The notes under the pieces are model-generated. The model did no database searches and had not been told where the DNA came from. It worked only from the letters and a program-made list of their open reading frames with translations. From positions 11,782 to 75,781 of the forward strand of contig CAZDFU010000002.1 in assembly GCA_964504985.1 (NCBI GenBank): a DNA stretch of 64,000 nt, given 5' to 3'. The translations under genes and the position numbers were made by a program. Below are positions 1-64,000 of the stretch, piece after piece (the first letter of the stretch is position 1; every line of letters begins with the position of its first letter). Source of the stretch: an uncultured Gammaproteobacteria bacterium. GTDB lineage: Bacteria; Patescibacteriota; Microgenomatia; Daviesbacterales; UBA10151.

Positions 1-160
1 TATCTGTTGCTGAAACAATTGTTTTACCCAAACTGTCATCAATAACTTGAGCATATATATACTGGTTAGACCTGAATACAGATAACCTTGGCCTATCAGC
101 TGTCCCCATAATCCTTTTTCTGATTTTTTGATGTTTTCTTATCCTGCTTAGTTTTTTCAT
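1..160 (-). CDS. rplR: 50S ribosomal protein L18 (uL18), N-terminal part, gene runs off window start
   Basis: Reverse-complement translation from ATG at 160: [42 protein letters not shown]... matches the L18 N-terminus ([19 protein letters not shown]); directly follows rplF. Confidence 0.8.
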
Positions 161-161
161 A

Positions 162-722
162 TTACTTAGCTCCTCCCGCTGCGCCTACTTTAGCAGACTT
201 TCCTACCTTCTTTCTTATATACTCACCCTGATACCTAATTCCCTTACCCTTATATACATCCGGAGATCTAACTTTTCTGATATTTGCTGCTACTTGTCCT
301 ACCAACTGCTTGTCAATTCCAGATACTTTTATCTTTGTATTATCAGAAACCTCAAAGGTTATACCCTCGGATACTGCCATTTCCACAGGGTGAGAAAAAC
401 CCACATTCAATATAAGTTTATTGCCGGAAACTTCTGATCTAAACCCCACTCCCACCAACTCTAAGGACTTAGACCACCCTTCACTCACTCCAACAACCAT
501 ATTGAAAAGCAGATTTCTAATCAGTCCATGCAGACTTTTGGACTTTTTGAGATCATTTTTTCTTTTAACCAATACCCTCTCCCCTTCTATCTCAACTGAA
601 ACTGCTGGGTGAATATCCAATTTCAATGTCCCCTTTGGACCGTTGACCATAACAGAGTACCCCTTTTTTTCAATAATTACCCCTTGCGGTATTATAATTG
701 GTAAACTCCCCACTCTACTCAT
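162..722 (-). CDS. rplF: 50S ribosomal protein L6 (uL6)
   Basis: 186-aa ORF with two L6 alpha/beta repeats; sits between rpsH and rplR in the spc cluster. Confidence 0.93.
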
Positions 723-730
723 ATAATTTA

Positions 731-1105
731 TTACCAGACAAATGCCAGTACTTCCCCTCCTAACTTGTTTTTTCTAGCTTCTTTGTCAGTCATCAATCCT
801 TTTGGAGTTGAAACAATTGCTATACCTAAACCATTCAATACATGAGGTAAACCTTGAACTCCTTTATAAACACGCAGGGAAGGCTTCGAAATTCTTTTAA
901 TATCAGTTATGGCAGCTTTTCTGGCTGTGTATTTTAATGAAACTGTAATTTGTCTGTCCTCCTCTTTAACCCCTTGCAAAAATCCCTCTTTCTCAAGAAG
1001 TTTCATTAACTTAAGGATAAGTTTGGAATATTTTACTGAAACCGTTTGTTTGCCAACCGCATACCCATTTTTTATTCTGATTAAAGCATCTGCAACTGTA
1101 TCCAT
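731..1105 (-). CDS. rpsH: 30S ribosomal protein S8 (uS8)
   Basis: 124-aa ORF; MDTVADALIRIKNG... and C-terminal GGEVLAFVW are typical of S8. Confidence 0.93.
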   Translation of the reverse strand: MDTVADALIRIKNGYAVGKQTVSVKYSKLILKLMKLLEKEGFLQGVKEEDRQITVSLKYTARKAAITDIKRISKPSLRVYKGVQGLPHVLNGLGIAIVSTPKGLMTDKEARKNKLGGEVLAFVW

Positions 1106-1106
1106 A

Positions 1107-1286
1107 TTACCAGCTCGCTTTCTTTACTCCCGGCAACATCCCAGGATTTGCCAGTTCTCTAAAACAAAGCCTGCAAAGACCAAATTTCCCAATAAATCCG
1201 CGTGTTCTACCACAGCGCAAACATCTATTTTTCTTTTGGACTTCATATTTAAATTTTTTCTTTACAACATTACTTACTTTAGCCAT
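1107..1286 (-). CDS. rpsZ: 30S ribosomal protein S14 type Z (zinc-binding, 59 aa); not in ORF track
   Basis: Manual RC translation: [59 protein letters not shown]; CxxC...CxxC zinc motif; canonical position between rplE and rpsH. Confidence 0.88.
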
Positions 1287-1292
1287 AATTAG

Positions 1293-1829
1293 TTATGAGT
1301 ATGGTATTCCCAACTCCTCCAATAATTTCCTACCTTCTTCTTTATTTTTGGCAGTGGTGGCAATAGTTACAGCCAAACCCCTGGTTCTATCAATACTTTT
1401 ATAATCCACCTCAGGGAAGATTGTCTGCTCTCTTAGACCAATATTTAAATTACCTTTATCGTCAAAGGAGTTTGCAGATATCCCTTTGAAATCCCTTACT
1501 TTAGGCAAAACCACACTGATTAGTTTGTCCAAGAAAGTATACATTTTAACACCCCTAAGTGTTACCATCATTCCAATGGGCTGACCTTTTGTAACCTTAA
1601 AGGAAGCAATAGACTTTTTTGCCACTGTTACGACAGGTGTTTGCCCAGCCAAGGCAGATAGATATACTTTAGCTTTTTCCAAAACTGCACTATTTTCCTT
1701 AGCCTCTCCAAGTCCAATACTGATAACAATTTTGTCCAAGCGGGGGACAGCCAGCTTATTTTTTAAACCAAGCTCGTCTTGTAACTTTTTTATTACTTCA
1801 TTCATATACTTTTCCTTCAATCTATTCAT
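1293..1829 (-). CDS. rplE: 50S ribosomal protein L5 (uL5)
   Basis: 178-aa ORF with conserved L5 core; synteny. Confidence 0.93.
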   Translation of the reverse strand: MNRLKEKYMNEVIKKLQDELGLKNKLAVPRLDKIVISIGLGEAKENSAVLEKAKVYLSALAGQTPVVTVAKKSIASFKVTKGQPIGMMVTLRGVKMYTFLDKLISVVLPKVRDFKGISANSFDDKGNLNIGLREQTIFPEVDYKSIDRTRGLAVTIATTAKNKEEGRKLLEELGIPYS

Positions 1830-1835
1830 ATCTGA

Positions 1836-2201
1836 TTATTTAATCTCCTTTTGGCACTTTTTACAAATTCTTATCTTTCTATCTGCCTCCGCTTTTATCC
1901 CAACTCTTGTCAGCTTATTACAATTAGGGCAAACAAGGCTTATATTAGAAATGTCCATTGGTTTAGGAAGATCAATAATCCCTCCCTCCAACCCTTGCAT
2001 TTTTTTAACATGTCTTTTATAAAGATTTACTCCCCCGACAAAAACTTTCCTCTCTTTTGCAATAACATACTCTACCGTCCCCTGCTTACCCCTATCTTTA
2101 CCTAAAAGCACTTTCACCTTATCCCCTTTCTTAATTTTTAACTTTAAATTTGTTCTCTTACGCAAATTTTTTGTTGAAAAACGGGCTTTGAACTTTTCCA
2201 T
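1836..2201 (-). CDS. rplX: 50S ribosomal protein L24 (uL24) with C-terminal CxxC...CxxC zinc-ribbon extension
   Basis: KOW-domain core (KIKKGDKVKVLLGKDRGKQGTV); GGAGG 7 nt upstream of ATG at 2201; C-terminus LVCPNCNK...RICKKCQKEIK. Confidence 0.88.
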   Translation of the reverse strand: MEKFKARFSTKNLRKRTNLKLKIKKGDKVKVLLGKDRGKQGTVEYVIAKERKVFVGGVNLYKRHVKKMQGLEGGIIDLPKPMDISNISLVCPNCNKLTRVGIKAEADRKIRICKKCQKEIK

Positions 2202-2569
2202 TACCATACCTCCGATGCTAAAGAAACTATTTTTGAATATCCTGCATCTCTAACTTCGCGGGCTACAGGACCGAATATCCTGGTTGCCCGTAAATTTCCA
2301 TCATTATCTACCACAACCCCTGCGTTATCATCAAATTTAATATATGAACCATCGTTTCTACGGACTTCTTTCTTACACCTTACAATCACTATTTTAACCA
2401 CCTCATGATCTTTAACTTGACCGTTAGGGTCAGCGCCTTTAACAACGCCTACTGCAAGTTCAGCCAGTCCTGCCTTCCTTTTCCCAGAACCACCAAGAGG
2501 CTGAATAACCTGCAAACTTTTAGCCCCGCTATTATCTGCCACTGTTAACCTAGTCCTGTGTTGAACCAT
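2201..2569 (-). CDS. rplN: 50S ribosomal protein L14 (uL14)
   Basis: 122-aa ORF MVQHRTRLTVADNSGAK...; canonical L14. Confidence 0.95.
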   Translation of the reverse strand: MVQHRTRLTVADNSGAKSLQVIQPLGGSGKRKAGLAELAVGVVKGADPNGQVKDHEVVKIVIVRCKKEVRRNDGSYIKFDDNAGVVVDNDGNLRATRIFGPVAREVRDAGYSKIVSLASEVW

Positions 2570-2574
2570 AAATT

Positions 2575-2680
2575 AGCTTTCAGTCTTCAGCTATCAGCTT
2601 TCAGACTCTTCCTCCTCCTTTTAGTTTTTTCCTGTTTTTCTCCAGCTGCTTCATTTATCTGAGGACTGATGGCTGATGAC
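2575..2680 (-). repeat. Hairpin-forming repeat element (arms 2575-2606 and 2658-2680) embedded in the rpsQ 3' coding end and the rpsQ-rplN spacer
   Basis: agctttcagtcttcagctatcagctttcagac matches 39405-39436 at 31/33 nt; the 3' arm tctgaggactgatggctgatgac resembles 39441-39470. Confidence 0.55.
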
Positions 2681-2988
2681 TTTTTAGTCTTTTCTTCCTC
2701 TGGCATTACTTCTGCAATTAGTTCTTCTGCCTGCTCTTTTAGTTTTTGTTCAGCAATCTCTGCCAAACTCCTTCCTAAAACTTTTGTTATTTTCCAGTGT
2801 TTATTTTTAGAAATAGGCTTACATTTAACAAATTCAACTATATCCCCATCTTTAATATCAATACTGCTATCAACCAGGTATTTTTTACTCCGGATGTAGG
2901 TTTTTTTGTATAAAGGATGCTTTGCTATCCTTTCTATGAGAACCGTTGCCGTATTTTTTAGTTTTGTAGATATAACGCGTCCAGTCAT
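2587..2988 (-). CDS. rpsQ: 30S ribosomal protein S17 (uS17) with ~50-aa charged C-terminal extension
   Basis: OB-fold S17 core (GRVISTKLKNTATVLIERIAKHPLYKK); the extension is encoded partly by a repeated hairpin element (see repeat feature 2575-2680). Confidence 0.88.
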   Translation of the reverse strand: MTGRVISTKLKNTATVLIERIAKHPLYKKTYIRSKKYLVDSSIDIKDGDIVEFVKCKPISKNKHWKITKVLGRSLAEIAEQKLKEQAEELIAEVMPEEEKTKKSSAISPQINEAAGEKQEKTKRRRKSLKADS

Positions 2989-3011
2989 AATTTATAACTA
3001 ATCTCTATAAT

Positions 3012-3281
3012 TTAGAGACTAGATTTCTCCTTTCCTTTTTCATCATCTGGCTCTGGATTCTTAACTTTAGACTCCAGTTGCTGTACTAATTCTTTTTGTC
3101 TGACAACAGTTAATATTTGAGCCAAATCCTTTTTCTTTTTTGAAATCATTCTCACATCTTTCAATTTTTTCATATTTTTATCCACTACCAGGTTTGCAAT
3201 ATCCTCCCGGATAGTTTTAGCCTTTAATTTTAGTTCTTTAATATCTAAACCTTTTATTTCTATTAAACCGTTTTTTTTCAT
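3012..3281 (-). CDS. rpmC: 50S ribosomal protein L29 (uL29) with C-terminal extension
   Basis: Helical L29-like N-terminus (LKGLDIKELKLKAKTIREDIANL); position between rplP and rpsQ. Confidence 0.8.
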   Translation of the reverse strand: MKKNGLIEIKGLDIKELKLKAKTIREDIANLVVDKNMKKLKDVRMISKKKKDLAQILTVVRQKELVQQLESKVKNPEPDDEKGKEKSSL

Positions 3282-3283
3282 AG

Positions 3284-3694
3284 CTATTTTGTTATAATTT
3301 TTGTTTCAATAGGCAGTTTATGTGAAGCCAGTCTTAATGCTTCTTTAGCAATAATTTCTGTTACTGCACCCATTTCAAAAATTAATTGCCCTCTTTTAAC
3401 AACAGCCACATACCCTTCCACATCACCTTTTCCAGACCCCATTCTACTCTCTGCAGGATGTTTTGTAACTGGTTTATCCGGAAAAATCCTGATCCAGATA
3501 CGTCCGCCTCTTTGAGTATAATGGGCCATAGCCCTTCGGGCTGATTCGATTTGTCTGGCGCTAATCCAACCTGCTTCCATTGCTTTTAGCCCGAATATTC
3601 CAAAAGCCAAACTAACACCCCTGGTGGCAACCCCATCTCTTTTTCCCCTAAAGGTTTTCCTGTGTTTATTTCTTTTTGGTTGCAAAAGTGCCAT
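3284..3694 (-). CDS. rplP: 50S ribosomal protein L16 (uL16)
   Basis: [19 protein letters not shown]... canonical L16. Confidence 0.95.
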
Positions 3695-3695
3695 A

Positions 3696-4337
3696 TTAAA
3701 TCTCCACCTCTCCTTTGTTTATCCATACCTTTACTCCAACATAACCAGACTTTGTCAAGGCTGGGTAAACTGCAAAATCTATATCTGCTCTTAAAGTATG
3801 TAAAGGCATTGTTCCCGAAGCTTTCCATTCCCTCCGCGCAATTTCTGCTCCACCAATTCTTCCTGAGATAACTACTTTCACCCCTTTTGCCCCAACCCGC
3901 ATTACCCTATCTATAGCCTGATTCATTACCCTTTGAGCTGGTAACCTTTTAGCAAGCTGCTCAGCAACTGATTGGGCAACAAGGTATGCAGAAAGATCTG
4001 CTGATTTTAACTCCATTGGCACAACTTCCAAACTATTATCGTTTTTAACCGCCAGCTCCTTAAGTAAAAGTTTCTTAACTTCAGTTAAACCACTTCCCCC
4101 TCTGCCAATTAAAACTCCTGGACGGGAAACAAAAATTATGACTTTTAACTTGTTAACTGCTCTCTCTATCTCTACAGACTGAATACCAGCAGGTCTTAAT
4201 TTCTTCATCAAAATATCCCTGATTTCTATATCTTCTTTTATAAACTGTCTGTATTTATCACCTTTTGCAAACCACCGGGATTTCCAATTAGCTCCTATAC
4301 CCATTCTGAAACCTACCGGATGTATTTTTTGTCCCAT
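3696..4337 (-). CDS. rpsC: 30S ribosomal protein S3 (uS3)
   Basis: [13 protein letters not shown]... KH domain; canonical S3. Confidence 0.95.
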
Positions 4338-4341
4338 ATAA

Positions 4342-4725
4342 TTAGTGATTTTTGCTAATCACTTGCTTATCTCCTTTCTCTTTACTATTAACTAATAACT
4401 CATCACTTATAACTATTTTTATATGGCTCATTCTTTTTTTGTAAGGCTTCACTCTTCCTCTTGTTCCTGCCCGGAAACGTCTCATTTTCATACTTTCATC
4501 AATTTCAATCTTTTTAAAACCAACTTTTCCCAAATCCATGCCTTTTTGTTTTGCATTTGCCAAAACTGTTTCCAAAGCCTTTGTTAGATCCTTTGCTGCG
4601 TATTTTGGAGTCACACGCAAAATATCCAATGCTTTCGAAGGTTCCATTTTCCTCACCATATCAGCCACCAGCCTCAGTTTTCTAGGTGAAGTATGTATAT
4701 ATTTTTGTATAGTTTGTATTTCCAT
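4342..4725 (-). CDS. rplV: 50S ribosomal protein L22 (uL22)
   Basis: 127-aa ORF with conserved L22 core; synteny. Confidence 0.93.
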   Translation of the reverse strand: MEIQTIQKYIHTSPRKLRLVADMVRKMEPSKALDILRVTPKYAAKDLTKALETVLANAKQKGMDLGKVGFKKIEIDESMKMRRFRAGTRGRVKPYKKRMSHIKIVISDELLVNSKEKGDKQVISKNH

Positions 4726-4728
4726 ATA

Positions 4729-5013
4729 TTACGTCTTAGACGTGGATTTTTCTGTCACCTTTCCGTGAGTTCTAAATAACCTAGTCGGCGCAAATTCACC
4801 TAAGTAATGACCTACCATTGACTCAGTCACAAACACGCTCACAAAATTTTTACCCTGATGCACTAAAAAAGTGTGTCCCACAAATTCAGGTGGAATCTGT
4901 GATCTTCTGGCCCATGTCTTAATAGGTTGTTTTGTCCCGCCGGATTTTTGAGTCATTACTTTCTTTAATAATTTCTCATCAATAAACGGGCCTTTTTTAG
5001 TTGATCTTGCCAT
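4729..5013 (-). CDS. rpsS: 30S ribosomal protein S19 (uS19)
   Basis: [19 protein letters not shown]... canonical S19. Confidence 0.95.
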
Positions 5014-5109
5014 ATTTTTTCTTGGACTTTTCTGATTACCCTTATTCTTTTATTTAGTTAATCTCAGAAAAAGTCCGGTTCTTCCTTTCTTGTTATTCAG
5101 ATTCATAAG

Positions 5110-5874
5110 TTATTTTCTTCTCCTTACAATAAATTTATTAGAATATTTTCCTTTATACCTGGTTTTTCCCACAGCGCTTCTGCCATATTTAGTCATTGGC
5201 CTCTTTCTTCCAATACCTGATCTTCCTTCACCACCACCGTGGGGGTGAGAATCAGGATCCTGTGCTACGCCCCGGACTGTAGGCCTTATACCCATATGCC
5301 TGGATCTTCCAGCCTTACCGATCACCTGCTGTTTATTATCTTCATTTCCTAATACTCCAAGTGTTGCAAAAGACTCAAGACTAATCATTCTAACCTCACC
5401 AGACGGCATTTTCAAATGGGCAAAACCGCCTTCTTTGGCCAAAAGCTGCAAAGAAACTCCTGCACTTCTGCCAACTTGCCCCCCTTTTCCCGGCACAAGC
5501 TCCACATTATGCACTAAACTGCCAATTGGCATATTTTTTAATTTCATAGCATTGCCTGTTTTAGATTCAGCTTTATCAGCAGAAATAACTTTTTCCTCTA
5601 AATTTAAGCCTTTCGGGGCTAAAATATATCTATATTCCCCGTCTGTATATTTTATAAGAGCAACCTCAACATTCCTGTTTGGATCATACTCAATAGCAGC
5701 AACCTCACCCGCTACACCAAATTTATCCCGTTTAAAATCTATTTCCCTGTACTGTCTTTTATGTCTCCCACCCTGACCCCTAACAGTTACCATACCGCCA
5801 GATGACCTGCCAGAATGCTTTTTTAATAAATGTTTTAATTTTTTTGCGCTTTTAATATTTAATTGCTTTTTCAT
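5110..5874 (-). CDS. rplB: 50S ribosomal protein L2 (uL2)
   Basis: 254-aa ORF; GRNxxGxIT/RHRGGGHKRxYRxIDFKR-like segment; C-terminal GGGEG motif. Confidence 0.95.
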   Translation of the reverse strand: MKKQLNIKSAKKLKHLLKKHSGRSSGGMVTVRGQGGRHKRQYREIDFKRDKFGVAGEVAAIEYDPNRNVEVALIKYTDGEYRYILAPKGLNLEEKVISADKAESKTGNAMKLKNMPIGSLVHNVELVPGKGGQVGRSAGVSLQLLAKEGGFAHLKMPSGEVRMISLESFATLGVLGNEDNKQQVIGKAGRSRHMGIRPTVRGVAQDPDSHPHGGGEGRSGIGRKRPMTKYGRSAVGKTRYKGKYSNKFIVRRRK

Positions 5875-5880
5875 TTAGTT

Positions 5881-6309
5881 CTACTTTCCTGTTATTACTT
5901 TTCTCTGAGTTGTAGGAGCTGCTCCTACTGAGCTTTTCTCTACTTTCACCTTAGTTCTTCCCAAAATATCTTTCTTCTCCCTTAACTTAACCGGCTCACC
6001 TTCTGCTGTTGTCACCACTACCTCTTCTTTTGGTGTTTCAAACAGGGCAATCCTTACACCCTTTCCCAGCTGGACCATAGCTTTCTTTAAAGGAGCGGAT
6101 TTATAAAGTTTTCTTACTTTTCTTTGCTGTTTAAGCTGTCCCTTTATATTGACCGTTCTTACAGCAATAACTTTAACATTAAATTTCTCACTTACTGCTT
6201 TGGCAATTAAAGGCTTGCTTGCTTTCTTATCCACCTCAAAAGTATATAAATTAGAAGCAGCAAGTTTCATTGATTTTTCTGATACCACCGGCCTTTTAAG
6301 TACGATCAT
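5881..6309 (-). CDS. rplW: 50S ribosomal protein L23 (uL23) with ~45-aa C-terminal extension
   Basis: L23 core (VLKRPVVSEKS...YTFEVDKKASKPLIAKAVSEKFNVKV); ATGA overlap with rplD. Confidence 0.88.
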   Translation of the reverse strand: MIVLKRPVVSEKSMKLAASNLYTFEVDKKASKPLIAKAVSEKFNVKVIAVRTVNIKGQLKQQRKVRKLYKSAPLKKAMVQLGKGVRIALFETPKEEVVVTTAEGEPVKLREKKDILGRTKVKVEKSSVGAAPTTQRKVITGK

Positions 6310-7064
6310 ATTTTCCCTTCTCTTTTAACGTTTGTTCCTACTCCACCGGAGGTTTTCACTTCTTCACTAGATTCTTTTTTGCCTAATTTATCAATTGTTT
6401 CTTTTGTTAAAAGTAATATTTCATGTTTTAATACTTCATAAGCATTTAATCCGCCTGCCGGTAAAACATTAATATTGGGAATATTTCTAGCAGCTCTAAC
6501 TATATTATCCATTTTGTCAGCTGTTACAATTAAGGTACTCCTTTGTTTCTTTTCTGTGATTGATGAGATTAACTTAAGTATTTCTTTTGTTTTGCCGGTA
6601 ATTTTTTCTAAGCCTGTTAATCCTAAAACATTTTTGTCTGAAGCCTTAGAAGAGAGAGCAGATATTAAAGCTGATCTTCTCATCTTTTTTGGTAAAATTA
6701 ATCTGACCTTTCTTGGTTTTGGTCCAAAAACAATTCCTCCGCCCACAAAAATCGGAGCCCTGATACTTCCATGTCTTGCCCTGCCAGTTCCTTTTTGTCT
6801 AAATATTTTGACTGTTGATCCTTCTACCTCTCCTCTGCCTTTGGTGGAAGCTGTAAAAGTTTTTTGGTTGGTTGTATAAACCCTAACAGCCTGAGTCAAT
6901 AAACTTTTATTAATCTCAGCACCAAAAATTTCCTTTGGCAAGCTTAAGGTTCCGCTGGTTCTCCCGGCCGGAGAATAAACAGGCACTGTTAAACCACCCG
7001 TTCCGCGAGCACGGGAAGCTGCTGGTTTACTAGTCTTTGCAGTTACTTTTCTTTTAACTGGCAT
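6306..7064 (-). CDS. rplD: 50S ribosomal protein L4 (uL4)
   Basis: 252-aa ORF with QKGTGRARHGS L4 signature. Confidence 0.93.
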   Translation of the reverse strand: MPVKRKVTAKTSKPAASRARGTGGLTVPVYSPAGRTSGTLSLPKEIFGAEINKSLLTQAVRVYTTNQKTFTASTKGRGEVEGSTVKIFRQKGTGRARHGSIRAPIFVGGGIVFGPKPRKVRLILPKKMRRSALISALSSKASDKNVLGLTGLEKITGKTKEILKLISSITEKKQRSTLIVTADKMDNIVRAARNIPNINVLPAGGLNAYEVLKHEILLLTKETIDKLGKKESSEEVKTSGGVGTNVKREGKI

Positions 7065-7923
7065 TTTCTTTTACCTCTTCTTTCAGCTCTTGTTTTTGTT
7101 CTTGAGGGTTATCTTGATTTTGTTCTTCTGATTCACCAGCATTTTGTTCTGCTGCTTTTTCTGACTTTTCTGCTTCCTCTTCTCCTTCTTCAAGTTTTTC
7201 CTCAGGCGGGGGAGTATAACCCTTAATTCTGCCTAATTTAGTTATTACCAGCAAACTGTTAATAGGACCTGGAATCCCTCCTTTAACTATCAAATAATTT
7301 TTTACTTTATCTATTCCCACAATTTCCAGATTCTTGATACTTACTTTTTCACTGCCCATATGCCCTGCCATTTTTTTGCCTTTATAAACTCTTCCCGGAG
7401 TAGTTCCAGAACCAACCGCACCTGGAGCTCTGTGTCTGTCTGATTGACCATGAGTCTTAGGTCCACCGGCAAAACCGTGACGTCTTACCCCGCCTTGAAA
7501 ACCTTTACCTTTCGAAACTCCCTGTACTTTAACAGCATCACCTATTGAAAAAACCTGGTTCAGTTTAATTTCTGTTCCAGGTTTTAAAGTTCCGAGCGAA
7601 CCTGTGGTGAGCGTACCTGTACTGAGCGAAGTCGAAGTAGTCGAACCAGCCGGGGAATTTTGTTCATTAATTCTGACTTCCCTAAACCAACGGACAGCCT
7701 GATCAAAGCCTGCTTTTTTAGTATGACCAAGTTGAGGCTTTCTAACTGACTTTTTGGATCCATACCCAAGCTGGATAGCATCATACCCATCTTTGCCATC
7801 TTGTGTTTTGGCTTGAGTGACTAAATTTGGTTGAATTTCCACCACAGTAGCCCCAACCCTTCTGCCCCGTGAGTCATAAGTTGAGGTCATATTTTTCTTA
7901 ATTCCAAGTAATGTATTAGTCAT
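7054..7923 (-). CDS. rplC: 50S ribosomal protein L3 (uL3) with an internal Ser/Thr-rich insertion and ~60-aa acidic C-terminal tail
   Basis: Start chosen at MTNTLLGIKKNMTSTYD (AGGA Shine-Dalgarno 6 nt upstream); the ORF-track N-terminal extension would begin inside a terminator U-tract; conserved L3 blocks present. Confidence 0.88.
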   Translation of the reverse strand: MTNTLLGIKKNMTSTYDSRGRRVGATVVEIQPNLVTQAKTQDGKDGYDAIQLGYGSKKSVRKPQLGHTKKAGFDQAVRWFREVRINEQNSPAGSTTSTSLSTGTLTTGSLGTLKPGTEIKLNQVFSIGDAVKVQGVSKGKGFQGGVRRHGFAGGPKTHGQSDRHRAPGAVGSGTTPGRVYKGKKMAGHMGSEKVSIKNLEIVGIDKVKNYLIVKGGIPGPINSLLVITKLGRIKGYTPPPEEKLEEGEEEAEKSEKAAEQNAGESEEQNQDNPQEQKQELKEEVKENAS

Positions 7924-7948
7924 TTTTGTCCTAGACAATTCAAGCATT

Positions 7949-7990
7949 AAAAAGAGTGAGTCCTTCGGTAAACTCAGGATCTCACTCAGT
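7949..7990 (-). terminator. Rho-independent terminator-like hairpin (GAGTGAG-TCC / GGATCTCACTC, then U5 on minus-strand RNA) 25 nt upstream of the rplC start
   Basis: Read directly from sequence. It sits downstream of the metalloprotease gene and inside the leader from the predicted rplC promoter, so it could be an attenuator. Confidence 0.6.
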
Positions 7991-8086
7991 ATCTCGCCTT
8001 CAATCGTCGTATCGTTTTCCGACGCACGATCTACTGAAATTTTCTTACGTTTTGACGCTAATCAAAAGGCAAAATTTTCTTATAGG

Positions 8087-8116
8087 ATTTTAACACGAAC
8101 GGCGCACAAATTGCAA
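8087..8116 (-). promoter_or_regulatory. Predicted sigma70-type promoter for rplC and downstream ribosomal genes: TTGCAA-N18-TGtTAAAAT
   Basis: -35 at 8116-8111, extended -10 TGnTAAAAT at 8095-8087 on minus strand. Confidence 0.45.
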
Positions 8117-8139
8117 GCAACAAGGAAAAAATTGATGTT

Positions 8140-8991
8140 TTAATAGAGTTTGTTTATTCCCAAAATATCACCGTTTCCTAGATCTCTTTTTTTGGTTTCA
8201 CCCTCTGTTGCATAACCGTACATAGTTTCATCAATGCAACTGTTATATAGATCCCCCATACCCACACTATGACCAAGTTCATGGGTGGCAATATTATCAA
8301 AATCCATCTTCCCAGCTACCCCGCTGCTGTCAACTGACCAATCATAGCTTACATCATCATAAACCTGATCCCATTCCACCAGTTGTCTTTGCCAAACGGG
8401 CCCCCCAAAAATTCCCCAAATAATAGTCACTGCAATAGTATTTGAGTCTGCAACATCTGCAAAATAGACCTCATTTTGACCATCAGGTGAAACTGTATCA
8501 GCAACTAATTCTGCTGAGGTAGTAGCAGCCTGTCCTAATACATCAACGCCTAAATCATTTCCCACTACCCCATCTGTGGCATCTTCCCATTTGGATACTC
8601 CATTGCTTAATACAGCTGAAGCTGAGGCATAATCTATATTTCTCAAATTAGAAGGATTAAATACCCAAGGCTCAACAACCCTCCATTTTGCTCCACTGCT
8701 TAAATATGTATAACAGCTGCTAGATCCGCCTTTACCGCTGCCTGGTTTGGCTAAGTTTTGTTTAGGATGTACAATAGCCAAACCCTCAACCTGCTTACCG
8801 CTCACTGGGTCAATTGCATTACCCAAAGAGATCACATTAGAATGATTTGCAGAAGAAGGAAGCGTTAATGTTCTATTTGTACCAGGCGTGGAAAGTATAG
8901 CTGTCTGAAACGGAGTGGCTGCTAATGCTGAACTTACCAAAAACAGAAGGGAAGCACCTATTATAACACCACTCATCAATTTAACGGGCAT
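8140..8991 (-). CDS. Secreted zinc metalloprotease, metzincin-like (HELGHSVGMGD = HExxHxxGxxD, followed by a Met-turn ETMYGY); N-terminal signal peptide
   Basis: Hydrophobic N-terminus VIIGASLLFLVSSALAA; the HExxHxxGxxD motif with an Asp third ligand resembles snapalysin/matrixin-type zincins; inserted between rpsJ and rplC. Confidence 0.7.
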   Translation of the reverse strand: MPVKLMSGVIIGASLLFLVSSALAATPFQTAILSTPGTNRTLTLPSSANHSNVISLGNAIDPVSGKQVEGLAIVHPKQNLAKPGSGKGGSSSCYTYLSSGAKWRVVEPWVFNPSNLRNIDYASASAVLSNGVSKWEDATDGVVGNDLGVDVLGQAATTSAELVADTVSPDGQNEVYFADVADSNTIAVTIIWGIFGGPVWQRQLVEWDQVYDDVSYDWSVDSSGVAGKMDFDNIATHELGHSVGMGDLYNSCIDETMYGYATEGETKKRDLGNGDILGINKLY

Positions 8992-9059
8992 ATAAAATAT
9001 ATATCATAAATCTTTTCCAGGGTCAACCAAATGAAATTAAACAGATATGACACCACCTG

Positions 9060-9368
9060 TCACATCTTAACTTCAATGTCAACGCCTGCAGGGATTTCTA
9101 AATGCATTAAAGAATCAATTGTTTTTTGAGTAGGCTCAACAATGTCAACCATTCTTTTGTGTGTTTTTATTTCAAATGCTTCTCTGGAATCTTTATCTGT
9201 GTGTGGAGATCTTAAAACAGTAATTCTTTCTATTTTTGTGGGAAGGGGGATAGGACCAACAATTTTAGCACCGGTTCTTAAGGCTGTATCCAATAAGGAC
9301 TCACAGGTATTATCTAATACCCGGTGATCGTAACTTTTCAGTTTTACTCTGATCCGTCCTCTTGGCAT
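9060..9368 (-). CDS. rpsJ: 30S ribosomal protein S10 (uS10)
   Basis: [19 protein letters not shown]... canonical S10. Confidence 0.95.
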
Positions 9369-9427
9369 ATTTATAATCCTTTAGGGATCTCAACCTTTTA
9401 ATGTGCATTATAAGCTACTTAAGTAAC

Positions 9428-10612
9428 TTAGGCTATTATTTTGGTAATAACACCTGCTCCAACTGTTTTACCACCTTCACGGACTGCAAACCTTAAACCT
9501 TCTTCCATAGCAACGGGGGTAATTAATTTTCCGACAATTTTAACAGTATCTCCAGGCATAGCCATTTCAACACCCTCAGGTAATTGCACTTCACCAGTCA
9601 CATCAGTGGTTCTGACATAAAACTGTGGCCTGTAGCCTTTGAAAAATGGGGTATGTCTTCCGCCTTCTTCTTTGGAAAGAATGTATACTTCTGCTTCAAA
9701 TTCAGAGTGAGGAGTTATAGAACCCGGCTTTGCTAAAACCTGACCACGCTCAACATCATCTTTCTCAATACCCCGGAGTAAAATTCCAGCATTATCTCCT
9801 GCCTGACCTTCATCCAATAATTTATGGAACATTTCAATTCCTGTAACCACGCTCTTTTTAGTAGGCCTTATTCCAACAATTTCAATTTCCTCATTAACTT
9901 TAACTTTACCTCTCTCAATTCTTCCAGTCACCACTGTTCCACGTCCTTTAATAGAAAATACATCTTCAACTGCCATCAGGAATGGCTTATCCACATCTCT
10001 TACCGGAGTTGGAATCCATTCATCAACTTTAGCCATAAGTTCTTCAATAGCTTTAACTGACTCCGGATCACCTTCCAAAGCTTTTTTAGCAGAACCCCGG
10101 ATTATTGGAGATTGTGAGTCATATTCATATTTTTTAAGCAAATCCCTGACTTCTTCTTCTACAAGATCCAAAAGCTCAGGATCATCCACCTGATCAACTT
10201 TATTAAGGAAAACTACAATAGCAGGAACACCTACCTGGCGGGCTAAAAGCAAATGTTCTCTGGTTTGCGGCATTGGACCATCCGGTGCAGAAACTACCAA
10301 AATTGCTCCATCTGTTTGAGCAGCACCGGTAATCATGTTTTTGATATAGTCTGCATGACCAGGCATGTCAATATGGGCATAGTGTCTTTTTTCTGTTTCA
10401 TATTCCTGATGGGAAATATTAATGGTAATACCGCGGGCTTTTTCTTCTGGAGCGTTGTCTATTTGGTCAACAGAGCGGGCCTCTGCCAGACCTTTATCAG
10501 ATAATACTTTGGTAATAGCAGCAGTTAGGGTTGTTTTACCGTGGTCAACATGACCCATGGTTCCAACATTAACATGCGGTTTTGATCTATCAAATTTTTT
10601 TGCGTCAGCCAT
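9428..10612 (-). CDS. tuf: Elongation factor Tu
   Basis: Start placed at [29 protein letters not shown]; G1-G4 motifs present; 394 aa. Confidence 0.95.
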
Positions 10613-10718
10613 ATTTAAGTAATTAAACCAAAAAATACAGTCCCCTGTCAAGTTCATCCTGAGCCTGTCGAAGGACTGATACTAAAAATATACCTGATTT
10701 CTTCCTAAAATGCAAGGG

Positions 10719-11825
10719 TTAAATTAAGCTAGCGAAAGCACCTCTTAATTTATACCATACTCTTGTACTTAAACTTCCAACCGCTGTTCTCGGGTTAAAC
10801 CTTATATCTTCCTTCGTCAATTTTCTATCCATTAGCTGCCGGATGCATTCTTTAACATCTTTACCTCGAAGTAAATTGAATAATTCACTAACTATCGGTG
10901 CATCAATTCTTCGTTCTCTTGCAAAAGCATATGCTCCTGGTATAGTAGAGAAAGCTTCTATCTCTTTGTCTCTAGATATCTGTTCTATTGTTTTACCTTT
11001 AGCAAATTCTTCGCCAGCCCTTCTATTTCTGGTTCCTTCTTGTATGCAAGATAAATATAAGTCTCCAGTGCCAGCAAGCCCTCTAACAGTTTCCTCGCTT
11101 GCTGCTCCCATGGCTATTACTAACCTGGACATTTCTGCCAATGCCCTAGTATAAAATAATGCCTCGCTGTTTCCAGCTACACCTAATCCTCTAGCAACTC
11201 CAATTCCAAAAGCATAGACATTTTTTAATGCTCCACATGCTTCCACCCCAACAGGATCATCTGATGCATAAATCCTCAGAAAAGAAGCACTAAATGACCG
11301 TTGCAGTTGTTCAATAAGAAAAGGGTTATAGGCAGCAATTACAGTCCCTGTTACCTTTCTTTTAACAAGCTCTTCCGCTTTATTTGGACCTGACCAAATA
11401 GCTATTCTATCTACCAAATCAGGGCTTGGATACCTTTTTAATATAAAAGTGGAAATTGTTGAGTTAACTTCTTTAATTAACCCTTTTGTCCCTATAACAA
11501 GGTTACTGTTACTGCTTAAAAGAGGCCTTTCTCCACCAAGCATCTGTTCTAGGACTAGATGAACTACCCTTGATGGAACAGCTACAATAACTATATCTTT
11601 ACCTGCTACTGCCTCTTCTAAATTATCAGTCGCTCTAATATCTTTTGATAATTTTATACCACCCAACCTTTTACTTACTCTGGTTCTCTGAAATTCTCTT
11701 AAGGCATCAGGATCAGGAAAGAAAGCTGTTGTGTCATGGCCTAAGCCTGCTGATATATCAGCAACAGCACTACCTAAAGCTCCAGCACTCACCACACCTA
11801 CACTTATTAAATGTTCTTTGAACAT
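10719..11825 (-). CDS. gpsA: NAD(P)H-dependent glycerol-3-phosphate dehydrogenase
   Basis: N-terminal Rossmann segment ISVGVVSAGALGSAVA; GDLYLSC...NRRAG segment typical of GpsA; ~368 aa. Confidence 0.8.
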   Translation of the reverse strand: MFKEHLISVGVVSAGALGSAVADISAGLGHDTTAFFPDPDALREFQRTRVSKRLGGIKLSKDIRATDNLEEAVAGKDIVIVAVPSRVVHLVLEQMLGGERPLLSSNSNLVIGTKGLIKEVNSTISTFILKRYPSPDLVDRIAIWSGPNKAEELVKRKVTGTVIAAYNPFLIEQLQRSFSASFLRIYASDDPVGVEACGALKNVYAFGIGVARGLGVAGNSEALFYTRALAEMSRLVIAMGAASEETVRGLAGTGDLYLSCIQEGTRNRRAGEEFAKGKTIEQISRDKEIEAFSTIPGAYAFARERRIDAPIVSELFNLLRGKDVKECIRQLMDRKLTKEDIRFNPRTAVGSLSTRVWYKLRGAFASLI

Positions 11826-11829
11826 GAAA

Positions 11830-13974
11830 TTAATGTTCTACTCTGCCTGTGAAGCCTGAGGATTCAATGATCTTTTGGGTGATGTTAGAAGGCACTGTTT
11901 CATAATGATCTGCCTCCATATAGTATGTTGCCCTGCCTTGAGACATACTTCTTATGGCTGTAGCATAACCATGCATTTCTGCCAAAGGTACTAATGCGAC
12001 TACTACTCTGGCAGTTCCTCTTGTTTCAGATGATAAAATTTGAGCTCTTTTTGCAGACAAGTCACCAATAATTTCTCCTAAAAATTCATCAGGAGTGGTT
12101 ACTTCTACCTTCATAATAGGCTCAAGTAAGATCAAGTCAGCTTTTTTGGCTGCCTCAGAGAGCCCTAATGAGGCAGCAATCTTAAATGCCACCTCTGATG
12201 AGTCAACATCATGAAAAGACCCATCATAAACCACCACTTTAATATCAGTCACAGGGTATCCTGCTAAAATACCTGTATCCTCTTTTTCGGTTACTCCTTT
12301 TTCAATAGGAGGAATAAACTCCCTTGGGATAGCTCCGCCCACAATTTCTGAGGCAAATTCCCTGCCGCTGCCTCTTGGGAGTGGTTCAATTCTTAGCAGA
12401 CAATGACCATATTGGCCACGGCCTCCTGTTTGGCGGATATATTTACCCTCACCCTCAGCTATTTTTGTAATGGTTTCTTTATAGGCAACCTGGGGCTGAC
12501 CAACATTGGCTTCAACTTTAAATTCTCTTTTCATTCTGTCAACCAGAACCTCCAACTGAAGCTCTCCCATGCCAGCAATTATTGTTTGTCCTGTTTCAGC
12601 ATCAGATTTTACTCTAAAAGTGGGGTCTTCCTCAGATAAACGGTTTAAAGCATAGCCTAATTTTTCCTGATCACTCTTTGTTTTTGGTTCTATTGCCAAA
12701 GAAATAACCGGTTCGGGGAATGAAATATTTTCCAAAATTATAGGAGCAGTCTCATCGCAAAGAGTATCTCCAGTTATAGTATCTTTAAGTCCCACTGCTG
12801 CTACAATTTCTCCTGCATATGCTTCCTCGATTTCTTCCCTATCGTTAGCGTGCATCAATAGAAGCCTTCCTACTCTTTCTTTTATTTGTTTTGTAGCATT
12901 ATAAACATATGAACCGCTTTTCAAAGTTCCTGAATAAACTCTGATATAGGTTAATTTACCAACATGAGGATCAACCTGAATTTTAAAAGCTAGAGCTGAT
13001 AAAGGCTGGGTGGAATCTGCTTTCCTTATCTCTTGTTCCTCAGTTCCTGGTTTAAACCCATAAACTTCAGAAATATCTTGCGGGGAGGGTAAATACTCCA
13101 CCACACAATCAAGCATTAACTGAACCCCTTTATTCCTTAAAGAAGACCCTGCTAAAACAGGTACAATTTTATTGTCTATAACTGCTTTCCTTAAAGCCTT
13201 TTTAAGCTCTTCTACTGAGATTTCTTCACCACCAAGATATTTTTCCATTAAGACATCGTCTGTTCCAGAAATTTCTTCCACCAGTTTTTCCCTGTGTTCT
13301 TCTACCTGGGAAACCATATCCGCAGGGATTTCTACCTCATTAAATTTTGCTCCTGTTTGATCACCCTCCCAAATAAAAGCTTTTTTTGTTAAAAGATCAA
13401 CAACACCTTTAAAATCATTTTCTTTACCAATAGGCAGGTTATAGGGCAGTGCATTTGCTCCCAATCTATCCCTGGCAGACTGAATCGTGCCTAGAAAATC
13501 TGCTCCCACCACATCCATTTTGTTGGAAAAAGCAATGAGCGGAACTTTGTATTTATTAGCCTGTCTCCAAACTGTTTCTGTCTGTGATTGAACACCAGAT
13601 GATGAATCCAAAACAATAACTCCACCATCCAAAACCCTCAAGGACCTTTCAACTTCTGCTGTAAAATCAACATGGCCCGGGGTATCAATTAAATTAATTC
13701 TTACTTCAGCATCCTTAAATAGAGCTTCATCCCTTTTGGCTACCCAAAAAGTGGTGATAGCAGCAGAAACAATAGTAATTCCTCTTTCTTTTTCCTGCTC
13801 CATCCAGTCAGTGGTAGTAGTGCCTTCATCAATATCTCCAATTTTATAGGTTCTGCCAGTATAAAATAGGATTCTCTCTGTAGTGGTAGTTTTACCTGCA
13901 TCAATATGGGCAATAATACCAATGTTTCTGATCCTATCTAATGGGAAATCTCTTTTTGTTTTTTGAACAGCCAT
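11830..13974 (-). CDS. fusA: Elongation factor G
   Basis: 714 aa; [20 protein letters not shown]-domain; EF-G domains II-V. Confidence 0.95.
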
Positions 13975-14033
13975 AACTGGGGTTAAGCGTCAAGGGGAAA
14001 GTTTTTCACTCTTTACCCTTTGCGGTTTCTGCT

Positions 14034-14255
14034 TTAGCCTTCCTCCAATTCTTTAATAATCTTTTTTACTTGATCAATCTGTACCCTGAAAGTTTCTGAA
14101 TCCTCAATAGCCATAGTATAGGCTGCGTTTTCAGACAGGTCACCTTCTTGGGCTGCAGCACCTTTTTTGTGTTGAGTTTCTACAAGCTGATCCTCAAGTT
14201 TTTTGAGGTTCTCTTTCCACATCTTAAGTTTTTCTTGCTTTAATTTATCATCCAT
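14034..14255 (-). CDS. Gre-factor N-terminal coiled-coil domain protein (GreA/GreB NTD only, 73 aa)
   Basis: Contains the Gre signature EGDLSENAAY within a predicted coiled coil; no C-terminal FKBP-like domain is encoded in the 60 nt before the fusA start. Confidence 0.6.
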   Translation of the reverse strand: MDDKLKQEKLKMWKENLKKLEDQLVETQHKKGAAAQEGDLSENAAYTMAIEDSETFRVQIDQVKKIIKELEEG

Positions 14256-14284
14256 AATTTTATTTTAGATTGTTACTTACTAAC

Positions 14285-14309
14285 AAAAAACCTCCCTCAA
14301 ACTGGGAGG
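14285..14309 (-). terminator. Rho-independent terminator (CCTCCC-N7-GGGAGG followed by U6 on minus-strand RNA)
   Basis: Plus strand aaaaaaCCTCCCtcaaactGGGAGG; downstream of ORF 14362-14580. Confidence 0.6.
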
Positions 14310-14361
14310 CAACAAGTAAATACTAATGAATTTGATCCTAAAAGTCAACAACAGATCAGTC

Positions 14362-14580
14362 TTAGGCAGCTGGAGGAAGGGGATCAGAATCTGGTGGGTT
14401 TGAATTACGATTTATATTAATAGGCGGTCTAAGTCTAGTTAAAACCTCCTGTGTTGAGCGAGGCATACGTGCAAGTGCTTCAATTGCTTCAGGCTTTCTT
14501 GTGATATCTAACACTCTGAATGTTCCAATAGAGATTATTTTTCTTCCTTCCCCACATCCATTTGATTCAACTGAACGCAT
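14362..14580 (-). CDS. Hypothetical protein (72 aa), possibly a gene remnant
   Basis: ORF with no recognisable motif; lies in a decayed 1-kb spacer between rpsG and fusA. Confidence 0.25.
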   Translation of the reverse strand: MRSVESNGCGEGRKIISIGTFRVLDITRKPEAIEALARMPRSTQEVLTRLRPPININRNSNPPDSDPLPPAA

Positions 14581-14659
14581 AAGTTTATCTTAACAGATAA
14601 CTTTTTCTTTTCAAGATAGAATCTTTTTATAAAAGATAGCTCGATCACCATACTGATTT

Positions 14660-14750
14660 AGGCCCTTTTTAATCTCTTTATAAACTTCCGCGGACTCTTG
14701 CAATTGCAAAGCAATTGGGTGTATTGTCCGGGGTTTTCTGCTAGTGATAA
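14660..14750 (+). repeat. Partial duplicate of the nadK 3' end plus downstream spacer (taatct..ataaacttccgcgga ... cggGgttttctgctagtgat) with a 35-nt insert carrying the palindrome TTGCAATTGCAA
   Basis: DNA-level match to 54795-54841 (15-nt and 18-nt identical blocks in the same order and orientation); the plus-strand frame reads ..INFRG.. like the NadK C-terminus. Confidence 0.6.
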
Positions 14751-14999
14751 TAATCCAATCCATATTGAGTAGCTCTGTTTGAATAGCTCTGTGGCCAATG
14801 ATTAATACATTAATATCACGATCGTAGTATTTTTGTCACAACTCATCCAAAAAATTTTTCCTCCTTTTTGCGTTGCTGGTATTTTATTTCTTTCTTAGAT
14901 CTTTTAAGTAAATCGGACCAACATTTTTTACTGCAATAAAACCCGGATCCTTTCCACATCTCAATTATTGACGGATGAAAACCGGATATTAATATTGAC

Positions 15000-15476
15000 T
15001 CACCAGCGGAAATGACTAAATGCGCGGTTGGCAGCTGCAACCTTTTGAGTATCCTCTTTTTTCTTAATGGCTAAACCAGTACTATTGGCAGCATCCTGCA
15101 GTTCTGCTGCTAATTTAGCTGCAAATGAATGAAACTGTTTATTTGATTTGGACTTTGCTCCAGCTATTATCCACCTGATTGCCAAAGCTTCTTTCCTGTC
15201 TCCCCTTACCTCAATTGGTACCTGGTATGATGCCCCACCCACTCTTCTGGGCTTTACTTCCATTTTTGGGGAAACATTTTGAATAGCTTTCTCAAAAATA
15301 GCCACAGGATCTTGCTTTGTCTGCTCTTTGATAGAATCCAGTGCCTGATAAACCACCTTTTGGGCAGTAGATTTTTTACCATCCGCTGTAATCTTATTTA
15401 TAAAACGGGTTACCAATTTCGACCCAAAAATAGGGTCTGGTTGTAATATCCGCTTGGTGACTTTTCCACTTCTCAT
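15000..15476 (-). CDS. rpsG: 30S ribosomal protein S7 (uS7)
   Basis: 158 aa, ends ...SHFRW; canonical S7. Confidence 0.95.
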   Translation of the reverse strand: MRSGKVTKRILQPDPIFGSKLVTRFINKITADGKKSTAQKVVYQALDSIKEQTKQDPVAIFEKAIQNVSPKMEVKPRRVGGASYQVPIEVRGDRKEALAIRWIIAGAKSKSNKQFHSFAAKLAAELQDAANSTGLAIKKKEDTQKVAAANRAFSHFRW

Positions 15477-15490
15477 AACTCAATACTCTT

Positions 15491-15949
15491 TCACGCTGGA
15501 GCAGGCTGAGCAACTGCAGCTCTTGGAGCAACTGCGCCTCTCCCGCCTTTCTTGGTGCCGTATTTAGACCTGCCCTTTTTTCTATTAACAACTCCTGCCA
15601 AATCAAGCTTACCTCTTACTAAATGATATTTAACACCTGGAAGATCTTTAACCCTTCCTCCCCTGACTAAAACTATTCCATGTTCTGCTAACGCGTGACC
15701 CTCACCCTGGATGTAAGCTGTCACCTCTGTCCTGTTGGATAATCTGACCCTAGCTACTTTTCTTAAGGCAGAATTTGGCTTTTTAGGAGTCATTGTTTTC
15801 ACCAAAGTCACTACACCCCTTTTTTGAGGGCTAAAATCAGCTGTGTAACGCCTATCTTTAGCATTAAACCCACGCCTTAGAGCCGTTGCTTTAATCTTTT
15901 TTGCGACCTTTTTCCGGCCTTTTCTCACTAATTGATTAATTGTTGGCAT
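15491..15949 (-). CDS. rpsL: 30S ribosomal protein S12 (uS12) with ~25-aa C-terminal extension
   Basis: [14 protein letters not shown]...; PNSALRKV segment; extension [20 protein letters not shown]. Confidence 0.93.
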
Positions 15950-15963
15950 ATGTTATCTGGTGT

Positions 15964-18900
15964 TTAATTATCAACTTTAGCCCTTTCGGAGCTAGTTGGT
16001 ATTAAACGCCCTATTATAACATTTTCCTTAAGCCCTATCAGCTTATCAAGCTTACCAGATATGGCAGCTTCAGCCAGCACGGAAGTTGTTTCCTGGAAGG
16101 ATGCAGATGATAAGAAACTCTCGGTTTGCAAAGAAGCCCGGGTAATACCTAAAATTACCACCTCAGCAGTTGCAGGCTCTCCGCCCTCTACCAGAACCCT
16201 TTTATTTTCGTCTTCAAACCGCAGCTTATCAATAATCTCACCAGGTAATAAGTTAGTATCACCTTGTGACTCAACTTTAACCTTATCAGACATCTTTCTG
16301 ACAATTACCTCAAAATGTTTCTCGTTTATTGGAACACCCTGGGATTCATAAACAGAACGTACCTCATCAACTATATATCTTTGAGCTGCCCTTAAACCCT
16401 GAATCCGTAATGTTTCTTTTACGTCTATATGCCCTGTTGCCAAAACAGTCCCTGCATCTATTAATTGTCCTTCCTCAACTGACAAAGCAGAGGTTGCAGG
16501 AACAATATATTCTCTTTCCTCATGGGGTTTTTGGGTTGTCCTGACCCTTACCCTTGTTCCCAGTTCTGTCTCAATTATGGAAACTTTACCTGCAATTTCA
16601 GACATTGGGGCCACAATCTTGGGAGTTCTAGCCTCATATAATTCTTCAACTCTTGGTAAACCCTGGGTAATATCCAAACCTACAATTCCTCCGGTGTGGA
16701 AAGTACGCATGGTTAGTTGTGTCCCAGGCTCACCTATAGCCTGGGCAGCTACTACTCCAACAGGCGTCCCGATTGCTACCAGTTCTCTGGTTGTTAAATC
16801 AGCTCCATAGCAGCTCTTACAAATCCCATATTTTGCCTCGCAAGTTAAAGGAGAACGGGCTAAAACCTTAGTTACTAAAGCTTGGAGTATCTTAAGAATA
16901 ATCTCTTCTGTTAGAAGAGTTCCTGCTTTAACTATAACTTTACGGCTGCCTGGCTCATTAATATTTTCCGAAAGTATGCGCCCTAATAACTTTTCTCTGG
17001 CATTACTAAAAGCGTTTTTCGATATTTCATATTCTAAGCTGGCAGTAGTCCCGCAGTCATCCATCCTAACAATCACATCATGTGCTACATCTACCAACCT
17101 TCTGGTCAAATACCCTGCATCTGCAGTTTTCAAGGCTTTATCAGCTACTCCTTTTCTGGCACCTCTGGCTGATGTAAAGTACTCAAAAACAGAAAGACCT
17201 TGTCTGTAATTTGATTTGGTTGGGAGTTCCACAATCTTTCCTGTTGGATCAGTTGATAAACCTCTCATAGCAGAAAGCTGCTTTGCCTGATCACGGGACC
17301 CTCTTGCACCAGCCTCCACCATCATTCTAATAGGATTATCTGTTTCCAGATAATCCCAGGTGGCTGAGGCTAAATCTTCTGTTATTTTGATCCAAACCAT
17401 TTGAGAAAGTTGTGATTTTTCCTGCGGAGTAATCAACCCCTTTGCCACGTTTCCTTCAATCTTAGCAATCTCTGCCTCTGCCTCATCCAGATATTTCTGT
17501 TTATCAGGCACAATTTTAGCATCAAAGATGGAAATAGATACTCCAGCAATAGTTGCTCCCCAAAATCCTATTGACTTGATATTATCAATAAGACCGGCGA
17601 CAGCTTCCTTATCCAAAACCTGGGTAGCTTTAAGGATGATATCACGAATAGTAATTCCTTTAATAACTGAGTTTAGAAATCTCATATGGGGAGGGAGAGC
17701 CTCATTGAATAAAATCCTTCCAACTGATGTCTCAATAACTTCCTTATCAATTCTGACTTTAACTTTCTCTCTAACAGAAACTTTTCCTATTTGGTAAGCC
17801 CTAATTGCATCTTCCCCGCTAAGAAAAAACTTGGCATCTTCCCCTTCTTTTGGATTATCAAGCATGGTAATGTAGTAACAACCCAAGGCCATTTCCCTGT
17901 TTGGAACAGTTATTGGCTGAGCATTAGCCGGGCCAAAGATATTTTCCTTTGCCATCATCAAATCCTTTGCTTCTTCCTGGGCTTTAGCTGATAAGGGCAC
18001 ATGAACTGCCATTTGATCCCCGTCAAAATCAGCATTAAAACCAGCACAAATACAAGGATGGATCTGAATTGCATTACCATCAACTAAAACAGGGAAAAAC
18101 GCCTGGATACCTAATCTGTGCAGGGTAGGAGCACGGTTTATTAAGATTGGATGGCCGTCAATAATTTCTTCTAAAATATCCCAAACCTCTGGTGGTCTTC
18201 CCTCTAAAACATTCTTTGCGCCTTTGACATTTGAGGACAGCCCTCTTGCTATCATTTCCCTTAAAACAAAAGGCTTAAACATCTCCAAAGCCATTTCCTT
18301 GGGTAAACCTACTTGATCAAGCCTCAGTTTAGGACCCACTACAATTACAGACCTTCCTGAATAATCAACACGCTTACCGAGTAAGTTTTGTCTAAACCTG
18401 CCTTGTTTTCCCCGCAACATATCAGAAAGGGATCTTAAGACATGTGATGTAACAGGACCTCCTCTTCTGGAGGTTCTGGAAGATGCATCAATCAAGCTAT
18501 CAACTGCTTCCTGAAGCATTCTTTTTTCGTTACGCAAAATTATTTCAGGAGCACCCAAGTTTATCAATCTATTCAAACGGTTATTTCTATTTATAACCCT
18601 TCTATATAAATCGTTTAAATCCGAGGTGGCAAAACGGCCTCCTGGGAGTTGTACCATTGGACGAAGGTCAGGAGGTAAAACTGGTAAAACCCTCAAAACC
18701 AGCCAATCTGATGAGATACCTGAACCGCGCATTCCCTCGACTACCCTCAATCTTTTGGTGGCCTTGATATGTTTTTGGCCTGTGGATTTTCTAACTTCTT
18801 CCCTAAGAGATGCTGATAATTTATCTAAATCCAGTTTTTGTAATACTTCAAGAATACTTTCTGCTCCCATTCCTAAAGCGACAAAGCCGGAAACCCCATA

Positions 18901-19656
18901 TTCTGATAGTTTGTAATATTCTTCCTCAGACAATAATTTCAAAGGAGCAACACTTTTTACTAAATCAGACACAACCTTGTAAATGCTTTCCAGTTGGCCT
19001 GCTTCTACTACCTGGGCATCTCTTAATTTTTGTTTTTCCGCTCTGCTTTTTATTTCTCTCTCTTGTGCTTCAAGCTCAAACTTTTCTTTTTCTGATCCCT
19101 TTTTTAAAGTAGTCAGGTTTTTTTTCAATTCATCTTCCAAACCTTTAATATTTTTTTCCATATTGGCACGCGATTCTTCCACTTTTTGAGCCAAGTCTTT
19201 TTCCAATTTTTCTAGTGCAGCAGTTTTTTGAGCAGGATCAATGCTAATTACCAAATATGCAGCAAAATAAACAACTGCCTCCAAATTCTTAGGAGAAATG
19301 TCTAAAATTAGGGATAACTTAGAAGGAGCCCCTTTCACAAACCAGGAGTGGGCAACAGGGGAAGCTAAGGTGATATGTCCCATCCTTTCACGCCTTACTT
19401 TAGATTGGGTTACTTCAACACCACATTTATCACAAATTACCCCTCTAAATCTGATCCTTTTATACTTTCCGCAATAACACTCATAATCTTTGGTTGGACC
19501 AAAGATATTCTCAGAAAATAGACCATCTTTTTCAGCTTTCAAGGTCCGGTAATTAATGGTTTCAGGCTTTGTCACCTCACCAAAAGACCAGCTCCTGATT
19601 TGCTCAGGTGATGCAACTGTTAATCTTAAACTTTCAAAATCTAAAAGATCATTCAT
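15964..19656 (-). CDS. rpoC: DNA-directed RNA polymerase subunit beta'
   Basis: 1230 aa; NADFDGDQMAVH catalytic motif; zinc-binding CxxC N-terminus; PETINYRTLK. Confidence 0.97.
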   Translation of the reverse strand: MNDLLDFESLRLTVASPEQIRSWSFGEVTKPETINYRTLKAEKDGLFSENIFGPTKDYECYCGKYKRIRFRGVICDKCGVEVTQSKVRRERMGHITLASPVAHSWFVKGAPSKLSLILDISPKNLEAVVYFAAYLVISIDPAQKTAALEKLEKDLAQKVEESRANMEKNIKGLEDELKKNLTTLKKGSEKEKFELEAQEREIKSRAEKQKLRDAQVVEAGQLESIYKVVSDLVKSVAPLKLLSEEEYYKLSEYGVSGFVALGMGAESILEVLQKLDLDKLSASLREEVRKSTGQKHIKATKRLRVVEGMRGSGISSDWLVLRVLPVLPPDLRPMVQLPGGRFATSDLNDLYRRVINRNNRLNRLINLGAPEIILRNEKRMLQEAVDSLIDASSRTSRRGGPVTSHVLRSLSDMLRGKQGRFRQNLLGKRVDYSGRSVIVVGPKLRLDQVGLPKEMALEMFKPFVLREMIARGLSSNVKGAKNVLEGRPPEVWDILEEIIDGHPILINRAPTLHRLGIQAFFPVLVDGNAIQIHPCICAGFNADFDGDQMAVHVPLSAKAQEEAKDLMMAKENIFGPANAQPITVPNREMALGCYYITMLDNPKEGEDAKFFLSGEDAIRAYQIGKVSVREKVKVRIDKEVIETSVGRILFNEALPPHMRFLNSVIKGITIRDIILKATQVLDKEAVAGLIDNIKSIGFWGATIAGVSISIFDAKIVPDKQKYLDEAEAEIAKIEGNVAKGLITPQEKSQLSQMVWIKITEDLASATWDYLETDNPIRMMVEAGARGSRDQAKQLSAMRGLSTDPTGKIVELPTKSNYRQGLSVFEYFTSARGARKGVADKALKTADAGYLTRRLVDVAHDVIVRMDDCGTTASLEYEISKNAFSNAREKLLGRILSENINEPGSRKVIVKAGTLLTEEIILKILQALVTKVLARSPLTCEAKYGICKSCYGADLTTRELVAIGTPVGVVAAQAIGEPGTQLTMRTFHTGGIVGLDITQGLPRVEELYEARTPKIVAPMSEIAGKVSIIETELGTRVRVRTTQKPHEEREYIVPATSALSVEEGQLIDAGTVLATGHIDVKETLRIQGLRAAQRYIVDEVRSVYESQGVPINEKHFEVIVRKMSDKVKVESQGDTNLLPGEIIDKLRFEDENKRVLVEGGEPATAEVVILGITRASLQTESFLSSASFQETTSVLAEAAISGKLDKLIGLKENVIIGRLIPTSSERAKVDN

Positions 19657-19671
19657 AATTTCACTACGGGC

Positions 19672-22600
19672 TTATTCTTCCTCCTTTTTTATTTCACTCA
19701 AATCCACTACTTCAAAAGAACTATTTTCACCTTCCAGGTCCTGCCCTGCAGTAGGCTTCATTTCTAAGGCTTCTTCAAGCTGAGCCACCTCTTGTACAAT
19801 TTCCGGCGTTTCTTCAACTTCCGGAGCTTGAATGATTTTAGCCCCTAGTGTTTCTACTGCCAACCCCAGTGCCTGGAGTTCTTTAACTAATACCTTAAAC
19901 GATTCGGGGATTAAAGCCTGAGGAATATCAATTCCTTTAACAATAGCCTCAAAAGCCTTAGCCCGCCCAACCACATCATCTGATTTGATAGTTAACATTT
20001 CCTGTAAAATGTGAGCTGCGCCATACGCTTCCAGCGCCCAAACTTCCATCTCCCCCAAACGCTGACCTCCCATCTGAGCTTTACCGCCTAACGGCTGTTG
20101 AGTCACCAAAGAATAAGGACCTGTAGAGCGGGCATGAATCTTTTCCTCAACCATGTGGATTAACTTCAAAATATAGTTTTTACCAACTACAATGGTTCTA
20201 TCAAAAGGCTGACCAGTCCTGCCATCAATCAGTCTAACCTTGCCATCAGAAGGCAAACCCGCTTTTTTTAATTCCTCAATCAGCTTATCTTCAGCAATCT
20301 TTTCAAAAACTGGTGCAGCAACTTTATATCCGAGTTTTTTAGCTGCAAATCCCCAATGAGTTTCTAGAAGCTGGCCTAAATTCATTCTGGACAACACTGA
20401 CAAAGGAGAAATAATAATATCTACAGGGGTTCCATCTTCAAGATACGGCATATCTGCTTGAGGCACAATCCTGGAGATAACACCTTTGTTGCCATGTCTG
20501 CCTGCTAACTTATCACCTTCAGTAACTTTACGGATTTGGGCAACTTTAACCTTAATTCTCATCAAAGTTCCGGTATCAAGCTCATCCCCTTCTTCTCTTG
20601 ATAAAATTTGTATTCCGATAACAGTTCCGCGTTCTCCATGCGGGATACGAAGAGAGGTGTCCCTGACTTCTTTTGCTTTTTCTCCGAAAATTGCCCTTAG
20701 CAGTCTTTCCTCAGCAGTAAGCTCTGTTTCACCTTTTGGTTGAACCTTACCAACCAAAATATCATTTGGCCCAACCTCTGCTCCAATCCTGATCAATCCT
20801 TTCTCGTCCAAATTAGCCAAAGCCTCTTCGGAAACATTTGGGATATCACGGGTTAATTCCTCAGGCCCAAGTTTTGTTTCTACTACATCAATCTCATATT
20901 CTTCAATATGTATTGAAGTCAAAAGATCCTCTTTCACCAATTTGTCCGAAATCACAATGGCATCTTCATAACCCAATCCCTCAAAACTCATATAGGCAAT
21001 AAGTAAGTTCTGCCCCAGGGCCAACTCTCCATTTTGAGTAGCCACACCATCTACTAAAAGATCTCCCTTTTTAACCTTAACCCCCACCCCTGCAACTGGT
21101 CTTTGAGAATAGCAAGTGCCTTGCGGGGTATGAACGAATTTTCTAATTTCGTATTTATGTTCAGCTTTGGAAGTTTTAAGAACTAACTCTTTACCATCTA
21201 CTTTGGTAACTATGCCATCTTCAGGTGCCCGGACAATCCTGCCCATATTTTCTGCCACGATTTTTTCCATGCCTGTGCCTACAATCGGAGCAGAAGGGAT
21301 AAGCAAAGGTACTGCCTGACACTGCATTTGAGTACCCATTAAAGCCCTGTTTGCATCATCATTTGCCAAAAATGGAATTAAAGAAGCAGAAGTTCCAAAA
21401 ATTTGCTGAGGAGAAATATCAATAAGTGATATTTCAGAGGATTTTCCTTCATAAAAAGTTCCCTGATAACGGGTTGGTACCCGCTCGTCTACAATATAAC
21501 CGTTGCTGTCAATTGCTACTGTAGCCTCAGTAATATGAGCATCCTCCTCATCATCAGCAGAAAGATATATTATTTCATCTGTAACCTTAGGTTTACCTTT
21601 GTGTGAAACTACTTTCCTATAAGGAGTTTCCAAAAATCCATACTCATTAATACGGACATAAAGAGCAAGATAAGTGACCAAACCAATATTTTGCCCTTCA
21701 GGAGATCTTATAGGATCAATCCTCCCGTATTGAGAATGATTAATGTCACGGACTGAAAATGAGGCTCTGTCACGGGTTATCCCCCCTGCTCCCATAACAG
21801 ACAATCTTCTTAAATGGTCCAGTTCTGATAAAGGATTAACCTGATCCAAAATACTGGACAACTGTGAGGAACGGAAAAATTCATTGATAGCAGCTATCAC
21901 CGGCTTGGCATTGATCAATCCGCCTGGGGTAACTTCCTGATCAGCAGCAGTTAAACTCATCCGTTCTTTAATAATCCTCTCAAGCCTTAAGACACCAATC
22001 CTGAAAGCATTTTGCTGTACCAATTCACCGGCACATCTTACTCTTCTGTTTGCCAAATGATCTATATCATCAACTCTTCCTTCACCTTTACTTAGTTTAA
22101 TCAGGTATTTTAAGGCAGCAATAATATCTGTGTTAGTTAAAATCCAGTTTTCTTCTGTATTAGGAAGATCTAAGCCTAATCTTTTGTTGATCTTGAAACG
22201 GCCTACCTTAGTCAAGTTATACCGTCTGGCATTAAAAAACATTCCTTCAAGCAGTGCTTTGGCAGTATCTAAAACTACGGGGTCGCCTGGACGCATCTTC
22301 CGGAAAATTTCCAGCAAAGCCTCATCAGTATTGTTGGTTTGATCTTTAGATAAAGTGCTTTCAATAAATTTATTTTCAGGATCAACGTCTTTAAAAAGCT
22401 CTATGATATCTTTATTTTCTGAAAAACCTAAGGCTCTGAGAAAAGTTGTAGCAGCAAACTTTCTTCTTCTGTCAATCTTGGCAGTTAAAACCCCGCCTCT
22501 TGTGACTGAGAATTCCAGCCAGGAACCTCTATAAGGACGGATTTCTGCTGAATATAACCTTTTTCCTGTTATTGGATCATCTATCGCTTGAAAAAATACC

Positions 22601-23022
22601 CCGGGTGAGCGTACAAGTTGGTTAATAATAACCCTCTCCACCCCGTTAATAACAAAAGTGCCCTTCCCAGTCATCTGAGGAATATCACCTAAAAAGACCT
22701 CCTGTTTGCCTCTTTCTCCAGTTTGTTTATTAATTAAGATGGCCTCAATTTTTAAAGGGGCATCAAATGTTACACCTTTTTCCCGGGCTTGCTGTTCAGA
22801 ATATTTGGGTTTGCCAAAATAAAAGGACCCAAGTTCCAGGGTCCAGTTTTTTCCTGTAAAGTCCTCAACAGGAGAAATTTCCATAAGGACTTCTTTAATT
22901 CCTTCTTTAATAAACCAATGATAAGAATCTAGTTGGATTTGGATTAAATTTAGCTCTGGTACTTCAAATGGGACCTTACTCCAATATTTACGTTGGTTTT
23001 CCAAAATTTGTGTTGTTAACAT
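19672..23022 (-). CDS. rpoB: DNA-directed RNA polymerase subunit beta
   Basis: 1116 aa with conserved beta-subunit blocks. Confidence 0.97.
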   Translation of the reverse strand: MLTTQILENQRKYWSKVPFEVPELNLIQIQLDSYHWFIKEGIKEVLMEISPVEDFTGKNWTLELGSFYFGKPKYSEQQAREKGVTFDAPLKIEAILINKQTGERGKQEVFLGDIPQMTGKGTFVINGVERVIINQLVRSPGVFFQAIDDPITGKRLYSAEIRPYRGSWLEFSVTRGGVLTAKIDRRRKFAATTFLRALGFSENKDIIELFKDVDPENKFIESTLSKDQTNNTDEALLEIFRKMRPGDPVVLDTAKALLEGMFFNARRYNLTKVGRFKINKRLGLDLPNTEENWILTNTDIIAALKYLIKLSKGEGRVDDIDHLANRRVRCAGELVQQNAFRIGVLRLERIIKERMSLTAADQEVTPGGLINAKPVIAAINEFFRSSQLSSILDQVNPLSELDHLRRLSVMGAGGITRDRASFSVRDINHSQYGRIDPIRSPEGQNIGLVTYLALYVRINEYGFLETPYRKVVSHKGKPKVTDEIIYLSADDEEDAHITEATVAIDSNGYIVDERVPTRYQGTFYEGKSSEISLIDISPQQIFGTSASLIPFLANDDANRALMGTQMQCQAVPLLIPSAPIVGTGMEKIVAENMGRIVRAPEDGIVTKVDGKELVLKTSKAEHKYEIRKFVHTPQGTCYSQRPVAGVGVKVKKGDLLVDGVATQNGELALGQNLLIAYMSFEGLGYEDAIVISDKLVKEDLLTSIHIEEYEIDVVETKLGPEELTRDIPNVSEEALANLDEKGLIRIGAEVGPNDILVGKVQPKGETELTAEERLLRAIFGEKAKEVRDTSLRIPHGERGTVIGIQILSREEGDELDTGTLMRIKVKVAQIRKVTEGDKLAGRHGNKGVISRIVPQADMPYLEDGTPVDIIISPLSVLSRMNLGQLLETHWGFAAKKLGYKVAAPVFEKIAEDKLIEELKKAGLPSDGKVRLIDGRTGQPFDRTIVVGKNYILKLIHMVEEKIHARSTGPYSLVTQQPLGGKAQMGGQRLGEMEVWALEAYGAAHILQEMLTIKSDDVVGRAKAFEAIVKGIDIPQALIPESFKVLVKELQALGLAVETLGAKIIQAPEVEETPEIVQEVAQLEEALEMKPTAGQDLEGENSSFEVVDLSEIKKEEE

Positions 23023-23129
23023 TATTAGTAGATGGCTTTTGGACAGAAGACTTTACACTTACAGTGCAGAGTCAACAAAAATAAGCATACGTACTCGTAC
23101 GCCTACTTTTTAAATATTAAACTGGAGTC

Positions 23130-23159
23130 AATTTACCATAGAATATACTTATAAGTCAA
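23130..23159 (-). promoter_or_regulatory. Candidate sigma70 promoter upstream of rpoB (TTGACT-N18-TGgTAAATT)
   Basis: Read on minus strand in the 140-nt gap between the riboflavin kinase gene and rpoB. Confidence 0.3.
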
Positions 23160-23162
23160 GGG

Positions 23163-23525
23163 TCAGTTTAATTTAAAATATTGTCTTGCCAGCTCTTTAT
23201 CTTTTTTCATTTCTTTAATCAAGCTTTCCTGGGAATTAAATTTTTTATTCTCCCTAATTATTTTTAAAAGTTTTGTGGAAATCCAGGTTCCATATATATT
23301 TTTATTAAAATCCAGGATATATATTTCTGCCTGATATTTAAAATTTTTAAAAGTTTTGGCTTCTCCGATAAAAGTTAAAGAGGGGTATACTTTTTTCCCT
23401 ATTTTAGTTTTAGAAATATAGATTCCTTCTGGAATTTTTCTTGTTAAATTAACATTAGCAGTTGGAAAACCCAACTTCCTACCCCTTTTATTATCTGTTC
23501 TAACCTTGCCCCAAAATATATTCAT
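23163..23525 (-). CDS. Monofunctional riboflavin kinase (RibF C-terminal-domain homologue)
   Basis: GRKLGFPTANV motif and ...EIYILDFNKNIYG... match the riboflavin kinase domain; no FAD synthetase domain. Confidence 0.75.
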   Translation of the reverse strand: MNIFWGKVRTDNKRGRKLGFPTANVNLTRKIPEGIYISKTKIGKKVYPSLTFIGEAKTFKNFKYQAEIYILDFNKNIYGTWISTKLLKIIRENKKFNSQESLIKEMKKDKELARQYFKLN

Positions 23526-23533
23526 CTCACCTC

Positions 23534-23737
23534 TTACTTTCTTGCTTTAGCAGCTAATACGGGAGGTTTTAATGATAAAAATTCTGGTAGTTTTTTTGTA
23601 TCAGCATCTTCGTATTCTGTAGGCAGAGCTGTTAAACCGTATTTCCCGGTTGCTAGCATTTCCAAAACCATTGCTCTCTCTTCAGGAGTAAGTTTCATAT
23701 ATTTTATTGAGCTGCCTGGTACTTCCCTTATTGACAT
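23534..23737 (-). CDS. Hypothetical small protein (67 aa)
   Basis: ORF only; tightly packed between mltG and the riboflavin kinase gene. Confidence 0.35.
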   Translation of the reverse strand: MSIREVPGSSIKYMKLTPEERAMVLEMLATGKYGLTALPTEYEDADTKKLPEFLSLKPPVLAAKARK

Positions 23738-23746
23738 ACCTTTATA

Positions 23747-24739
23747 TTATGGATTATTGGCCACGTTTTGATTATGTTCTTCCAAAGTCTTTGCATAATA
23801 TGAATTCCCTTTGGAATCATGATAATAATAAAGATATTGGGTATTTGGATTTGCATTGGCAACAGCCTGAAGAGAAGACAAGGAAGGATTACAAATTGGT
23901 TTAGGAGGCAAACCTCTATACATATAAGTGTTATAAGGGGAATCTACTTTTTTATCTTCACTGCTAAGATGTCTTTTCCACCAACTCTTCTCAGCAGGCT
24001 GGTACCCCAAAATATATTGCAAAGTAGCGTCAGCATTCAATCCCATCCCAATTCTAAATCTTTTAAGCAAAATACTTGCTACCTCCTCCCGTACTTTCTG
24101 CGACCTGGCTTCCCTCTCCACAATTGAGGCTAAAATAACCCCCTCCTTTTCAGTAAGTCCTTTTGAACGGATCTTTGTTTTTAAATCCTCATTAAACTTA
24201 CTGTCAAATGTTTTTCTTAAAGTATCAATAATATAACTTGCTGTAGCATCTTTGGGGAATAGGTAGGTGTCAGGAAAAAGATAGCCTTCCAGGCCCTTTG
24301 CCTCTTCCAGAAACTTTGAACTTTGAATTTGTTGGCTTGCGCCATTTTTCTCTTGAAAAACAAATTTTGAACTCAGTGCCTCTGCCATTTCTTCTACGCG
24401 CCAACCTTCTATTAAGGTTATCCATATATCTTCACTGCCTGTTTGTAAGTTTCCAACTAACTCTGCAACAGACATGCTGGAAGAAAGTTTATATGAACCA
24501 GCTTGCAGTTTATCTTTTAATTTATTTTGGTTGATATATATTTTAAAAGCTAATTCTGATTTTATTAAATTTTCCTCTTTTAATTTTTTGGCAATTTCAG
24601 ATACTCCTGCTCCTTTAGGTATGACGAAAACTTTAGTTTTTGTATCAGATGAAACACCTTTAAGCTGAGTATTCCACCAGAGGCTGCCGATAATTACTGC
24701 AAATATTAATCCAATTGTAATGGTTATGAATTTCTTCAT
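23747..24739 (-). CDS. mltG: Endolytic murein transglycosylase MltG (YceG family)
   Basis: N-terminal TM; signature GYLFPDTY; ~330 aa. Confidence 0.85.
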   Translation of the reverse strand: MKKFITITIGLIFAVIIGSLWWNTQLKGVSSDTKTKVFVIPKGAGVSEIAKKLKEENLIKSELAFKIYINQNKLKDKLQAGSYKLSSSMSVAELVGNLQTGSEDIWITLIEGWRVEEMAEALSSKFVFQEKNGASQQIQSSKFLEEAKGLEGYLFPDTYLFPKDATASYIIDTLRKTFDSKFNEDLKTKIRSKGLTEKEGVILASIVEREARSQKVREEVASILLKRFRIGMGLNADATLQYILGYQPAEKSWWKRHLSSEDKKVDSPYNTYMYRGLPPKPICNPSLSSLQAVANANPNTQYLYYYHDSKGNSYYAKTLEEHNQNVANNP

Positions 24740-25113
24740 GTAGAATCCAGATAATCCTGCAGGATTAGAGCAGCTGCAGTATCATCCAAGATGCGCCTTT
24801 TTTTCTGAGGAATTCCAGTCTCAATCATTTTTTCCATTGCTTTTTGAGAAGAAAGTGTTTCATCATATGTCTGGATATTTAAACCGCTTTTTTTTAGCTC
24901 TGTCACCAATTTCAAAACAATCCTGCTAATTTTTCCCTCAGGTAAACCAATAATAATCTTATCAAACTTTTCTTTTTTTGAAACTTCAATCACTTTTTGC
25001 AAAGCATCTTTAAAGCTGGAAACTGAAATAACTTTATAAGGGGCAGCTAATTCCCCTGCAGAGGTTGCAAAACCAATTCTTTTTAAACCATAATCTATCC
25101 CCAAATATCTCAT
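24736..25113 (-). CDS. ruvX: Putative pre-16S rRNA nuclease / Holliday-junction resolvase-like YqgF (RuvX)
   Basis: LGIDYGLKRIGFA N-terminus; 125 aa. Confidence 0.85.
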   Translation of the reverse strand: MRYLGIDYGLKRIGFATSAGELAAPYKVISVSSFKDALQKVIEVSKKEKFDKIIIGLPEGKISRIVLKLVTELKKSGLNIQTYDETLSSQKAMEKMIETGIPQKKRRILDDTAAALILQDYLDST

Positions 25114-25209
25114 CTTAAGTATAATACATTATTCACCATTAAACGTTAAATCTAAAGATTATCGCTTCGCCAAGTCAGAGTTGGCTTCGCTCGGAATGAC
25201 AAGGGGAGA

Positions 25210-25851
25210 TCAAATCATTTTACCCAAAACAATAAGTCTTTTAAAATTTAATCCAGGAGGCACACAAGTCATCAAAGTTATATACCTGCCTTGTATTTCA
25301 GGAGCATTAATAACTGATATATCAGAAGGGTCAATTGCCTTCAAAGAAACAACCTGATATTTATACTTAGCCCCACTGGCCTCAATTATTATCTCATCAC
25401 CCTTTTTGAGATCTGTCAGGTTGGCAAAGAAAGCGGTTTTTAAACTAAAAAATTTGCTAAGGGCAGAATGGCCTGATATGAACACATTCCCTTTCTCGCC
25501 AGGCAAAGACGAACCTGGAAGATGAACCAATCCAGCTGATAAATCATTGCTGTCAACGAGAACTTGTACCTTATCTATCTTTAGCTTGGGAACTGATAAA
25601 ACAAATTCCTCATAGTTAGCTTTTGTTTCTCTTCTTAAACTTGAGATAATTGCTGGAAAGTTATTTTGTGTTTGGATGGATACGCCCAAAACCTGGGTAT
25701 CTTTTGTTTGCTTCGGACTAAAAAGTATCTGATTATTATAACCTTGTCCAATTAACCAAATTTGATATGAAATAATTGGCATAATTATCTGAATTAACAA
25801 AAATACTCCAATGAATAAAAAAGCAAGCGGTATTGCCTTCCCGAAAATCAT
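25210..25851 (-). CDS. Sortase family transpeptidase
   Basis: N-terminal TM; catalytic His in FISGHS; TLMTCVP active-site Cys motif; ATGA-coupled to the upstream 733-aa ORF. Confidence 0.8.
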   Translation of the reverse strand: MIFGKAIPLAFLFIGVFLLIQIIMPIISYQIWLIGQGYNNQILFSPKQTKDTQVLGVSIQTQNNFPAIISSLRRETKANYEEFVLSVPKLKIDKVQVLVDSNDLSAGLVHLPGSSLPGEKGNVFISGHSALSKFFSLKTAFFANLTDLKKGDEIIIEASGAKYKYQVVSLKAIDPSDISVINAPEIQGRYITLMTCVPPGLNFKRLIVLGKMI

Positions 25852-28052
25852 TACTTTAGCCCTACCCCAACCTTGATATTTTGACTCAGAATAGGAAGTC
25901 TTTGTAAAAATTTTGGCAGAGCAGGGGTAATCTTGATCTCAGATCCTAAAACATTCTCCATTCCCTTAAGGATATTTTCTGCTTCCGTTACCCCCTTACC
26001 TTGTATTTGGCTTTTTACTTTTGCCTCATCTATTTTAGGTAAAAGTTTTGCTTTAAACCGGGCCAAAAATATTAACTTACCATCCTTTTCTACCTTAGAA
26101 ACATCTGCCTGTGTTTCTGTATCTTCTAAATTGAGTTCAAAATCATTTGGAACATCAGTTGTTACAAGTTTTGATACAATTAATTTTAAGTCTTTATCTT
26201 CAAAAGCTGTCCCTTTATATTTGGTTGTTAAATTAAGAGAAAACTCTGATGCCTGATCATTGATATTTTTACTGAAAGTTTTTTTGACAATTTCCTCATT
26301 TAGGGCTTCTTCCAAAATCTTTTTATCAGATTCTGTTTCTTGTAATTTCTGTTGCGCTTGTTTTCTAAGTTTTGAACTCAATTCAGCAAGAAGCCTGTTT
26401 TGATCATCGCTTGAGACAACCACCACAGACTTTGAGGTTCCACCTGAAAAATTACCCTCTGCTTTAGCAGAAACCTGATTTGAAGAAAAACTACCCACGC
26501 TAAACTCTGAACCTGAGGGTAAGTTACCATCAGCACCCACAGCAGACGCTGTGACAGTAGCATTACTTTTACCATAAGTTATACCGCTGTCTGCAGCTGA
26601 TTGAGAAGCAATGGTGGCAGAGACATCAAGAGTAAATTTTAGACCTTTTGAAACAGTCAGGGTAGTTCCTTTACTTATTGACTTACTCTCGTTTGTTTTA
26701 TTATAAATAATCACTGTTCCTTTGGCTGGATCCCCAATTAGCTTACTGCCCGTTGCCTTATCCTTTAAAGAGTCTGAAACTTCTGTATTAACAATTTGCC
26801 CTGGAATTATTTTGGCCATTTCATCAACCAATTTTTGATTTGGGTCTGCCACCACGGTAGTATCTTTTTCCACCACCTTGGGTTCAACAAAGATTTTAAC
26901 TTCAGCTTTTGGCAACAGCACATATGCTGCAAAAGTTATAAGTAAGCCTAGAAAAACAATAACCAATAGAGCAAAACTCCCCCTCTTTCTTGGGATAAAC
27001 CTATTTAAAGTAAACAGTTTCTTCCCAGGCTTTTCTTCAAACTTTTCCGGTACAGTTAAATTTGTTTCTTGCGGGTCGGGCAACTCCTTTTCTTCTGCAA
27101 AATCTTCTTCCGGATTTACCAAATCTTCAGGCTCCTCTTCCTGAAGTTGTCCGGAGATGTCTCCTGCTACAAAACCAGAAAAATCCTGCTGGTTACTTTC
27201 TAACTTTTCCTTATCAACTTCTTCCTCATCCGCAAGTAAGGAGGATTTAACCGGATTTTGATCAATACCGGAGTTCTTTTCTTCCGTAATAGCTGAATCT
27301 GTATATAAAACATTACTTTCTAGTTCAGAAGCTCCTGCTAAACAAACGCTTTTTATTTCAATATCATCCTGAAGAGTATCTATCTTTGGAAAATGCAAAA
27401 AAGAGAGTTTAGACATCCAGGGAAACGACAGAAGCTGATTTTTTAATTCAGGAGCATTATCACCATAGATCAAAATTTTTGAGGGCAAGGTTTCAACAGC
27501 CGTAAAAACAAGCAATGCTTTCTCAATATCTGCTGCGCTGTTGTCTCCTCTGGAAACGGTTTTAACTCCATCAAGTTTTCCTGCCCTCACAACTGTTACT
27601 GTTAAATGGTGCGGTTCAAACCCCACTAAAATAGCAGTAGGGGGAACTCCATCAGTTTTTTCCAGTAAATGAATCAGGGCATTAGCACTTTCCACATATG
27701 CCATAGGAGTAAGCTCCAGCTCCTTAACTAAATCCCTTAACGCCTTTAAGCTGTCTTCCTTCAAATTTTCATCCTTAAGCCACGTGCTTGGGACACCAAA
27801 AAGGATTTTTTGCGGATCAACATCCCTTATTCCTAATACTGAATCTAAAAGTTTATCCGTAACTTTACTAAGCTCACTTAAAGAAGAATAGGTACCAGAG
27901 GCTGTTTCTAAAATTTTAAGCTGTTTTCCTTCAATCTGCCAAAGAGCAGCAATTAATTTCTCGTTGGAGATATTTACGGCAAAAAAATATTCTAAAACCT
28001 CTTCCTTTTTTGCAAAGGGCAGAAAGGCAGTTAATTTATCAGCAAAACTCAT
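25851..28052 (-). CDS. Bitopic membrane protein (733 aa): ~350-aa cytoplasmic N-domain, acidic linker, single TM, ~370-aa Ser/Thr-rich extracellular domain
   Basis: TM segment SFALLVIVFLGLLITFAAYVLL mid-protein; no signal peptide; stop overlaps the sortase start. Confidence 0.5.
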   Translation of the reverse strand: MSFADKLTAFLPFAKKEEVLEYFFAVNISNEKLIAALWQIEGKQLKILETASGTYSSLSELSKVTDKLLDSVLGIRDVDPQKILFGVPSTWLKDENLKEDSLKALRDLVKELELTPMAYVESANALIHLLEKTDGVPPTAILVGFEPHHLTVTVVRAGKLDGVKTVSRGDNSAADIEKALLVFTAVETLPSKILIYGDNAPELKNQLLSFPWMSKLSFLHFPKIDTLQDDIEIKSVCLAGASELESNVLYTDSAITEEKNSGIDQNPVKSSLLADEEEVDKEKLESNQQDFSGFVAGDISGQLQEEEPEDLVNPEEDFAEEKELPDPQETNLTVPEKFEEKPGKKLFTLNRFIPRKRGSFALLVIVFLGLLITFAAYVLLPKAEVKIFVEPKVVEKDTTVVADPNQKLVDEMAKIIPGQIVNTEVSDSLKDKATGSKLIGDPAKGTVIIYNKTNESKSISKGTTLTVSKGLKFTLDVSATIASQSAADSGITYGKSNATVTASAVGADGNLPSGSEFSVGSFSSNQVSAKAEGNFSGGTSKSVVVVSSDDQNRLLAELSSKLRKQAQQKLQETESDKKILEEALNEEIVKKTFSKNINDQASEFSLNLTTKYKGTAFEDKDLKLIVSKLVTTDVPNDFELNLEDTETQADVSKVEKDGKLIFLARFKAKLLPKIDEAKVKSQIQGKGVTEAENILKGMENVLGSEIKITPALPKFLQRLPILSQNIKVGVGLK

Positions 28053-28061
28053 GGGTCAACC

Positions 28062-29858
28062 TTAGTTTAACACAATTTCTGCTCTAATTCGACGTATGCC
28101 AGCTGAAACAGCTTCTTCTTTTGTTATCTTTATACCACCAATTATACCTGTATGTCCAACATGCGGTCCCCCGCAAAATTCTAAGGAATAATATCCTCCC
28201 CGTACTCTTGTATCCTTGGCATTTTTTTTCAATTCAAAATTTGGGCCCACTCCATAAACCGAAACTTTCAGAGCATATTTTTCATTAAATAAACCAATTG
28301 CATTCATGCTTTTAGCTTTTTCTAAATCTACTATCATATGATCAACTTTTAGATCTTCTTTTATCCTTTTATTGATAATCTCTTCAGTTTTTTTTATTTC
28401 TTCATCAGTCATTTTCCGCTCATATGAAAAATCAAATCTTAGTCTTTCAGATGTTATGTTAGAACCTTTTTGGAAAACCTGTGCTCCTAAAACATCCCTT
28501 AAGGCCTGATGCAATAAATGGGTAGCTGTATGGTATTTAATTACTATGTCAGAATGATCTGCCAAACCGCCTTTAAACATTCCTGATGAGGCTGCCCTGG
28601 AAAGTTCCCTGTGTTTTTCAAACTCTGCCTTAAATTGTTCTCTGCTAATATCTTGGCCCTTTTGTCTAAGGAGCTCTTCAGTAACCTCATATGGAAATCC
28701 AAAGGTCTGATATAAATCAAAAGCTATTTTGCCATCAATTTTTTCTATTTTTTCAATTTCTTTTAACCCTTTTTTTAAGGTTTGCTTAAACCTTTTCATC
28801 TCCTCTTCTACAACCACTCTTATCCCATCCCGGTCATCTGTTTGAAAATAATCAGTTTCCCCATATATACCGATAACTGGGTCAACAAGTTCCGGTAAAA
28901 CTTCAGGGGATCCGCCTATTTGATGTAACTTTACAGCAGCTCTTCTCAGCAGTCTTCTTAGAATATAACCCTGTAATTTATTAGATGGCATTGCTCCATC
29001 TTTGATTAAGAATGTGGCTGCTTTAATATGATCTACAATAATTCTGAATGAAACCTTATTGTCTTGATAAGATTTACTTGTTTGCTCTTCCAGTCTTTCA
29101 ATTATTGGTAAAAATAAATCTGTTTGATAATCATCATTTAATCCACCTAAAACAGAAACAGTTCTCTCAAGCCCCATTCCTGTATCAACATTTTGTTGTT
29201 TTAATTTTTCAAAACTACCATCTTCTTTTTTAAAAAACTGCATAAAAACATTATTCCAAATTTCAACCCAACTAGAATCGTCCGGATCAAAGCTATCCGG
29301 AGGATTCCCTGCAGATGCCCAGTAAAACATTTCTGTATCAGGACCACACGGACCAGTCTTTCCAGCTGGCCCCCACCAATTATTTTTTTTGGGAAGTTTA
29401 ACTATTCTCCCAGAAGCTATTCCTAATTTAAGCCAGGTATCATAAGACTCACTATCAAAAGGAGCATCACTGTCACCAGCAAATACAGAAATTGCCAGCT
29501 TTTCTTTTGGAATATTTAACCATTTAGAAGAGGTCAAAAATTCATAACTCCAGCTTATTGCTTCTTTTTTAAAATAATCACCTAAACTCCAATTACCAAG
29601 CATTTCAAAAAAGGTATGATGAACTTCATCCCCAACCTCATCAATATCATCTGTACGTAAACATTTTTGAACATCAACTAATCTTTTCCCTTCAGGGTAA
29701 GTTCCGCCTAAAAGATACGGTATTAAAGGCTGCATTCCTGCTGTTATAAAAAGGGTTGTTGGATCATTTTCAGGAATTAAAGGAGCTGAGGGAATTTCCT
29801 TGTGGTTTTTTTCAATAAAAAACTTTATATATTTTTCTCTGATTATTTTAGAATCCAT
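28062..29858 (-). CDS. alaS: Alanine--tRNA ligase, short form (catalytic, tRNA-recognition and editing domains; no C-Ala domain)
   Basis: KFFIEKNHKEIPSAPLIPENDPTTLFITAGMQP; editing-site HxxxH...CGGPHV present; 598 aa versus ~870 typical. Confidence 0.9.
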   Translation of the reverse strand: MDSKIIREKYIKFFIEKNHKEIPSAPLIPENDPTTLFITAGMQPLIPYLLGGTYPEGKRLVDVQKCLRTDDIDEVGDEVHHTFFEMLGNWSLGDYFKKEAISWSYEFLTSSKWLNIPKEKLAISVFAGDSDAPFDSESYDTWLKLGIASGRIVKLPKKNNWWGPAGKTGPCGPDTEMFYWASAGNPPDSFDPDDSSWVEIWNNVFMQFFKKEDGSFEKLKQQNVDTGMGLERTVSVLGGLNDDYQTDLFLPIIERLEEQTSKSYQDNKVSFRIIVDHIKAATFLIKDGAMPSNKLQGYILRRLLRRAAVKLHQIGGSPEVLPELVDPVIGIYGETDYFQTDDRDGIRVVVEEEMKRFKQTLKKGLKEIEKIEKIDGKIAFDLYQTFGFPYEVTEELLRQKGQDISREQFKAEFEKHRELSRAASSGMFKGGLADHSDIVIKYHTATHLLHQALRDVLGAQVFQKGSNITSERLRFDFSYERKMTDEEIKKTEEIINKRIKEDLKVDHMIVDLEKAKSMNAIGLFNEKYALKVSVYGVGPNFELKKNAKDTRVRGGYYSLEFCGGPHVGHTGIIGGIKITKEEAVSAGIRRIRAEIVLN

Positions 29859-29987
29859 GAAGGTATTATAGCCTAAAGGACCTTTTTGTAGAATCTTTTT
29901 GTTTTTAGTTTTGGAGATTCAAAAATCCGCAGCAAGAAATTCGCTGGGAAGACATAAATTCATGCACAAGGCACAGGTAATTTCTTG

Positions 29988-30632
29988 TTACTTGTCACTT
30001 TTTAAAAACACCGTTCTTTCTATTTTTGTCTGCTTGCCACCTTTTGAACTAGCTATTATTACAATTTTACTGACATTTTCTGAGATTTTAATTTGTTGAG
30101 AGAACTTTCCATCTTCTTCAACACCTATCTCCTGGTCATTAATACTAACCTTTGCCTCCGGATCAGTTTTCCCTGAGATAATAATTTCATTGGAAGTTGC
30201 ATTAAATTGATCAACTGGTTGATCTACTTCTAAAAGCGGGGATCCCACCAAAGATCTGTATTGAAACCAAAGATAGACAAAAAAAATTATTACCAGGGCA
30301 ATAACCACACTCACTAAAACATTAGTGGGAGTTATCCGAAACCTTTTTTTATCCATAGGGTTACTAAAAGATTCTAAAACCCTTGGAGGATTCTTATTCT
30401 CGGAAAATTCCCTTCTAAAAATTGCCAAAAGTTTCTCTGTATTTAACCCTAAAAATTTCCCATAGTTTTTAATAAAACCCTGAATAAAAGTAGTTGGGGG
30501 GAGTTTTTGATACTGGCCTTGCTCTAAGGCTTCCAGCAATTCCTTTCTGATTTTGGTGGCTTTTTCTATCTCATCAAGAGTATAAAACTTTTTTTCCCTC
30601 TCTTGTTTTAGAACATCACCCACAGTTCTCAT
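29988..30632 (-). CDS. rodZ: Cytoskeleton protein RodZ (HTH plus TM)
   Basis: Xre-type HTH DVLKQEREKKFYTLDEIEKATKIRKELLEALE...FIQGFIKNYGKFLGL, then a TM helix. Confidence 0.75.
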   Translation of the reverse strand: MRTVGDVLKQEREKKFYTLDEIEKATKIRKELLEALEQGQYQKLPPTTFIQGFIKNYGKFLGLNTEKLLAIFRREFSENKNPPRVLESFSNPMDKKRFRITPTNVLVSVVIALVIIFFVYLWFQYRSLVGSPLLEVDQPVDQFNATSNEIIISGKTDPEAKVSINDQEIGVEEDGKFSQQIKISENVSKIVIIASSKGGKQTKIERTVFLKSDK

Positions 30633-30636
30633 ACTT

Positions 30637-31443
30637 TCAATGGGTATTATATATACTCTCAACCAAAGTTACCAATCCGTTGTTTGAAACATCCGGAATT
30701 ACTAAATCTGCAATTTTCTTGAGCTCCTTTGGAGCATTTTCCATAGCAACTTTATAACCACAAACAGATAGCAAAGGATAGTCATTATACCCATCCCCCA
30801 CCCCTATCATATTTTCAGGGTGAATTTTAAGTATTTTAGATAATTCTAAAACCGCTAAGTGTTTGGTGGCTTTTTGGGAAGTAATATCCAATACTGTAGC
30901 AGTGCCGATACCGCTTCTAATAAAATGAAGGTCTTTATATAACTTTGTCAGCCTTTTTTCTAAGATTTTTGGGGCATCAATTTTAGTAATTTCTGATAAA
31001 ACTAATTTTGCAACTTTGTGATAATTTAATTCTTTTAAATCTTTAAAATTTATTCCTGGACCATAACCTAATGCTTTATGCCCGGCATTTTTTATGTAAA
31101 CTGCTCCTTCGCTTTCAACTGAAAAATCATAAATTTTCTCTAAAAAATAGTTGATTATTTTTTTTGCAGTACCGGCTGGAAAATGTTCATACCAAAGCAC
31201 CTTCTCAAATTGAGGATCAATTATTTCTGCCCCTCCTGAAACAATTTGAGGGGATAATAAATTTAAATCCTTACATATTTTTTTAACAATCCCCTTAAAG
31301 GGTCTGCCTGTAGCAAGGGAGATAATAATCCCTTTTTTTTCTAAATTAGATACTGCATCTTTTACCTCAGGTGTGATATAAAAATTAGCATCTACTAATG
31401 TCCCATCAAAATCCAAAATTAAAGCCTTAAACTTTTTACCCAT
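30637..31443 (-). CDS. HAD-superfamily hydrolase, Cof-like (subfamily IIB)
   Basis: LILDFDGTLVD motif I; GDGYND motif. Confidence 0.75.
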   Translation of the reverse strand: MGKKFKALILDFDGTLVDANFYITPEVKDAVSNLEKKGIIISLATGRPFKGIVKKICKDLNLLSPQIVSGGAEIIDPQFEKVLWYEHFPAGTAKKIINYFLEKIYDFSVESEGAVYIKNAGHKALGYGPGINFKDLKELNYHKVAKLVLSEITKIDAPKILEKRLTKLYKDLHFIRSGIGTATVLDITSQKATKHLAVLELSKILKIHPENMIGVGDGYNDYPLLSVCGYKVAMENAPKELKKIADLVIPDVSNNGLVTLVESIYNTH

Positions 31444-31456
31444 AATAAAATTCCTC

Positions 31457-32044
31457 TTATCTAACTTTGAATATCCCCTTTCTTAATATTTTGTATGATC
31501 CCTCACCATTTAACTGGATAATGGTAGAGGGCTCAGATTTTATTACTCCTTTGTCAATATAAAAATCCACATTATCCTCAAAATATTTTTTTGCCTCATC
31601 TATATCTTCAGCATACTTTCCCCCCTCAAAGTTTGCGGATGGCGCTACCAACGGTCCTGTTTCTTTTAAAACCGTTAAAAGCTCTTTATCCTTAGGCATT
31701 CTAAAAGCCAAATTATTTTGTCCTCTGTGAAGATATTTTAATTTATCAGATAATACAGGCAAAACCACAGAAACCGGGTTAGGCCACAGTTTCTTTAAAA
31801 ATTTTTTCTGGGCAATAGTCAGCGCAATATTAAAATTATTCAGATCATTTAACGAAGAAATTAAAATAATAAACGGTTTATTTTCCGATCTTTCCCTTAA
31901 TTTGTAAATTCTTTCTACAGTTTCCGGTTTTAGCGCAGAACCAACAATTCCATATATAGTATCAGTTGGCATTACTCCAACTGCATTGTTTTTAAGTAAT
32001 TCAATAATTTTATCTGCTTGCATATTTAAATATTGAGCTTTCAT
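31457..32044 (-). CDS. tsaC: L-threonylcarbamoyladenylate synthase (YrdC/Sua5 family)
   Basis: GVMPTDTIYGIVGSAL; ...VAPSAN... segment typical of YrdC. Confidence 0.8.
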   Translation of the reverse strand: MKAQYLNMQADKIIELLKNNAVGVMPTDTIYGIVGSALKPETVERIYKLRERSENKPFIILISSLNDLNNFNIALTIAQKKFLKKLWPNPVSVVLPVLSDKLKYLHRGQNNLAFRMPKDKELLTVLKETGPLVAPSANFEGGKYAEDIDEAKKYFEDNVDFYIDKGVIKSEPSTIIQLNGEGSYKILRKGIFKVR

Positions 32045-32058
32045 AACGGAAAGGGTTA

Positions 32059-34155
32059 TCAGCTTGCTGGGGTTACAGCACTTTGGGCAAAATATTCATC
32101 TGGATTTTTTACTAAAACATCCCTTGGCTTTGATCCTTCACCTGTTCCTACAATACCAGCCTCTTCCAACTCATCCAAAATCCTGGCTGCTCTGGCATAC
32201 CCTACTTTAAGCCTTCTCTGCAATAAAGATGCCGAAGCCCTGTCATATTGACAAACAGTTCTGACTGCTTCTTCAAAAAGATCATCCCTATCCCCGCTAT
32301 CGCCTTTTCCCCCTACCCTTCCCAACGGCATCTCTGTTACCTCAGCAGTATATTGTGGTGCAATACCAGTTGCCTTAAGATATTTTATTAAATTATTAAT
32401 TTCAGTATCCTGCAAAAATACTCCTTGTATACGTAACGGTTTTGAAGCATCAGGAGGCAAAAACAACATATCTCCTCTTCCCAAAAGTTTCTCAGCTCCT
32501 GGTCCATCTAAAATTACCCTTGAATCAACCATAGAGGAAACGTTAAAAGCAATCCTGCAGGGAATATTGGCCTTAATAAGACCTGTGATAACATCCACTG
32601 ACGGCCTTTGTGTAGCCACAACTAAATGAATTCCTGTTGCCCTGGCCAATTGAGCAATTCTGGTAATGGCATCCTCAATTTCAACTGGTGCAAACATCAT
32701 CAAATCTGCCAACTCATCAATAACAATTACAATATAGGGCAAAGCCTGAAAACCAGACATTTCATTAAACCCGACAATATTTCTTACCCCTGCTGATTGA
32801 AATAACTTATATCTCCTATCCATTTCTGCCATTGCCCATTTTAGGGATGAGAGGATTTTTTCCGGCTCAGTAATAACTGGAGTTAACAGATGGGGGATAC
32901 CGTTATAATTTGTTAACTCCACTCTTTTTGGATCAATCAAGATTAATTTTAATTCATCTGGTGAGTTTCTAAATAGAAGAGAGGTAATAATAGCATTTAA
33001 CATGATTGATTTTCCAGAACCTGTTGTTCCGGCAATCAGAACATGGGGCATTCTGTCTAAATCTACAACAATGGGTTTGGAAGAGGTGTCTCTGCCTAAA
33101 GTCACAGCCAGTTTTGATTTATGTTTAGCCATATCCTCTGAGGCTAAAATATGTTTTAAGCCGACTATTTCCAGGGAACGGTTAGGCACCTCAATCCCCA
33201 CTAAAGATTTTCCAGGAATGGGAGCTTCAATTCTTACTGTACCTGTAGGCGTGGCTAAAGCCAAGGCCAAATCATGTTGTAAATTGGCAATCTTTGATAT
33301 TTTCGTGCCTGCTGATATTTCTAAAGCATATTGAGTGACTGCAGGACCGCCATTAACCTCGGCAACCCTGGCTTGTATTCCAAATGAGTCCAAAGTCTTT
33401 TCGATAATTGACGCACTCTTTTTAACATCCCCCCTGTCTGCTGGGTGGCCGACTTTATCAGAAAGCAGTGAAAGTGTGGGATATTTCCAAACTTTTGACT
33501 GCCCCGCTACATTTTGCACCAGCGCATCAGCAATAACCGGCTCTTTATCTTTAACTGGACTAATCGGCGCTGGGGTAACAGAAACTTTTATTGGAATGTG
33601 CTTTGCCTCAAAGGTCTTTGGTTTATTAAATATTGGTTGCCAAATTTTATCCTTTAACACTACAAATAATTTAAATATCCAAATGAATATTTGGAAAATT
33701 TGACCCAGTGAGGTATTAAAAAGAACTACCAAACCAACCAAAGAGAGAAGTATAAGTAAAGCAACAGCACCGAAGACGCTGACAAAAGAAGAAAGTTCTG
33801 TCCATAACATTTGTCCTATTGAACCTGCTTTTTCAGGCGTTATTGAGGCAGTTAAACCAACAAGCGCCAGTATTACTAAGATAAAACCAAGCAAAACATT
33901 AGTTTGCGCAAACCGCCATTTAGACTTTGTTAACACTAAACCTGACAACAGGAATACTATTGGGGAGGCAATACTAACCCATCCCAATAAATTCTTTAAA
34001 AAATCTTTCCAAAACAGTAAAGGATTAGAATTAGTAAATAACGCAGCTGCTGAGACAACACCCAAAATAAAAGCAATAAGCGATCCAATGGCAGTAATTG
34101 TTTTATGTCTTAATTTGAGTTTTGGTAGTTTGTAAATAGATCTTCTACGGGACAT
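32059..34155 (-). CDS. ftsK: DNA translocase FtsK/SpoIIIE
   Basis: N-terminal TM helices; Walker A GTTGSGKS; gamma domain at the C-terminus. Confidence 0.9.
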   Translation of the reverse strand: MSRRRSIYKLPKLKLRHKTITAIGSLIAFILGVVSAAALFTNSNPLLFWKDFLKNLLGWVSIASPIVFLLSGLVLTKSKWRFAQTNVLLGFILVILALVGLTASITPEKAGSIGQMLWTELSSFVSVFGAVALLILLSLVGLVVLFNTSLGQIFQIFIWIFKLFVVLKDKIWQPIFNKPKTFEAKHIPIKVSVTPAPISPVKDKEPVIADALVQNVAGQSKVWKYPTLSLLSDKVGHPADRGDVKKSASIIEKTLDSFGIQARVAEVNGGPAVTQYALEISAGTKISKIANLQHDLALALATPTGTVRIEAPIPGKSLVGIEVPNRSLEIVGLKHILASEDMAKHKSKLAVTLGRDTSSKPIVVDLDRMPHVLIAGTTGSGKSIMLNAIITSLLFRNSPDELKLILIDPKRVELTNYNGIPHLLTPVITEPEKILSSLKWAMAEMDRRYKLFQSAGVRNIVGFNEMSGFQALPYIVIVIDELADLMMFAPVEIEDAITRIAQLARATGIHLVVATQRPSVDVITGLIKANIPCRIAFNVSSMVDSRVILDGPGAEKLLGRGDMLFLPPDASKPLRIQGVFLQDTEINNLIKYLKATGIAPQYTAEVTEMPLGRVGGKGDSGDRDDLFEEAVRTVCQYDRASASLLQRRLKVGYARAARILDELEEAGIVGTGEGSKPRDVLVKNPDEYFAQSAVTPAS

Positions 34156-34182
34156 ATAAGTATTATATCATAATACTATAGG

Positions 34183-35880
34183 TTATACTTCAACTATAAC
34201 TGGGAGTATCAGAGGCCTCCTTTCAGTTGCATCATAGAAAAATTTTTCCAGTGCATCTTCAATTGTTTTTCTGACAAATCTCCAGTCTGGAGATTTATGA
34301 GCATGGCTTTCTAAAGAAGATCTGACAACTTCTTTTGCTGTATCAAGTATTTCTTTGGCCATATCCTCAAATACAAACCCTCTTGAGATAATATCAACTT
34401 CAGAAGACAGCTTTCCAGTATGTTGATCAACTGAAACCACCACAACTACAACCCCTTCTTCACTCATTTTTTGTCTGTCCCGCAAAATTACATGTCCAAC
34501 ATCACCTATACCCAACCCATCAACATACACGTTTTGTACATCCACCCTGCCAGACAGCTTAATATCATCCTTGCTTATCTGCAGGATATCTCCGTTTTCT
34601 ATCTCATCCAGCACTTTACGTTTTTCAAAACCTAAATCTTGTACCATTTTAGAAAATGCCCTCACATGCTTGAAAGTTCCGCCAATTGGAAAGACAAATT
34701 TTGGTTTGGCCAAATTCACCATTAACCTCAGTTCCTCTAAAGCTCCATGTCCTGAAACATGCAAATCATCATTCACAGCAGAATAATAAACAGTAACACC
34801 AAGCCTTGATAGAGCATCTATTAAAGCATTCTGGGCAGATTCCGTTGAAGGAATGGGGTCTGCGGAAAAGATGACACTATCTCCCATCTTTAATTTAACC
34901 TGTTTATGGCTTTCGTTAGCAACCCTTGCTAAAGAAGAACTTGGCTGACCTTGCGATCCGGCGATTAAAACTAAAACTTTTTGCGGTGCAAAGGAACTGA
35001 TAGCATCAGGAGCGATTACTATTCCATGAGGGATATGTAAATAGCCTAAGTCACGGGCTACTTGAAAATTATTTTCAAATGAACGTCCCACAATTGCTAT
35101 TTTCCTGCCAATTCGCTGCGCCACATTTATAGCCTGCTGCATTCTGGAAACATTAGATGAGGTCATAGTTATGAGCATTTTTCCCGCAGTCTCAAGAGCA
35201 GCTTTTTCAAACGTAGTCTCTATAGATTTTTCAGATTTATTAAATCCCGGCTTTTCCACTCTTAAACAATCAATCAACATAAGGAGTACTCCTTCTGCTC
35301 CAAGAGAGGCAACTGCTCCCACATCTGTTACTTGTCCTGAAACAGGAGTCCAATCAATCTTAAAGTCTGCCTGATGGATAATTGTACCAACAGGAGTCCT
35401 TATAACTATCCCCATTGAATCAGGTACAGAATGAGAGACTTGATAAAAAGATACCTTAAATACTCCAAGGTCTAATTTTTGATCAATTTTAACCTCAATA
35501 ATTTTATTTTTTTCTAAATTATGTTCGGTAAATTTATTTCTAATAAACCCTGCTGTTAATTTCTGAGTATAAATTGGCACCTGCAGTTCGGGCCACAAAT
35601 AAGGAAGACTGCCGATATGATCTTCATGCCCATGAGTGATTAATATTCCCCGTATTTTGTCTTTTTTATCCCTTAAGTAGGACATATCCGGGATTACCAA
35701 ATCCACCCCTGGCATCAACTCATCCGGGAAACCCACCCCGCAATCTACAATGATAATATCATCACCATATTCATACACATACATATTTTTGGTAACATCA
35801 CCGACACCTCCAAGAGGGATTAACTTCAAAGGCTGGTTGTTATTTAGACTAAGCGTTGGTTTAAACTGTTTTGTTTCCAT
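34183..35880 (-). CDS. rnj: Ribonuclease J (metallo-beta-lactamase / beta-CASP)
   Basis: ITHGHEDHIG motif; 565 aa. Confidence 0.9.
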   Translation of the reverse strand: METKQFKPTLSLNNNQPLKLIPLGGVGDVTKNMYVYEYGDDIIIVDCGVGFPDELMPGVDLVIPDMSYLRDKKDKIRGILITHGHEDHIGSLPYLWPELQVPIYTQKLTAGFIRNKFTEHNLEKNKIIEVKIDQKLDLGVFKVSFYQVSHSVPDSMGIVIRTPVGTIIHQADFKIDWTPVSGQVTDVGAVASLGAEGVLLMLIDCLRVEKPGFNKSEKSIETTFEKAALETAGKMLITMTSSNVSRMQQAINVAQRIGRKIAIVGRSFENNFQVARDLGYLHIPHGIVIAPDAISSFAPQKVLVLIAGSQGQPSSSLARVANESHKQVKLKMGDSVIFSADPIPSTESAQNALIDALSRLGVTVYYSAVNDDLHVSGHGALEELRLMVNLAKPKFVFPIGGTFKHVRAFSKMVQDLGFEKRKVLDEIENGDILQISKDDIKLSGRVDVQNVYVDGLGIGDVGHVILRDRQKMSEEGVVVVVVSVDQHTGKLSSEVDIISRGFVFEDMAKEILDTAKEVVRSSLESHAHKSPDWRFVRKTIEDALEKFFYDATERRPLILPVIVEV

Positions 35881-35942
35881 GTATTATTAAATTTTCAAGC
35901 CTTTCAGCAAATAGTCCCGGTCTATTTTCATTCAATTTAAGA

Positions 35943-36983
35943 TTATCCTGATAAGTATTCCCCAAGATTATCCTGAGAAATTTTAAATGGTCCAATTTCC
36001 CCTTCAACTACTTTTCTGGCAACTTTACGGCATAGTGTTTGTAAAGCACGGGATAATGACCTGATCCCACCATCATAACCCAAAGGCCTGATAATATGGG
36101 GCCAGATAGCTTCATCTATTTCCAGCAACCCAGCCTCCACTCCTGCCTCTTCCAAAGCTTTTGGCAAGAGATAATCTCTTCCTATTTTAATCTTCTCCCC
36201 ATCAGAGTAAGAAGGCATCTGGATTGGTTCTAACCTGTCCATTACTGCTGTTGCTATATTGCCCGTGTTATTGGCAGTTGCTATAAATAAAACCTGTGAT
36301 AAATCATAAGGAAAATCCAGGTAATGATCTACAAAATTCTGATTTTGCGCAGGGTCTAAAAGCTCAACCAATACTCCCATAATATCAACTCTTGTCTCTG
36401 CTGCCACCCTGTCTATTTCATCCAGAAGTATCACCGGGTTTGATACTTGCACCGCTTTTATTGCTTTTATAATTTGACCAGGTTCACTTTCTTCCCTGAT
36501 ATGAGATTGTCCTCTTAAAACCGCTGTATCACCCAGGCCTCCAAAAGGAATTCTAATTATTGGTCTACCTAAAGCCTCTGCAATTGAATAAGCAAGCGAG
36601 GTTTTGCCAGTACCAACCAAACCCACAAACAATAAAATTGGGGCATGCCCTGCTGTCTTCCCGTCTGCAAAAGAGGCAGAGTTATTTCTTTTCTTCAGTA
36701 TCAGAACTGCCAAATACTCTAAAATCCTATCTTTAACTGCTTGTAACCCAAAATGGTTTTTATCCAAAATCTCTTTAGCCCGGTTTATATCTAAAATATC
36801 TTGAGAGAATTTCCCAAAGGGCAGGGAAGTCACAAAGTCTATATAAGCAGAAAACACCCCAAACTCCGAAACCGAAACCTTAAATCTTAATAAATTATTA
36901 AGTTTCTCGGAAATTTCTTGGGGTAACTTAGCCCGGGTAATTTTTGCTTTTAACTCTAAGGTAGTATCTTGGGCAGAATCCAT
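35943..36983 (-). CDS. Lon-like AAA+ ATPase module lacking both the LON N-domain and the S16 protease domain
   Basis: HFGLQAVKDRILEYLAV (Lon linker); Walker A GLVGTGKTS; Walker B ILLDEID; ends right after the AAA+ alpha-subdomain (...NLGEYLSG); no protease domain in flanking DNA. Confidence 0.7.
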   Translation of the reverse strand: MDSAQDTTLELKAKITRAKLPQEISEKLNNLLRFKVSVSEFGVFSAYIDFVTSLPFGKFSQDILDINRAKEILDKNHFGLQAVKDRILEYLAVLILKKRNNSASFADGKTAGHAPILLFVGLVGTGKTSLAYSIAEALGRPIIRIPFGGLGDTAVLRGQSHIREESEPGQIIKAIKAVQVSNPVILLDEIDRVAAETRVDIMGVLVELLDPAQNQNFVDHYLDFPYDLSQVLFIATANNTGNIATAVMDRLEPIQMPSYSDGEKIKIGRDYLLPKALEEAGVEAGLLEIDEAIWPHIIRPLGYDGGIRSLSRALQTLCRKVARKVVEGEIGPFKISQDNLGEYLSG

Positions 36984-37037
36984 ATGTCATTAATTTTACC
37001 TTAAACTCACAACTTTCCCAACTATCTTGTAGCAAGT

Positions 37038-39362
37038 TTATCTATTAAATCCGCCCCTACCGCCTCTGTCCCGTCCGCCACCCCGGTCTCTAAACCCTCC
37101 GCTTGGCCTATCTCCAAAATTTCTGCGGGGCCTATCTCCGAATCTTGGTCTAGCGCCTTCACGGAATGAGTCAGTAAAACCTCTTCTTTCTCTGGGTCTG
37201 AATCCACTGCCTGCTGGTCTAAACCCACCTGAAGATTCACCCTGCCCTCTGCCAAAGGGCCTGCCTTCTGATTCTGGTTTAATATCTGCTCCAAAAAGCA
37301 TTGACAAACCAATTTTTCCCTCAGGGGATACCTCAGTCACTCTAACTTTAACGTCTTGCCCCTCAGAAACTACATCTTCTACTTTTTCAACACGGCCTGG
37401 CGCCATTTGTGAAATATGAACCAAACCATCTTTACCAGGCAAAATATTAACAAAAGCCCCAAAAGGAGCCAGCCTGACAACTTTTCCCGTAAATTCCTCT
37501 CCCACTTTAACTTCTTTGAATTGACCCTCGATTGATTCCAGGGCTGCTTTTATTGAATCTGGGTTTGTGGCTGAAACCATCACAGTCCCATCATCTTCAA
37601 TATCAATCTGTGCTCCTGTTTTAGCGATGATTGCATTGATATTTTTGCCTCCTGGACCGATCAAGGCCCCTATTTCTTCTGGTTTGATATGAATAATTTC
37701 TACACGGGGCGCATGCGGTGACATTTCTCCAGGTGCAGGAATTGCCTTTGCCATCTCTGCCAAGATAAAATCACGGGCTTTTTTACCCATATTTAGTGCC
37801 TCTTGTATAATTTCAAAACTAATGCCTTCAAGTTTAGTATCCATTTGTATAGCAGTAACGCCGTTTTTGGTACCCGCCACCTTAAAGTCCATTTCACCGT
37901 AAAAATCTTCCACTGCCCGCATATCAGTAATCACCTGAAACTTTTTATCATTAGATATCAAACCTAAAGCTATACCGGCCACTGGTTCAATCGGAACACC
38001 AGCATCAAATAAAGCTAAACTGGAAGCACAAATTGCTGCTTGTGAAGTAGAGGCATTGGCTCCTAAAACTTCGGAGACAATTCTGATAGCATATGGGAAT
38101 TGACTTTCCTTAGGTATGACTGGTTCAAGGGCTTTTTCTCCTAAAGCCCCATGACCAACATCCCGTCTTGAGGGAGCACCGAGTCTTTTAACCTCCCCTG
38201 TTGCAAAAGGATTAATACTCATATTGTAATAATGCATAAAGCGCTTAATCCGCTCACCCTCCATTCCTTCAATTGTTTGTCCTAAAGAGGGAGCTCCTAG
38301 AGTAACTACTGATAATAATTGTGAATCGCCTCTGGAAAATAGAGCTGAGCCATGTGTCCTGGGCAATACCCCAACTTCTATATTAATTGGCCTAACTTCA
38401 TCCATAGCTCTGCCGTCAACCCTTTTACCCTGATTTAAAATTAAATCATGCATAATTTCCTTGGCAGCCTTGTCAAATACACCAGAGATTATTAAAGGGG
38501 TTAAAATGTCTGTATATTTTGTGGTAAGTTCTGCTTTTATCTGATCTGCCATTGAATCATGCCAGGCGGTTTTTTCATCAAATAAAGCTTTTTCAATCCG
38601 CTCCCTGGTAATTTGCTTAACTTCAACCAGCAAGGCTTCTTCAACTTCCTCAGCTATTGTTGAATAAGATTGTTTTTCTTTACCTGCCTCAGAAACAAAT
38701 TCCTCAATTAAAGATATTATTGGCTGAGAATGCTGATGAGCTTCTTTAATTGCATTAAAAACAATCTCATCTGAAACTTGATTTCCTTTAGTTTCAATCA
38801 TGGCCACTTTATCTTTTGTAGAAGCCACGAATAGATCTAAGTTAGAATTTTCCAGCTCTTCTATAGTGGGATTAATCATCAATTTTCCTTCTGCCTCTCC
38901 AATCCTGGCCACACCCAGAGGACCATGCCAGGGGATAGAGGATACAGATAAAGCTGCTGAGGCTGCAATTAAACCTAAAATATCCGGATCATTGGATTGA
39001 TCAATTGATAAAACAGTAATAATTACCTGTACTTCGTTATGATATTCCTTAGGAAAAAGGGGTCTGATGGAACGGTCAATCAGTCTGCCTGTTAAAACAG
39101 CCTCATCTGAAGGCCTGGTTTCCCGCTTAATAAATCTGGAAGAAGAAATCCTGCCTCCTGCGTAATGTTTCTCTACAAATTCAACTGAGAGGGGAAAATA
39201 ACCTATATCTTCAACCAGAGGCTTGCTGACTACTGTTGCTAGTACCACAGTTTCACCCCAAGACACCAAAACAGAAGCATCTGCCTGACTGGCCAGTCTG
39301 CCTGTTTCTAAACGTAATTTACGACCATTTAGGTCTAGTTCTTTTGTAACAATTTTTGACAT
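37038..39362 (-). CDS. pnp: Polynucleotide phosphorylase with C-terminal Arg/Gly-rich (RGG-like) tail
   Basis: Two RNase PH domains, KH and S1; tail ...GFRDRGGGRDRGGRGGFNR. Confidence 0.95.
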   Translation of the reverse strand: MSKIVTKELDLNGRKLRLETGRLASQADASVLVSWGETVVLATVVSKPLVEDIGYFPLSVEFVEKHYAGGRISSSRFIKRETRPSDEAVLTGRLIDRSIRPLFPKEYHNEVQVIITVLSIDQSNDPDILGLIAASAALSVSSIPWHGPLGVARIGEAEGKLMINPTIEELENSNLDLFVASTKDKVAMIETKGNQVSDEIVFNAIKEAHQHSQPIISLIEEFVSEAGKEKQSYSTIAEEVEEALLVEVKQITRERIEKALFDEKTAWHDSMADQIKAELTTKYTDILTPLIISGVFDKAAKEIMHDLILNQGKRVDGRAMDEVRPINIEVGVLPRTHGSALFSRGDSQLLSVVTLGAPSLGQTIEGMEGERIKRFMHYYNMSINPFATGEVKRLGAPSRRDVGHGALGEKALEPVIPKESQFPYAIRIVSEVLGANASTSQAAICASSLALFDAGVPIEPVAGIALGLISNDKKFQVITDMRAVEDFYGEMDFKVAGTKNGVTAIQMDTKLEGISFEIIQEALNMGKKARDFILAEMAKAIPAPGEMSPHAPRVEIIHIKPEEIGALIGPGGKNINAIIAKTGAQIDIEDDGTVMVSATNPDSIKAALESIEGQFKEVKVGEEFTGKVVRLAPFGAFVNILPGKDGLVHISQMAPGRVEKVEDVVSEGQDVKVRVTEVSPEGKIGLSMLFGADIKPESEGRPFGRGQGESSGGFRPAGSGFRPRERRGFTDSFREGARPRFGDRPRRNFGDRPSGGFRDRGGGRDRGGRGGFNR

Positions 39363-39404
39363 TAAATTTTTTTGGAGGATTTGGAAACTGGATAAGAGGT
39401 AACT

Positions 39405-39470
39405 AGCTGTCAGTCTTCAGCTTTCAGCTTTCAGACAAAATCTGAAAACTGAGAACTGATATCTGATGAC
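39405..39470 (-). promoter_or_regulatory. Long imperfect hairpin in the rpsO-pnp intergenic leader (candidate RNase III / autoregulatory site)
   Basis: Arms agctgtcagtcttcagctttcagctttcagac and tctgaaaactgagaactgatatctgatgac; 33/35-nt match to the element at 2575-2607. Confidence 0.5.
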
Positions 39471-39527
39471 TACATAACTCTTTGCAATCCCCAAACCCTA
39501 AACTTTTTTAATTATATCACAAAGTTA

Positions 39528-39797
39528 TCATTTAGACAATCCTAATTTATCTATGACAACTTTATATCTTTCTTCATCTTTTTTAACTAAATATTGAAGC
39601 AGCCTTCTTCTTTTATTAACCATAGACAAAAGCCCTCTTCTTGAATGTATGTCGTGAGTATGTTCTTTCAAATGACTGGTAAGATTTTTAATTTGTTCTG
39701 TTAAAAGAGCAACCTGAACTTCAGGAGAACCTGTATCACCAGATTTTGTGGCAAATTCTTTTATTATTTTCTGCTTAATTTTTGGATCAAGTGGCAT
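39528..39797 (-). CDS. rpsO: 30S ribosomal protein S15 (uS15)
   Basis: Start at [12 protein letters not shown] with AGGAGG 5 nt upstream; the ORF-track N-terminal extension is unlikely. Confidence 0.9.
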
Positions 39798-39892
39798 GGC
39801 ATCCTCCTTATTTTGGAATAACCTCGGTGCCAAGAAGTAATTCCTTAAACTTGTAGGCGTAGTTTATCAGAAAGGACTGGAATATGCAATAT

Positions 39893-42800
39893 CTACTTTA
39901 TTATTAAACGGAAGAGAACGAAACCACCCAGAAGCAGCACTACGATCACCATCACTACCTTAACATTAAAAGGCAAACCTTCTCCTGCTTTTTTTTGAGC
40001 TTGGGCTGCAGGCTGAGAACTTTCTGTTGCTTCACCTTGTACCTGACCCTGTTCACCAACACCAATATTACCCTGCTGATTTTCACCAGACACACCTAAC
40101 ACTCCAGAAGCAAATCCAACGGCTGTTGGTTGTATCGAGACTCCCAAAACCTGATTTTGCGGGGAGGTACTTCTAACGGAACAGTCATGGACTGCACAAC
40201 CTAATCCATCTCCACCATCACCTCCACTGCTTGAACTTGTGGAAGAAGTTGAGGTAGAAGTGGAACCAGTATGAGTAGTAGCATAGTATGAAGCCTTGGT
40301 GGCTTGGAATATACATAAACCATTACTTACTACACAGGTGGCAGGAGCTACAATCCCGTCAGATGTCCAGCCTGATGAAGTGCTGGAAGAACGGACTACA
40401 TTAAGTGTTTGTCCATTTAAAGCTGTTCCCACATAAATGTTTATAGTGATGGGACTGCTAAAACTTAACCCCAAATTAGGTATCCCCCATTGCATGGCCC
40501 CGTCAACCACCACTCCTGTCCCAAGTCCTGATAATGATCCTGTGGTGACATTTTGCGCGCTTAACAAAGACGTATCAATTAATCCCCCATCAGTTCTGGT
40601 AATAATAGTATTGGCTGGCAAAGATACGCTGCTTGTTCCGCCATTAACGCTGACGTTAATTGTGGAATCTCCCAAGACTACAATGGAAGAGGTTGAGCTC
40701 CCATCCCCGCTGGTGGGCACAAACTTGGCATCACTAAGCTGTTGGAAAGGAGCATTTCCAAACCTTAAAGGCTGGTCATTTTTATCCTTGGTAATTGAGG
40801 TTTCACCTTCCGTGGTCTGGCCACCAACTTCCACAAAAATATCAAAGAAGGAATCCACCTGAGGGTGGGTTCTTTGGAAATTATCCTGTGTGCTCTCAGT
40901 CATTCTATAAGTTCCCGGTTTATCTACCTCAAAAGAAGCTTTCCCATCATCATTGGTGGGAAGGATCCTTAGCCCCCCGTAGATAATTTCCTCGGTCATT
41001 ACCGGAGGTTGACCCTCAACCGGGTTAGGGGTTGAGGCGAGTGTTTTAATTGCTTCCTCTATCCTCATATCCCAGCCACCAATACCTAACTCACCTTTAT
41101 CCCATTCCCCATCTGCATTCAAATCTTTCCACTTAAAGATATCAATAATCACCTTCTTAAAATTACCAAAATCAATACCACTTACATCATTGCCTGATTG
41201 AGCCTCAATATCCGAAGGATTAGTAGTAGTCTGTATCCAGCCACTTTGTGAAGCTTCTCTCACTCTGTAAGTGCCGGGACGCAGATTATCAAGGCTGTAA
41301 CTGCCGTCTTCGCCTGTGGTAGCGGATTTCTCACCCTCATCAAAAACCCCGTTACTGTTTCCGTCGATAAAAATAGTCCAGCCGGACAATCTTTGGTCAG
41401 GATGATTAGGATCATTTGGATTATAAGAACCGTCAGCTATCATGTCCTCAAATTTCCAACCAGAGATAGTAATCTTTTTGAAATTTCCAAAATCATTATT
41501 TTCAGAATTCTCCCCTGCAGATAATGTTATCTCATATCCGTTTGTGCCATCCGGACAAATGGGGTTATTCAATGGGGTAGTTTGTGTCCAACCATCGAAG
41601 TTATCTGTACTGGTAGCGATATCCTCACAGACCCGATAAGTACCAGGTAAAAGATTTTCAAACAGATACTGTCCTGTATCTGCATCACCTGTCCAGGATT
41701 CCAAAGTTGTGTCATTATTTGGTCCACCGCTTAGGGTAATCCGCCAGCTATCTTCCTCCCACTCATTTTCTCTATCCCAGACCCCGTCTCCATTAGTGTC
41801 TATAAATTTATAGCCACTGATTGAGCCCCGCTTGGTGTTAGTAAAAGTACAGGTGATCGTTTCTCCGGTATTAGGTGTAATACTGTCGGGAGTATTGGTA
41901 CCGGTACAGGATGAACTGGTTAAATCCCAGCCCTCAGGAACATTCTCAGAAATACTGTAAGTATCGTCCGGATCAATATCAGTGAATGTTTGACTACCGC
42001 TGTTCGCTAATGTGGTTATCTGGGAAGAAGAAGCAGGCAGATTTTGACTGCTCATCTCAAAATCAAAAGTGTCATCACCTCCCAGAGTATTCTTCACTAA
42101 GACGATAGTGGCTAACTCTTTGTTGGTAAAAGTACAGGTAACAGTCTCACCGGCGCTGACATCAATTGCATCAACTGAGCTACCATCGCTACAAACGGCG
42201 CTGCTCAATTTCCATCCCGGCACTTCATCTTCTGAAACAGCATAGTTGCCGGGGAAAACTTCGGAGTCCTGGCTCTTTTTAAGCGTATTGGTTTCACTAC
42301 CGTCATCATCGAGCTGGAAGGTATCGGGGTTGCCGTTGCCAAAATTATTATGGAAGGTAAAATCCTGAGCGTTATTGGAAATGGCATCTTTGACAATAAC
42401 GACATGGCCATTAGGAATGACTGTAATGTCGAAGGTACGGGAGAAGAAGAGATCTAGGCTGTCAGTAGCTGTCACTGTAATAGTGGCTGTGCCACTGGAA
42501 TTGGCAACCGGCGTATAGGTCAGCGTTCGGGTAGCGCCGGAGCCGGAAACAGTCGGGTTTGGCACAACTGAAGCATCATTTGAGGTTGCAGACAAAATTA
42601 CTGTTTGATCAGATTCATCTGAGGGACCAGGGGAAATATTGGTGATGGTAATATTTTGTGCACCAACATCTTCATTAACTGTCTGGTTGGCAATTGCATC
42701 AAAAGACGGAGGGCGGTTATAGTTAACAGTGACATCTTGTAAAGTTGGAGTGGTATTAACAGTACCGGAAGTAGTTGCCCGCCACTGAAAATATTGATAC

Positions 42801-44200
42801 GTATCAGGCAAGGCGCTGCTTAAGTCTATTGGAGAGTTGGCTGATCCTAAAGATACCCAGGATGGACTAGTATCACCTTTGGCAAAAGCGGTATTTGATG
42901 CCCTAACTTCAAAAGTAATATCAGTTCCGGCAGCAAGACTTTCATTCCAGGATAAGGTTGAGTAAATAGTTGAGGTAGAGTTTGTATCTTTAACCTCTGA
43001 TATTTGAGTACCGCTGGTTCCGTATGTTTTATATTTTTCTGTAAAAATAAAATCATCCCCAAAATTAGTTGGCCAAGTAGAACCGCTATTGGTTGATTTA
43101 TATCCCCCTCCGCCAGTATAATCCGTGCTGCTGTTTTCACGGTACCAATCATAATCATCAGTGTCTGAGGTATTTGCCCGATGTACTACAATAGCGTATT
43201 GTGTGCCTGTGGTAACCGGGGCAGGTGAGGAAAAAACAAAGTTCACATTTCCCTTTGCGGTGGGAAGAGATGTAGGACTAACTGAGGCTGTTGCCAGGGG
43301 AGATGATGCGGTAGGTAAACCGCTGCTGGTGTTTCTAATTTCAACTGTCACATCTCCTGAACCATCATCGCTATTTTGTTTTCTTAGGCTTAAAGTTAAG
43401 CCAGTCAGCATTCCGTTTTGGGCAGGGGTGAAAGTTTGAGCTAACCATTTGGCACTGTCGAAAGTTTCTGCCGTTGTCCCTGTTGTTTGCAATTGATCAA
43501 CTATCTCTGAACCCAAGGCATTAGTCACACTGCCATCGCCACCTCCCACATCAGTGACAGTAGTTCCCGAAGAGGTTCCATTATTAAAATCTGTGACGGT
43601 GGTTACCACAAAGATAGTAAAATGGTTTAAACCTGTAATAGTGAGAGTATCTGTTTGGGCTGTTACTCCTCCTAAAGTAACAAAGGTCTGGTTATCTTCT
43701 GAGGCTTTAACCTCTACCTGTTCAGTTTTTGGGGTAGGCAAAGTTAAGGTATATTCAAAGGTACCATTTTCCATAGTAGAAGTGATATCATAAGCTTTGT
43801 CTGTCACAGGGTTTAAATTGTCATCTCCCAGGGAATTTACAGGTACTTCTTTAATTGAGATTTTGCCCGGGTTGGAAGGAAGTTTATTGAATTTTAATGT
43901 TACTTTATCATTTTGCGGAGCTTTGTATAATTGGTCAATCCTGACGTTTTCATGGGTGATGGCTATACCGCCGGGCCCATTATCCCAATCCAATACAGAT
44001 AAGGAAGCTGGCTCAACTGCTACAGCAGGAGAAACTGTTGCCGAAGCTGTAGACTCAAAAGATGTGTCTAAAACAACCTGACTATTTAACTGAGCAGAAG
44101 TAGTGGCTTCCTGGGCCAGAACCGGGAAAGTATATTGCCCAAACAATAATAAAAAGACAGTAATTAAACTAAACGCCTTTTTTAAACCTTTAAAAAACAT
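39893..44200 (-). CDS. Giant cell-surface repeat protein (1435 aa): signal peptide, Ser/Thr-rich regions, paired ...GETxTCTFTN prealbumin-like modules, several SdrD-B-type repeats (PGTYRVxE), C-terminal TM anchor
   Basis: N-terminal signal LITVFLLLFGQYTFPVLAQE; repeats GYKFIDTNGDGVWD...PGTYRVCE and GWKFEDMIADGSYN...PGTYRVRE; C-terminus VVMVIVVLLLGGFVLFRLIIK. Confidence 0.75.
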   Translation of the reverse strand: MFFKGLKKAFSLITVFLLLFGQYTFPVLAQEATTSAQLNSQVVLDTSFESTASATVSPAVAVEPASLSVLDWDNGPGGIAITHENVRIDQLYKAPQNDKVTLKFNKLPSNPGKISIKEVPVNSLGDDNLNPVTDKAYDITSTMENGTFEYTLTLPTPKTEQVEVKASEDNQTFVTLGGVTAQTDTLTITGLNHFTIFVVTTVTDFNNGTSSGTTVTDVGGGDGSVTNALGSEIVDQLQTTGTTAETFDSAKWLAQTFTPAQNGMLTGLTLSLRKQNSDDGSGDVTVEIRNTSSGLPTASSPLATASVSPTSLPTAKGNVNFVFSSPAPVTTGTQYAIVVHRANTSDTDDYDWYRENSSTDYTGGGGYKSTNSGSTWPTNFGDDFIFTEKYKTYGTSGTQISEVKDTNSTSTIYSTLSWNESLAAGTDITFEVRASNTAFAKGDTSPSWVSLGSANSPIDLSSALPDTYQYFQWRATTSGTVNTTPTLQDVTVNYNRPPSFDAIANQTVNEDVGAQNITITNISPGPSDESDQTVILSATSNDASVVPNPTVSGSGATRTLTYTPVANSSGTATITVTATDSLDLFFSRTFDITVIPNGHVVIVKDAISNNAQDFTFHNNFGNGNPDTFQLDDDGSETNTLKKSQDSEVFPGNYAVSEDEVPGWKLSSAVCSDGSSVDAIDVSAGETVTCTFTNKELATIVLVKNTLGGDDTFDFEMSSQNLPASSSQITTLANSGSQTFTDIDPDDTYSISENVPEGWDLTSSSCTGTNTPDSITPNTGETITCTFTNTKRGSISGYKFIDTNGDGVWDRENEWEEDSWRITLSGGPNNDTTLESWTGDADTGQYLFENLLPGTYRVCEDIATSTDNFDGWTQTTPLNNPICPDGTNGYEITLSAGENSENNDFGNFKKITISGWKFEDMIADGSYNPNDPNHPDQRLSGWTIFIDGNSNGVFDEGEKSATTGEDGSYSLDNLRPGTYRVREASQSGWIQTTTNPSDIEAQSGNDVSGIDFGNFKKVIIDIFKWKDLNADGEWDKGELGIGGWDMRIEEAIKTLASTPNPVEGQPPVMTEEIIYGGLRILPTNDDGKASFEVDKPGTYRMTESTQDNFQRTHPQVDSFFDIFVEVGGQTTEGETSITKDKNDQPLRFGNAPFQQLSDAKFVPTSGDGSSTSSIVVLGDSTINVSVNGGTSSVSLPANTIITRTDGGLIDTSLLSAQNVTTGSLSGLGTGVVVDGAMQWGIPNLGLSFSSPITINIYVGTALNGQTLNVVRSSSTSSGWTSDGIVAPATCVVSNGLCIFQATKASYYATTHTGSTSTSTSSTSSSSGGDGGDGLGCAVHDCSVRSTSPQNQVLGVSIQPTAVGFASGVLGVSGENQQGNIGVGEQGQVQGEATESSQPAAQAQKKAGEGLPFNVKVVMVIVVLLLGGFVLFRLIIK

Positions 44201-44274
44201 TTTATCTGACTAATAGCCAGATATTATCCTATAAAGAGGAGATAAAGCAATAAGGGATTTCTGGGATAACAAAA

Positions 44275-45348
44275 TTATCCTAAAGATGACCCTTTGAAGA
44301 TTTTGGGGGTCAACCATTCTGGTTCAACTGTCTCGGAAATCACCCCTTCTTCTGCTGGTCTTTCTTCAGGAGAAGGTTGCGCTGAAAATGAAGGCTGTGA
44401 TTGTGTAACAGTTTCATGGTCACCTGCATCAGCCACAGGCTGAGAAGGAGCAGTTGAAGCAAGTGAAGAAGCTGCAAAGTCAGGAATGCTTTGTACTTGC
44501 CCTTGAGACTGATTTTTTGGCATTAAGGCACTCCAATCATAAGCTTGGGTAACTGGTTGCGGTTGAGACACTGGAGTTGTAAATGTTTGCGAACCTGGTT
44601 TCCTGCTGCCAACTCTTAACAAAGTTGCAACAGCCATATAAGCTTCAGGTCCCAGATTGGGATTTGTTAAATTACTTGTAGCTTCAAAGATTCCTGCTAA
44701 TAAGTTACTTCCTGCATCTGCGTCTAAAGTAAAACCCAAGTCAGAAATCACATTAGTCATTACCTCAGAAACAGAAGAAGCATTGTTATCCGCTACATTA
44801 GTTTGACCAAAATTGGTGTTAGCAGGTTGAATATCAATATTCACAATATGAGAACCGGAGAAAGCTTGACTATTGTTCTGATAAATTTGACCCAAAGCAT
44901 TTAAATTGGCAGCACCTATTACAAAAATTAAATTAAAACCACTGCCTTGATAGTGCGGGACAATCCTTCTTGGCTGGAAAGTCTGACCAGGTAAAACATG
45001 AAAGACTAAATTTAAGTTACTGTTTTCTGCATACCAGTCTAATTTTTCTAAAGCAGGTACAGTATTATCTGAAGCAGCTACCCCTTCTAAAGTTAGGGTT
45101 AAATTTCCACCCTCTGTAACAGGCAAAGTTTTTTGTATATGATCTATTCCAAAAAGATGAGACTGGCCAACTGTTATATCTGTCTCACAAACAACGCTTA
45201 CTTGCTTACCTGAGGCTTCTGATACCAAAAATAAAGCAAGTCCTGAAGCTAAGGTATCAATTGAAGCATTAGAAGGTAAAGCAATTAAGATGCTTTTGGC
45301 AGTTGGGAGTAAATTCTTAAGCTCAACAAGCTGTGAGTCGTATTTCAT
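44275..45348 (-). CDS. DHH-family (NrnA-like) paralogue with degenerate catalytic motifs (IDHH replaced by IDIQ) and a low-complexity C-terminus in place of DHHA1
   Basis: SHIVNIDIQPANTNFG aligns to NrnA motif III vvIDHHxsNxxFG; motif I region LPSNASIDTLASGLAL; conserved post-infB position. Confidence 0.55.
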   Translation of the reverse strand: MKYDSQLVELKNLLPTAKSILIALPSNASIDTLASGLALFLVSEASGKQVSVVCETDITVGQSHLFGIDHIQKTLPVTEGGNLTLTLEGVAASDNTVPALEKLDWYAENSNLNLVFHVLPGQTFQPRRIVPHYQGSGFNLIFVIGAANLNALGQIYQNNSQAFSGSHIVNIDIQPANTNFGQTNVADNNASSVSEVMTNVISDLGFTLDADAGSNLLAGIFEATSNLTNPNLGPEAYMAVATLLRVGSRKPGSQTFTTPVSQPQPVTQAYDWSALMPKNQSQGQVQSIPDFAASSLASTAPSQPVADAGDHETVTQSQPSFSAQPSPEERPAEEGVISETVEPEWLTPKIFKGSSLG

Positions 45349-45449
45349 TGAGTTTTGAAGCAGTTAACCGGATTTTACCACAAATATCCCATAATTTCAA
45401 GCGTAAGCGAAGAAATTACAGTCTTCAAGTACTTACAGTCCGCAGAAGT

Positions 45450-46913
45450 TTATATCACCCTAAAGGATTCCACCATATCCCCTGTTTGAAAATCTATGAC
45501 TGGGTCAAAAAGCATTCCACAATCATTACCTTTTTCCACCTTATTTACTTCTTCTTTAACCTTTTTTAAGGATTTGAGTTTAGGTTCACCAATTATTTGG
45601 CCATCTCTTACAACCCTTAATCTTTGTCCTTTGGCAATAGTGCCCTCAAGCATTCTGCAGCCTGCAATCCGCTCATTTTTACCATATGGAAACTCAGCTA
45701 TGATTTCTGCCTTACCTAAAACTTCTTCCAGTTGCCCTACCTCAAGCAAAGTGTTTACTACCTCTTCTATATCTTCCAAAAGTTCATAAATAATATTGTA
45801 ATTTCTAATTAAAACATGTTCATTTTCTGCTAATTTCTGGGCTGTTGGGGCAATTTTAACATTAAACCCAACCACAATAGCTCCTACAGCTTGGGCCAAT
45901 TTTATATTTTCCTCTCCAATTTCTCCTGTGCCAGAGAAGATAACCTTAACAACATCACCACCTTTATTTTGGTCTGGGGCCAACTTCTCAAGCGATGCTT
46001 GAATCGCTTCTAAAGAACCTTGCTTATCAGCTTTAATAATAATCTTTAAACTCTTAGTTTCACCCTGTTTTAATCTATCTACCAAAGAAGTACCCAGTAG
46101 TTGGTAGTCAGCAGTTGGTACTTCTTCACCTAGGGTTGCCCCAACTGCTGGAACAGCTTCCAAGCCTAAAACCTCAATAGGCACAGATGGACCAGCCGAA
46201 TCTACGCTCTTACCAGTTGAATCAACTAATCCACGCACCTTACCTTTTACACCTCCAATTAAAACCGGATCCCCTTTTTTTAGCGTACCATTTCTTATAA
46301 GTAAGGTGGCTATGGGCCCTTTAAATTTATCTAAATTAGCCTCAATAACAACTCCTGCAGGGGAAACTGCTGGATCCCCTTTTAGCTCATTTAGTTCAGC
46401 TACCAAAAGGATTGTTTCGAGCAGCTTATCCACCCCTTCTCCTATTTTGGCTGACAAAGGCACCAGGGGAACATCTCCTCCATATTCTTCTAAATTTATT
46501 TCCCTGTCTGACAATTGTTTTTTTATTTTATTTAATTGAACATTCTTATCTACTCCTGGCAAATCTATTTTATTAACAGCCACAATCATAGGCACTTTGG
46601 CAGACTGGATATGTTTTATGGCCTCAACTGTCTGTGGCATTATCCCATCATCTGCTGCCACTACCAAAACAGCTATATCTGCCACTTTAGCACCCCTTGA
46701 TCTCATTTTTTCAAAAGCAGCATGACCAGGAGTATCAATAAAAGTTATTAGTTTTGAGTTATGAGTTACTTGGTAAGCACCAATATGTTGGGTAATCCCC
46801 CCATGCTCTTTAGCAGCCACTGAAGATTTTCTTATAAAGTCTAACAATGTGGTTTTACCGTGGTCTACGTGGCCAAGTATAGTTACTATTGGCGGTCTGA
46901 TAATTTGACTCAT
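45450..46913 (-). CDS. infB: Translation initiation factor IF-2, short form (G2 domain to C-terminus, no N-terminal region)
   Basis: Starts directly at the G domain [17 protein letters not shown]; 487 aa. Confidence 0.9.
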
Positions 46914-46930
46914 ACTTAATCCTCCCCATA

Positions 46931-48142
46931 CTACACTTTTTTATCTTCATTTTCTTTCAATGCTTCTTCTAATTGTTCTTTTTCTTCTTTCTCATTTTCT
47001 TCATCAACTGCTCTTTCCAAAACTTCCCCTGCTTCCTCAGCTTTTTGCTTTTCCTCCCCAGTTGTTGCATTTTCTTCTGCTTCTTTCACTTCCTCTTCTA
47101 TTTGTTGCTTTTCTTCTTCCTTGGTTTCTGCCTGAGGCTCAGAGCCGGGGGCCTTTACGCTTTCGCTCTCTATTTCCGGTTCTTCTGCTCCTTCAATATC
47201 AATCTTCCAACCTGTTAATTTGGCAGCCAGCCTGACATTTTGCCCTTTTTTTCCTATGGCCAAAGACAATTGGGATTGAGGTACAGTGACTGTTGCCACC
47301 CTATTATCCTCATCTAACCTAACCTGGATATCTTTGGCAGGAGACAGGGCTCCAGCAATAAATCTGGCAGGATCATCCGAATAGGAAATAATATCAATCT
47401 TTTCATCCCCCAGCTCACTCATCACAGCTTGAACCCTGACTCCTTTTTGTCCTACTAGCGAACCTACCGGGTCAACACCTTCTTGGGTGGAAACCGCTGC
47501 AATCTTAGATCTGGAACCAGCCTCCCTGGCAATCACCTTAATCTCAACTGCACCTGATTGAATTTCAGGAACCTCTAAAGCAAATAGGGCTTTTACTAAA
47601 GCTGGATCTGAGCGGGAAACTACCACTTCTGATCCTCTGCCTCCTTCTTTTATTTCTTTAACCAAAAACTTTAATCTTTGATTTTGAATATAAGTTTCAT
47701 TGTGAACTTGCTCAGATGGAGGTAATACCCCTTCAGCACGGCCTAAATCTATAAAATAAGTATTGCCTTCCTGCCTTTGAATACTGCCTGAGATAACAGT
47801 CCCTACTTTGCTTTCATATTCTGCCAGAATAGCCCCTCTTTCAGCTTCATTTAATTTTTGCATAATTACCTGCTTTGCAATTGAGGCAGCAATTCTGGCA
47901 AATCCAGGAGGAGTAATATTTTTATCCTTGTCAAAAATAGAAATCTCACCAGTTACAGGGTCTACCTTAGAGGTAAATTGCTCAAAATCTTCTGGAATTA
48001 CCTCATTCCTCAAAGTTAAATCTTTTTTATAGGCAGCTAAGGCAGCCTGACGGATGGCATCTAACACCACCTCTACATCTACCCCTTTTTCAGAGGCTAT
48101 TTGATTTAATGCTGCAGCAAATTCTGTTCTAGCTTGAGCCAT
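46931..48142 (-). CDS. nusA: Transcription termination/antitermination factor NusA with acidic C-terminal tail
   Basis: NusA N-terminal, S1 and KH1/KH2 domains; ~90-aa E/K-rich tail. Confidence 0.9.
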   Translation of the reverse strand: MAQARTEFAAALNQIASEKGVDVEVVLDAIRQAALAAYKKDLTLRNEVIPEDFEQFTSKVDPVTGEISIFDKDKNITPPGFARIAASIAKQVIMQKLNEAERGAILAEYESKVGTVISGSIQRQEGNTYFIDLGRAEGVLPPSEQVHNETYIQNQRLKFLVKEIKEGGRGSEVVVSRSDPALVKALFALEVPEIQSGAVEIKVIAREAGSRSKIAAVSTQEGVDPVGSLVGQKGVRVQAVMSELGDEKIDIISYSDDPARFIAGALSPAKDIQVRLDEDNRVATVTVPQSQLSLAIGKKGQNVRLAAKLTGWKIDIEGAEEPEIESESVKAPGSEPQAETKEEEKQQIEEEVKEAEENATTGEEKQKAEEAGEVLERAVDEENEKEEKEQLEEALKENEDKKV

Positions 48143-48183
48143 AATTTAGTTATTAGTTGGTAGTTATTAGTCCGTACTTAATT

Positions 48184-48208
48184 AAAAAGGTGGGACTAGC
48201 CCACCTTT
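48184..48208 (-). terminator. Rho-independent terminator (GGTGGG-acta-GCCCACC flanked by A-run and T-run) after dnaJ
   Basis: Read directly; U-tract follows the hairpin on minus-strand RNA. Confidence 0.7.
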
Positions 48209-48306
48209 CAGGTCCCCTGACTATTAACAAAGGTATTTTAATCTTATCTTAAATTGAAGTCAAGCTATTAAGCGTCTAAGTAAAGGGGGACTAAATCATG
48301 CTGATA

Positions 48307-49227
48307 TTAAAACCAACCCTTTTTCTTACCCTGAAGGTTATATAATTCTTCATATAATTGTCTTTCCTGTTTTGAGGGGTTTTTGGGAACCTCCAAATTT
48401 ACCCTGACATAGTGATCCCCGTGACCTGCAGAACCTAAACGCGGAGCACCTTTGCCTTTAAGTTTTACCAAAGACCCTGGTTGAGTACCAGGAGGAACCT
48501 TTACTTTAACTTTTCCATGTACAGTATTTACTTCAAATATATCTCCTAAGACCAGCTGAGGAATATTGACTGTAATTTCAGAAAAAATATCAGACCCTTC
48601 TCTTAGAAACTCAGGGTGGCGGCTGACTTGAAAAATAATATCCAGCCCGTCAGATGAGGAACCAAACCTCATTTTCGTACCAGAATCCACCCCTGCCGGC
48701 ACTTTAATCTTCATCCTCTTTCTCTCCAGTCTTCCCTGGCTGCCTCTTGATTCAACTTCAACTTCTTTGGTAACCCCTTTTATTGCCTCATCAAAACTTA
48801 AGTTCAACTGATAAGTTGGTCTTCTTCTATAAGTTTCTCCAAACCCACCCATGCCAAAAATTTGTTCAAACAGCTCAAATGGATCCTCAAATCCCCCAAA
48901 ATCCCCTCCAAAAGCAGATCCCCCTGAAGATGACCAGCTATAAGTTCTAAAACCACCCTGACCCCCAAACGGACCGCCTCCACCAAAGCCCCCTCCTGAA
49001 GAAGAGGTAAAGGCAGAATGGCCAAGCTGATCATATTGTTTTCTTTTTGAAGAATCAGACAAAACCTGATAGGCCTCAGATACTTCTTTAAATTTCTCGC
49101 CAGCCCCGGCATTTTTGTCTACATCCGGATGATGTTTTCTGGCCAATTTACGGTAAGCAGATTTTATCTCATCCTCAGAAGCTGATTTGGGTACACCAAG
49201 TATTTCGTAATAATCTCTTTTTGTCAT
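48307..49227 (-). CDS. dnaJ: DnaJ-family co-chaperone, type II (J-domain, G/F-rich region, C-terminal substrate-binding domains; no CxxCxGxG zinc-finger domain)
   Basis: DYYEILGV...HPD motif; G/F-rich linker; 306 aa. Confidence 0.85.
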
Positions 49228-49287
49228 AATACCTTCCTCTCATCCGCGTCTATTATACGATAGATCTGTTAATTAGCACACCGAATT

Positions 49288-49314
49288 AAAAAGCCTCGGT
49301 TGCCCGAGGCGTTT
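49288..49314 (-). terminator. Rho-independent terminator (GCCTCGG-ttgc-CCGAGGC plus U-tract) between the small ORF and dnaJ
   Basis: Read directly from sequence. Confidence 0.7.
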
Positions 49315-49339
49315 AAAAATTTTATCCCCGCCGGTTTAT

Positions 49340-49573
49340 CTATCCAGGCGGTAAATTTTTCCGGAATCTGCGTGTAGTCCCATTGTAAAAACTTAGGCTT
49401 GTTATAACTCTAGGTTTCCTTGGTGGTTTACCCTTCTTTTGTTCCCTTCTGATTCTCTCGTAAGTTGTGTGCATAGATTCCTCAGGAGGGAAAATAGGCC
49501 CGGAAGGAAGATCAATAATTGGCGCTCCCCCTATATCATCTATCCTGCAGTTTACTCTTTCTTGATTACCCAT
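49340..49573 (-). CDS. Small basic hypothetical protein (77 aa) translationally coupled to dnaK (TAATG stop/start overlap)
   Basis: Start codon overlaps the dnaK stop; Lys/Arg/Pro-rich; followed by a terminator. Confidence 0.4.
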   Translation of the reverse strand: MGNQERVNCRIDDIGGAPIIDLPSGPIFPPEESMHTTYERIRREQKKGKPPRKPRVITSLSFYNGTTRRFRKNLPPG

Positions 49574-51474
49574 TATTTTTTTTCTTCCTCAACAACCTCA
49601 CCTTCCACAGCCTCTTCTGTTTTAGGAGCTTCTCCACTTTGTTCTGGTTGAGGTTGTTCTGCTCCACCAGGTTGCCCTTGTTGACCTTGGTACATGGCAG
49701 ATCCTACTTTTTGCAGCACCTCACCTAAGGCATCACCTTTTTTCTTAATATCATCAACATTATCACCTTTTAAGGCTTCCTTTAATTCATTTAACTTCTG
49801 TTCAACTTCAGTCCTAACATCTGCAGGCACCTTATCACCTTGGTCTTTTAAGGTTTTTTCTGTTTGGTAAACTAAGCCATCCGCTATATTTTTTGTTTCA
49901 ATCCCCTCTTTTTTCTTTTTATCTTCCTCAGCATGAGCTTCTGCCTCTTTGGTCATTTTCTCAACTTCATCTTTATCCAAACCTGTTGAACCCTGAATGG
50001 TAATCTTTTGTTCTTTATTTGTGGCCTTATCTTTAGCAGATACATTTAAGATACCATTGGCATCGATATCAAATGTTACTTCAATTTGAGGTACACCTCT
50101 GGGCGCCGGTGGAATACCATCTAAGATAAACTTACCCAAAGATTTGTTGTCAGCTGCCATCTCTCTTTCGCCCTGTAAAACATTAATTTCCACTCCTGGT
50201 TGGTTATCAGCAGCTGTTGAAAAAGTTTCTGATTTGGAAGTTGGAATAGTGGTATTTCTGGAAATCAAAGGTGTTCTGACTCCACCCAATGTTTCTATGC
50301 CCAAAGTTAAAGGAGTAACGTCTAAAAGCAAGACATCTTTAACTTCCCCGCCTAATACTCCACCCTGGATAGCTGCCCCAACAGCCACCACTTCATCCGG
50401 GTTAATACCTTTATGAGGCTCTTTGCCAAAAAATTCCTGTACAGCTTTTTGAACTGCCGGCATCCTGGTCATACCTCCAACCAGAACCACCTCATCAACT
50501 TCTTTTGGATCATGTTTCGAGTCCTTCAGGGAAGCTTTAACAGCCTCAAATGTTTTATCAATCAAAGGCTTAACCATAGCTTCAAGTTTTGCCCTTGATA
50601 ATTTCATCTCCAAATGTTTCGGACCTTCTGAACCAGCTGTGATAAATGGGATTGAAATTTCTGCTTCCATTGAAGAAGAAAGCTCAATTTTGGCCTTTTC
50701 TGCTGCATCTCTTAGTCTTTGCAAAGCCTGTCTGTCACTTTTAAGATCTATTCCTTCGGTCTTTTTGAATTCATCGCTCAACCAGTCAATAATAACTTGG
50801 TCAAAATCATCTCCGCCCAAATGAGTATCACCATTTGTGGACTTTACCTCAATTACTCCATCACCCAGTTCTAATACAGAGATATCAAAAGTTCCACCGC
50901 CAAGGTCATATACAGCAATTGTATGAGCATGGGATTTGTCTAAACCATAAGCTAGCGCAGCTGCAGTTGGCTCATTGATGATTCTTTGCACATTAAGCCC
51001 TGCAATTTCTCCTGCTTGCTTGGTAGCCTGCCTTTGGGCATCATCAAAATAGGCCGGTACTGTAATCACAGCATCTGTAACTTTTTCTCCTAAATAAGAT
51101 TCAGCATCTGTTTTGATTTTTTGTAAAATTTGAGCTGAAATTTCCTGCGGGGTATATTCATGGCCTTCAACTTCCACAACAGCCATATTATTTTTGCCTG
51201 ATTTTATGGTATAAGGCAGCCATTCTTTATCTCTTTTAACTTCAGGATCATCAAACTTTCTTCCCATTAATCTTTTGACAGAAAAAATTGTTTCTTTGGG
51301 GTTAACTATAGATTGTCTTTTAGCAACCCTTCCTACAATGTTTTTAATAGGATTAACAACAGAAGGAATTGTATTCTCCCCTTCAGCGCTATGAATAACT
51401 TTGGGTTTTCCACCCTCCATTACTGCCACACAAGAATTTGTTGTACCTAAATCAATACCAATGATCTTAGCCAT
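49573..51474 (-). CDS. dnaK: Chaperone DnaK (Hsp70)
   Basis: Start placed at [18 protein letters not shown]; full Hsp70 signatures. Confidence 0.95.
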
Positions 51475-51949
51475 TTTGTTGTTCCTTTCTTCCAACTACC
51501 ACCTGCACTGGTCTTAAAACTTTACCATTTAAAGTATACCCTTTTCTTACGACTTCTAATATTTTATTATCTTCACCCTCCCTTGTGTCAACTGCTTCAT
51601 GAAAGGAAGGATCAAATTGTCCCTCTGCTGCAATTTCATCCAACCCTTCAGATTGCAAAATTTGCTTAAATTCCTTAACTGCCAACTCTACTCCCTGAAA
51701 CCAAGCCTTTGACTCATTCTGTCCACTCAGGGTGGATCCACCATGATCAACTACCTGCTCCAGATGATCTAGAACTGGCAATAACCTTTTTAAAAGCTGC
51801 GCCCCTACAAAACTTGTTAACTCTGATCTGCCTTCACTAACCCTTTTTTCTAAATTCTGGTAATCAGCCACAGCTCTTTTAAGCTGACTCTCCAACTCTA
51901 TAACTTTCTGCTCTAATTGTTCTACTTTGTTTTCTTGTTTTTTGCCCAT
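51467..51949 (-). CDS. grpE: Nucleotide exchange factor GrpE
   Basis: 160 aa; coiled coil plus beta domain; position between hrcA and dnaK. Confidence 0.85.
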
Positions 51950-51979
51950 ATTTTTAGTACTTAGATACTATAATCTCCT

Positions 51980-52708
51980 TTAAGCTCTCATAGCTTCTAC
52001 TAATAAATTCCTCACATATTTAACATAAGGCAGGACTAAGGCAAAATTCATCCTGGCAGGCCCTATTACTCCGATTACTCCTTCTTTTTCAGGATCCAGC
52101 TCATATCTGGTAAATACAAACCCTGTTGAATGCAAATTCTCAAACTCCATATCTTCTCCAAATAAGATATGAATTAGATCAGCCCCCTGGGCCCGGCCGA
52201 TGATATTTTGCAGTCTGGGGAATTCATCAAACAACCCCAATACATACCTAGTTACATCAATATCATAAAACTCCGGCCAATCCAAGATATTGGCTGCTCC
52301 TGCATAATAAACCTGTCCCCCGCTATCCACAGCCAAACCCAGCATATCGCAGCGCTTTGCCAAAGCCTTAACAGCTTCTTTTAAAAGCTGCTCGTGTTTA
52401 TGTCTTTGTGACATAAGAGCGTCTTTAATTGAGACTTCTGCTGTAACAGGCAGCTGTTTTTCCTTCATCAGCTCTGAAACATACAGCCTAAAACCCATTG
52501 ATGTAGGTACCCTGCCTGCAGAAGTATGAGGCTGGCGCAGATACCCGGACTCAGTTAAACGGACCATCTCAATTCTGATAGTGGCAGGGGAAACCCCCAA
52601 ATTATACTTGCGCTCAATCACTTCAGAACTGACCGGCTCTGCTGTCTCAATATATTCCTCAATAATTGCTTTTAAAAGTGCTTTTTGCCTGTCTGTTAAG
52701 ACTATCAT
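51980..52708 (-). CDS. hrcA: Heat-inducible transcription repressor HrcA
   Basis: Start placed at MIVLTDRQKALLKAIIEEYIETAEPVSS; winged-helix N-domain; 243 aa. Confidence 0.88.
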   Translation of the reverse strand: MIVLTDRQKALLKAIIEEYIETAEPVSSEVIERKYNLGVSPATIRIEMVRLTESGYLRQPHTSAGRVPTSMGFRLYVSELMKEKQLPVTAEVSIKDALMSQRHKHEQLLKEAVKALAKRCDMLGLAVDSGGQVYYAGAANILDWPEFYDIDVTRYVLGLFDEFPRLQNIIGRAQGADLIHILFGEDMEFENLHSTGFVFTRYELDPEKEGVIGVIGPARMNFALVLPYVKYVRNLLVEAMRA

Positions 52709-52734
52709 TAGCACTAAGATACCATGAGTGCTAA
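52708..52734 (-). promoter_or_regulatory. CIRCE operator (TTAGCACTC-N9-TAGTGCTAA on the minus strand) overlapping the hrcA start codon
   Basis: Left half 9/9 and right half 8/9 match to the CIRCE consensus; -35 TTGACA at 52744-52739 immediately upstream. Confidence 0.8.
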
Positions 52735-52747
52735 CTCTTGTCAAGGA

Positions 52748-53986
52748 CTAAACAACCAGTTCTTTGCCCTGATATTGCCTTAAACTTTTACTTTTCCAGG
52801 CGATAATTGAAGTAATGGCAATTACTCCTACTCCTCCAACTACTACTGTGGCTGGTCCTCCAATCAACTTCGTTAAAAAGCCAGCTTCAATTTCCCCAAG
52901 CTGGGGTCCCCCCTGAAAGAAAATCCTGGTGACTGAGGACATCCTGCCCCTTAGATGATCAGGAGTAACCATCTGCCTGATAGTATTTCTAATAATAGTT
53001 GAAATCATATCCCCAAATCCTACCAAAGTTAGAAATATTAGAGAAAGAGGCAATGTTTTAGACAAACCAAAGGCCACAGTTGAAACACCATATAAAATTA
53101 TTGATCCGATAATGAGTTGACCCTGATGTTTCAGCTTATGATGTAAAGCTGCAATAAGCAAACCTGCCAGAATTCCACCAATTGCAGGCGCTGCGTACAA
53201 AAGCCCTAACCCCGAAGGCCCTACATGCAAAACTTCTTTGGCAAATACAGGCAAAAGTATTGTTGCTTCGCCAAAAAAGGTAGCTAAAAAATCCAGAATC
53301 ATAGTTGAATAAAGGATAGGGCTGGATAAAACAAATTTAATACCTTCCCATACAGAAGACAGGCTAAATTCAACTTCTTCTTGATCATGCTTTTGTAAAC
53401 TAACCTTAATGGATAAAATTGAGACAACAAAAAATATAAAAGAGAAAGCATTAAGGAGGTATATGACAGATACCCCTGTCAGGCCAATTAAAAACCCCGC
53501 AATGGCTGGGCCAATCATGATGGTAGTTTGCCACTGCAGGCTAGCCAATGAAACTGCATTCATAAATAACCTTTTTGGCACCAGATGAGGCAAAAGAGCC
53601 TGTCTGGCTGGAATGGAGAAGGACTGAGCTGTTGCTATAAAAAATAGGATAATATAGATCAGCCAAGGGTTAATCAGATGATAAAAACTTAAGGTAAAAA
53701 GGATACCGGCTAAGATAGCCTGGGCTATCTGGCTTGTTATTAAAAGCTTTTTCCTATCTACCTTATCAGCTACCAGTCCTCCTATCAGGGAAAAAAGTAA
53801 AATCGGCAGAAGGTTTGCTACCCCTATTAATCCCAATGAAATAGGGTTTCTGGTTAATTCATAAACTTGCCATGCAACAGCCACAATCTGCATCTGATTG
53901 CCTATTTCCGAAAGAAACGCTCCTAGCAAATAGTTTCTATAAGGGGTTATTTTAAGAGCAAGAAAAGGAGAAATTTTATCATTCAT
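52748..53986 (-). CDS. MFS transporter
   Basis: 12 predicted TM helices; 412 aa. Confidence 0.75.
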   Translation of the reverse strand: MNDKISPFLALKITPYRNYLLGAFLSEIGNQMQIVAVAWQVYELTRNPISLGLIGVANLLPILLFSLIGGLVADKVDRKKLLITSQIAQAILAGILFTLSFYHLINPWLIYIILFFIATAQSFSIPARQALLPHLVPKRLFMNAVSLASLQWQTTIMIGPAIAGFLIGLTGVSVIYLLNAFSFIFFVVSILSIKVSLQKHDQEEVEFSLSSVWEGIKFVLSSPILYSTMILDFLATFFGEATILLPVFAKEVLHVGPSGLGLLYAAPAIGGILAGLLIAALHHKLKHQGQLIIGSIILYGVSTVAFGLSKTLPLSLIFLTLVGFGDMISTIIRNTIRQMVTPDHLRGRMSSVTRIFFQGGPQLGEIEAGFLTKLIGGPATVVVGGVGVIAITSIIAWKSKSLRQYQGKELVV

Positions 53987-54061
53987 TTTAAAGGACTTAA
54001 GTATACAAAAAAATTGTACCTAATTGTATACCAAACGCATCCTTAAATTATTGTCCGTTTG

Positions 54062-54082
54062 TACTATAACTGACATATAGTA
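54062..54082 (+). promoter_or_regulatory. Inverted repeat TACTATA-N7-TATAGTA just before the nadK start (candidate operator)
   Basis: Seen in sequence in the divergent MFS/nadK intergenic region. Confidence 0.3.
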
Positions 54083-54092
54083 TCATTTGCTT

Positions 54093-54815
54093 ATGAAAGT
54101 TGTAATTGTTGGTAAAGACACCTCTGAGATTGAAAAGAAAGTTAGAAATGCGGGTTTTGAAGTAGTAAAAGAAAACCCTGAAATAACCATAAGTTACGGA
54201 GGAGACGGTACATTATTGCATGCAGAAAGACAGTTCCCAGGTATTCCCAAACTGCCAATAAGAAATAGTAATATTTGTAAAAAATGTTCCAATCATGAAG
54301 ATGAGGTATTATTAAAAGACTTACTGGAAGGAAAGCTGCAGCTTAAAGAATATCAAAAACTGGAAACAACAATTTATTATAAAAAGTTTTTTGCCCTAAA
54401 TGATTTTGTCATCAGAAATATTGAACCTATTCATGCTATCCGTTTTAAAATTCTTCAAAATAATATATCCGGATGGCAGTTGTATATTGGTGATGGAATT
54501 GTTTTATCCACCTCTTTTGGTTCAACCGGCTATTTTAAAAGTATTACCGGTGAATCTTTTGAAAAACCTCAAAAGTGGGGTTTAACCTTTAATAACATCA
54601 CTGAAAAGAGAAATCCTATCTATCCGGGAGATGGTGGCCAAATTGGATTTAAATTAGTCCGGGGTAAAGCCACTTTGTCTTTTGATAACAGTCCCAATAT
54701 ACTTACCCTTGATGAAAACTCAGAAGTTAGCTTCAAACTCTCAGATCAAGTTGCCAAAATATATGCAGCTGAAAGCTTACGCTGCCTAATCTGCCAAATA
54801 AACTTCCGCGGATAG
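54093..54815 (+). CDS. nadK: NAD+ kinase
   Basis: GGDGTLL motif, NDFVI, DGIVLSTSFGSTGY; start taken at ATG 54093 (MKVVIVGKD). Confidence 0.8.
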   Translation: MKVVIVGKDTSEIEKKVRNAGFEVVKENPEITISYGGDGTLLHAERQFPGIPKLPIRNSNICKKCSNHEDEVLLKDLLEGKLQLKEYQKLETTIYYKKFFALNDFVIRNIEPIHAIRFKILQNNISGWQLYIGDGIVLSTSFGSTGYFKSITGESFEKPQKWGLTFNNITEKRNPIYPGDGGQIGFKLVRGKATLSFDNSPNILTLDENSEVSFKLSDQVAKIYAAESLRCLICQINFRG

Positions 54816-54841
54816 AAACCTCCGGTTTTCTGCTAGTGATT
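54795..54841 (+). repeat. Parent copy of the duplicated segment (nadK 3' end plus convergent intergenic spacer) matching 14660-14750
   Basis: ataaacttccgcgga and cggttttctgctagtgat blocks are shared. Confidence 0.6.
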
Positions 54842-54857
54842 GTGAGCTGAGGTCAGG

Positions 54858-55829
54858 CTAAATAACTGTTGATTCCAAAAAATTCAGTTCTTTTTTGGAG
54901 GTATCAAAAGAAACCTTAATACCAACTGGCATGGGAATATTAACAGTAAAATGTCCAAAATCTAAGTTAGCCATAATGGGAAAATCAAAATCTTTTAAAA
55001 GGTCTAAAACCATCTCTTTTAAAGTAGGTTCTATAATTTCTTTTTCCCTGGCAGGTTTGATATAAGTCACCTTTCCAATTAAAAGACCGGAAATTTTATT
55101 AAAAATTCCTAAATATTTAAGTTGAGTAAGGTAACGTACTATATTGTATAGCTGTTCTCCAACCTCCTCCAGGTATAAAATATTTCCTTCAAAAGCATTA
55201 ATTGGCGGGAAATATTCTGTTCCAGCCAGCTGGCACATTAAATGCAAATTTCCACCAATAAGATGACCTGAGGCTTTCCCTTTTTGCCACTGCTCCCAAT
55301 CAGTTAAAGGATTTATGATCCCCGGTGGATCTGGCTTGGTTAAAAAATTCAGAAAAAATTGTTTATCTACTTCCAGCAAGCTTTCTTCCTCTGGTTTTAT
55401 TCCACCAAATCCAAAGGTAATATCATCCATATGAAATCCCACTATCTGACATTTTGTCAAAAAAGCCATATGAAAATTTGTGATATCACTCATGCCTATA
55501 AATGGTTTTGGGTTACTGCTTATCAGCTTATAGTCAAGATATTCCAAAACAGTAATGGCAGAATAACCTCCTGTCTGAGCCATAATTGCCTTAATGCTTT
55601 TATCAGAAAACATATTATTGATATCTTCTGCCACCTCTTTTGGGTTACCTGCCATCCACCATTTTTGTTTGCCTATTGTCTTACCCTCTTTAATCTTAAA
55701 TCCCAACTGCCGGATTACTCTTTTCCCTCTTTCATAATTTTCTTTAAAAGAAGGCAGCACAGGCAAAGACGGAGCCATAATTCCAATAGTTTCACCTATA
55801 TTCAGCTTAGGGGGTTTTACTATATTCAT
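54858..55829 (-). CDS. LD-carboxypeptidase (peptidase S66, LdcA/MccF family)
   Basis: GxMAPS, GMSDIT (Ser nucleophile) and DFGH motifs. Confidence 0.8.
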   Translation of the reverse strand: MNIVKPPKLNIGETIGIMAPSLPVLPSFKENYERGKRVIRQLGFKIKEGKTIGKQKWWMAGNPKEVAEDINNMFSDKSIKAIMAQTGGYSAITVLEYLDYKLISSNPKPFIGMSDITNFHMAFLTKCQIVGFHMDDITFGFGGIKPEEESLLEVDKQFFLNFLTKPDPPGIINPLTDWEQWQKGKASGHLIGGNLHLMCQLAGTEYFPPINAFEGNILYLEEVGEQLYNIVRYLTQLKYLGIFNKISGLLIGKVTYIKPAREKEIIEPTLKEMVLDLLKDFDFPIMANLDFGHFTVNIPMPVGIKVSFDTSKKELNFLESTVI

Positions 55830-55841
55830 GTATATATTCTA

Positions 55842-57614
55842 CTAACTTTTCAGAATGGCTAAAAATGCCTCTTGGGGGATTTCAACACGTCCTACCATCT
55901 TCATTTTTTTCTTGCCCTTTTTTTGCTTCTCAAGCAGTTTATCTTTTCTGGTTCTATCCCCGCCATATAACTTAGCAGTAACATCTTTTCTAAAAGAAGA
56001 CAATGTTTCCCTGGCTATGATTTTACCCCCAATAGCAGCCTGTACAGATATTTCAAAGTTCTGCCTTGGTAAAACTTCTTTTAACTTTTCAACCATATTT
56101 CTTCCAAAACTCTCAGCTTTTTGCCTGATCACAATTTGAGACAGCGCATCCACCTTTTCCCCGCCAACTAGGATATCAACCCTAACACAGCCTGCTTCCC
56201 TAAATTCCAAAAATTCCCAATCAAGCGAGGCAAACCCCGAAGATACTGATTTTAACCTATCGTAAAAATTGCTTACCATTTCAGATAATGGCATTTCATA
56301 AATCATTTCAACTTGAATCCCAAAATGCTCCATGGTAACAAATTTACCTCTTTTATCCTGAACCAATTCCATAACCGGACCAATATATGTTTGGGGTACA
56401 AAGATTCTTAATTTTACCCAGGGTTCTGAAATTTGGGAGAATTGCTCCAAAGAAGAAGGGCTGGAAAGAGGTTTACCGTCAACTAAATACTCAACTGAGG
56501 GTGCTGTTGCTAAAAGATCCACATTAAATTCTGTCAAAAGTCTTTCCTGAACAACTTCAGCATGCAAGAGTCCTAAAAATCCACACCTAAACCCAGCACC
56601 TAAAGCATCAGAGTGTTCGGGTAAATAAGAAAAAGCAGGGTCAGTCAATCTAAATTTAGCCAAAGCTTCTTTTAATTCAAAATAGTCTCCTGATTCAATA
56701 GGGTAAAGTCCAACATACACCATAGGCTTTACTTCTTTATAGCCAGGTAAAGGTTCCGTATCTAGCGTGGAACTAATGGTATCTCCCACTTTGACTAGAT
56801 CAGGCTCTTTTATACCGGTAGCTATATAGCCTATTTCTCCAGCTGTAAGTGAATCAGTTGCAACCAATTGAGGATTAAAATATCCTTTTTCCAATACCTG
56901 TCCTTCTGCTTTGGTTGCCAGAAACTTGATGAGGGAGCCACTTTTTGGCACTTCCCCTTCAAAAACTCTCACTTGGGCAACCACCCCTTTATATGAATCA
57001 AAAAAAGAATCAAATATCAAAGCTCTAAATGTCCACCTCGGGGGTGGAAGTGTAGCTGCACCTCGGGATTCTGAGGAAGGAATACATTCAATAATGGTTT
57101 TTAATAAATTTTCCACCCCCAACCCTGTTTTTCCAGAAACCAGCAGAATTTCAGATTCATCAAATCCGAATGTTTCAACTAGTTGTTTTTTTACTGATGC
57201 TATATCAGCTTGAGGCAAATCAACTTTGTTGATAACTGGTATTAAAGTTAAATTCTGCTCTAAGGCAGCCAAACCATGGGCCAAAGTTTGAGCCTGAATT
57301 CCCTGAGTAGCATCAACTAATAAAACCGCTCCCTCAACAGCAGCTAAAGCTCGGGACACCTCATAAGAAAAATCAACGTGACCTGGAGTATCAATCAAGT
57401 TTAGAATATAGGGTATAGCATTTAGAGTATAGTTCATTCTTACTGGCGCCAGTTTAATGGTGATACCGCGCTCGCGCTCCAAAGCCAGTGAGTCCAGAAT
57501 CTGCGGTTTTAACTTATCTTTTGGAATAGCTCCTGTTATTTCTAAAAGCCTGTCTGCCAAGGTGGATTTGCCATGATCAACATGGGCAATGATTGAAAAA
57601 TTCCTAATATTCAT
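55842..57614 (-). CDS. lepA: Elongation factor 4 (LepA)
   Basis: IIAHVDHGKSTLADRLL G-domain; LepA C-terminal domain; 590 aa. Confidence 0.95.
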   Translation of the reverse strand: MNIRNFSIIAHVDHGKSTLADRLLEITGAIPKDKLKPQILDSLALERERGITIKLAPVRMNYTLNAIPYILNLIDTPGHVDFSYEVSRALAAVEGAVLLVDATQGIQAQTLAHGLAALEQNLTLIPVINKVDLPQADIASVKKQLVETFGFDESEILLVSGKTGLGVENLLKTIIECIPSSESRGAATLPPPRWTFRALIFDSFFDSYKGVVAQVRVFEGEVPKSGSLIKFLATKAEGQVLEKGYFNPQLVATDSLTAGEIGYIATGIKEPDLVKVGDTISSTLDTEPLPGYKEVKPMVYVGLYPIESGDYFELKEALAKFRLTDPAFSYLPEHSDALGAGFRCGFLGLLHAEVVQERLLTEFNVDLLATAPSVEYLVDGKPLSSPSSLEQFSQISEPWVKLRIFVPQTYIGPVMELVQDKRGKFVTMEHFGIQVEMIYEMPLSEMVSNFYDRLKSVSSGFASLDWEFLEFREAGCVRVDILVGGEKVDALSQIVIRQKAESFGRNMVEKLKEVLPRQNFEISVQAAIGGKIIARETLSSFRKDVTAKLYGGDRTRKDKLLEKQKKGKKKMKMVGRVEIPQEAFLAILKS

Positions 57615-57622
57615 GGAGATTA

Positions 57623-59263
57623 TTATACAGTGCCTGTCTCTGGGAGCATCTCTTTTGATTTAATTTTAGTTTGAAATTTGGCAACCCCCATAATTAAATC
57701 TGCATAAGTTTTAAGCTCTCCCACCTTTAAAAACCATACCAGCAAAACATAAACAGACAAGGCAAAGATTGCTGATAATCCTGTCATGACTAAAAGGTTT
57801 ATAGTTCTTGTGGTATCAAAAATTACCTGGTCTAAAAGTTTAATAGGAATGTATAATGCCATACCCATAATAATTGTTGCCATAAGCATCTTTAAGAAAG
57901 GAATTAGCACTATGGTTAAATTAAACTTTCCTACTTTGATATGAAGTGTCCAAAAAAGCATTATTCCTGACATCAGAGCAGAAACCGAGTTGGCCAAACC
58001 AATACTCCAAATAGGAAGTTTCAAAACCCATATAAAATAAATACTGAGCACAATGTTTGTCAGAACCACCCCCAAAGATACCAGAACAGGTGTTTTTGTG
58101 TCTTTCAAAGCATAAAACCCCCTGACAAAAAGCAAAGACACTGCCTGAGAAGCAAGGCCAATAGAGAGAAATGCTAAAGTTGCCCCTGTTAAAACAGTTG
58201 CCTGCCAGTCAAATTGGCTCGCCCCAAAAACAAGTCTAACCACAGGAATCCTTATTACAATTAAAATGGCTGTTGCGGGCAGAGCTAAAAATAGGATCTG
58301 ATGCATGGTTGTCAAAAGTGTCACTTTAAATTCCTCAATTTTTCCTCTGGCTCTTTCTGATGAAAGTACTGGCAAGGCTGCCTGGGCAAGCGTTGCCCCA
58401 AACAGGCCTATTGGCACAACCTGTAAGTGCGAAGCAAAAGTCAGATAAGTTAAAGATCCGATAGCAGATATTGATGCTAAAGCTACTCCGACTGTTTCAT
58501 TAATCTGTTCAGCAGCTAAACCTATGGTTCTCATGCTCATTAGTTTTATTATTTCTTTTACACCCGGATGAAATAGTTTTAGAGGAAACTTAAACCTAAA
58601 CCCCATCGACCAAACTAGAGGCAGTTGGATTAAAGTGTGCAAAATTGCCCCTATTAACACCCCCATTGCTGCACCTTTAATACCTAAAGACCCGGATAGA
58701 AATAGTATCCCCAAAATCATCCCTGAGTTGTAAAAGACAGATGCAAAGGCAGGAATTATAAATCTTTGGAAAGATTGTAATATTCCAATAAAAAATGAAC
58801 CCACAGCCAAAACTATTTGGCCAAACAGTATTATTCTTGTCAATTCTACAACCTGTGCTTGTCTGCTTTCGGTAAAACCCGGAACTATTACCGAAGCTGT
58901 GAGAACAGGAGCAAAGATATAAATAAAAACAGTTACAAAAATAAAGATTACAAGAGCCATGTTTAACACTGACCTTGCCATCTCAAAAGCTGCATCTTTA
59001 CCTTTTTCTTCTAAGTGCTCTGTGAAAACAGGGATAAAAGCTACTGATAACGCCCCTAGAATAAGCAGTTGAAAAATTAGATCAGGCAGTCTTAGGGCTG
59101 CAAAAAATATTTCTGTTTTATCAGGGGTAAAAAGATGGGCAAGGAGCCGGTCGCGGACTAGTCCCAGGATTTTTGACAAAATAACTGTCATCATAATAAT
59201 TAATGCCCCGGAAAGAATAGAGGTTTGTCTTGAATACAGGAGGGAAAAAAGATTTTTTACCAT
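57623..59263 (-). CDS. murJ: Lipid II flippase MurJ (MviN)
   Basis: LSKILGLVRDRLLAHLFT N-terminal motif; ~14 TM helices; start taken at MVKNLF. Confidence 0.85.
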   Translation of the reverse strand: MVKNLFSLLYSRQTSILSGALIIMMTVILSKILGLVRDRLLAHLFTPDKTEIFFAALRLPDLIFQLLILGALSVAFIPVFTEHLEEKGKDAAFEMARSVLNMALVIFIFVTVFIYIFAPVLTASVIVPGFTESRQAQVVELTRIILFGQIVLAVGSFFIGILQSFQRFIIPAFASVFYNSGMILGILFLSGSLGIKGAAMGVLIGAILHTLIQLPLVWSMGFRFKFPLKLFHPGVKEIIKLMSMRTIGLAAEQINETVGVALASISAIGSLTYLTFASHLQVVPIGLFGATLAQAALPVLSSERARGKIEEFKVTLLTTMHQILFLALPATAILIVIRIPVVRLVFGASQFDWQATVLTGATLAFLSIGLASQAVSLLFVRGFYALKDTKTPVLVSLGVVLTNIVLSIYFIWVLKLPIWSIGLANSVSALMSGIMLFWTLHIKVGKFNLTIVLIPFLKMLMATIIMGMALYIPIKLLDQVIFDTTRTINLLVMTGLSAIFALSVYVLLVWFLKVGELKTYADLIMGVAKFQTKIKSKEMLPETGTV

Positions 59264-59347
59264 AAAATCAGTGTAGCATTCTTGCTTGCGCAAAGGTAGA
59301 GGCTATGATACCATATCGGAATCCTGATCCGTCGGGATAAAAAAAGT

Positions 59348-59578
59348 ATGCCAATTATCAAATCAGCAATAAAAAAGGTCAGAAAAGATAAGGTAAGAAC
59401 AGCCCGTAATAAAAAAAGGGGGGGTGTTTTAAAATCTTTAGTAAAGAAAGCCCGGGAATCAAAAACAACCAAGAATTTACAATTGGCATTTTCCGCTTTG
59501 GATAAAGCTGCCAAAGTAAAATTAATCCACCCAAACAAGGCTGCGCGCTTAAAATCAAGACTGTCAAAGAAATCTTAA
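59348..59578 (+). CDS. rpsT: 30S ribosomal protein S20 (bS20)
   Basis: MPIIKSAIKKVRKDKVRTARNKKR...LIHPNKAARLKSRL. Confidence 0.9.
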   Translation: MPIIKSAIKKVRKDKVRTARNKKRGGVLKSLVKKARESKTTKNLQLAFSALDKAAKVKLIHPNKAARLKSRLSKKS

Positions 59579-59622
59579 CTACCCACTACAACCTACCACC
59601 AGCAACCTAGTATAATGTACTC

Positions 59623-60207
59623 ATGCCCAAACAAAAGAGCCTTAAACTTGGTATACACCTGGATTTACTAAGGCCTCAAAGTAATCCTGAACAACTTTTA
59701 ACAAAACTTTTGCGTTGGTTGCTCTCTACCGGTCGCTACATATTTGTCTTTGTGGAAGCTCTGGTTTTAATAGTTTTTATTGCCAGGTTCAAATTAGATG
59801 AGGAGTTAGCTTTAAAAAAAGAAACAATTGAGAGCCAGATTCCCTATATTGAGAGTCTAAAACCTTTTGAACTCTTGGCAAGGCAGACCCAGCTTAAGCT
59901 AACAACTATTTCCTCCCTCCGTAGATCTGGTGCTGACTATCCTCTGGTTTTAAAAAACATTGCCGATCAAACTCCCATGGGGATAACAATCGGCAGTATC
60001 AGGATGGAAAAAACCGCCCAGCAGGTAATTATCCAATTAAATGGCATTGCTCCAAATAATGGCGATTTGGCTAACTTCTTAAGCGGATTAAAACAAGAAC
60101 CGCTCCTTTCAGATGTTAGTATTACCAGTGTTGGTTTTGATAAAGGCAGTTTAAATTTCAGCATAACAGCCAAGTCAAAGGCCTCTGCTGCGGGGAGCAA
60201 TCTATGA
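59623..60207 (+). CDS. pilN: Type IV pilus assembly protein PilN-like
   Basis: Short cytoplasmic N-terminus with an INLLP-like motif (IHLDLLRP), one TM, coiled coil, ~110-aa C-domain; ATGA-coupled to the next gene. Confidence 0.55.
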   Translation: MPKQKSLKLGIHLDLLRPQSNPEQLLTKLLRWLLSTGRYIFVFVEALVLIVFIARFKLDEELALKKETIESQIPYIESLKPFELLARQTQLKLTTISSLRRSGADYPLVLKNIADQTPMGITIGSIRMEKTAQQVIIQLNGIAPNNGDLANFLSGLKQEPLLSDVSITSVGFDKGSLNFSITAKSKASAAGSNL

Positions 60208-60809
60208 GAAGTCAATCTCAAATCTACTCCAGGTATTTTACTTATATAAAACCCTTTATTAGACACCCTTTTGTTAGAACTTACGGCTCAACGGTTTTTA
60301 CGCTTTTGGTTATGAGCATCCTCATAGTGTATGCCATCAAACCAACTGTGGAAACTATTTTAGTTTTGCAAAAGAAACTGGCTGACTCGAATGAAGTTGC
60401 GGAAAAGATTACCCAGAAGACAAACAACTTATCAAAAGCTCAAGAAAATTATGCCAATTTGGATCCAGATATTAAATCTAAAATTGAGACAGCCATACCT
60501 GATAGCGTTTCACTTAAATCGCTTATGCAGACACTTGAACAAACTGCCAAAAAATATGAGGCTTCAGTTTCTGCGTTGCAAATCCAGCCATTAGTTTTGG
60601 AGGCTAAAACAGATGAAAAAGTGGGCAGTCTTTCGGATGTTTCTTTTACCCTCAGCGCTGAGGGAGAGTATCAAAAAATAATTTCTATATTGCAGGATTT
60701 GATGGTTAGTGATAGGTTAATTTCGATAGACAATGTATCCTTATCAAAGCTAAGCGAAGGATCAGGGATCGCTATATCCCTTTCCGGAAAAGCCTATTAT
60801 ATTAAATAA
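60204..60809 (+). CDS. pilO: Type IV pilus assembly protein PilO-like
   Basis: TM plus coiled coil plus C-terminal domain (FTLSAEGEYQKIISILQDLMVSDRLISIDNVSL, PilO-like). Confidence 0.55.
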   Translation: MRSQSQIYSRYFTYIKPFIRHPFVRTYGSTVFTLLVMSILIVYAIKPTVETILVLQKKLADSNEVAEKITQKTNNLSKAQENYANLDPDIKSKIETAIPDSVSLKSLMQTLEQTAKKYEASVSALQIQPLVLEAKTDEKVGSLSDVSFTLSAEGEYQKIISILQDLMVSDRLISIDNVSLSKLSEGSGIAISLSGKAYYIK

Positions 60810-60816
60810 TTTCAAT

Positions 60817-60993
60817 ATGATAAAAAAAGAATGGTTGATTTTGGCAATTATAACTTTTATCACAATCTCTGCCTGGGTGATATTTGATATATTCCACGCC
60901 CGCGCCCGCGTTGAAATCTCTCCGAAAGTACAGGAGGCAATTGAACCCTTAAACCCAGAGTTTGATATTTCAGGGCTTAAGACTGCACCATGA
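60817..60993 (+). CDS. Small single-TM protein (58 aa), not in ORF track; stop overlaps the next start (ATGA)
   Basis: Manual translation MIKKEWLILAIITFITISAWVIFDIFHARARVEISPKVQEAIEPLNPEFDISGLKTAP. Confidence 0.4.
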   Translation: MIKKEWLILAIITFITISAWVIFDIFHARARVEISPKVQEAIEPLNPEFDISGLKTAP

Positions 60994-61940
60994 ATGATTT
61001 TCTAAGCAAGTTCAGGATCCCCACTCTTTTAGGACTTGGTATTATAATTTCTGCAATAACAGCAGGTGTATTCTTAGTTTTAAAAGAACAAACTATTACC
61101 TCTCAGGCCTCACCTAACCTGACGGTTCAAAATATCACCCTGACCAACCTTTCGGATGACTCAGCAACCATTTTTTGGCAAACTTCTGCTGCCCTGCCTT
61201 CTTTTATAACCTTAGGTTCTCAAAATCCCAGTGAAACCACCATTTTAGATGACAGAGACACCATTCCCGCCTCAGACAATGCAGGACCAAAGGCCCGTTT
61301 ATTACACTATGCCACCATAAAAAATCTTCTTCCTAAAACAACTTACCGCTATAAAATTACCTCTGGAAACTCATCTTCAGATACTTTTGAGTTTACCACT
61401 GCTGCGCCGCTTAACTTTCAAACAGGACAAAGACCGGTTATAGGGTCTGTGCTTGATGGAGACAAACCGCTTGCAGAGGCTGTAGCTATTCTTTCTATCA
61501 CTAACGCAGCTACGCAATCTGCTTTAATCAAAGAGGATGGTAATTTTTTAATACCTATATCTCAAGTCAGGAAAGCAGATCTTTCCGAAGGCATATCTTT
61601 AACAGAAAACACCACTGCCAAATTAACTATTTTGTCTACAAAAGGACAGGCTGCTGCCATTTTTAGGCTAGCTGACTTTGAAAACGGACTGCCTCCTATT
61701 GTTTTGGGAGAAAATCTGGATCTTACTTCTTTGAAGGAGAATTTAACTAAGTATGATTTAAATGCGGATGGCGGAATAAACTCAACAGATTATTCAATTG
61801 TTTTTCAAAATCTAGGCCCTTTGCGTGAAGCCTTTCCACAACGTAAACAAGTAGGTAAAAATCCTAAAGCTGATTTAAACTCGGACGGAGTTGTTGATCA
61901 GAAAGATTTGGATCTGATTTCAAAACAAATTAACAAGTGA
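60990..61940 (+). CDS. Membrane-anchored protein with fibronectin type III-like domain and C-terminal type I dockerin repeats
   Basis: N-terminal TM; Fn3-like segment SDDSATIFWQTS...TYRYKITSGNSSSDTFEFTTA; Ca-binding loops DLNADGGINSTD and DLNSDGVVDQKD. Confidence 0.65.
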   Translation: MNDFLSKFRIPTLLGLGIIISAITAGVFLVLKEQTITSQASPNLTVQNITLTNLSDDSATIFWQTSAALPSFITLGSQNPSETTILDDRDTIPASDNAGPKARLLHYATIKNLLPKTTYRYKITSGNSSSDTFEFTTAAPLNFQTGQRPVIGSVLDGDKPLAEAVAILSITNAATQSALIKEDGNFLIPISQVRKADLSEGISLTENTTAKLTILSTKGQAAAIFRLADFENGLPPIVLGENLDLTSLKENLTKYDLNADGGINSTDYSIVFQNLGPLREAFPQRKQVGKNPKADLNSDGVVDQKDLDLISKQINK

Positions 61941-62570
61941 AAATTCAGCATGATCTTTTTCCATGAGCCCGCTTTTAAGTTTAAAATCTATTTCTAAAAC
62001 ATTCCTGTAAAGATTTATTACTTTATTCTGGGTAAAACTTTTTCTTTGTTTTTCAAGTTTATCTTTGACAAATTGAGGGGCATTTTTGGGGGTGGCTATT
62101 AAATTTCTTAAAAGATAAAAGGTCATAGTAATTAAATAGTGAATATCAAATCCTGCCTTTTTAAGTTTTTCTATTTCTAAAAATGCCTTTTTATCGCCCA
62201 TTACCAGATAATCTAAAAACGGAAAAACTGATACTTCTTTTCCCTCCGGAAAAAATAACATCTGACCCTTTGATTTTTTCAACCACTCAAAGACAGGTTT
62301 TTTCTCTGACACCTCATGATCAAACCAAAGAACCAGGCTATAGGTTGCATAAGCTAAGGGGTAATTAGTGAAGTCTTCCGGAGGGTTTTCCAATATCACC
62401 AATCTCTCTCCATCAAAAATAGACTGAGAAGACAAACATGTTAAAATTACTCCCAAGTCCTGGCCTTTTTCAAATACTGTTACATTATCAGCCAAAAATT
62501 TGCTGCGCAGCTGCCAAAGTTTATTCCTGGAAGAGTTAATTGCTGGCCCGTGCAGAAGATGTAGCATCAT
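61920..62570 (-). CDS. holA: DNA polymerase III delta subunit-like protein (short, 216 aa)
   Basis: Weak resemblance to the HolA C-terminal helical region (...AGFDIHYLITMTFYLLRNLI...); assignment tentative. Confidence 0.4.
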   Translation of the reverse strand: MMLHLLHGPAINSSRNKLWQLRSKFLADNVTVFEKGQDLGVILTCLSSQSIFDGERLVILENPPEDFTNYPLAYATYSLVLWFDHEVSEKKPVFEWLKKSKGQMLFFPEGKEVSVFPFLDYLVMGDKKAFLEIEKLKKAGFDIHYLITMTFYLLRNLIATPKNAPQFVKDKLEKQRKSFTQNKVINLYRNVLEIDFKLKSGLMEKDHAEFSLVNLF

Positions 62571-63789
62571 ATTCGGTTATCTCCCCTGAAAGTATCTTTT
62601 TAACATAATTATGAATTATAGAAAAGTCATCATCCTGAGAAATTAGAACATAAGCTCCCCCATAATCTTGAACCGGCGGATGTATTAATAAGCGGTTTCT
62701 CCCGTCTGACAAAAGCCCTGTTTTTAAAGAGTCATCCAGAGTAAAGTTGTGTGTTTCTTCTAATTTTTTAGATAATTTATAGAATTCCAATCCGTCTTTT
62801 ATAGAAATATCAGTATCTACACTTTTACCTAAAGCATTTACCAACTCACTTAGTCTGCCGGGATTAAAAAGAGTATCAGTTGATAATATTTTACTTCTTA
62901 CTGCCTGTAAAACCTTTTCCTGCCTGATTGAGCGGGCAAAATCAGATCCCTCACCATTTGTGCCATGCCTTGATCTAACATATTTTAAGGCCGTTGCCCC
63001 ATCCATTTCCGTTTTTCCTTTTTTAAAACTTAGATGTTCATATCTGCAGGAAAAGTATTTAACCCCTTTATCTTCTTCTGCCGAGTCAGTGGCAATAGCC
63101 CCATCAGGCGCAATAAAAACCTTTCTCTTGCCTGGATCAATATTTAACTTTTTTGCCTCTTCATCTGAAAAATCTATCTCTTTTTCCTCAAAGGAGCAAA
63201 GATCATTTTCTTTGCCGGTAATTGGATAAAGGTAATCATCAAAAGATCTTGCCACTTCTACCTCGATCCCTTCAAGCGCATCAACCGCTTGTATGAAACC
63301 GCGGAAATCAATTCTCAAACCATAATGAATGGGTATACCCAATATATTTCCCATCACAGTTTTAGCAAAATCTAGGCCATTATTTTGCAAAAGACCAAGC
63401 TGATAAGCAGCATTCACTTTGCTGCGCAGCTCTGGTAACCATAGATCTCTGGGTATTGAGAAAAGATAAACCTGATTAGTCTTTAAATTATAGGAGGCCA
63501 CCATAATTGTGTCTGTCAGGGAAGCTCCATCATGCGCTCCTCCTGCAATCCCTAAAAATAAAATATTCACTTTATTGTCAGCATTTTTAAATGGGCTTCC
63601 TCCTAAAAGAGGAATATTAACAACAGTTGTGGAGCCTGAAAACGTGGCTAAAAATAAAGCTAAAATAGATAGGACGCCTATAATTAATATAACGGGTATT
63701 AATTTTTTTAGTACGTTTTTAACTCTTCTTGCTTTGCTCCTGTTGTCCTTACTGCCTGTAGACAAATTAATTCTCTTCACAGTCAACAC
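62536..63789 (-). CDS. LytR-CpsA-Psr (LCP) family cell-envelope polymer transferase
   Basis: N-terminal TM; ILFLGIAGG...DTIMVASY...FSIPRDLW...DFRGFIQAVDALEGIEV. Confidence 0.8.
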   Translation of the reverse strand: MLTVKRINLSTGSKDNRSKARRVKNVLKKLIPVILIIGVLSILALFLATFSGSTTVVNIPLLGGSPFKNADNKVNILFLGIAGGAHDGASLTDTIMVASYNLKTNQVYLFSIPRDLWLPELRSKVNAAYQLGLLQNNGLDFAKTVMGNILGIPIHYGLRIDFRGFIQAVDALEGIEVEVARSFDDYLYPITGKENDLCSFEEKEIDFSDEEAKKLNIDPGKRKVFIAPDGAIATDSAEEDKGVKYFSCRYEHLSFKKGKTEMDGATALKYVRSRHGTNGEGSDFARSIRQEKVLQAVRSKILSTDTLFNPGRLSELVNALGKSVDTDISIKDGLEFYKLSKKLEETHNFTLDDSLKTGLLSDGRNRLLIHPPVQDYGGAYVLISQDDDFSIIHNYVKKILSGEITEYDATSSARASN

Positions 63790-64000
63790 TCCTTAACAGT
63801 CTTTATAAACTCTCCTGCATCTAAAGAAGATTTACCAATTAATACTCCGCTGATATTTTCTTGTAAAATAAACTCCCTGATATTTTGGGAAGTCACACTG
63901 CCACCATATAGCACTCCCAAATCCTGGCCATATTTCTCCTTTAAACTTCCTGCTATTTGGTTTGCATTTTCAGGAGTGTCAGGATTACCAGTGCCTATAG
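63783..64000 (-). CDS. tpiA: Triosephosphate isomerase, C-terminal part (runs off window end)
   Basis: RC translation ...IGTGNPDTPENANQIAGSLKEKYGQDLGVLYGGSVTSQNIREFILQENISGVLIGKSSLDAGEFIKTVKEC*; YGGSV signature. Confidence 0.8.
   Translation of the reverse strand, partial: IGTGNPDTPENANQIAGSLKEKYGQDLGVLYGGSVTSQNIREFILQENISGVLIGKSSLDAGEFIKTVKEC

Follow-up and report, generated by a model that had tools for sequence, protein, structure and literature searches.

Feedback control of ribosomal protein operons has been well studied in Escherichia coli and is poorly known elsewhere. The members of the Candidate Phyla Radiation (CPR) are unculturable, and their gene regulation is almost unexplored. 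The stretch of DNA analysed here, a window of 64,000 nucleotides with its closest public relatives in Candidatus Daviesbacteria of the CPR, carries a hairpin followed by a run of T shortly before rplC, the gene for ribosomal protein L3. A first-pass annotation had given this hairpin two roles, as the terminator of a protease gene lying upstream and as a gate for entry into rplC and the ribosomal protein genes behind it. The locus therefore raises the questions of which gene the hairpin belongs to, whether the RNA that contains it could act as a regulatory switch, and what such a switch would sense.

On the minus strand of the window, the gene order is tuf, rpsJ, protease, a 216-nt intergenic region and then rplC. 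The genes and sites concerned are as follows:

10657-9428, minus strand: tuf
9368-9060, minus strand: rpsJ
8991-8140, minus strand: gene for a 283-amino-acid secreted matrixin-type metalloprotease
7921-7932, minus strand: ribosome-binding region of rplC (AGGA at 7932-7929, ATG at 7923-7921)
7054-7923, minus strand: rplC (L3), the first gene after the leader (Pfam Ribosomal_L3)
731-1105, minus strand: rpsH (S8), gene of the proposed effector (Pfam Ribosomal_S8, E = 1e-42)

The N-terminus of L3, MTNTLLGIKK, is kept among relatives. The operon behind the leader runs rplC-rplD-rplW-rplB ... rplE-rpsN-rpsH-rplF, so that rplC and rplD follow directly, with rpsH 6.9 kb further down the same strand in a tightly packed, co-directional cluster. 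A similar spacing of 6.3-7.0 kb, again on the same strand, is found in all nine related loci of sufficient length. A scan of the window revealed no strong terminator-like site between the leader and rpsH, and the two are likely to be co-transcribed.

The rplC leader and its relatives

The intergenic region contains the elements of a complete transcription unit head:

8111-8116, minus strand: -35 hexamer, TTGCAA (consensus scan; conserved in relatives)
8087-8095, minus strand: extended -10 element, TGT-TAAAAT (consensus scan; conserved in relatives)
8079-8080, minus strand: predicted transcription start, A/G at 8080/8079, 7-8 nt after the -10 element
8043-8074, minus strand: P0, a 5'-proximal hairpin with the core TTTTGA-TTAGCG-TCAAAA at 8067-8050 (fold)
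7949-8039, minus strand: conserved leader core, matched by covariance model R1 with 93 bits; single copy in the window
7954-7987, minus strand: terminator hairpin, GAGUGAG(A)UCC, 13-nt loop, GGACUCACUC (sequence and fold)
7949-7953, minus strand: U-tract, T5 (sequence)

The same arrangement of promoter, 5' hairpin, 88-position core and intrinsic terminator precedes rplC in 52 distinct related sequences. When metagenomes were scanned with a gapped pattern of 24 bases, 52 loci were obtained, and rplC follows the T-run on the same strand in all 47 pattern loci with enough downstream DNA. The leader is also present in all nine loci that were fetched via L3 or the protease and not via the motif (L001, L084, L085, L089, L090, L144, L145, L146 and L147). 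Most members were found with the pattern, which fixes 24 core positions, and the invariance of these positions is therefore to be read from the nine unbiased loci only. Pairwise identity among the nine is 72-78% in the core, compared with 73% for the first 150 nt of rplC. A scan of a genome collection with L3 returned mostly Gammaproteobacteria, with L001 as the only close relative.

The covariance model R1, built from 48 distinct cores, finds exactly one match in each related locus, whereas 82 rplC loci from other lineages (0.56 Mb in all) gave no match. Searches of Rfam 15 identified no family for the leader region at E <= 10, for the whole window at gathering scores or for nine relatives at E <= 1, and no description of such an rplC leader was found in the literature searched. 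Judged by these sequence comparisons, the leader is a conserved, uncatalogued RNA of Candidatus Daviesbacteria.

The neighbours upstream of the leader vary between loci and include the protease, rpsJ, a small ORF with sigma-70 region 4, a GDSL lipase and an ORF on the reverse strand; the interval from rpsJ to rplC acts as a hot spot at which foreign genes are inserted in the relatives. Locus L001 has no protease, and there the 252 nt between rpsJ and rplC hold the promoter, the conserved block and the hairpin with its T-run. In L084, where the protease is present and no rpsJ lies upstream, the unit of promoter, leader and terminator again stands before rplC. The hairpin unit goes with rplC whatever lies upstream, and it is not a feature of the protease gene. 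Of the two roles first proposed for the hairpin, the gating of entry into rplC is supported by its conservation with rplC in about 50 relatives, as would be expected of a regulated attenuator, whereas that of a protease terminator is not, the unit being independent of the upstream gene. The protease was also considered as a component of the system and was rejected because a 70%-identical homologue, P0006, is not found beside rplC. Exact-sequence look-ups with the window protease and its 100% identical database entry found no contig.

The promoter of the first-pass annotation, TTGCAA-N18-TGT-TAAAAT on the minus strand at 8116-8087, was recovered both in the sequence and by a consensus scan. Taken by itself, the window promoter is at chance level, as it is among 50 matches of at least 9/12 in 16 kb, with 39.5 ± 7.4 in shuffled sequences. 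When 51 upstream regions of relatives were aligned on the -10 element, the -35 hexamer was TTGCAT (30), TTGCAA (15) or TTGCTT (5) in 50 of 51 informative sequences, and the spacer was 17-18 nt long and free in sequence. The -10 hexamer is most often TAAAAT (27), TAGAAT (15) or TACAAT (6), preceded by TGT in 45 of the 52 listed sequences. Both hexamers and the TG are thus kept across 51 related sequences while the spacer drifts, which is evidence for a functional promoter, predicted to be of the sigma-70 type with an extended -10 element. Promoter geometry and a conserved YYYYUWAG after the -10 element in relatives would place the transcription start near 8080, giving a leader of ~157 nt. A hairpin in the position of P0 is found in all relatives except L084 and L092, with unrelated sequences; one possible role of P0 is that of a 5' stabiliser.

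The terminator hairpin, too, is present as described: it has 10 bp, GAGTGAG(A)TCC / GGACTCACTC, with a 13-nt loop (7987-7954), and is followed by T5 (7953-7949), the end of which lies 25 nt before the rplC ATG (7923). The distance to the Shine-Dalgarno sequence had been misjudged, as AGGA (7932-7929) comes 16 nt after the T-run and not 8 nt. Folding of the RNA from 7924 to 8085 gave -42.7 kcal/mol, which is more stable than shuffled sequences (z = -3.1). An automated terminator scan of the window did not pick up the rplC hairpin, owing to its bulge and long loop. In the family, the terminator has 9-19 bp and a folding energy between -11 and -23 kcal/mol (mean -16.4 kcal/mol, all complete members), and T5-T8 follow the hairpin directly in every complete member. 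The base of the stem, GAGUG/CACUC, is nearly invariant, and compensatory changes occur at five pairs of the stem. Column pair 113-173 is GC in 38, CG in 8 and UA in 4 sequences, and column pair 116-169 is CG in 21 and UA in 21; related sequences are not independent, and these and the following covariation counts therefore overstate the number of events. The combination of hairpin and U-tract fits an intrinsic (Rho-independent) terminator, with termination activity predicted.

The distance between the T-run and the rplC ATG has a median of 12 nt in the family, with a range of 0-108 nt. In most members the gap from U-tract to rplC start is so short (6-25 nt, the window being at 25 nt; L125 and L146 have no gap at all) that there is no room for another promoter, and since the terminator lies inside rplC's own leader, all transcripts that reach rplC must pass it. 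A conserved NRUG after the U-tract was considered as an upstream start codon and rejected, as its frame relative to rplC is not conserved and several members have GUG-UAA.

These distances also bear on the idea that the element is an independent small RNA of ~130 nt, for example an S8 sponge or another trans-acting RNA, which would be found next to rplC through synteny only. It does possess its own strong promoter, its own terminator and a length typical of small RNAs. However, gaps of 6-25 nt in most members, and of 0 nt in L125 and L146, leave rplC with no other promoter, and among the loci examined the element was never found apart from rplC; we consider an independent small RNA extremely unlikely. 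Attenuators are marked by the very combination seen here, in which the operon has a conserved promoter of its own and a conserved terminator behind it, and the element is very probably a conserved cis-acting attenuator leader of the rplC operon.

Two alternative helices in the leader core

While a conserved leader with promoter and terminator before rplC was borne out by the relatives, the first-pass annotation had missed the nearly invariant two-state domain that lies between them. It consists of the following elements:

8032-8037, minus strand: 5' strand of P1, UCAGUA, pairing with UACUGA at 7986-7991
7986-7991, minus strand: 3' strand of P1, UACUGA, the last two bases of which (7987, 7986) are the first two of the terminator stem
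8004-8029, minus strand: hairpin P2 (state A), UCGU-G-CGUC / loop / G-AU-ACG-ACGA (RNAalifold)
7992-7997, minus strand: 3' strand of P2alt (state B), GCGA plus GA, pairing with UCGU at 8026-8029 and, as a tandem G.A, with G9 A10

P1 hardly varies, apart from U.G variants found in L141 and L147. In the family, RNAalifold predicts P2 as UCGY-G-CGUC...G-AU-ACG-RCGA. Pair 14-52 of P2 is C-G in 29 sequences, U-A in 16 and U-G in 6, is never C-A and is broken in none; L146 and L147 have U-A in place of C-G at pair 12-54, and L144 has U-G in place of U-A at pair 11-55. A second RCGA, with which the linker ends on its 3' side, is likewise complementary to the strand UCGY, and their pairing would create state B, a continuous helix UCAGUA-GA-UCGY / RCGA-GA-UACUGA of about 12 bp. 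In the standard register, the state B pair formed by position 14 is CG in 27, UG in 10 and UA in 6 sequences. The partner of C14 is always G (28/28), and A occurs as a partner only with U14. In L146 and L147, the change of C12 to U is matched by a change from G to A in both alternative partners, and the shifted-register variants ACGUU-UAC, CACAA-UU-UAC and CACAG-UU-GC retain state B pairing. Two mutually exclusive helices, both of which are kept by compensation, indicate a switch. Between the conserved strands, length is variable across the family, with 11-48 nt in the linker and 4 to about 40 nt in the apical loop. A kink-turn formed by G9A10/G88A89 was considered and dropped, as its 'bulge' would measure 11-48 nt and positions 88-89 vary (GA, AA, UU, CU and UA).

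Folding with ViennaRNA yields state B as the minimum free energy structure in 44 of 47 sequences, on average 2.5 kcal/mol better than state A. In the predicted structures, the terminator lacks its two bottom base pairs in state B and is complete in state A. When the lower helix of P2 is locked, which is what a protein bound to it would do, the mean probability of the bottom G-C pair of the terminator rises from 0.46 to 0.90 (n = 52). Going by these folding models, the loss of the two base pairs may affect real termination.

As far as the terminator is concerned, only two base pairs distinguish state A from state B. This small difference would suit a constitutive arrangement, in which a promoter and 5' UTR are combined with a leaky terminator that insulates rplC or fixes its expression, and the helices serve mRNA stability or processing. 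Insulation could be useful because the rpsJ-rplC interval is a hot spot for the insertion of foreign genes, and P0 resembles a 5' stabiliser. Yet an insulator would be misplaced here, since in all members the operon's own promoter comes first and the terminator follows it. Stability alone explains neither the near invariance of bulged and looped nucleotides nor the presence of two compensated, exclusive helices, and we regard a purely constitutive leader as improbable.

A switch in the leader might also respond to a small molecule or an ion, for instance to a growth-rate signal, and control the terminator as a riboswitch. The leader is bistable, its expression platform ends in an intrinsic terminator and the energies of its states are balanced within 1-3 kcal/mol, all of which would be consistent with such a device. 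However, the only conserved unpaired nucleotides are bulges of one helix, and the linker (11-48 nt) and the apical loop (4 to about 40 nt) vary in length and sequence, which speaks against a conserved pocket. The genomic context is purely one of ribosomal protein genes, there are no matches to Rfam riboswitches, and a riboswitch is accordingly very improbable.

Likeness to the S8 site of 16S rRNA helix 21

The reading that we prefer, an attenuator leader that senses a ribosomal protein, draws on the internal loop of P2, the two halves of which form a candidate mimic of the S8 binding site:

8021-8025, minus strand: 5' half, G15 C16 G17 U18 C19, corresponding to 16S rRNA positions 595-599
8008-8013, minus strand: 3' half, G46 A47 U48 A49 C50 G51, corresponding to 16S rRNA positions 639-644

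The published S8 core is built from the base triples 595-(596-644) and (G597-C643)-U641 and an invariant A642 (PMC4176348). In the leader family, the core of P2 is invariant, with bulged G15, C16-G51, G17-C50, U18/A47, C19-G46, U48 and A49; two of the three bases A47, U48 and A49 are extra. The equivalents in E. coli are A595, A596-U644, G597-C643, U598/A640, C599-G639, U641 and A642 (numbering checked on the gene). The nucleotides G15 C16 G17 U18 C19 are invariant in all members, including the positions that the search pattern had left free. The first triple is G595-(C596-G644) in T. thermophilus and A-(A-U) in E. coli (PMC4176348), and the leader has the Thermus-type G-(C-G); the references for this comparison are the 16S rRNAs of E. 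coli and T. thermophilus. No rRNA genes are present in the window. At the level of sequence, the putative site thus has the bulged purine on pair 596-644 together with G597-C643, U641, A642, U598/A640 and C599-G639.

Known S8 operators combine an invariant core with a variable distal stem (PMC3616713), and the same is seen in P2. Its lower helix has 5-6 bp with covariation, and the upper helix of many members, at 1-2 bp plus loop, falls well short of that in helix 21; three members have a GAGA tetraloop placed immediately on the C19-G46 pair. The S8 protein encoded in the window keeps VSTPKG, corresponding to the conserved S-T-S segment that contacts A642. The candidate site and rpsH lie on the same strand, as expected if the transcript that carries the site also encodes S8.

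A strict descriptor of the S8 site (GCGUC...GAUACG with at least 4 bp below) has a single match in the window, at the leader, with 0.015 expected per shuffled window. A loose descriptor is unspecific, with about two matches per shuffled window and a second match in the window at 16250-16272, in a coding region. Because the loose descriptor is so common, the argument rests on the invariant nucleotides of the family and not on a single occurrence. The match was recognised post hoc, and for these two reasons it could be fortuitous. A descriptor scan found no S8-like site near rplE (1829). When the k-mers of the leader were compared with those of E. coli rRNA (16S, 23S and 5S), two 8-mers were shared, as opposed to 4.8 in shuffled sequences. 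A split core such as that of the S8 site is invisible to a k-mer test.

The same conserved attenuator leader could be sensed by L4, the effector proposed at first by analogy with the S10 leader, or by L3, the product of the first gene. In the E. coli S10 leader, L4 causes termination together with NusA (PMC3616713; PMC10931766), and for Archaeoglobi, a candidate L4 leader in front of rplC has been put forward (PMC7247131). The genes for both proteins, rplC and rplD, are immediately behind the leader. The sequence GCGUC-GGAAA...CGAUAC also bears a faint likeness to positions 298-323 of 23S rRNA, presumably the region of the L4/L24 site; this likeness is only a weak lead because P2 has a different fold from the rRNA, which forms two hairpins there. 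Neither k-mers nor structure gave a match to 23S rRNA above chance, whereas the P2 loop agrees with the S8 core nucleotide for nucleotide in its Thermus form, and no Rfam family is matched. Sensing by L4 or L3 is unlikely. The most likely effector is S8 and not L4, as the domain reproduces the S8 site of helix 21 and is without detectable likeness to an L4 site. For the full model of an autogenous attenuator sensed by S8, our confidence is modest, and we favour it by a little.

Proposed mechanism and comparison with known leaders

According to this S8 model, an RNA of about 157 nt would be started that contains, in order, P0, P2 with the S8-like internal loop, the linker and the terminator 25 nt before rplC. 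In state A, UCGY would pair with RCGA of the 3' strand of P2, leaving the S8-site hairpin complete and the terminator free down to the U-tract. In state B, UCGY would pair with RCGA of the linker and, together with P1 and the tandem G.A, the resulting helix would take the two bottom base pairs of the terminator. S8 binding would need the lower helix of P2, i.e. state A. Free S8 in excess of 16S rRNA would bind P2 and lock state A; invasion by the linker strand would be blocked, the full terminator would form and transcription would stop before rplC. With S8 taken up by 16S rRNA, the zipper helix would form and weaken the terminator, allowing read-through into the S8-encoding operon. Translation initiation may be hindered by the hairpin as well, because the start codon usually lies about 12 nt after the U-tract. 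That S8 binds, in which direction the switch works and how termination is affected we infer from sequence and predicted structure. Through these steps, S8 would probably switch off its own ~7-kb ribosomal protein operon by premature termination.

The likeness to the E. coli spc operator, as to 16S helix 21, extends to the asymmetric loop with a purine at 595, pair 596-644, G597-C643, U598/A640, U641 and A642. Both leader and operator have a variable distal stem and a site on the mRNA that encodes S8, and feedback through rRNA mimicry is presumed. They differ in that the spc operator overlaps the start of rplE within the spc operon and represses translation, whereas the Daviesbacteria leader stands in front of rplC, with rpsH 6.9 kb further downstream, and its S8-like site is linked to a terminator and an alternative helix. 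Moreover, the core of the leader is of the Thermus type G-(C-G) instead of the A-(A-U) of E. coli, and its upper helix is very short.

With the leader of the E. coli S10 operon, which is under dual control of transcription and translation (PMC10931766), the Daviesbacteria leader shares a long structured RNA with a Rho-independent terminator a few tens of nucleotides before the first cistron. The positional analogy drawn by the first-pass annotation is upheld, the terminator lying 25 nt (family median 12 nt) before the first gene. The S10 operon, too, contains rplC and rplD, and a dual effect on transcription and translation would be possible in the Daviesbacteria leader as well. In contrast, the S10 leader is an L4-binding RNA of five hairpins (HA-HG nomenclature) in front of rpsJ, whereas the Daviesbacteria leader has an S8-like site and precedes rplC, with rpsJ upstream on a separate unit. 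Since the element precedes rplC and not rpsJ, it is not regarded as a homologue of the S10 leader, and in the Rfam 15 search it showed no detectable similarity to catalogued leaders. The L4 leader candidate of Archaeoglobi (PMC7247131) likewise stands directly upstream of rplC-rplD-rplW-rplB, with no rpsJ at the head. It differs from the leader described here in that it is archaeal, has another motif and is present in Rfam without producing a match here; its ligand has been assigned only by precedent.

The closest mechanistic precedent is the infC-rpmI-rplT leader of Bacillus subtilis, which is controlled by L20-dependent transcription attenuation (PMC1865079). There, L20 is thought to bind an rRNA-like site in the leader and to favour the terminator over a competing structure (PMC1865079). 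Protein, RNA and operon are different in the Daviesbacteria leader, and its competing helix overlaps the terminator by only 2 nt. A conserved structured 5' UTR, covariation and rRNA mimicry would place the element in the class of ribosomal protein leaders, with putative regulation. As far as these comparisons go, it belongs to neither the spc nor the S10 and L20 RNA families and is a leader that joins a candidate S8 mimic to a predicted terminator.

The regulatory RNAs of the E. coli S10 and spc operons are narrowly distributed (PMC3616713), and a 2024 review describes spc regulation by S8 as unknown outside Gammaproteobacteria (PMC10931766). Tentatively, we propose that in this CPR lineage one S8-sensing bistable switch might head the fused S10-spc cluster and attenuate some twenty ribosomal protein genes, in place of the circuits of E. 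coli, where L4 acts on S10 and S8 on the translation of spc. The candidate S8 mimic comes with a readable expression platform, and simple in vitro work with recombinant S8 could therefore decide the matter. With the covariance model, annotators can mark where the operon truly begins and which start codon of rplC is the right one in these genomes. If the proposal is true, the leader would be the first S8-dependent attenuator and, within the Candidate Phyla Radiation, the first ribosomal leader to be described; it would also answer, for at least one lineage, how S8/spc feedback works outside Gammaproteobacteria.

Genes inserted between rpsJ and the rplC leader

In Daviesbacteria, the stretch that separates rpsJ from the leader of rplC is a hot spot for insertions. 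Its contents were compared at loci L085–L090 and L144–L147 and at the further L3 locus P0233 (the last by gene table only), and were found to comprise, according to locus, a small open reading frame with a sigma-70 region 4, a GDSL lipase, a PAS-domain protein, a reverse-strand open reading frame, the metalloprotease seen in the window, or nothing at all. In the window, this position is occupied by a protease gene, and a further non-ribosomal insert was observed in the str-S10 region.

Non-ribosomal genes in the str-S10 region of the window
8140–8991, minus strand: matrixin (M10) metalloprotease of 283 amino acids with a signal peptide, between rpsJ and the rplC leader
10719–11825, minus strand: gpsA-like gene, NAD-dependent glycerol-3-phosphate dehydrogenase, between fusA (11830–13974) and tuf

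The metalloprotease gene appears to be a separate unit: a terminator-like hairpin overlapping the rpsJ stop (9067–9043, minus strand) and the sequence TTGACC-N17-TATATA are located upstream of it. Close homologues of the protease (70% identity) are located elsewhere in other genomes.

Sequence motifs of the leader and a probable chance match

No Rfam family reached its gathering score anywhere in the window (1–64000), and the search therefore revealed neither tRNA nor rRNA nor any known riboswitch. The conserved leader core contains GAUAC twice, once in the S8-like site (8009–8013) and once in the 3′ strand of helix P1, as GA-UACUGA (7988–7993). If the P1 copy is taken in combination with AGUA on the 5′ strand of that helix, it is similar to an S8 half-site of the E. 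coli type. No compatible upper helix accompanies this copy, however, and it probably results from the alternative pairing. The loose S8-core descriptor has a second match in the window, AAGTTGAGTC...GATACTAACTT (16250–16272, minus strand), which lies inside a large coding region and is consistent with the chance rate of about two loose-descriptor matches per window.

In about one third of the loci carrying the leader, the motif CCUGAG-N-AGUCGAAGG recurs as the loop of the terminator hairpin, and tandem G.A pairs are possible within it; the remaining members have plain terminator hairpins.

Examples of the terminator loop motif
7964–7978, minus strand: the window
Members L089, L111, L137 and L144

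Directly 3′ of the U-tract, a short N-R-U-G-S sequence is conserved in the window (7945–7948) and its relatives (AAUGC, UGUGG, AGUGC, GUUGG). In L125 and L146, translation of rplC starts at the AUG in this position; in the window the sequence holds an in-frame ATG (7947) that is chosen by ORF callers. This sequence may be a Shine-Dalgarno-like UGG, the release site or the remnant of a former start codon.

The rplC start and the L3 protein

Public annotations of the rplC start are inconsistent (7923 versus 7890 in the window; 1201 in L145; 1201 in L146). The second methionine (MTSTY...) is the start in the NCBI protein of the window's genome and in the L146 call, and the L145 call extends upstream over the leader. 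Conservation of the N-terminal sequence MxNTLLGIKK points to 7923 (ATG) as the predicted start. The L3 protein of the window (7054–7923, minus strand) carries a low-complexity insertion, NSPAGSTTSTSLSTGTLTTGSLGT, and an acidic, lysine-rich C-terminal tail of about 60 amino acids, absent from typical bacterial L3.

A terminator-like hairpin before rplC in a more distant lineage

In locus L002, which belongs to a more distant lineage, L3 is 44% identical and the gene order is tuf-rpsJ, 191 nt, rplC. The rplC leader of Daviesbacteria is absent from the region preceding rplC (3810–4000), and a different terminator-like hairpin, GGTAGCC-TAAT-GGCTATC followed by T8, is located about 50 nt 5′ of the gene. 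Terminators preceding rplC may therefore be more widespread, in association with other sensor domains.

Follow-up and report, generated by a model that had tools for sequence, protein, structure and literature searches.

A 4.3-kb gene for a large repeat protein lies among conserved transcription and translation genes in the 64-kb stretch of DNA analysed here (the window). What kind of protein does it encode, and does it belong to the operon around it? The gene order is dnaK-dnaJ-nusA-infB (487 aa)-p357 (357 aa)-target-rpsO-pnp-AAA-RNase J-FtsK. The target open reading frame is at 39893..44200 on the reverse strand, from ATG to TAG, with 1435 codons before the stop; its position and length are exactly as claimed in an earlier reading made from the DNA letters (the sequence-only reading). 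The features of the gene and its flanks given below are on the same strand. An identical protein is present in a public collection, on a 77-kb NCBI contig (P0001), and the relatives of the target are Candidatus Daviesbacteria (CPR/Patescibacteria). Taken as a whole, the target is likely to be a Sec-exported fibrillar surface adhesin, carried as accessory cargo. The feature of greatest interest is a domain at the N-terminus, so far uncharacterised, that has a GAIN/MAIN self-cleavage motif.

The junction upstream of rpsO

The upstream neighbour, p357 (44275..45348), is conserved as the gene that closes the nusA-infB string and was found in about 65 Daviesbacteria loci. It is a degenerate DHH/NrnA-like protein, with N-I-D-I-Q at the expected DHH position in the window. 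As a single sequence it has no Pfam match; a profile of 13 orthologues matches the DHH/DHHA1 phosphodiesterases TM1595, NrnA, and Rv2837c in the PDB (E = 1e-11 to 1e-7). Thus, the sequence-only reading, which placed the target between a DHH-family gene and rpsO, was right, the family label holding at the profile level. The 74-nt spacer between p357 and the target (44201..44274) has no evident Shine-Dalgarno sequence, and a promoter and terminator scan gave nothing above chance.

On the downstream side, the rpsO promoter and conserved 5′ leader are located at 39797..39890, with a predicted −35 element, TTGCAT (39884-39889), a 17-nt spacer, and a −10 element, TAAACT (39861-39866). Seven upstream regions, from both occupied and empty junctions, were aligned, and the −35, −10, and leader are conserved in all relatives in either case; the leader has no match in Rfam. 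In the window, the −35 starts 4 nt past the target stop codon, and the promoter region, as predicted from this alignment, is the downstream edge of the insertion. Since rpsO has its own promoter downstream of the insertion point, the target is located where one transcription unit gives way to the next, and its earlier description as cargo placed inside a housekeeping operon is rejected. The gene is accessory cargo in the gap that follows the nusA-infB-DHH-like unit and precedes the rpsO promoter.

Comparison with relatives supports the view that the target was added to an ancestral gene order without it. Of the 65 Daviesbacteria loci, 32 have no insert, p357 and rpsO being about 90 bp apart (range 85-249 bp), and the remaining loci contain 0.4-4.9 kb of unrelated cargo. 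Extra DNA is found in 29-35% of relatives at each of the dnaJ-nusA, infB-p357, p357-rpsO, and pnp-AAA junctions; the cargo is unrelated, with toxin-antitoxin pairs and an HExxH protein among the examples. Because three other junctions vary as often, the placement of the target is ordinary for these genomes, and the insertion point is not special. A positional orthologue of the target (P0004) directly follows the DHH-like orthologue (61.7% identity), a homologue directly precedes rpsO in L013, and a decayed remnant of one is present in L026.

Domain content of the protein

The N-terminus of the target, MFFKGLKKAFSLITVFLLLFGQYTFPVLA|QE, reads as a signal peptide, in which n-, h-, and c-regions can be recognised, as can a V-L-A site. 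This segment, residues 1-29 (44114..44200; MFFKGLKK, a hydrophobic core, and VLA|QE), is followed by a Ser/Thr/Ala/Pro-rich linker, residues 30-69 (43994..44113). This hydrophobic segment, with A-[QE]-E after it, is also seen in homologues, whose linkers differ in length, so that the module that comes next starts as late as residue 233 (median 125). The C-terminus, ...GEGLPFNVK-VVMVIVVLLLGGFVLF-RLIIK, does not contain LPXTG, in agreement with the sequence-only reading. The C-terminal tail, residues 1405-1435 (39896..39988), consists of LPFNVK (1409-1414), a predicted transmembrane (TM) segment (1415-1430), and RLIIK. The predicted signal peptide and TM segment are based on sequence reading, hydropathy, and an AlphaFold2 (AF2) helix at residues 1413-1434. 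The tail is preceded by a Ser/Thr/Gly linker, residues 1315-1404 (39989..40258), which appears disordered (AF2 pLDDT 30-50) and has LGCAVHDCS and GFA[SP]GVLG motifs that also occur in homologues.

The stalk domains are recognised by Pfam above the gathering cut-offs. Residues 598-795 (41816..42409) contain two prealbumin-like (CnaB-type) domains, matched by SpaA_4 (PF24514; 67.6 bits, cut-off 27.3, in 2 stretches) and SpaA_2 (PF19403; 33.8 bits, cut-off 25). Each closes with GET[VI]TCTFTN, ending near residues 696 and 795 in the translation. From the Lys (VIVK/VLVK)...Glu...Asn (TFTN) pattern of these domains, we infer that they may form isopeptide bonds. Residues 796-1095 (40916..41815) contain three SdrD_B/SpaA-type domains, matched by SdrD_B (PF17210; 43.1 bits, cut-off 29.7, in 2 stretches) and SpaA (PF17802; 49.3 bits, cut-off 23.1), each with a DxNx[DN]GxxD Ca-binding loop before its PGTYR[VM]xE strand. 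Thus, the paired GETxTCTFTN modules and the three or more Ca-binding SdrD-B-type repeats of the sequence-only reading were both found, the latter as three, together with Ser/Thr-rich linkers; the translation, the Pfam stalk domains, and hydropathy support its general description of a secreted, anchored, adhesin-type repeat protein. Outside the stalk, residues 501-597 (42410..42700; NRPPSFDAI...TITVTATD) form a cadherin-like Ig domain. The sequence itself has no Pfam match; by BLASTP it aligns with repeats of proteins that have precomputed Pfam cadherin-like matches (such as PF17963, PF17892, and PF17803), and AF2 predicts β-strands with moderate pLDDT.

The head, residues 204-500 (42701..43591), is predicted by AF2 to be a jelly-roll/lectin-like domain with a β-sandwich, with pLDDT of 80-93 over residues ~229-489, and has no Pfam match. 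The Foldseek search of the PDB gave baseplate proteins of phage phi812 (E = 6e-11), as well as the lectin-like domain of Cwp84, SraP, and SGBP-B. In BFVD there are 56 matches with E ≤ 1e-3, and the top ones are phage tail, baseplate, DUF4815, and minor tail proteins. Hence, the head is similar in fold to phage tail or baseplate receptor-binding proteins (phi812, DUF4815, and VrlC-like; Foldseek probability 1.0, E down to 3e-11), although the identity is 10-17% and the TM-scores are low (0.2-0.35) because the model is multi-domain. Unlike phage tail proteins, the target has no phage context, being located among housekeeping genes, and has a predicted signal peptide and TM anchor.

The overall plan resembles that of Gram-positive fibrillar adhesins and MSCRAMMs (SdrD, Cna, SpaA-type pilins), which have SdrD_B, SpaA, SpaA_2, and SpaA_4 domains in common with the target, and extends to the Ca-binding DxNxDG loops and to the order of N-terminal head, repeat stalk, and C-terminal anchor. 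However, in contrast to these proteins, the target has neither LPXTG nor a Pfam-recognised adhesive A-region, and its head is phage-tail-like or lectin-like. It also lacks a pilin motif and an adjacent pilus sortase.

Two putative GAIN/MAIN-related modules

The domain account of the sequence-only reading was incomplete, having missed two modules, one at each end of the protein, that appear to be related to GAIN/MAIN domains. The membrane-proximal one, residues 1150-1314 (40259..40753), is modelled as a β-sandwich of 13 strands, with pLDDT of 86-97 over most of it. Foldseek matched it to ankyrin ZU5 (probability 0.98-1.0, E = 6e-3) and to the GAIN domains of BAI3, BAI2, and CD97 (probability 0.7-0.97), the E-values being modest (6e-3 to 6e-2). 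By hhalign, it is similar to the ...DTKIvT[FY]HFTSF domains at the same position in homologues, with 84-90% probability and E ~1e-6. Its last hairpin, ...CIFQAT-K1302-A1303-S1304-YYATT, has K-A-S where these relatives have H-F-T, so the position of the catalytic His is not conserved in the target. In this hairpin, T, A, and S do not vary, and K, R, S, or L is found at the −2 position.

The N-terminal module, residues 70-203 (43592..43993), is an all-β domain of ~135 aa that is a candidate autoproteolytic module of GAIN/MAIN type. It ends with ...LTITGLN-H193-F194-T195-IFVVTT, the HFT codons being at 43616-43624. In a profile search of 1.84e9 representative proteins, this unannotated family was found in 810 clusters at E ≤ 1e-3 and 455 at E ≤ 1e-30. 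All 172 of the module-bearing proteins examined have it at the N-terminus, and H-[FLM]-[TS] is present in all 171 complete instances, the only substitutions being F to L or M and T to S. In the AF2 model, the motif falls in the turn that leads into the last strand, with low confidence there (pLDDT 36-73). MAIN domains are autoproteolytic domains of microbes that resemble GAIN_B, and GAIN and ZU5 domains are their eukaryotic counterparts. Experiments have shown that MAIN/GAIN domains are cleaved at HX(S/T), where X is hydrophobic, in their last β-turn (Brogan & Rudner, bioRxiv 10.64898/2026.05.12.724683). As the module gives no match in Pfam, NCBIfam, or PDB sequences, and profile comparison detects no similarity to the C-terminal domain of the target or to other HFT domain types, its assignment as a putative GAIN/MAIN fold is made from motif, position in the last hairpin, and context.

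Like MAIN, GAIN, and ZU5 proteins, the target is large, with adhesion domains and a predicted signal peptide and anchor, and its ZU5/GAIN-like sandwich adjoins that anchor; the relatives' HFT domains occur at this canonical site. However, the order reported for virtually all MAIN proteins is signal peptide, ectodomain, MAIN, and anchor, and the motif-bearing module of the target, at the extreme N-terminus, has the reverse of it. The target also differs from the MAIN proteins in having K-A-S rather than H-F-T in the domain at the canonical position, a predicted TM helix rather than LPXTG or SLH as the anchor, and a CPR host, a group that is absent from that paper (bioRxiv 10.64898/2026.05.12.724683).

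Proposed arrangement and alternative readings

The proposed arrangement starts at the C-terminus, where the TM helix and the lineage-specific [ST]P[FLIV]NxK motif would hold the protein in the membrane. The disordered linker, of sufficient length to span the wall, would lead to the ZU5/GAIN_B-like sandwich, which has lost the catalytic His and is probably a fixed base. The three Ca-binding SdrD_B domains and the two CnaB domains of SpaA type would then form a stalk that carries the cadherin-like domain and the jelly-roll head, whose phage tail/receptor-binding fold suggests that it most likely binds a glycan or protein on another cell's surface. At the tip, the 135-aa module, with its invariant H-F-T in the last β-turn, would undergo self-cleavage of the F194-T195 bond in the GAIN/MAIN manner, leaving a cap that remains bound with no covalent link. 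Members of the family are mosaics that swap middle domains and retain both end modules.

What is the function of the H-F-T motif? We regard self-cleavage of the N-terminal module as about an even bet. A purely structural motif, in an ordinary non-cleaving β-sandwich at the tip, such as a binding domain, is a less probable explanation; it would account for the failure of sequence and profile comparisons to link the module to known GAIN/MAIN/ZU5 domains, the low confidence of the model, and the non-canonical position. Against it are the complete conservation of the motif, with catalytically allowed substitutions only, in a domain that is overall ~45% identical, its location at the turn preceding the last strand, and the frequent presence of HFT-type domains at the canonical membrane-proximal site of the same proteins. 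A role for the whole protein in building a surface coat, as a structural component of the envelope, an S-layer-like protein, or a spacer instead of a specific adhesin, is also improbable. CPR cells have many giant repeat proteins, the family is large and variable in architecture, and Pfam recognises no enzymatic or known ligand-binding domain in the target. However, the gene is not conserved, the locus being without it in most relatives and decayed in L026, the head has the fold of phage receptor-binding or tail proteins and lectins, and a stalk, head, and anchor are the established layout of fibrillar adhesins.

The tail is more than the plain TM/basic anchor that had been described; the TM segment and basic end are as claimed, and they belong to a conserved module, [ST]P[FLIV]NxK, a hydrophobic segment, and LLLGGFGxF[RK]xxxK, common to 11 relatives. 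In a scan of 1.47 Mb of Daviesbacteria DNA, the tail HMM found family members only (59-75 bits). Like LPXTG, PEP-CTERM, PGF-CTERM, and GlyGly-CTERM domains, it has a short conserved motif directly before a hydrophobic helix and a basic end, and it occupies the very C-terminus of secreted proteins that differ in cargo. Unlike them, it matches no NCBIfam sorting-domain model and was seen in only 11 members, and no partner processing enzyme was identified. A sortase gene (25210-25851) is indeed present 14 kb away, as the sequence-only reading noted; it passes the general sortase model and no class model. Could the target be its substrate, with cleavage within [ST]PFNxK giving peptidoglycan linkage or polymerisation? 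The tripartite tail resembles cell-wall sorting signals and is more conserved than a plain TM segment requires, other proteins with the same N-terminal module use true LPxTG+TM signals, and neither the window nor 1.47 Mb of related DNA encodes an LPXTG protein, which leaves the sortase without an obvious client there. Nevertheless, we consider this doubtful. At P1, Asn is invariant apart from Asp in one sequence, and to our knowledge all characterised sortase motifs have Thr there. The conserved TM interior, LLLGGFGxF, is more typical of exosortase or rhombosortase signals, no NCBIfam sorting-domain model matches the tail, and the genes are unlinked, the sortase adjoining alaS, ruvX, and mltG. 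Far less likely still is a recent horizontal arrival on a mobile element, or a variable target of a diversity-generating retroelement (DGR), which the sequence-only reading had raised. The G+C content is slightly higher in the target (0.42-0.46) than in its neighbours (0.36-0.41), the GC skew flips in its 5′ half, the locus varies among relatives, and a bAvd-like gene is 2 kb from a homologue (P0005). However, the 64-kb window has no integrase, transposase, or reverse transcriptase, neither it nor the homologue locus L001 has flanking or TR/VR-type repeats, and the DGR idea thus has no support. The composition shift fits a Thr-, Ser-, Gly-, and Ala-rich protein, and the close homologues are all from Daviesbacteria or other CPR. 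Furthermore, at least two other lineages have family members with 49-59% identity at this junction, showing that the occupancy is old.

Architecture of the adhesin

Attachment to other microbes is the presumed way of life of CPR bacteria (Patescibacteria), and few of the surface proteins responsible for it are known. The 1435-residue product of the gene at 39893–44200 (−) is a clear example of a surface protein deployed by such an organism, and it is best described as a fibrillar adhesin. The reading frame runs uninterrupted from ATG to TAG. Its translation opens with positive charge, a hydrophobic core and a V-L-A|Q-E site, continues through Ser/Thr-rich linkers, two modules closed by GET[VI]TCTFTN and three PGTYR[VM]xE modules, each with a DxNx[DN]GxxD loop, and finishes, with no LPXTG, in a hydrophobic helix and a short basic end. 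All of the sequence features listed in a sequence-only reading of this DNA are thus present, and its description of an adhesin-like surface protein is supported by Pfam, which confirms the stalk. SdrD_B (PF17210) matches two stretches at 43.1 bits against a gathering cut-off of 29.7, and SpaA_4 (PF24514), SpaA (PF17802) and SpaA_2 (PF19403) match at 67.6, 49.3 and 33.8 bits, where the cut-offs are 27.3, 23.1 and 25. The D-x-[DN]-x-[DN]-G loops of the SdrD_B domains, DTNGDGVWD, DGNSNGVFDEGE and DLNADGEWDKGE in the translation, are putative Ca-binding sites. The SpaA-like/CnaB-type domains have Lys (VIVK/VLVK), Glu and Asn (TFTN) at the expected strands, and an isopeptide bond is predicted from these residues.

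The first 600 and the last 340 residues have no Pfam or NCBIfam match, and no link by sequence was found between the N-terminal and C-terminal regions and solved structures. Two models, of residues 60–610 and 1085–1435, were made by AlphaFold2 with family alignments. The first shows a chain of beta-sandwiches, confident over about residues 229–489. The best Foldseek matches of this model are baseplate proteins of phage phi812 (E 6e-11), together with a chlorovirus capsid protein, the lectin-like domain of Cwp84, SraP and SGBP-B. In BFVD there are 56 matches at E ≤ 1e-3, with phage tail, DUF4815, VrlC-like and minor tail proteins in the lead. In shape, the head is like a phage receptor-binding protein, while the stalk is of a Gram-positive style and would be stiffened by Ca.

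BLASTP with 80 homologues shows that the family is a mosaic, in which the ends, namely the N-terminal ~200 residues, the C-terminal domain (about 1150–1310) and the tail, are common to many proteins and the middles differ. The middles of homologues consist of pectate-lyase-like repeats, lamin-tail, fn3, Big_1/invasin or cadherin-like arrays, and that of the positional orthologue, P0004, differs too. The named homologues in the BLASTP results are all from CPR lineages (Daviesbacteria, Amesbacteria, Parcubacteria, Dojkabacteria and Moraniibacteria), while for 10 cluster representatives of the family no taxon name was obtained.

The two end modules

The value of this adhesin lies in its two end modules, a MAIN-related base that lacks the histidine and a large, unannotated N-terminal family with a GAIN/MAIN cleavage motif in inverted position. 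We read both as relatives of GAIN/MAIN joints, the force-sensitive elements that were described in 2026. MAIN domains are GAIN_B-like domains of bacteria and archaea that cleave themselves at HX(S/T) in the last beta-turn, as at HF|S in Bacillus subtilis YfkN. They are located between the ectodomain and the surface anchor, and the order in virtually all MAIN proteins is signal peptide, ectodomain, MAIN, anchor (Brogan & Rudner, bioRxiv 10.64898/2026.05.12.724683).

The AlphaFold2 model of residues 1085–1435 shows a 13-strand sandwich at about 1152–1314, with pLDDT 86–97 over most of it, then a disordered linker and a helix at 1413–1434. The membrane-proximal domain, residues 1150–1314, has a GAIN_B/ZU5-like beta-sandwich fold and is located about 100 residues ahead of the TM helix, that is, between the ectodomain and the anchor. 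The turn before its last strand is T-K-A-S, not HX(S/T). In the adhesin and its closest relatives this hairpin reads T-[KRSL]-A-S-[YF]-[YF]-A, with an invariant Ser and with K, R, S or L in place of His. At exactly the same position, other relatives have domains ending in '...DTKIvT[FY]HFTSF' or '...DLVIWTKHFTKF'. Homology between the two types is shown by hhalign (99.9%), and the domain of the adhesin aligns with the '...DTKIvT[FY]HFTSF' type at 84–90% probability and E about 1e-6. In our reading, the membrane-proximal domain is related to MAIN but no longer has the canonical catalytic base; most likely it serves as a fixed base and not as a joint that can break.

Two more H-x-T domain types, ending in '...LSFTAxHFTQFD' and '...IsAtLqHLTPIVP', were seen inside relatives (P0016, P0026, P0030, P0031, P0037, P0045, P0046, P0083, P0172; P0144, P0148, P0175, P0197). 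Since neither of them shows profile similarity to the other types, there may be several distinct HX(S/T) sandwich families in CPR surface proteins.

The N-terminal module, residues 70–203, ends in ...LTITGLN-H-F-T-IFVVTT, which places the motif at H193-F194-T195. A profile of 24 members was searched against 1.84 billion representative proteins, and gave 810 matches at E ≤ 1e-3, 455 of them at E ≤ 1e-30; the 810 are clusters at 50% identity. This sharp fall-off shows that the family is tight. At an identity of only about 45% across the family, H-[FLM]-[TS] is found in 171 of 171 complete instances (HFT 167, HLT 2, HMT 1, HFS 1). The module directly follows the signal peptide and a linker in all 172 module-bearing proteins examined, and its start is always within the first 233 residues (median 125). 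The family has no match in Pfam, NCBIfam or PDB sequences, and the Pfam results for the 24 modules are scattered sub-threshold matches with no consistent family. The AlphaFold2 model of the module is all-beta with 11 strands, but its pLDDT is 36–73. HFT is located in this model at the turn before the last strand (strands 185–189 and 193–199), where the confidence is low. A Foldseek match to ZU5 (3kbu_C, prob 0.97) arises from the multi-domain model and is not assignable to the N-terminal module.

Is the N-terminal module a copy of the C-terminal domain? A common origin of the two was rejected, as the hhalign probability is 0.05%, and no profile similarity links the module to the other types of HFT domain. 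Nor is it in the canonical MAIN position; by following the signal peptide and linker, it reverses the order seen in virtually all MAIN proteins (bioRxiv 10.64898/2026.05.12.724683). We infer that self-cleavage at F194|T195 is the best reading of the module from four things: the motif itself, its location in the final hairpin, the setting in an extracellular adhesin, and the co-occurrence with HFT domains in the canonical position.

After such a cleavage, the adhesin would begin with the buried strand TIFVVTT, which would sit noncovalently in a cap about 165 residues long. Should the N-terminal hydrophobic segment remain in the membrane, the linker would be a wall-spanning tether, and both ends of the protein would then be tied, the N-terminal end by a breakable joint and the C-terminal end by a fixed joint, the His-less domain. 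Where relatives retain HFT in each of the two domains, load could detach the entire adhesion array. This would constitute a force-gated attach-and-release device of epibiotic cells. We put forward the full proposal, a self-cleaving GAIN/MAIN-type domain of inverted topology that defines a CPR family of 810 clusters and serves force-gated attachment and release, only tentatively, and consider it rather unlikely to hold. If self-cleavage at HFT is true, self-cleaving joints reach a large unannotated CPR family in a topology unreported so far, and there would be a testable handle on how CPR cells attach and let go.

The tail and its possible anchors

The tail of the adhesin (residues 1405–1435) consists of LPFNVK, then VVMVIVVLLLGGFVLF, then RLIIK, so that a hydrophobic segment and a basic end follow the motif, and AlphaFold2 models a helix here. 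Eleven family members end in [ST]P[FLIV]N[AVFI]K, a hydrophobic stretch with LLLGGFGxF, and [RK]xxxK. Among proteins with the N-terminal module, the ending is [ST]P[FLIV]NxK with a TM segment in 11, a plain TM segment with a basic tail in 60, an amphipathic FFG...LFGR tail in 5, and LPxTG with a TM segment in 11; in 85 it is truncated or of no recognised type. Because proteins that share this N-terminal module differ in their endings, the anchor is a module that can be exchanged.

The absence of LPXTG, reported in the sequence-only reading, was borne out by the translation and by a regular-expression scan. No pentapeptide of the LPXTG type, with Thr at P1 and within about 35–50 residues of the C-terminus, is present in the adhesin, where the tail reads LPFNVK, and neither the window nor 1.47 Mb of related Daviesbacteria loci gave an LPxTG-like signal in the scan. 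It is conceivable, as a minority view, that the tail is itself a variant sortase signal, since the window has a sortase gene (25210–25851) that fits no defined class and no LPxTG-type protein accompanies it in all of this DNA. However, the tail has Asn where known sortase motifs have Thr at P1, and there is strong conservation inside the helix.

A gene for a 733-residue protein (25851–28052) ends at the start of the sortase gene, and the pair is located between alaS and ruvX-mltG. The N-terminal half of the protein is cytoplasmic and a single TM segment lies near residue 370; the extracellular part gives a weak Baseplate_J-like match, and the protein lacks a sorting signal. Ten N-terminal-module proteins (P0041, P0069, P0094, P0096, P0119, P0130, P0142, P0179, P0195, P0198) have a nonterminal signal of LPxTG, TM and basic residues, always 350–385 residues before the C-terminus, with a further hydrophobic segment, a beta-rich region and a last TM helix C-terminal to it. 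This arrangement may reflect fused or wrongly joined genes, or else an anchor in two parts. The stretch that separates the C-terminal domain from the tail (residues 1315–1370, about 40091–40258) contains two short motifs with wide conservation among CPR surface proteins. The first is G[LK]GC[AG]xHDCS, to which an fn3 domain is the alternative in other members. The second is GF[AEQT][PASE]GVLG, and a similar VLG motif occurs 2–6 residues ahead of LPxTG in the LPxTG-bearing relatives.

Position between p357 and rpsO

The gene order in the window is dnaK, dnaJ, nusA, a short infB, p357, the adhesin gene, rpsO, pnp, an AAA/Lon-lid ATPase, RNase J and FtsK, and the surroundings, including the sortase, are as previously described. 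p357 is the 357-codon gene at 44275–45348 (−), directly upstream of the adhesin gene. Its DHH-family label holds at the profile level; a profile of 13 orthologues matches TM1595, NrnA and Rv2837c in the PDB at E 1e-11 to 1e-7, over positions 136–259 only, and the single sequence has no Pfam match. The catalytic Asp-His-His is absent, with ...VNIDIQP... in the window and an orthologue consensus of NIDN at a position assigned by eye, and the motif appears degenerate. p357 also has a long Pro/Gln-rich C-terminal extension, which ends in a conserved WL[TV]PKIFKGxSLG.

PNPase-anchored loci were taken from GTDB species genomes; nearly all belong to unnamed Patescibacteria or to Candidatus Daviesbacteria, and in these loci the gene string dnaJ-nusA-infB-p357-rpsO-pnp-AAA-RNase J is conserved. 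Across 65 loci, the interval between the p357 stop codon and the rpsO start codon is 85–249 bp (mode near 90) in 32, 0.38–1.0 kb in 18 and 1.0–4.9 kb in 15; in the window it is 4477 bp. The extra DNA varies from genome to genome and includes a recurrent 118-residue minus-strand gene, a PIN/antitoxin pair, a 657-residue HExxH protein, a FemAB-like gene, named from sequence only, and others. The recurrent gene of ~118 codons (MPQKFYKHKLLLDEGFFYK...) is 52–84% identical between loci and in five genomes lies immediately ahead of rpsO, in the opposite orientation (L019:8829–9185, L020:8956–9324, L034:2800–3180, L035:8925–9281 and L037:8902–9285, all −); it may be a toxin–antitoxin component.

The adhesin family itself is found at the p357–rpsO junction in at least two other lineages. 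P0004 directly follows a p357 orthologue of 61.7% identity, and at locus L013 a C-terminal half, 59% identical to the adhesin, is directly ahead of rpsO. At L026:8617–9462 the junction contains a frameshifted, internally deleted remnant. Its pieces lie in three frames: one covers the signal peptide with the beginning of the N-terminal module, one the C-terminal domain core, and one the tail with GFAPGVLG and the TM segment. The MAG of L026 also has a full-length paralogue, P0006, beside lexA. The best full-length homologues, P0002, P0003, P0005 and P0006 (loci L085, L003, L001 and L002), are all just upstream of a 205-residue LexA gene, usually followed by a VTT-domain gene, and this lexA/VTT site is a second recurrent home of the family. 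There is no lexA in the window.

The adhesin gene had been placed inside a housekeeping operon, and this is not borne out. About 90 nt ahead of rpsO (39797–39890, −) are conserved across Daviesbacteria whether the junction is occupied or empty (also L004, L006, L013, L014, L022 and L031), comprising TTGCAT, a 17-nt spacer, a TA[GAC]A[AC]T box, a leader and a Shine–Dalgarno sequence. Because this rpsO promoter is conserved and its −35 box starts 4 nt past the adhesin stop codon, the gene follows the end of one transcription unit and precedes the promoter of the next. The leader, AGAGCAACGTCTTGGCACCGAGGTTGT[TC]TCAG, with its 5′ end diverged in the window, may be an S15 autoregulatory leader; it has no match in Rfam, and its hairpin is no more stable than that of shuffled sequence. 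A consensus scan for a promoter or terminator of the adhesin gene itself gave nothing above shuffled expectation. A weak TTGCTT-16-GATAAT upstream, seen by eye, is not claimed as a promoter.

The location is also less surprising than had been supposed. More than 500 bp of extra DNA is present at dnaJ-nusA and pnp-AAA in 35% of loci each, at infB-p357 in 31%, at p357-rpsO in 29%, at rpsO-pnp in 11%, at nusA-infB in 4% and at AAA-RNase J in 0%. Since several junctions often carry extra DNA, accessory genes between housekeeping units are the norm here. Small co-directional CPR genomes park variable surface and toxin–antitoxin genes at the boundaries of housekeeping transcription units, and therefore the placement of the adhesin gene signals nothing unusual.

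Two further readings of the gene, as an insertion by a mobile element and as a DGR target, were weighed and rejected. The gene shows a modest G+C rise and a skew flip, which fit its Thr/Ser/Gly/Ala-rich composition. As to a mobile element, the window has no integrase or transposase and no flanking repeats, and no convincing duplication was seen in the two spacers beside the gene. The suggestion that a reverse transcriptase or DGR might target the repeats of the gene found no support; there is no reverse transcriptase among the scanned window ORFs and no repeat of ≥40 nt involving the adhesin gene in the window. A gene for a bAvd/23S-rRNA-IVP-like four-helix bundle was observed at L001:15916–16284, 2 kb from the homologue P0005, and neither a TR/VR repeat nor a called reverse transcriptase accompanies it in L001. 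For the sequence available, the gene is rejected as a DGR target.

The genes around the junction differ in their closest relatives. The window PNPase (pnp, 37038–39362) is 81–87% identical to those of L004–L009, L047, L070, L072 and L078 and about 70% identical to those of L013, L014 and L022, yet these last three loci have the S15 (97–99%) and RNase J (82%) most similar to those of the window, which suggests that ancestry is mosaic, or rates uneven, around the junction. Farther along, at 59623–61940 (+), PilN-like and PilO-like genes precede a gene for a 316-residue protein with purple-acid-phosphatase-N (fn3-like) and type I dockerin domains; few other genes in the window are on the plus strand.

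What the first reader, a model, noticed from the sequence alone, without database searches (positions are those of the whole stretch)
59623..60993. pilN-pilO-like pair plus a coupled 58-aa membrane mini-ORF beside rpsT, with no pilM/pilB/pilC/pilin nearby
Two consecutive ATGA-coupled genes encode TM + coiled-coil + small-domain proteins. One has a PilN-type N-terminal PilM-binding motif (IHLDLLRP resembling INLLP) and the other a PilO-type C-domain. A further ATGA-coupled 58-aa single-TM ORF, absent from the ORF track, follows. The inner-membrane alignment subcomplex is thus encoded away from any ATPase, platform or pilin gene and is fused into an operon with a dockerin protein. This could be a re-purposed T4P-like envelope-spanning module in an organism likely lacking an outer membrane.
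Basis: inference. Interest (0 to 1): 0.6.

Follow-up and report, generated by a model that had tools for sequence, protein, structure and literature searches.

The report
Split-off pilN-pilO operon with two partners
These genes really are the PilN and PilO membrane parts of a type IV pilus machine in an ultrasmall (CPR, Daviesbacteria-like) bacterium, and across this whole bacterial group they sit apart from the other pilus genes in a fixed four-gene operon with a tiny membrane protein and a membrane-anchored stalk protein whose role is unknown.

Summary
ORFs 59623-60207 and 60204-60809 pass Pfam's curated cut-offs for PilN and PilO. The PilN model folds like solved PilN/PilO/GspL/GspM domains. 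DivIC/FtsB is rejected. The 58-aa ORF (60817-60993) is a real gene, with homologues at the same position in 79 of 80 distant loci. No pilM, pilB/T-type Walker A or prepilin motif was found in the window or within ±10 kb in 93 related loci.

The arrangement is not peculiar to this genome. The order pilN, pilO, mini-TM, TM-FN3 stalk, usually beside rpsT, is conserved across the Microgenomates group. Only the Daviesbacteria type and one other locus (L013) end the stalk in a dockerin; sampled other lineages carry an Ig-like Big_13 domain instead. Cohesin genes lie close to the module in a few loci.

PilN keeps a PilM-binding INLLP motif, canonical in distant relatives and with a one-residue insertion here. 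A published complete Microgenomates genome lists a pilus locus with PilM but no PilN/PilO. The most likely reading is therefore the ordinary pilus assembly sub-complex encoded at a second locus, not a re-purposed module. I could not locate pilM in these genomes. The two conserved partner proteins appear undescribed and may link the machine to the cell wall.

The parts
59348..59578 (+). rpsT (ribosomal protein S20). It is the conserved upstream neighbour and anchor of the module, not part of the machine.
   Evidence: Pfam Ribosomal_S20p, E=5e-15. rpsT lies directly upstream in most related loci, or about 2 kb away on the other strand in the Pacebacteria type.
59610..59616 (+). GTATAAT -10-like box, 6 nt before the pilN ATG. 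It probably marks the operon's own promoter and a leaderless or near-leaderless mRNA.
   Evidence: The same heptamer sits 6-9 nt upstream of the pilN ATG in all five Daviesbacteria-type loci (window, L002, L004, L006, L014), while the rest of the spacer differs. The consensus promoter scan found no -35/-10 pair here, so this is an inference from conservation.
59623..60207 (+). pilN: a bitopic membrane protein (194 aa) with a cytoplasmic tail, a TM helix plus coiled coil, and a ferredoxin-like domain.
   Evidence: Pfam PilN 35.6 bits against a cut-off of 22.8. AF2 (pLDDT 80) gives a disordered stretch 1-19, a helix 23-102, and alpha-beta-beta-alpha-beta-beta 106-186. The top 10 Foldseek PDB hits are all PilO/PilN/GspM/GspL periplasmic domains. 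The best PDB sequence match is M. xanthus PilN, 3jc8. NCBI names relatives 'PilN domain-containing protein'.
59653..59676 (+). PilN residues 11-18, IHLDLLRP: an INLLP-type PilM-binding motif with a one-residue insertion.
   Evidence: I11, L13, L15, L16, P18 and Q19 are invariant in 14 homologues of 56-86% identity. 117 of 120 close homologues carry this form. 56 of 80 distant Microgenomates PilNs carry the canonical xNLLP at the aligned position.
60204..60809 (+). pilO: a bitopic membrane protein (201 aa), translationally coupled to pilN by an ATGA overlap.
   Evidence: Pfam PilO 30.6 bits (cut-off 22) and T2SSM_b 29.3 bits (cut-off 21.7). The best PDB sequence match is M. xanthus PilO, 3jc8. 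It lies immediately after pilN in 79/80 scanned loci.
60817..60993 (+). Mini-ORF: a 58-aa single-TM protein with a short external tail carrying an (I/L)xP(L/I)xPxxD motif. It is the third conserved component.
   Evidence: 64-66% identical in relatives, the same level as its neighbours. It is recognisably homologous in lineages whose PilN is only about 27-30% identical. An HMM finds it directly after pilO in 79/80 genome loci. It has no Pfam or NCBIfam family. NCBI's annotation of GCA_028715175.1 leaves it uncalled.
60990..61940 (+). Stalk protein (316 aa): an N-terminal TM helix, an FN3 (Pur_ac_phosph_N-like) domain, a second beta-sandwich (CarboxypepD_reg-like) and a type I dockerin. It overlaps the mini-ORF by ATGA.
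   Evidence: Pfam Pur_ac_phosph_N 42.3 bits and Dockerin_1 42.9 bits. AF2 (pLDDT 82) gives a helix 10-39, a beta-sandwich 46-137, a beta-sandwich 150-245 and helices 252-315. Foldseek's best matches are tandem FN3 proteins, and no catalytic domain appears. It is the fourth gene in 73/80 loci; the loci lacking it end at a contig edge.
61737..61937 (+). Dockerin module of the stalk protein (residues about 250-316), with two Ca-binding repeats, DLNADGGINSTD and DLNSDGVVDQKD.
   Evidence: Pfam Dockerin_1 over residues 255-315 in two stretches. D256, N258, D260, N264, D267, D295, N297 and D306 are invariant in 60 homologues. The motif is absent from 73/73 stalk orthologues of the other Microgenomates lineages. 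The seven of those I scanned with Pfam carry Big_13 Ig-like domains there (also L009).

Best explanation
The locus encodes the PilN-PilO membrane sub-complex of this organism's type IVa pilus machine. In the Microgenomates group of CPR bacteria it is encoded apart from the main pilus locus, as a fixed four-gene operon beside rpsT.

Shown: both proteins belong to the PilN and PilO families by profile, and PilN also by fold. The four genes are tightly packed and co-oriented. The order pilN, pilO, mini-TM, TM-Ig-like stalk is conserved across the group.

Inferred mechanism:
- PilN's disordered cytoplasmic tail (IHLDLLRP, an INLLP variant) docks the actin-like PilM, which is encoded with pilB/pilC/pilT elsewhere.
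- PilN and PilO pair through their TM/coiled-coil helices and ferredoxin-like domains around the PilC platform.
- The 58-aa protein and the stalk protein are both N-in/C-out bitopic membrane proteins. They join this complex through their conserved membrane-proximal segments.
- The stalk projects two to three Ig-like domains away from the membrane. It sits in the gene position, and has the TM-plus-beta-sandwich-plus-variable-tail architecture, that PilP or GspC have in double-membrane bacteria. It probably stabilises PilN-PilO and ties the machine to the wall or surface layer.
- In the Daviesbacteria type the tie is a dockerin that would bind cohesin-domain surface proteins.
For: - Family assignment: Pfam scores above the curated cut-offs. 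Reciprocal best PDB matches to M. xanthus PilN and PilO. The AF2 model and Foldseek hits fall on PilO/PilN/GspM/GspL domains.
- PilM-binding motif: invariant in close homologues. Canonical INLLP in distant family members at the aligned position. 117/120 close homologues carry the insertion form and 56/80 distant ones the canonical form.
- Module conservation: seven independent contexts from the protein look-ups. In addition, 80/80 genome loci from Shapiro-, Beckwith-, Ames-, Pace- and Chisholmbacteria and others, with PilO in 79, the mini protein in 79 and the stalk in 73; the missing cases are contig ends.
- No genome contributed two PilN loci among the 80 kept.
- Literature: PilM, PilN and PilO are all essential for piliation in a single-membrane bacterium (PMC6916266). 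PilM/PilN/PilO families are enriched in CPR (PMC6744442). The complete Microgenomates genome Ch65 has one pilus locus with pilins, PilD, PilB, PilT, PilC and PilM, and PilN/PilO are not listed there (PMC7143001).
- Stalk architecture. Cohesin genes adjacent to or near the module: L013 (three genes directly upstream of pilN), L007 and L023.
Against: - I could not find pilM, pilB, pilC or pilins in this genome or in any relative. None lies within ±10 kb of the module in 93 related loci or anywhere in the 64-kb window. The link to the pilus therefore rests on homology, the motif and the literature.
- The Daviesbacteria-type motif has an insertion whose effect on PilM binding is unknown.
- Ch65's PilN/PilO may simply be unannotated within its pilus locus.
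- The stalk and mini proteins show no sequence similarity to PilP or GspC. Their proposed role is positional and architectural inference only.
- No cohesin gene was found in the window or in the ±10 kb of the Daviesbacteria-type relatives.
- The constant company of surface proteins and envelope-biogenesis genes (murJ, lytR) would also fit a non-pilus envelope role.
Confidence: 0.7

Rival explanations
1. A re-purposed PilN/PilO-like scaffold that no longer serves the pilus. The four bitopic proteins would form an independent envelope complex that anchors or organises surface proteins, with cohesin-dockerin assemblies, Ig-like stalks and sortase substrates on the wall or S-layer of these episymbionts.
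For: - The module is never next to pilus genes in 94 loci.
- It is always operonic with a surface stalk protein.
- Cohesin, dockerin-protease and LPXTG-like genes lie beside it in some lineages.
- It sits among envelope genes: murJ, lytR and, in some lineages, PMT glycosyltransferases.
- Saccharibacteria keep full pilM-pilN-pilO sets inside their pilus loci (PMC12206443), so separation is not universal in CPR.
Against: - The cytoplasmic INLLP motif, whose only known role is PilM binding, is conserved across the family.
- Only one PilN locus per genome appeared in the scan.
- The Microgenomates pilus locus is reported with PilM but without PilN/PilO, which would leave both halves orphaned.
- PilN/PilO are essential for piliation in single-membrane bacteria.
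Confidence: 0.2
2. The pair serves a different type IV filament machine, a competence (DNA-uptake) pseudopilus or a type II secretion-like pseudopilus, rather than a surface pilus. The proteins would then act as GspL(C-terminal)/GspM-like partners.
For: - PilO also matches T2SSM_b above its cut-off (29.3 bits against 21.7).
- Fold hits include PulM, XcpY and EpsL domains.
- CPR pili are widely proposed to act in DNA uptake (PMC6744442; PMC11809585).
Against: - The NCBIfam GspM equivalog scores 23.8 bits against a cut-off of 60.
- PilN has the free INLLP tail of PilM-dependent T4a systems, not a fused GspL cytoplasmic domain.
- CPR lack secretins and an outer membrane (PMC6744442).
- A DNA-uptake function would still run through the same T4a machine, so this rival is more a question of output than of mechanism.
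Confidence: 0.08
3. Divisome FtsB/FtsL/DivIC-type proteins, which share the TM-plus-coiled-coil layout.
For: Both proteins have a TM helix followed by a long helix. There is a faint DivIC hit on PilO, E=0.68 and 10.2 bits.
Against: - The DivIC score is far below its cut-off of 28.9 bits, while the PilN and PilO scores are above theirs.
- Both proteins have a C-terminal ferredoxin-like domain that FtsB/FtsL lack, and the structural neighbours are PilO/PilN/GspM/GspL.
- No division genes lie in the operon.
Confidence: 0.01

Closest known systems
PilM-PilN-PilO-PilP alignment/assembly sub-complex of type IVa pili in double-membrane bacteria (P. aeruginosa, M. xanthus; PDB 3jc8, 2rjz, 4bhq)
   Same: - PilN and PilO family membership, with the same bitopic topology and ferredoxin-like fold.
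- An INLLP-type tail on PilN.
- pilN-pilO gene order with translational coupling.
- A membrane-anchored beta-sandwich protein encoded right after pilO, the position of pilP.
   Different: - No pilM upstream and no pilQ secretin.
- The downstream proteins share no detectable sequence similarity with PilP.
- An extra 58-aa TM protein.
- The stalk is TM-anchored rather than a lipoprotein, and is built of FN3, CarboxypepD_reg and dockerin or Big_13 domains.
- The operon lies away from every other pilus gene.
PilM-PilN-PilO assembly sub-complex of single-membrane Firmicutes (S. sanguinis, Clostridia; Pelicic 2019, PMC6916266)
   Same: - A single-membrane envelope, with no secretin and no PilP.
- PilM/N/O are needed for assembly itself.
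- An unexplained extra extracellular part is associated with PilO.
   Different: - In Firmicutes the extra part is fused to PilO (56.6 against 22.3 kDa) and the genes sit inside the pilus cluster.
- Firmicute PilN is proposed to use a different PilM-binding motif, at the C-terminus.
- Here PilO is of canonical size, the extra extracellular proteins are separate genes, and PilN keeps the diderm-type N-terminal motif.
Saccharibacteria (TM7x) pilM1N1O1 and pilM2N2O2 (PMC12206443)
   Same: CPR bacteria with type IVa pili and PilM/N/O homologues.
   Different: In TM7x both sets lie inside pilus loci next to pilB/pilC. Here and throughout the Microgenomates group, pilN-pilO are detached and joined to the mini-TM and stalk genes.
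GspL-GspM-GspC of type II secretion
   Same: - The same fold for the periplasmic domains; PilO matches T2SSM_b.
- GspC is a bitopic protein with a TM helix, a beta-sandwich and a variable C-terminal interaction domain, as the stalk protein is.
   Different: - No fused cytoplasmic GspL domain, no secretin, and no outer membrane in CPR.
- The NCBIfam GspM score is well below its cut-off.
Non-cellulosomal cohesin-dockerin modules (Peer et al. 2009, as cited in PMC10066038)
   Same: A type I dockerin with two Ca-binding repeats on a non-enzymatic surface protein. Cohesin-domain genes lie next to the module in some relatives.
   Different: The dockerin sits on a membrane-anchored stalk that is co-operonic with pilus assembly proteins. 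I found no description of that pairing in four full-text searches.

Membership tests
PilN (Pfam PF05137) | Profile match above the curated gathering score | tested here: met
   35.6 bits against 22.8, residues 109-183. A profile of 14 homologues finds M. xanthus PilN (3jc8) as the best PDB sequence, though only at E=0.066.
PilN (Pfam PF05137) | Bitopic layout: short cytoplasmic tail, one TM helix, coiled coil, ferredoxin-like alpha-beta-beta-alpha-beta-beta domain | tested here: met
   The AF2 model has pLDDT 80, with elements H23-102, H106-116, E122-130, E134-143, H146-158, E162-173 and E176-186. The top 10 Foldseek hits are PilO, PilN, PulM and XcpY domains.
PilN (Pfam PF05137) | Conserved N-terminal INLLP motif that binds PilM | tested here: met
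   The motif here is IHLDLLRP, that is, the INLLP motif with one inserted residue. It is invariant in close homologues and aligns with canonical INLLP in distant family members. Binding itself was not tested.
PilN (Pfam PF05137) | Encoded directly downstream of pilM | tested here: not met
   rpsT, not pilM, lies upstream. No actin-like ATPase gene was found within ±10 kb in the 80 scanned loci. The Pfam-annotated contexts show no PilM_2.
PilO (Pfam PF04350) | Profile match above the curated gathering score | tested here: met
   30.6 bits against 22, residues 57-193. The best PDB sequence match is M. xanthus PilO (3jc8) at E=0.036.
PilO (Pfam PF04350) | Encoded immediately after pilN, with which it forms a heterodimer | tested here: inconclusive
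   Adjacency and ATGA coupling are shown and hold in 79/80 loci. Heterodimer formation could not be modelled because the tools offer no multimer prediction.
Type IVa pilus machinery (system level) | PilB/PilT ATPases, PilC platform, PilD peptidase, PilM and pilins present in the same genome | not testable with these tools
   Only 64 kb of this genome and ±10 kb of the relatives could be read, and none of these genes is there. The literature reports them in Microgenomates (PMC7143001) and in most CPR classes (PMC12206443; PMC6744442).
FtsB/FtsL/DivIC divisome proteins | Profile match to DivIC/FtsB/FtsL, with no globular C-terminal ferredoxin-like domain | tested here: not met
   DivIC scores E=0.68 and 10.2 bits against a cut-off of 28.9. 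PilN has a C-terminal alpha-beta domain.
Type II secretion GspM | Equivalog-level match to GspM, plus the rest of a T2SS (secretin, GspC, GspL) | tested here: not met
   T2SSM_b domain-level match of 29.3 bits (cut-off 21.7), but the NCBIfam GspM equivalog scores 23.8 against 60. No secretin or GspL-like gene lies in the window.
PilP / GspC linker proteins (considered for the stalk protein) | Sequence or profile similarity to the PilP or T2SS-C HR domain | tested here: not met
   A Pfam scan at E<=10 returns only Dockerin_1, Pur_ac_phosph_N, fn3 and EF-hand. Foldseek's best hits are generic tandem FN3. The resemblance is in gene position and domain plan only.
Type I dockerin (PF00404) | Two Ca-binding repeats matching the profile above its cut-off | tested here: met
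   42.9 bits against 22.9, in two stretches over residues 255-315. The Ca-ligand positions are invariant in 60 homologues.
Type I dockerin (PF00404) | A cohesin partner encoded in the genome | tested here: inconclusive
   No cohesin was found in the window or in the Daviesbacteria-type flanks. Cohesin genes lie next to the module in L013 (three genes), L007 and L023.

The most novel reading that the evidence does not exclude
The 58-aa membrane protein and the TM-anchored Ig-like stalk are unrecognised core parts of the type IV pilus machine in this large group of single-membrane CPR bacteria. They would be the separately encoded counterpart of the unexplained large C-terminal part of Firmicute PilO, and a functional stand-in for PilP/PilQ. 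Their job would be to guide or anchor the machine across the cell wall and surface layer. In some lineages the link would be a cohesin-dockerin plug-in that could also couple the pilus base to host-binding surface proteins.
Probability: 0.3. Interest if true: 0.65.

Novelty: new variant of a known kind. Interest (0 to 1): 0.42.

Why it matters
How type IV pili cross and anchor in the wall of single-membrane bacteria is an explicitly open question (Pelicic 2019, PMC6916266). In CPR bacteria these pili are the leading candidates for host attachment and DNA uptake. This locus offers a group-wide, tightly conserved pair of extra proteins operonic with PilN-PilO, which gives concrete candidates to test. 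It also shows that pilus-gene censuses in Microgenomates will miss PilN/PilO if only the main pilus locus is inspected, and that the 58-aa gene is sometimes left unannotated. The PilN/PilO pair on its own is ordinary and already named automatically by NCBI.

Tried and rejected
**1. Finding pilM in these genomes.** No route worked.
- All three homology searches were needed elsewhere, and a non-CPR PilM query would list only its own relatives.
- A PilT query from memory on viral contigs found nothing.
- A forced Walker-A pattern scan on viral contigs gave 30 loci, none from CPR and none with PilN/PilO.

**2. The 733-aa protein at 25851-28052.** I asked whether it hides a PilM-like actin fold. 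It has no PDB sequence match and only a weak Baseplate_J Pfam hit, so I dropped the idea.

**3. Unannotated neighbours of the module in distant loci.** I scanned the 144-562-aa proteins in L008, L009, L010 and L013 for PilM. There were no such hits, only a weak LPXTG anchor in one.

**4. Broad PilN alignments for the genome scan.** A narrower alignment worked.

**6. Source contig.** An exact look-up of the window's PilN returned only a 1.8-kb Logan contig, not the 77-kb NCBI contig.

**7. Supplementary tables of PMC12206443.** I checked them for per-lineage pil gene hits. They hold only genome lists for Microgenomates.

**8. Consensus promoter and terminator scan.** It gave nothing above the shuffled background.
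Full report
**What is in the sequence**

The four ORFs lie at the stated coordinates on the + strand:
- A: 59623-60207, 194 aa
- B: 60204-60809, 201 aa
- C: 60817-60993, 58 aa
- D: 60990-61940, 316 aa

A/B and C/D overlap by ATGA. C starts 7 nt after the stop of B in this window, but overlaps B by ATGA in relatives L002 and L004. rpsT lies just upstream at 59348-59578. murJ and lepA lie on the other strand further upstream. holA, a lytR-family gene and tpiA follow on the other strand.

The window has 38.8% G+C. It is otherwise filled with ribosomal-protein, rpoBC, tuf/fusA, chaperone and envelope genes of a CPR bacterium. The closest named relatives are Candidatus Daviesbacteria and 'Microgenomates group' genomes.

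**Family assignment of A and B**

A passes Pfam's curated cut-off for PilN (35.6 bits against 22.8). B passes the cut-offs for PilO (30.6 against 22) and for T2SSM_b (29.3 against 21.7). DivIC scores only E=0.68. The NCBIfam GspM equivalog is far below its cut-off.

Profiles of A and B find M. xanthus PilN and PilO respectively as the best solved-structure sequences, although weakly (E=0.066 and 0.036).

An AlphaFold2 model of A, built from 61 sequences, has pLDDT 80. It shows a disordered tail (1-19), one long helix (23-102) and an alpha-beta-beta-alpha-beta-beta domain. Its ten best Foldseek matches in the PDB are all PilO, PilN, PulM or XcpY periplasmic domains.

The PilN/PilO call stands.

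**The PilM-binding motif**

An exhaustive profile search found 629 cluster representatives of this PilN family. Their N-termini form a series:
- canonical INLLP in the distant members (for example GINLLPQEE, EINLLPQED)
- LNLLYPQG in intermediate members
- L(D/N)LLxPQS in the Daviesbacteria type

By simple pattern count, 117 of 120 close homologues carry the insertion form, and 56 of 80 distant Microgenomates PilNs carry xNLLP. The consensus over 89 sequences is 'inLlP'.

The only known role of this motif is to bind PilM (PMC6916266). Its conservation is therefore indirect evidence that a PilM exists in these genomes.

**The mini-ORF is a real gene**

C is 64-66% identical to its counterparts in relatives whose PilN, PilO and D are 54-67% identical. 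Small ORFs of 56-108 aa at the same position in lineages with only about 27-30% PilN identity align with it. They share the TM helix with an invariant Trp and an external (I/L)xP(L/I)xPxLD motif. An HMM built from nine of them finds a match directly after pilO in 79 of 80 independent genome loci.

C matches no Pfam or NCBIfam family. NCBI's annotation of one Daviesbacteria genome leaves it uncalled. It was called on the source contig.

**The fourth gene**

D matches Pur_ac_phosph_N/fn3 (residues 48-137) and Dockerin_1 (255-315). The AlphaFold2 model, built from 60 sequences, has pLDDT 82. It shows an N-terminal TM helix, two beta-sandwich domains and a helical dockerin. Its structural neighbours are tandem FN3 proteins, and no catalytic domain appears. 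The second domain carries the G-x-V-x-D-x-x-x-P-x-x-x-A-x-V signature. In orthologues it matches CarboxypepD_reg.

Orthologues elsewhere in the Microgenomates group are 420-630 aa long. They keep the TM helix, the FN3 domain and the second sandwich. None of the 73 carries the dockerin motif, and those I scanned with Pfam have an Ig-like Big_13 domain in that region. The conserved entity is therefore a membrane-anchored chain of Ig-like domains. The dockerin is a tail specific to the Daviesbacteria type and to L013.

**Conservation of the arrangement**

Pfam-annotated contexts of close homologues (56-64% PilN identity) all show murJ, rpsT, pilN, pilO, mini and stalk, followed by holA, lytR and tpiA. 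Homologues with only about 30% PilN identity and a canonical motif show the same core in:
- a 100-kb contig
- a 709-kb contig
- a 143-kb contig
- a 30-kb contig

A scan of one genome per species with a PilN alignment found 182 relatives. The best 80 come from Shapiro-, Beckwith-, Ames-, Pace- and Chisholmbacteria and other Microgenomates-group genomes, many of them with misleading record titles. My own HMMs found PilN in 80, PilO in 79, the mini protein in 79 and the stalk in 73, always in that order. The gaps are explained by contig ends. rpsT is adjacent in most loci and about 2 kb away on the other strand in the Pacebacteria type. No assembly contributed two loci.

**Absence of other pilus genes**

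I found no prepilin signal motif and no PilB/PilT Walker A in the window, in the 13 look-up loci or in the 80 scan loci. An actin-like N-terminal motif scan of the 80 scan loci was also negative. None of the Pfam-annotated contexts shows PilM_2, T2SSE or T2SSF.

**Cohesin genes near the module**

- In L013, three cohesin-domain genes sit directly upstream of pilN. The stalk there carries a dockerin.
- In L007, a cohesin-like gene and a dockerin-bearing S8 protease follow the module.
- In L023, a cohesin gene (49 bits) lies 4 kb upstream.
- None was found in the window or in the Daviesbacteria-type flanks.

**Interpretation**

PilM, PilN and PilO are all required for pilus assembly in the one single-membrane bacterium analysed systematically (PMC6916266). 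These families are enriched in CPR (PMC6744442). The closed genome of the Microgenomates member Ch65 is described as having all pilus components at one locus: pilins, PilD, PilB, PilT, PilC and PilM. PilN and PilO are not mentioned (PMC7143001).

An orphan PilM at the pilus locus and an orphan PilN-PilO pair with a conserved PilM-binding tail at the rpsT locus complement each other. I therefore read this locus as the pilus assembly sub-complex encoded at a second site (about 0.7). The alternative is a re-purposed module (about 0.2). The direct test is a search of these genomes for pilM and for a second pilN-pilO pair. I could not run it with the caps and collections available.

**The two extra proteins**

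All four products are N-in/C-out bitopic membrane proteins with conserved membrane-proximal segments. This fits a joint membrane complex.

The stalk occupies the gene position of pilP. It also has the TM-plus-beta-sandwich-plus-variable-tail plan of GspC. It has no detectable sequence similarity to either, so this is a 'works like' proposal, not a membership claim.

Pelicic noted that Firmicute PilO is much larger than PilN. He speculated that the extra part deals with peptidoglycan crossing or anchoring. Here PilO is of canonical size, and extra extracellular proteins are encoded separately in the same operon. They are candidates for that role.

In Saccharibacteria, a dockerin protein and an FN3 protein are among the essential envelope proteins (PMC10633639). 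Whether they correspond to the stalk was not tested.

**Novelty and score**

PilN/PilO in CPR are known and named automatically. Three things appear undescribed in four full-text searches of the paper library:
- the group-wide detachment of pilN-pilO from pilM
- the fixed partnership with a mini-TM protein and an Ig-like stalk
- the dockerin/cohesin link in some lineages

I rate this a new variant of a known kind, with moderate interest (0.42).

Noticed in passing
window 59610-59616; L002, L004, L006 and L014 just upstream of pilN: A GTATAAT box lies 6-9 nt upstream of the pilN start codon in all five Daviesbacteria-type loci, although the rest of the rpsT-pilN spacer has diverged. This suggests an operon-specific promoter and a leaderless or near-leaderless pilN mRNA. 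It is not seen in the more distant loci.
   Followed up: partly
window 25210-25851 (-), 25851-28052 (-) and 39893-44200 (-): A sortase gene overlaps the end of a 733-aa protein that has only a weak Baseplate_J match. A 1435-aa protein carries SpaA/SdrD-type prealbumin-fold repeats. Together they indicate a Gram-positive-style sortase and surface-protein system in this CPR genome.
   Followed up: no
L014 9831-10004; L006 9750-9977; L010 11533-12864: Public gene calls miss parts of the module. The mini-ORF is uncalled in NCBI's annotation of Ca. Daviesbacteria GCA_028715175.1. rpsT is missed in L006, where a spurious opposite-strand ORF was called. The stalk gene is missed in L010-L012.
   Followed up: yes
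L004 2166-3550 and L006 12252-13642: Reverse transcriptase (RVT_1) plus bAvd gene pairs, typical of diversity-generating retroelements, lie within a few kb of the module in two relatives. In L006 the pair sits directly after the stalk gene.
   Followed up: no
L015-L094 record titles: Many genomes that clearly carry the Microgenomates module are titled 'uncultured Gammaproteobacteria', 'Pseudomonadales', 'Nevskiaceae', 'Bathyarchaeia archaeon' or 'TM6' (CP011212.1). Record titles in this collection are unreliable for CPR genomes.
   Followed up: no
L008 10158-10769; L008 12071-15537; L010 14989-15936: In some lineages the module is followed by further surface-related genes. One is a 203-aa protein with a weak LPXTG-type anchor match. 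Others are protein O-mannosyltransferase (PMT) genes.
   Followed up: no
window 60204-60290 (PilO residues 8-28): The cytoplasmic N-terminus of PilO (YSRYFTYIKP...TYG) is invariant over ten consecutive residues in the four Daviesbacteria-type sequences. This hints at a cytoplasmic partner for PilO as well. The stretch is much less conserved across the wider group.
   Followed up: partly
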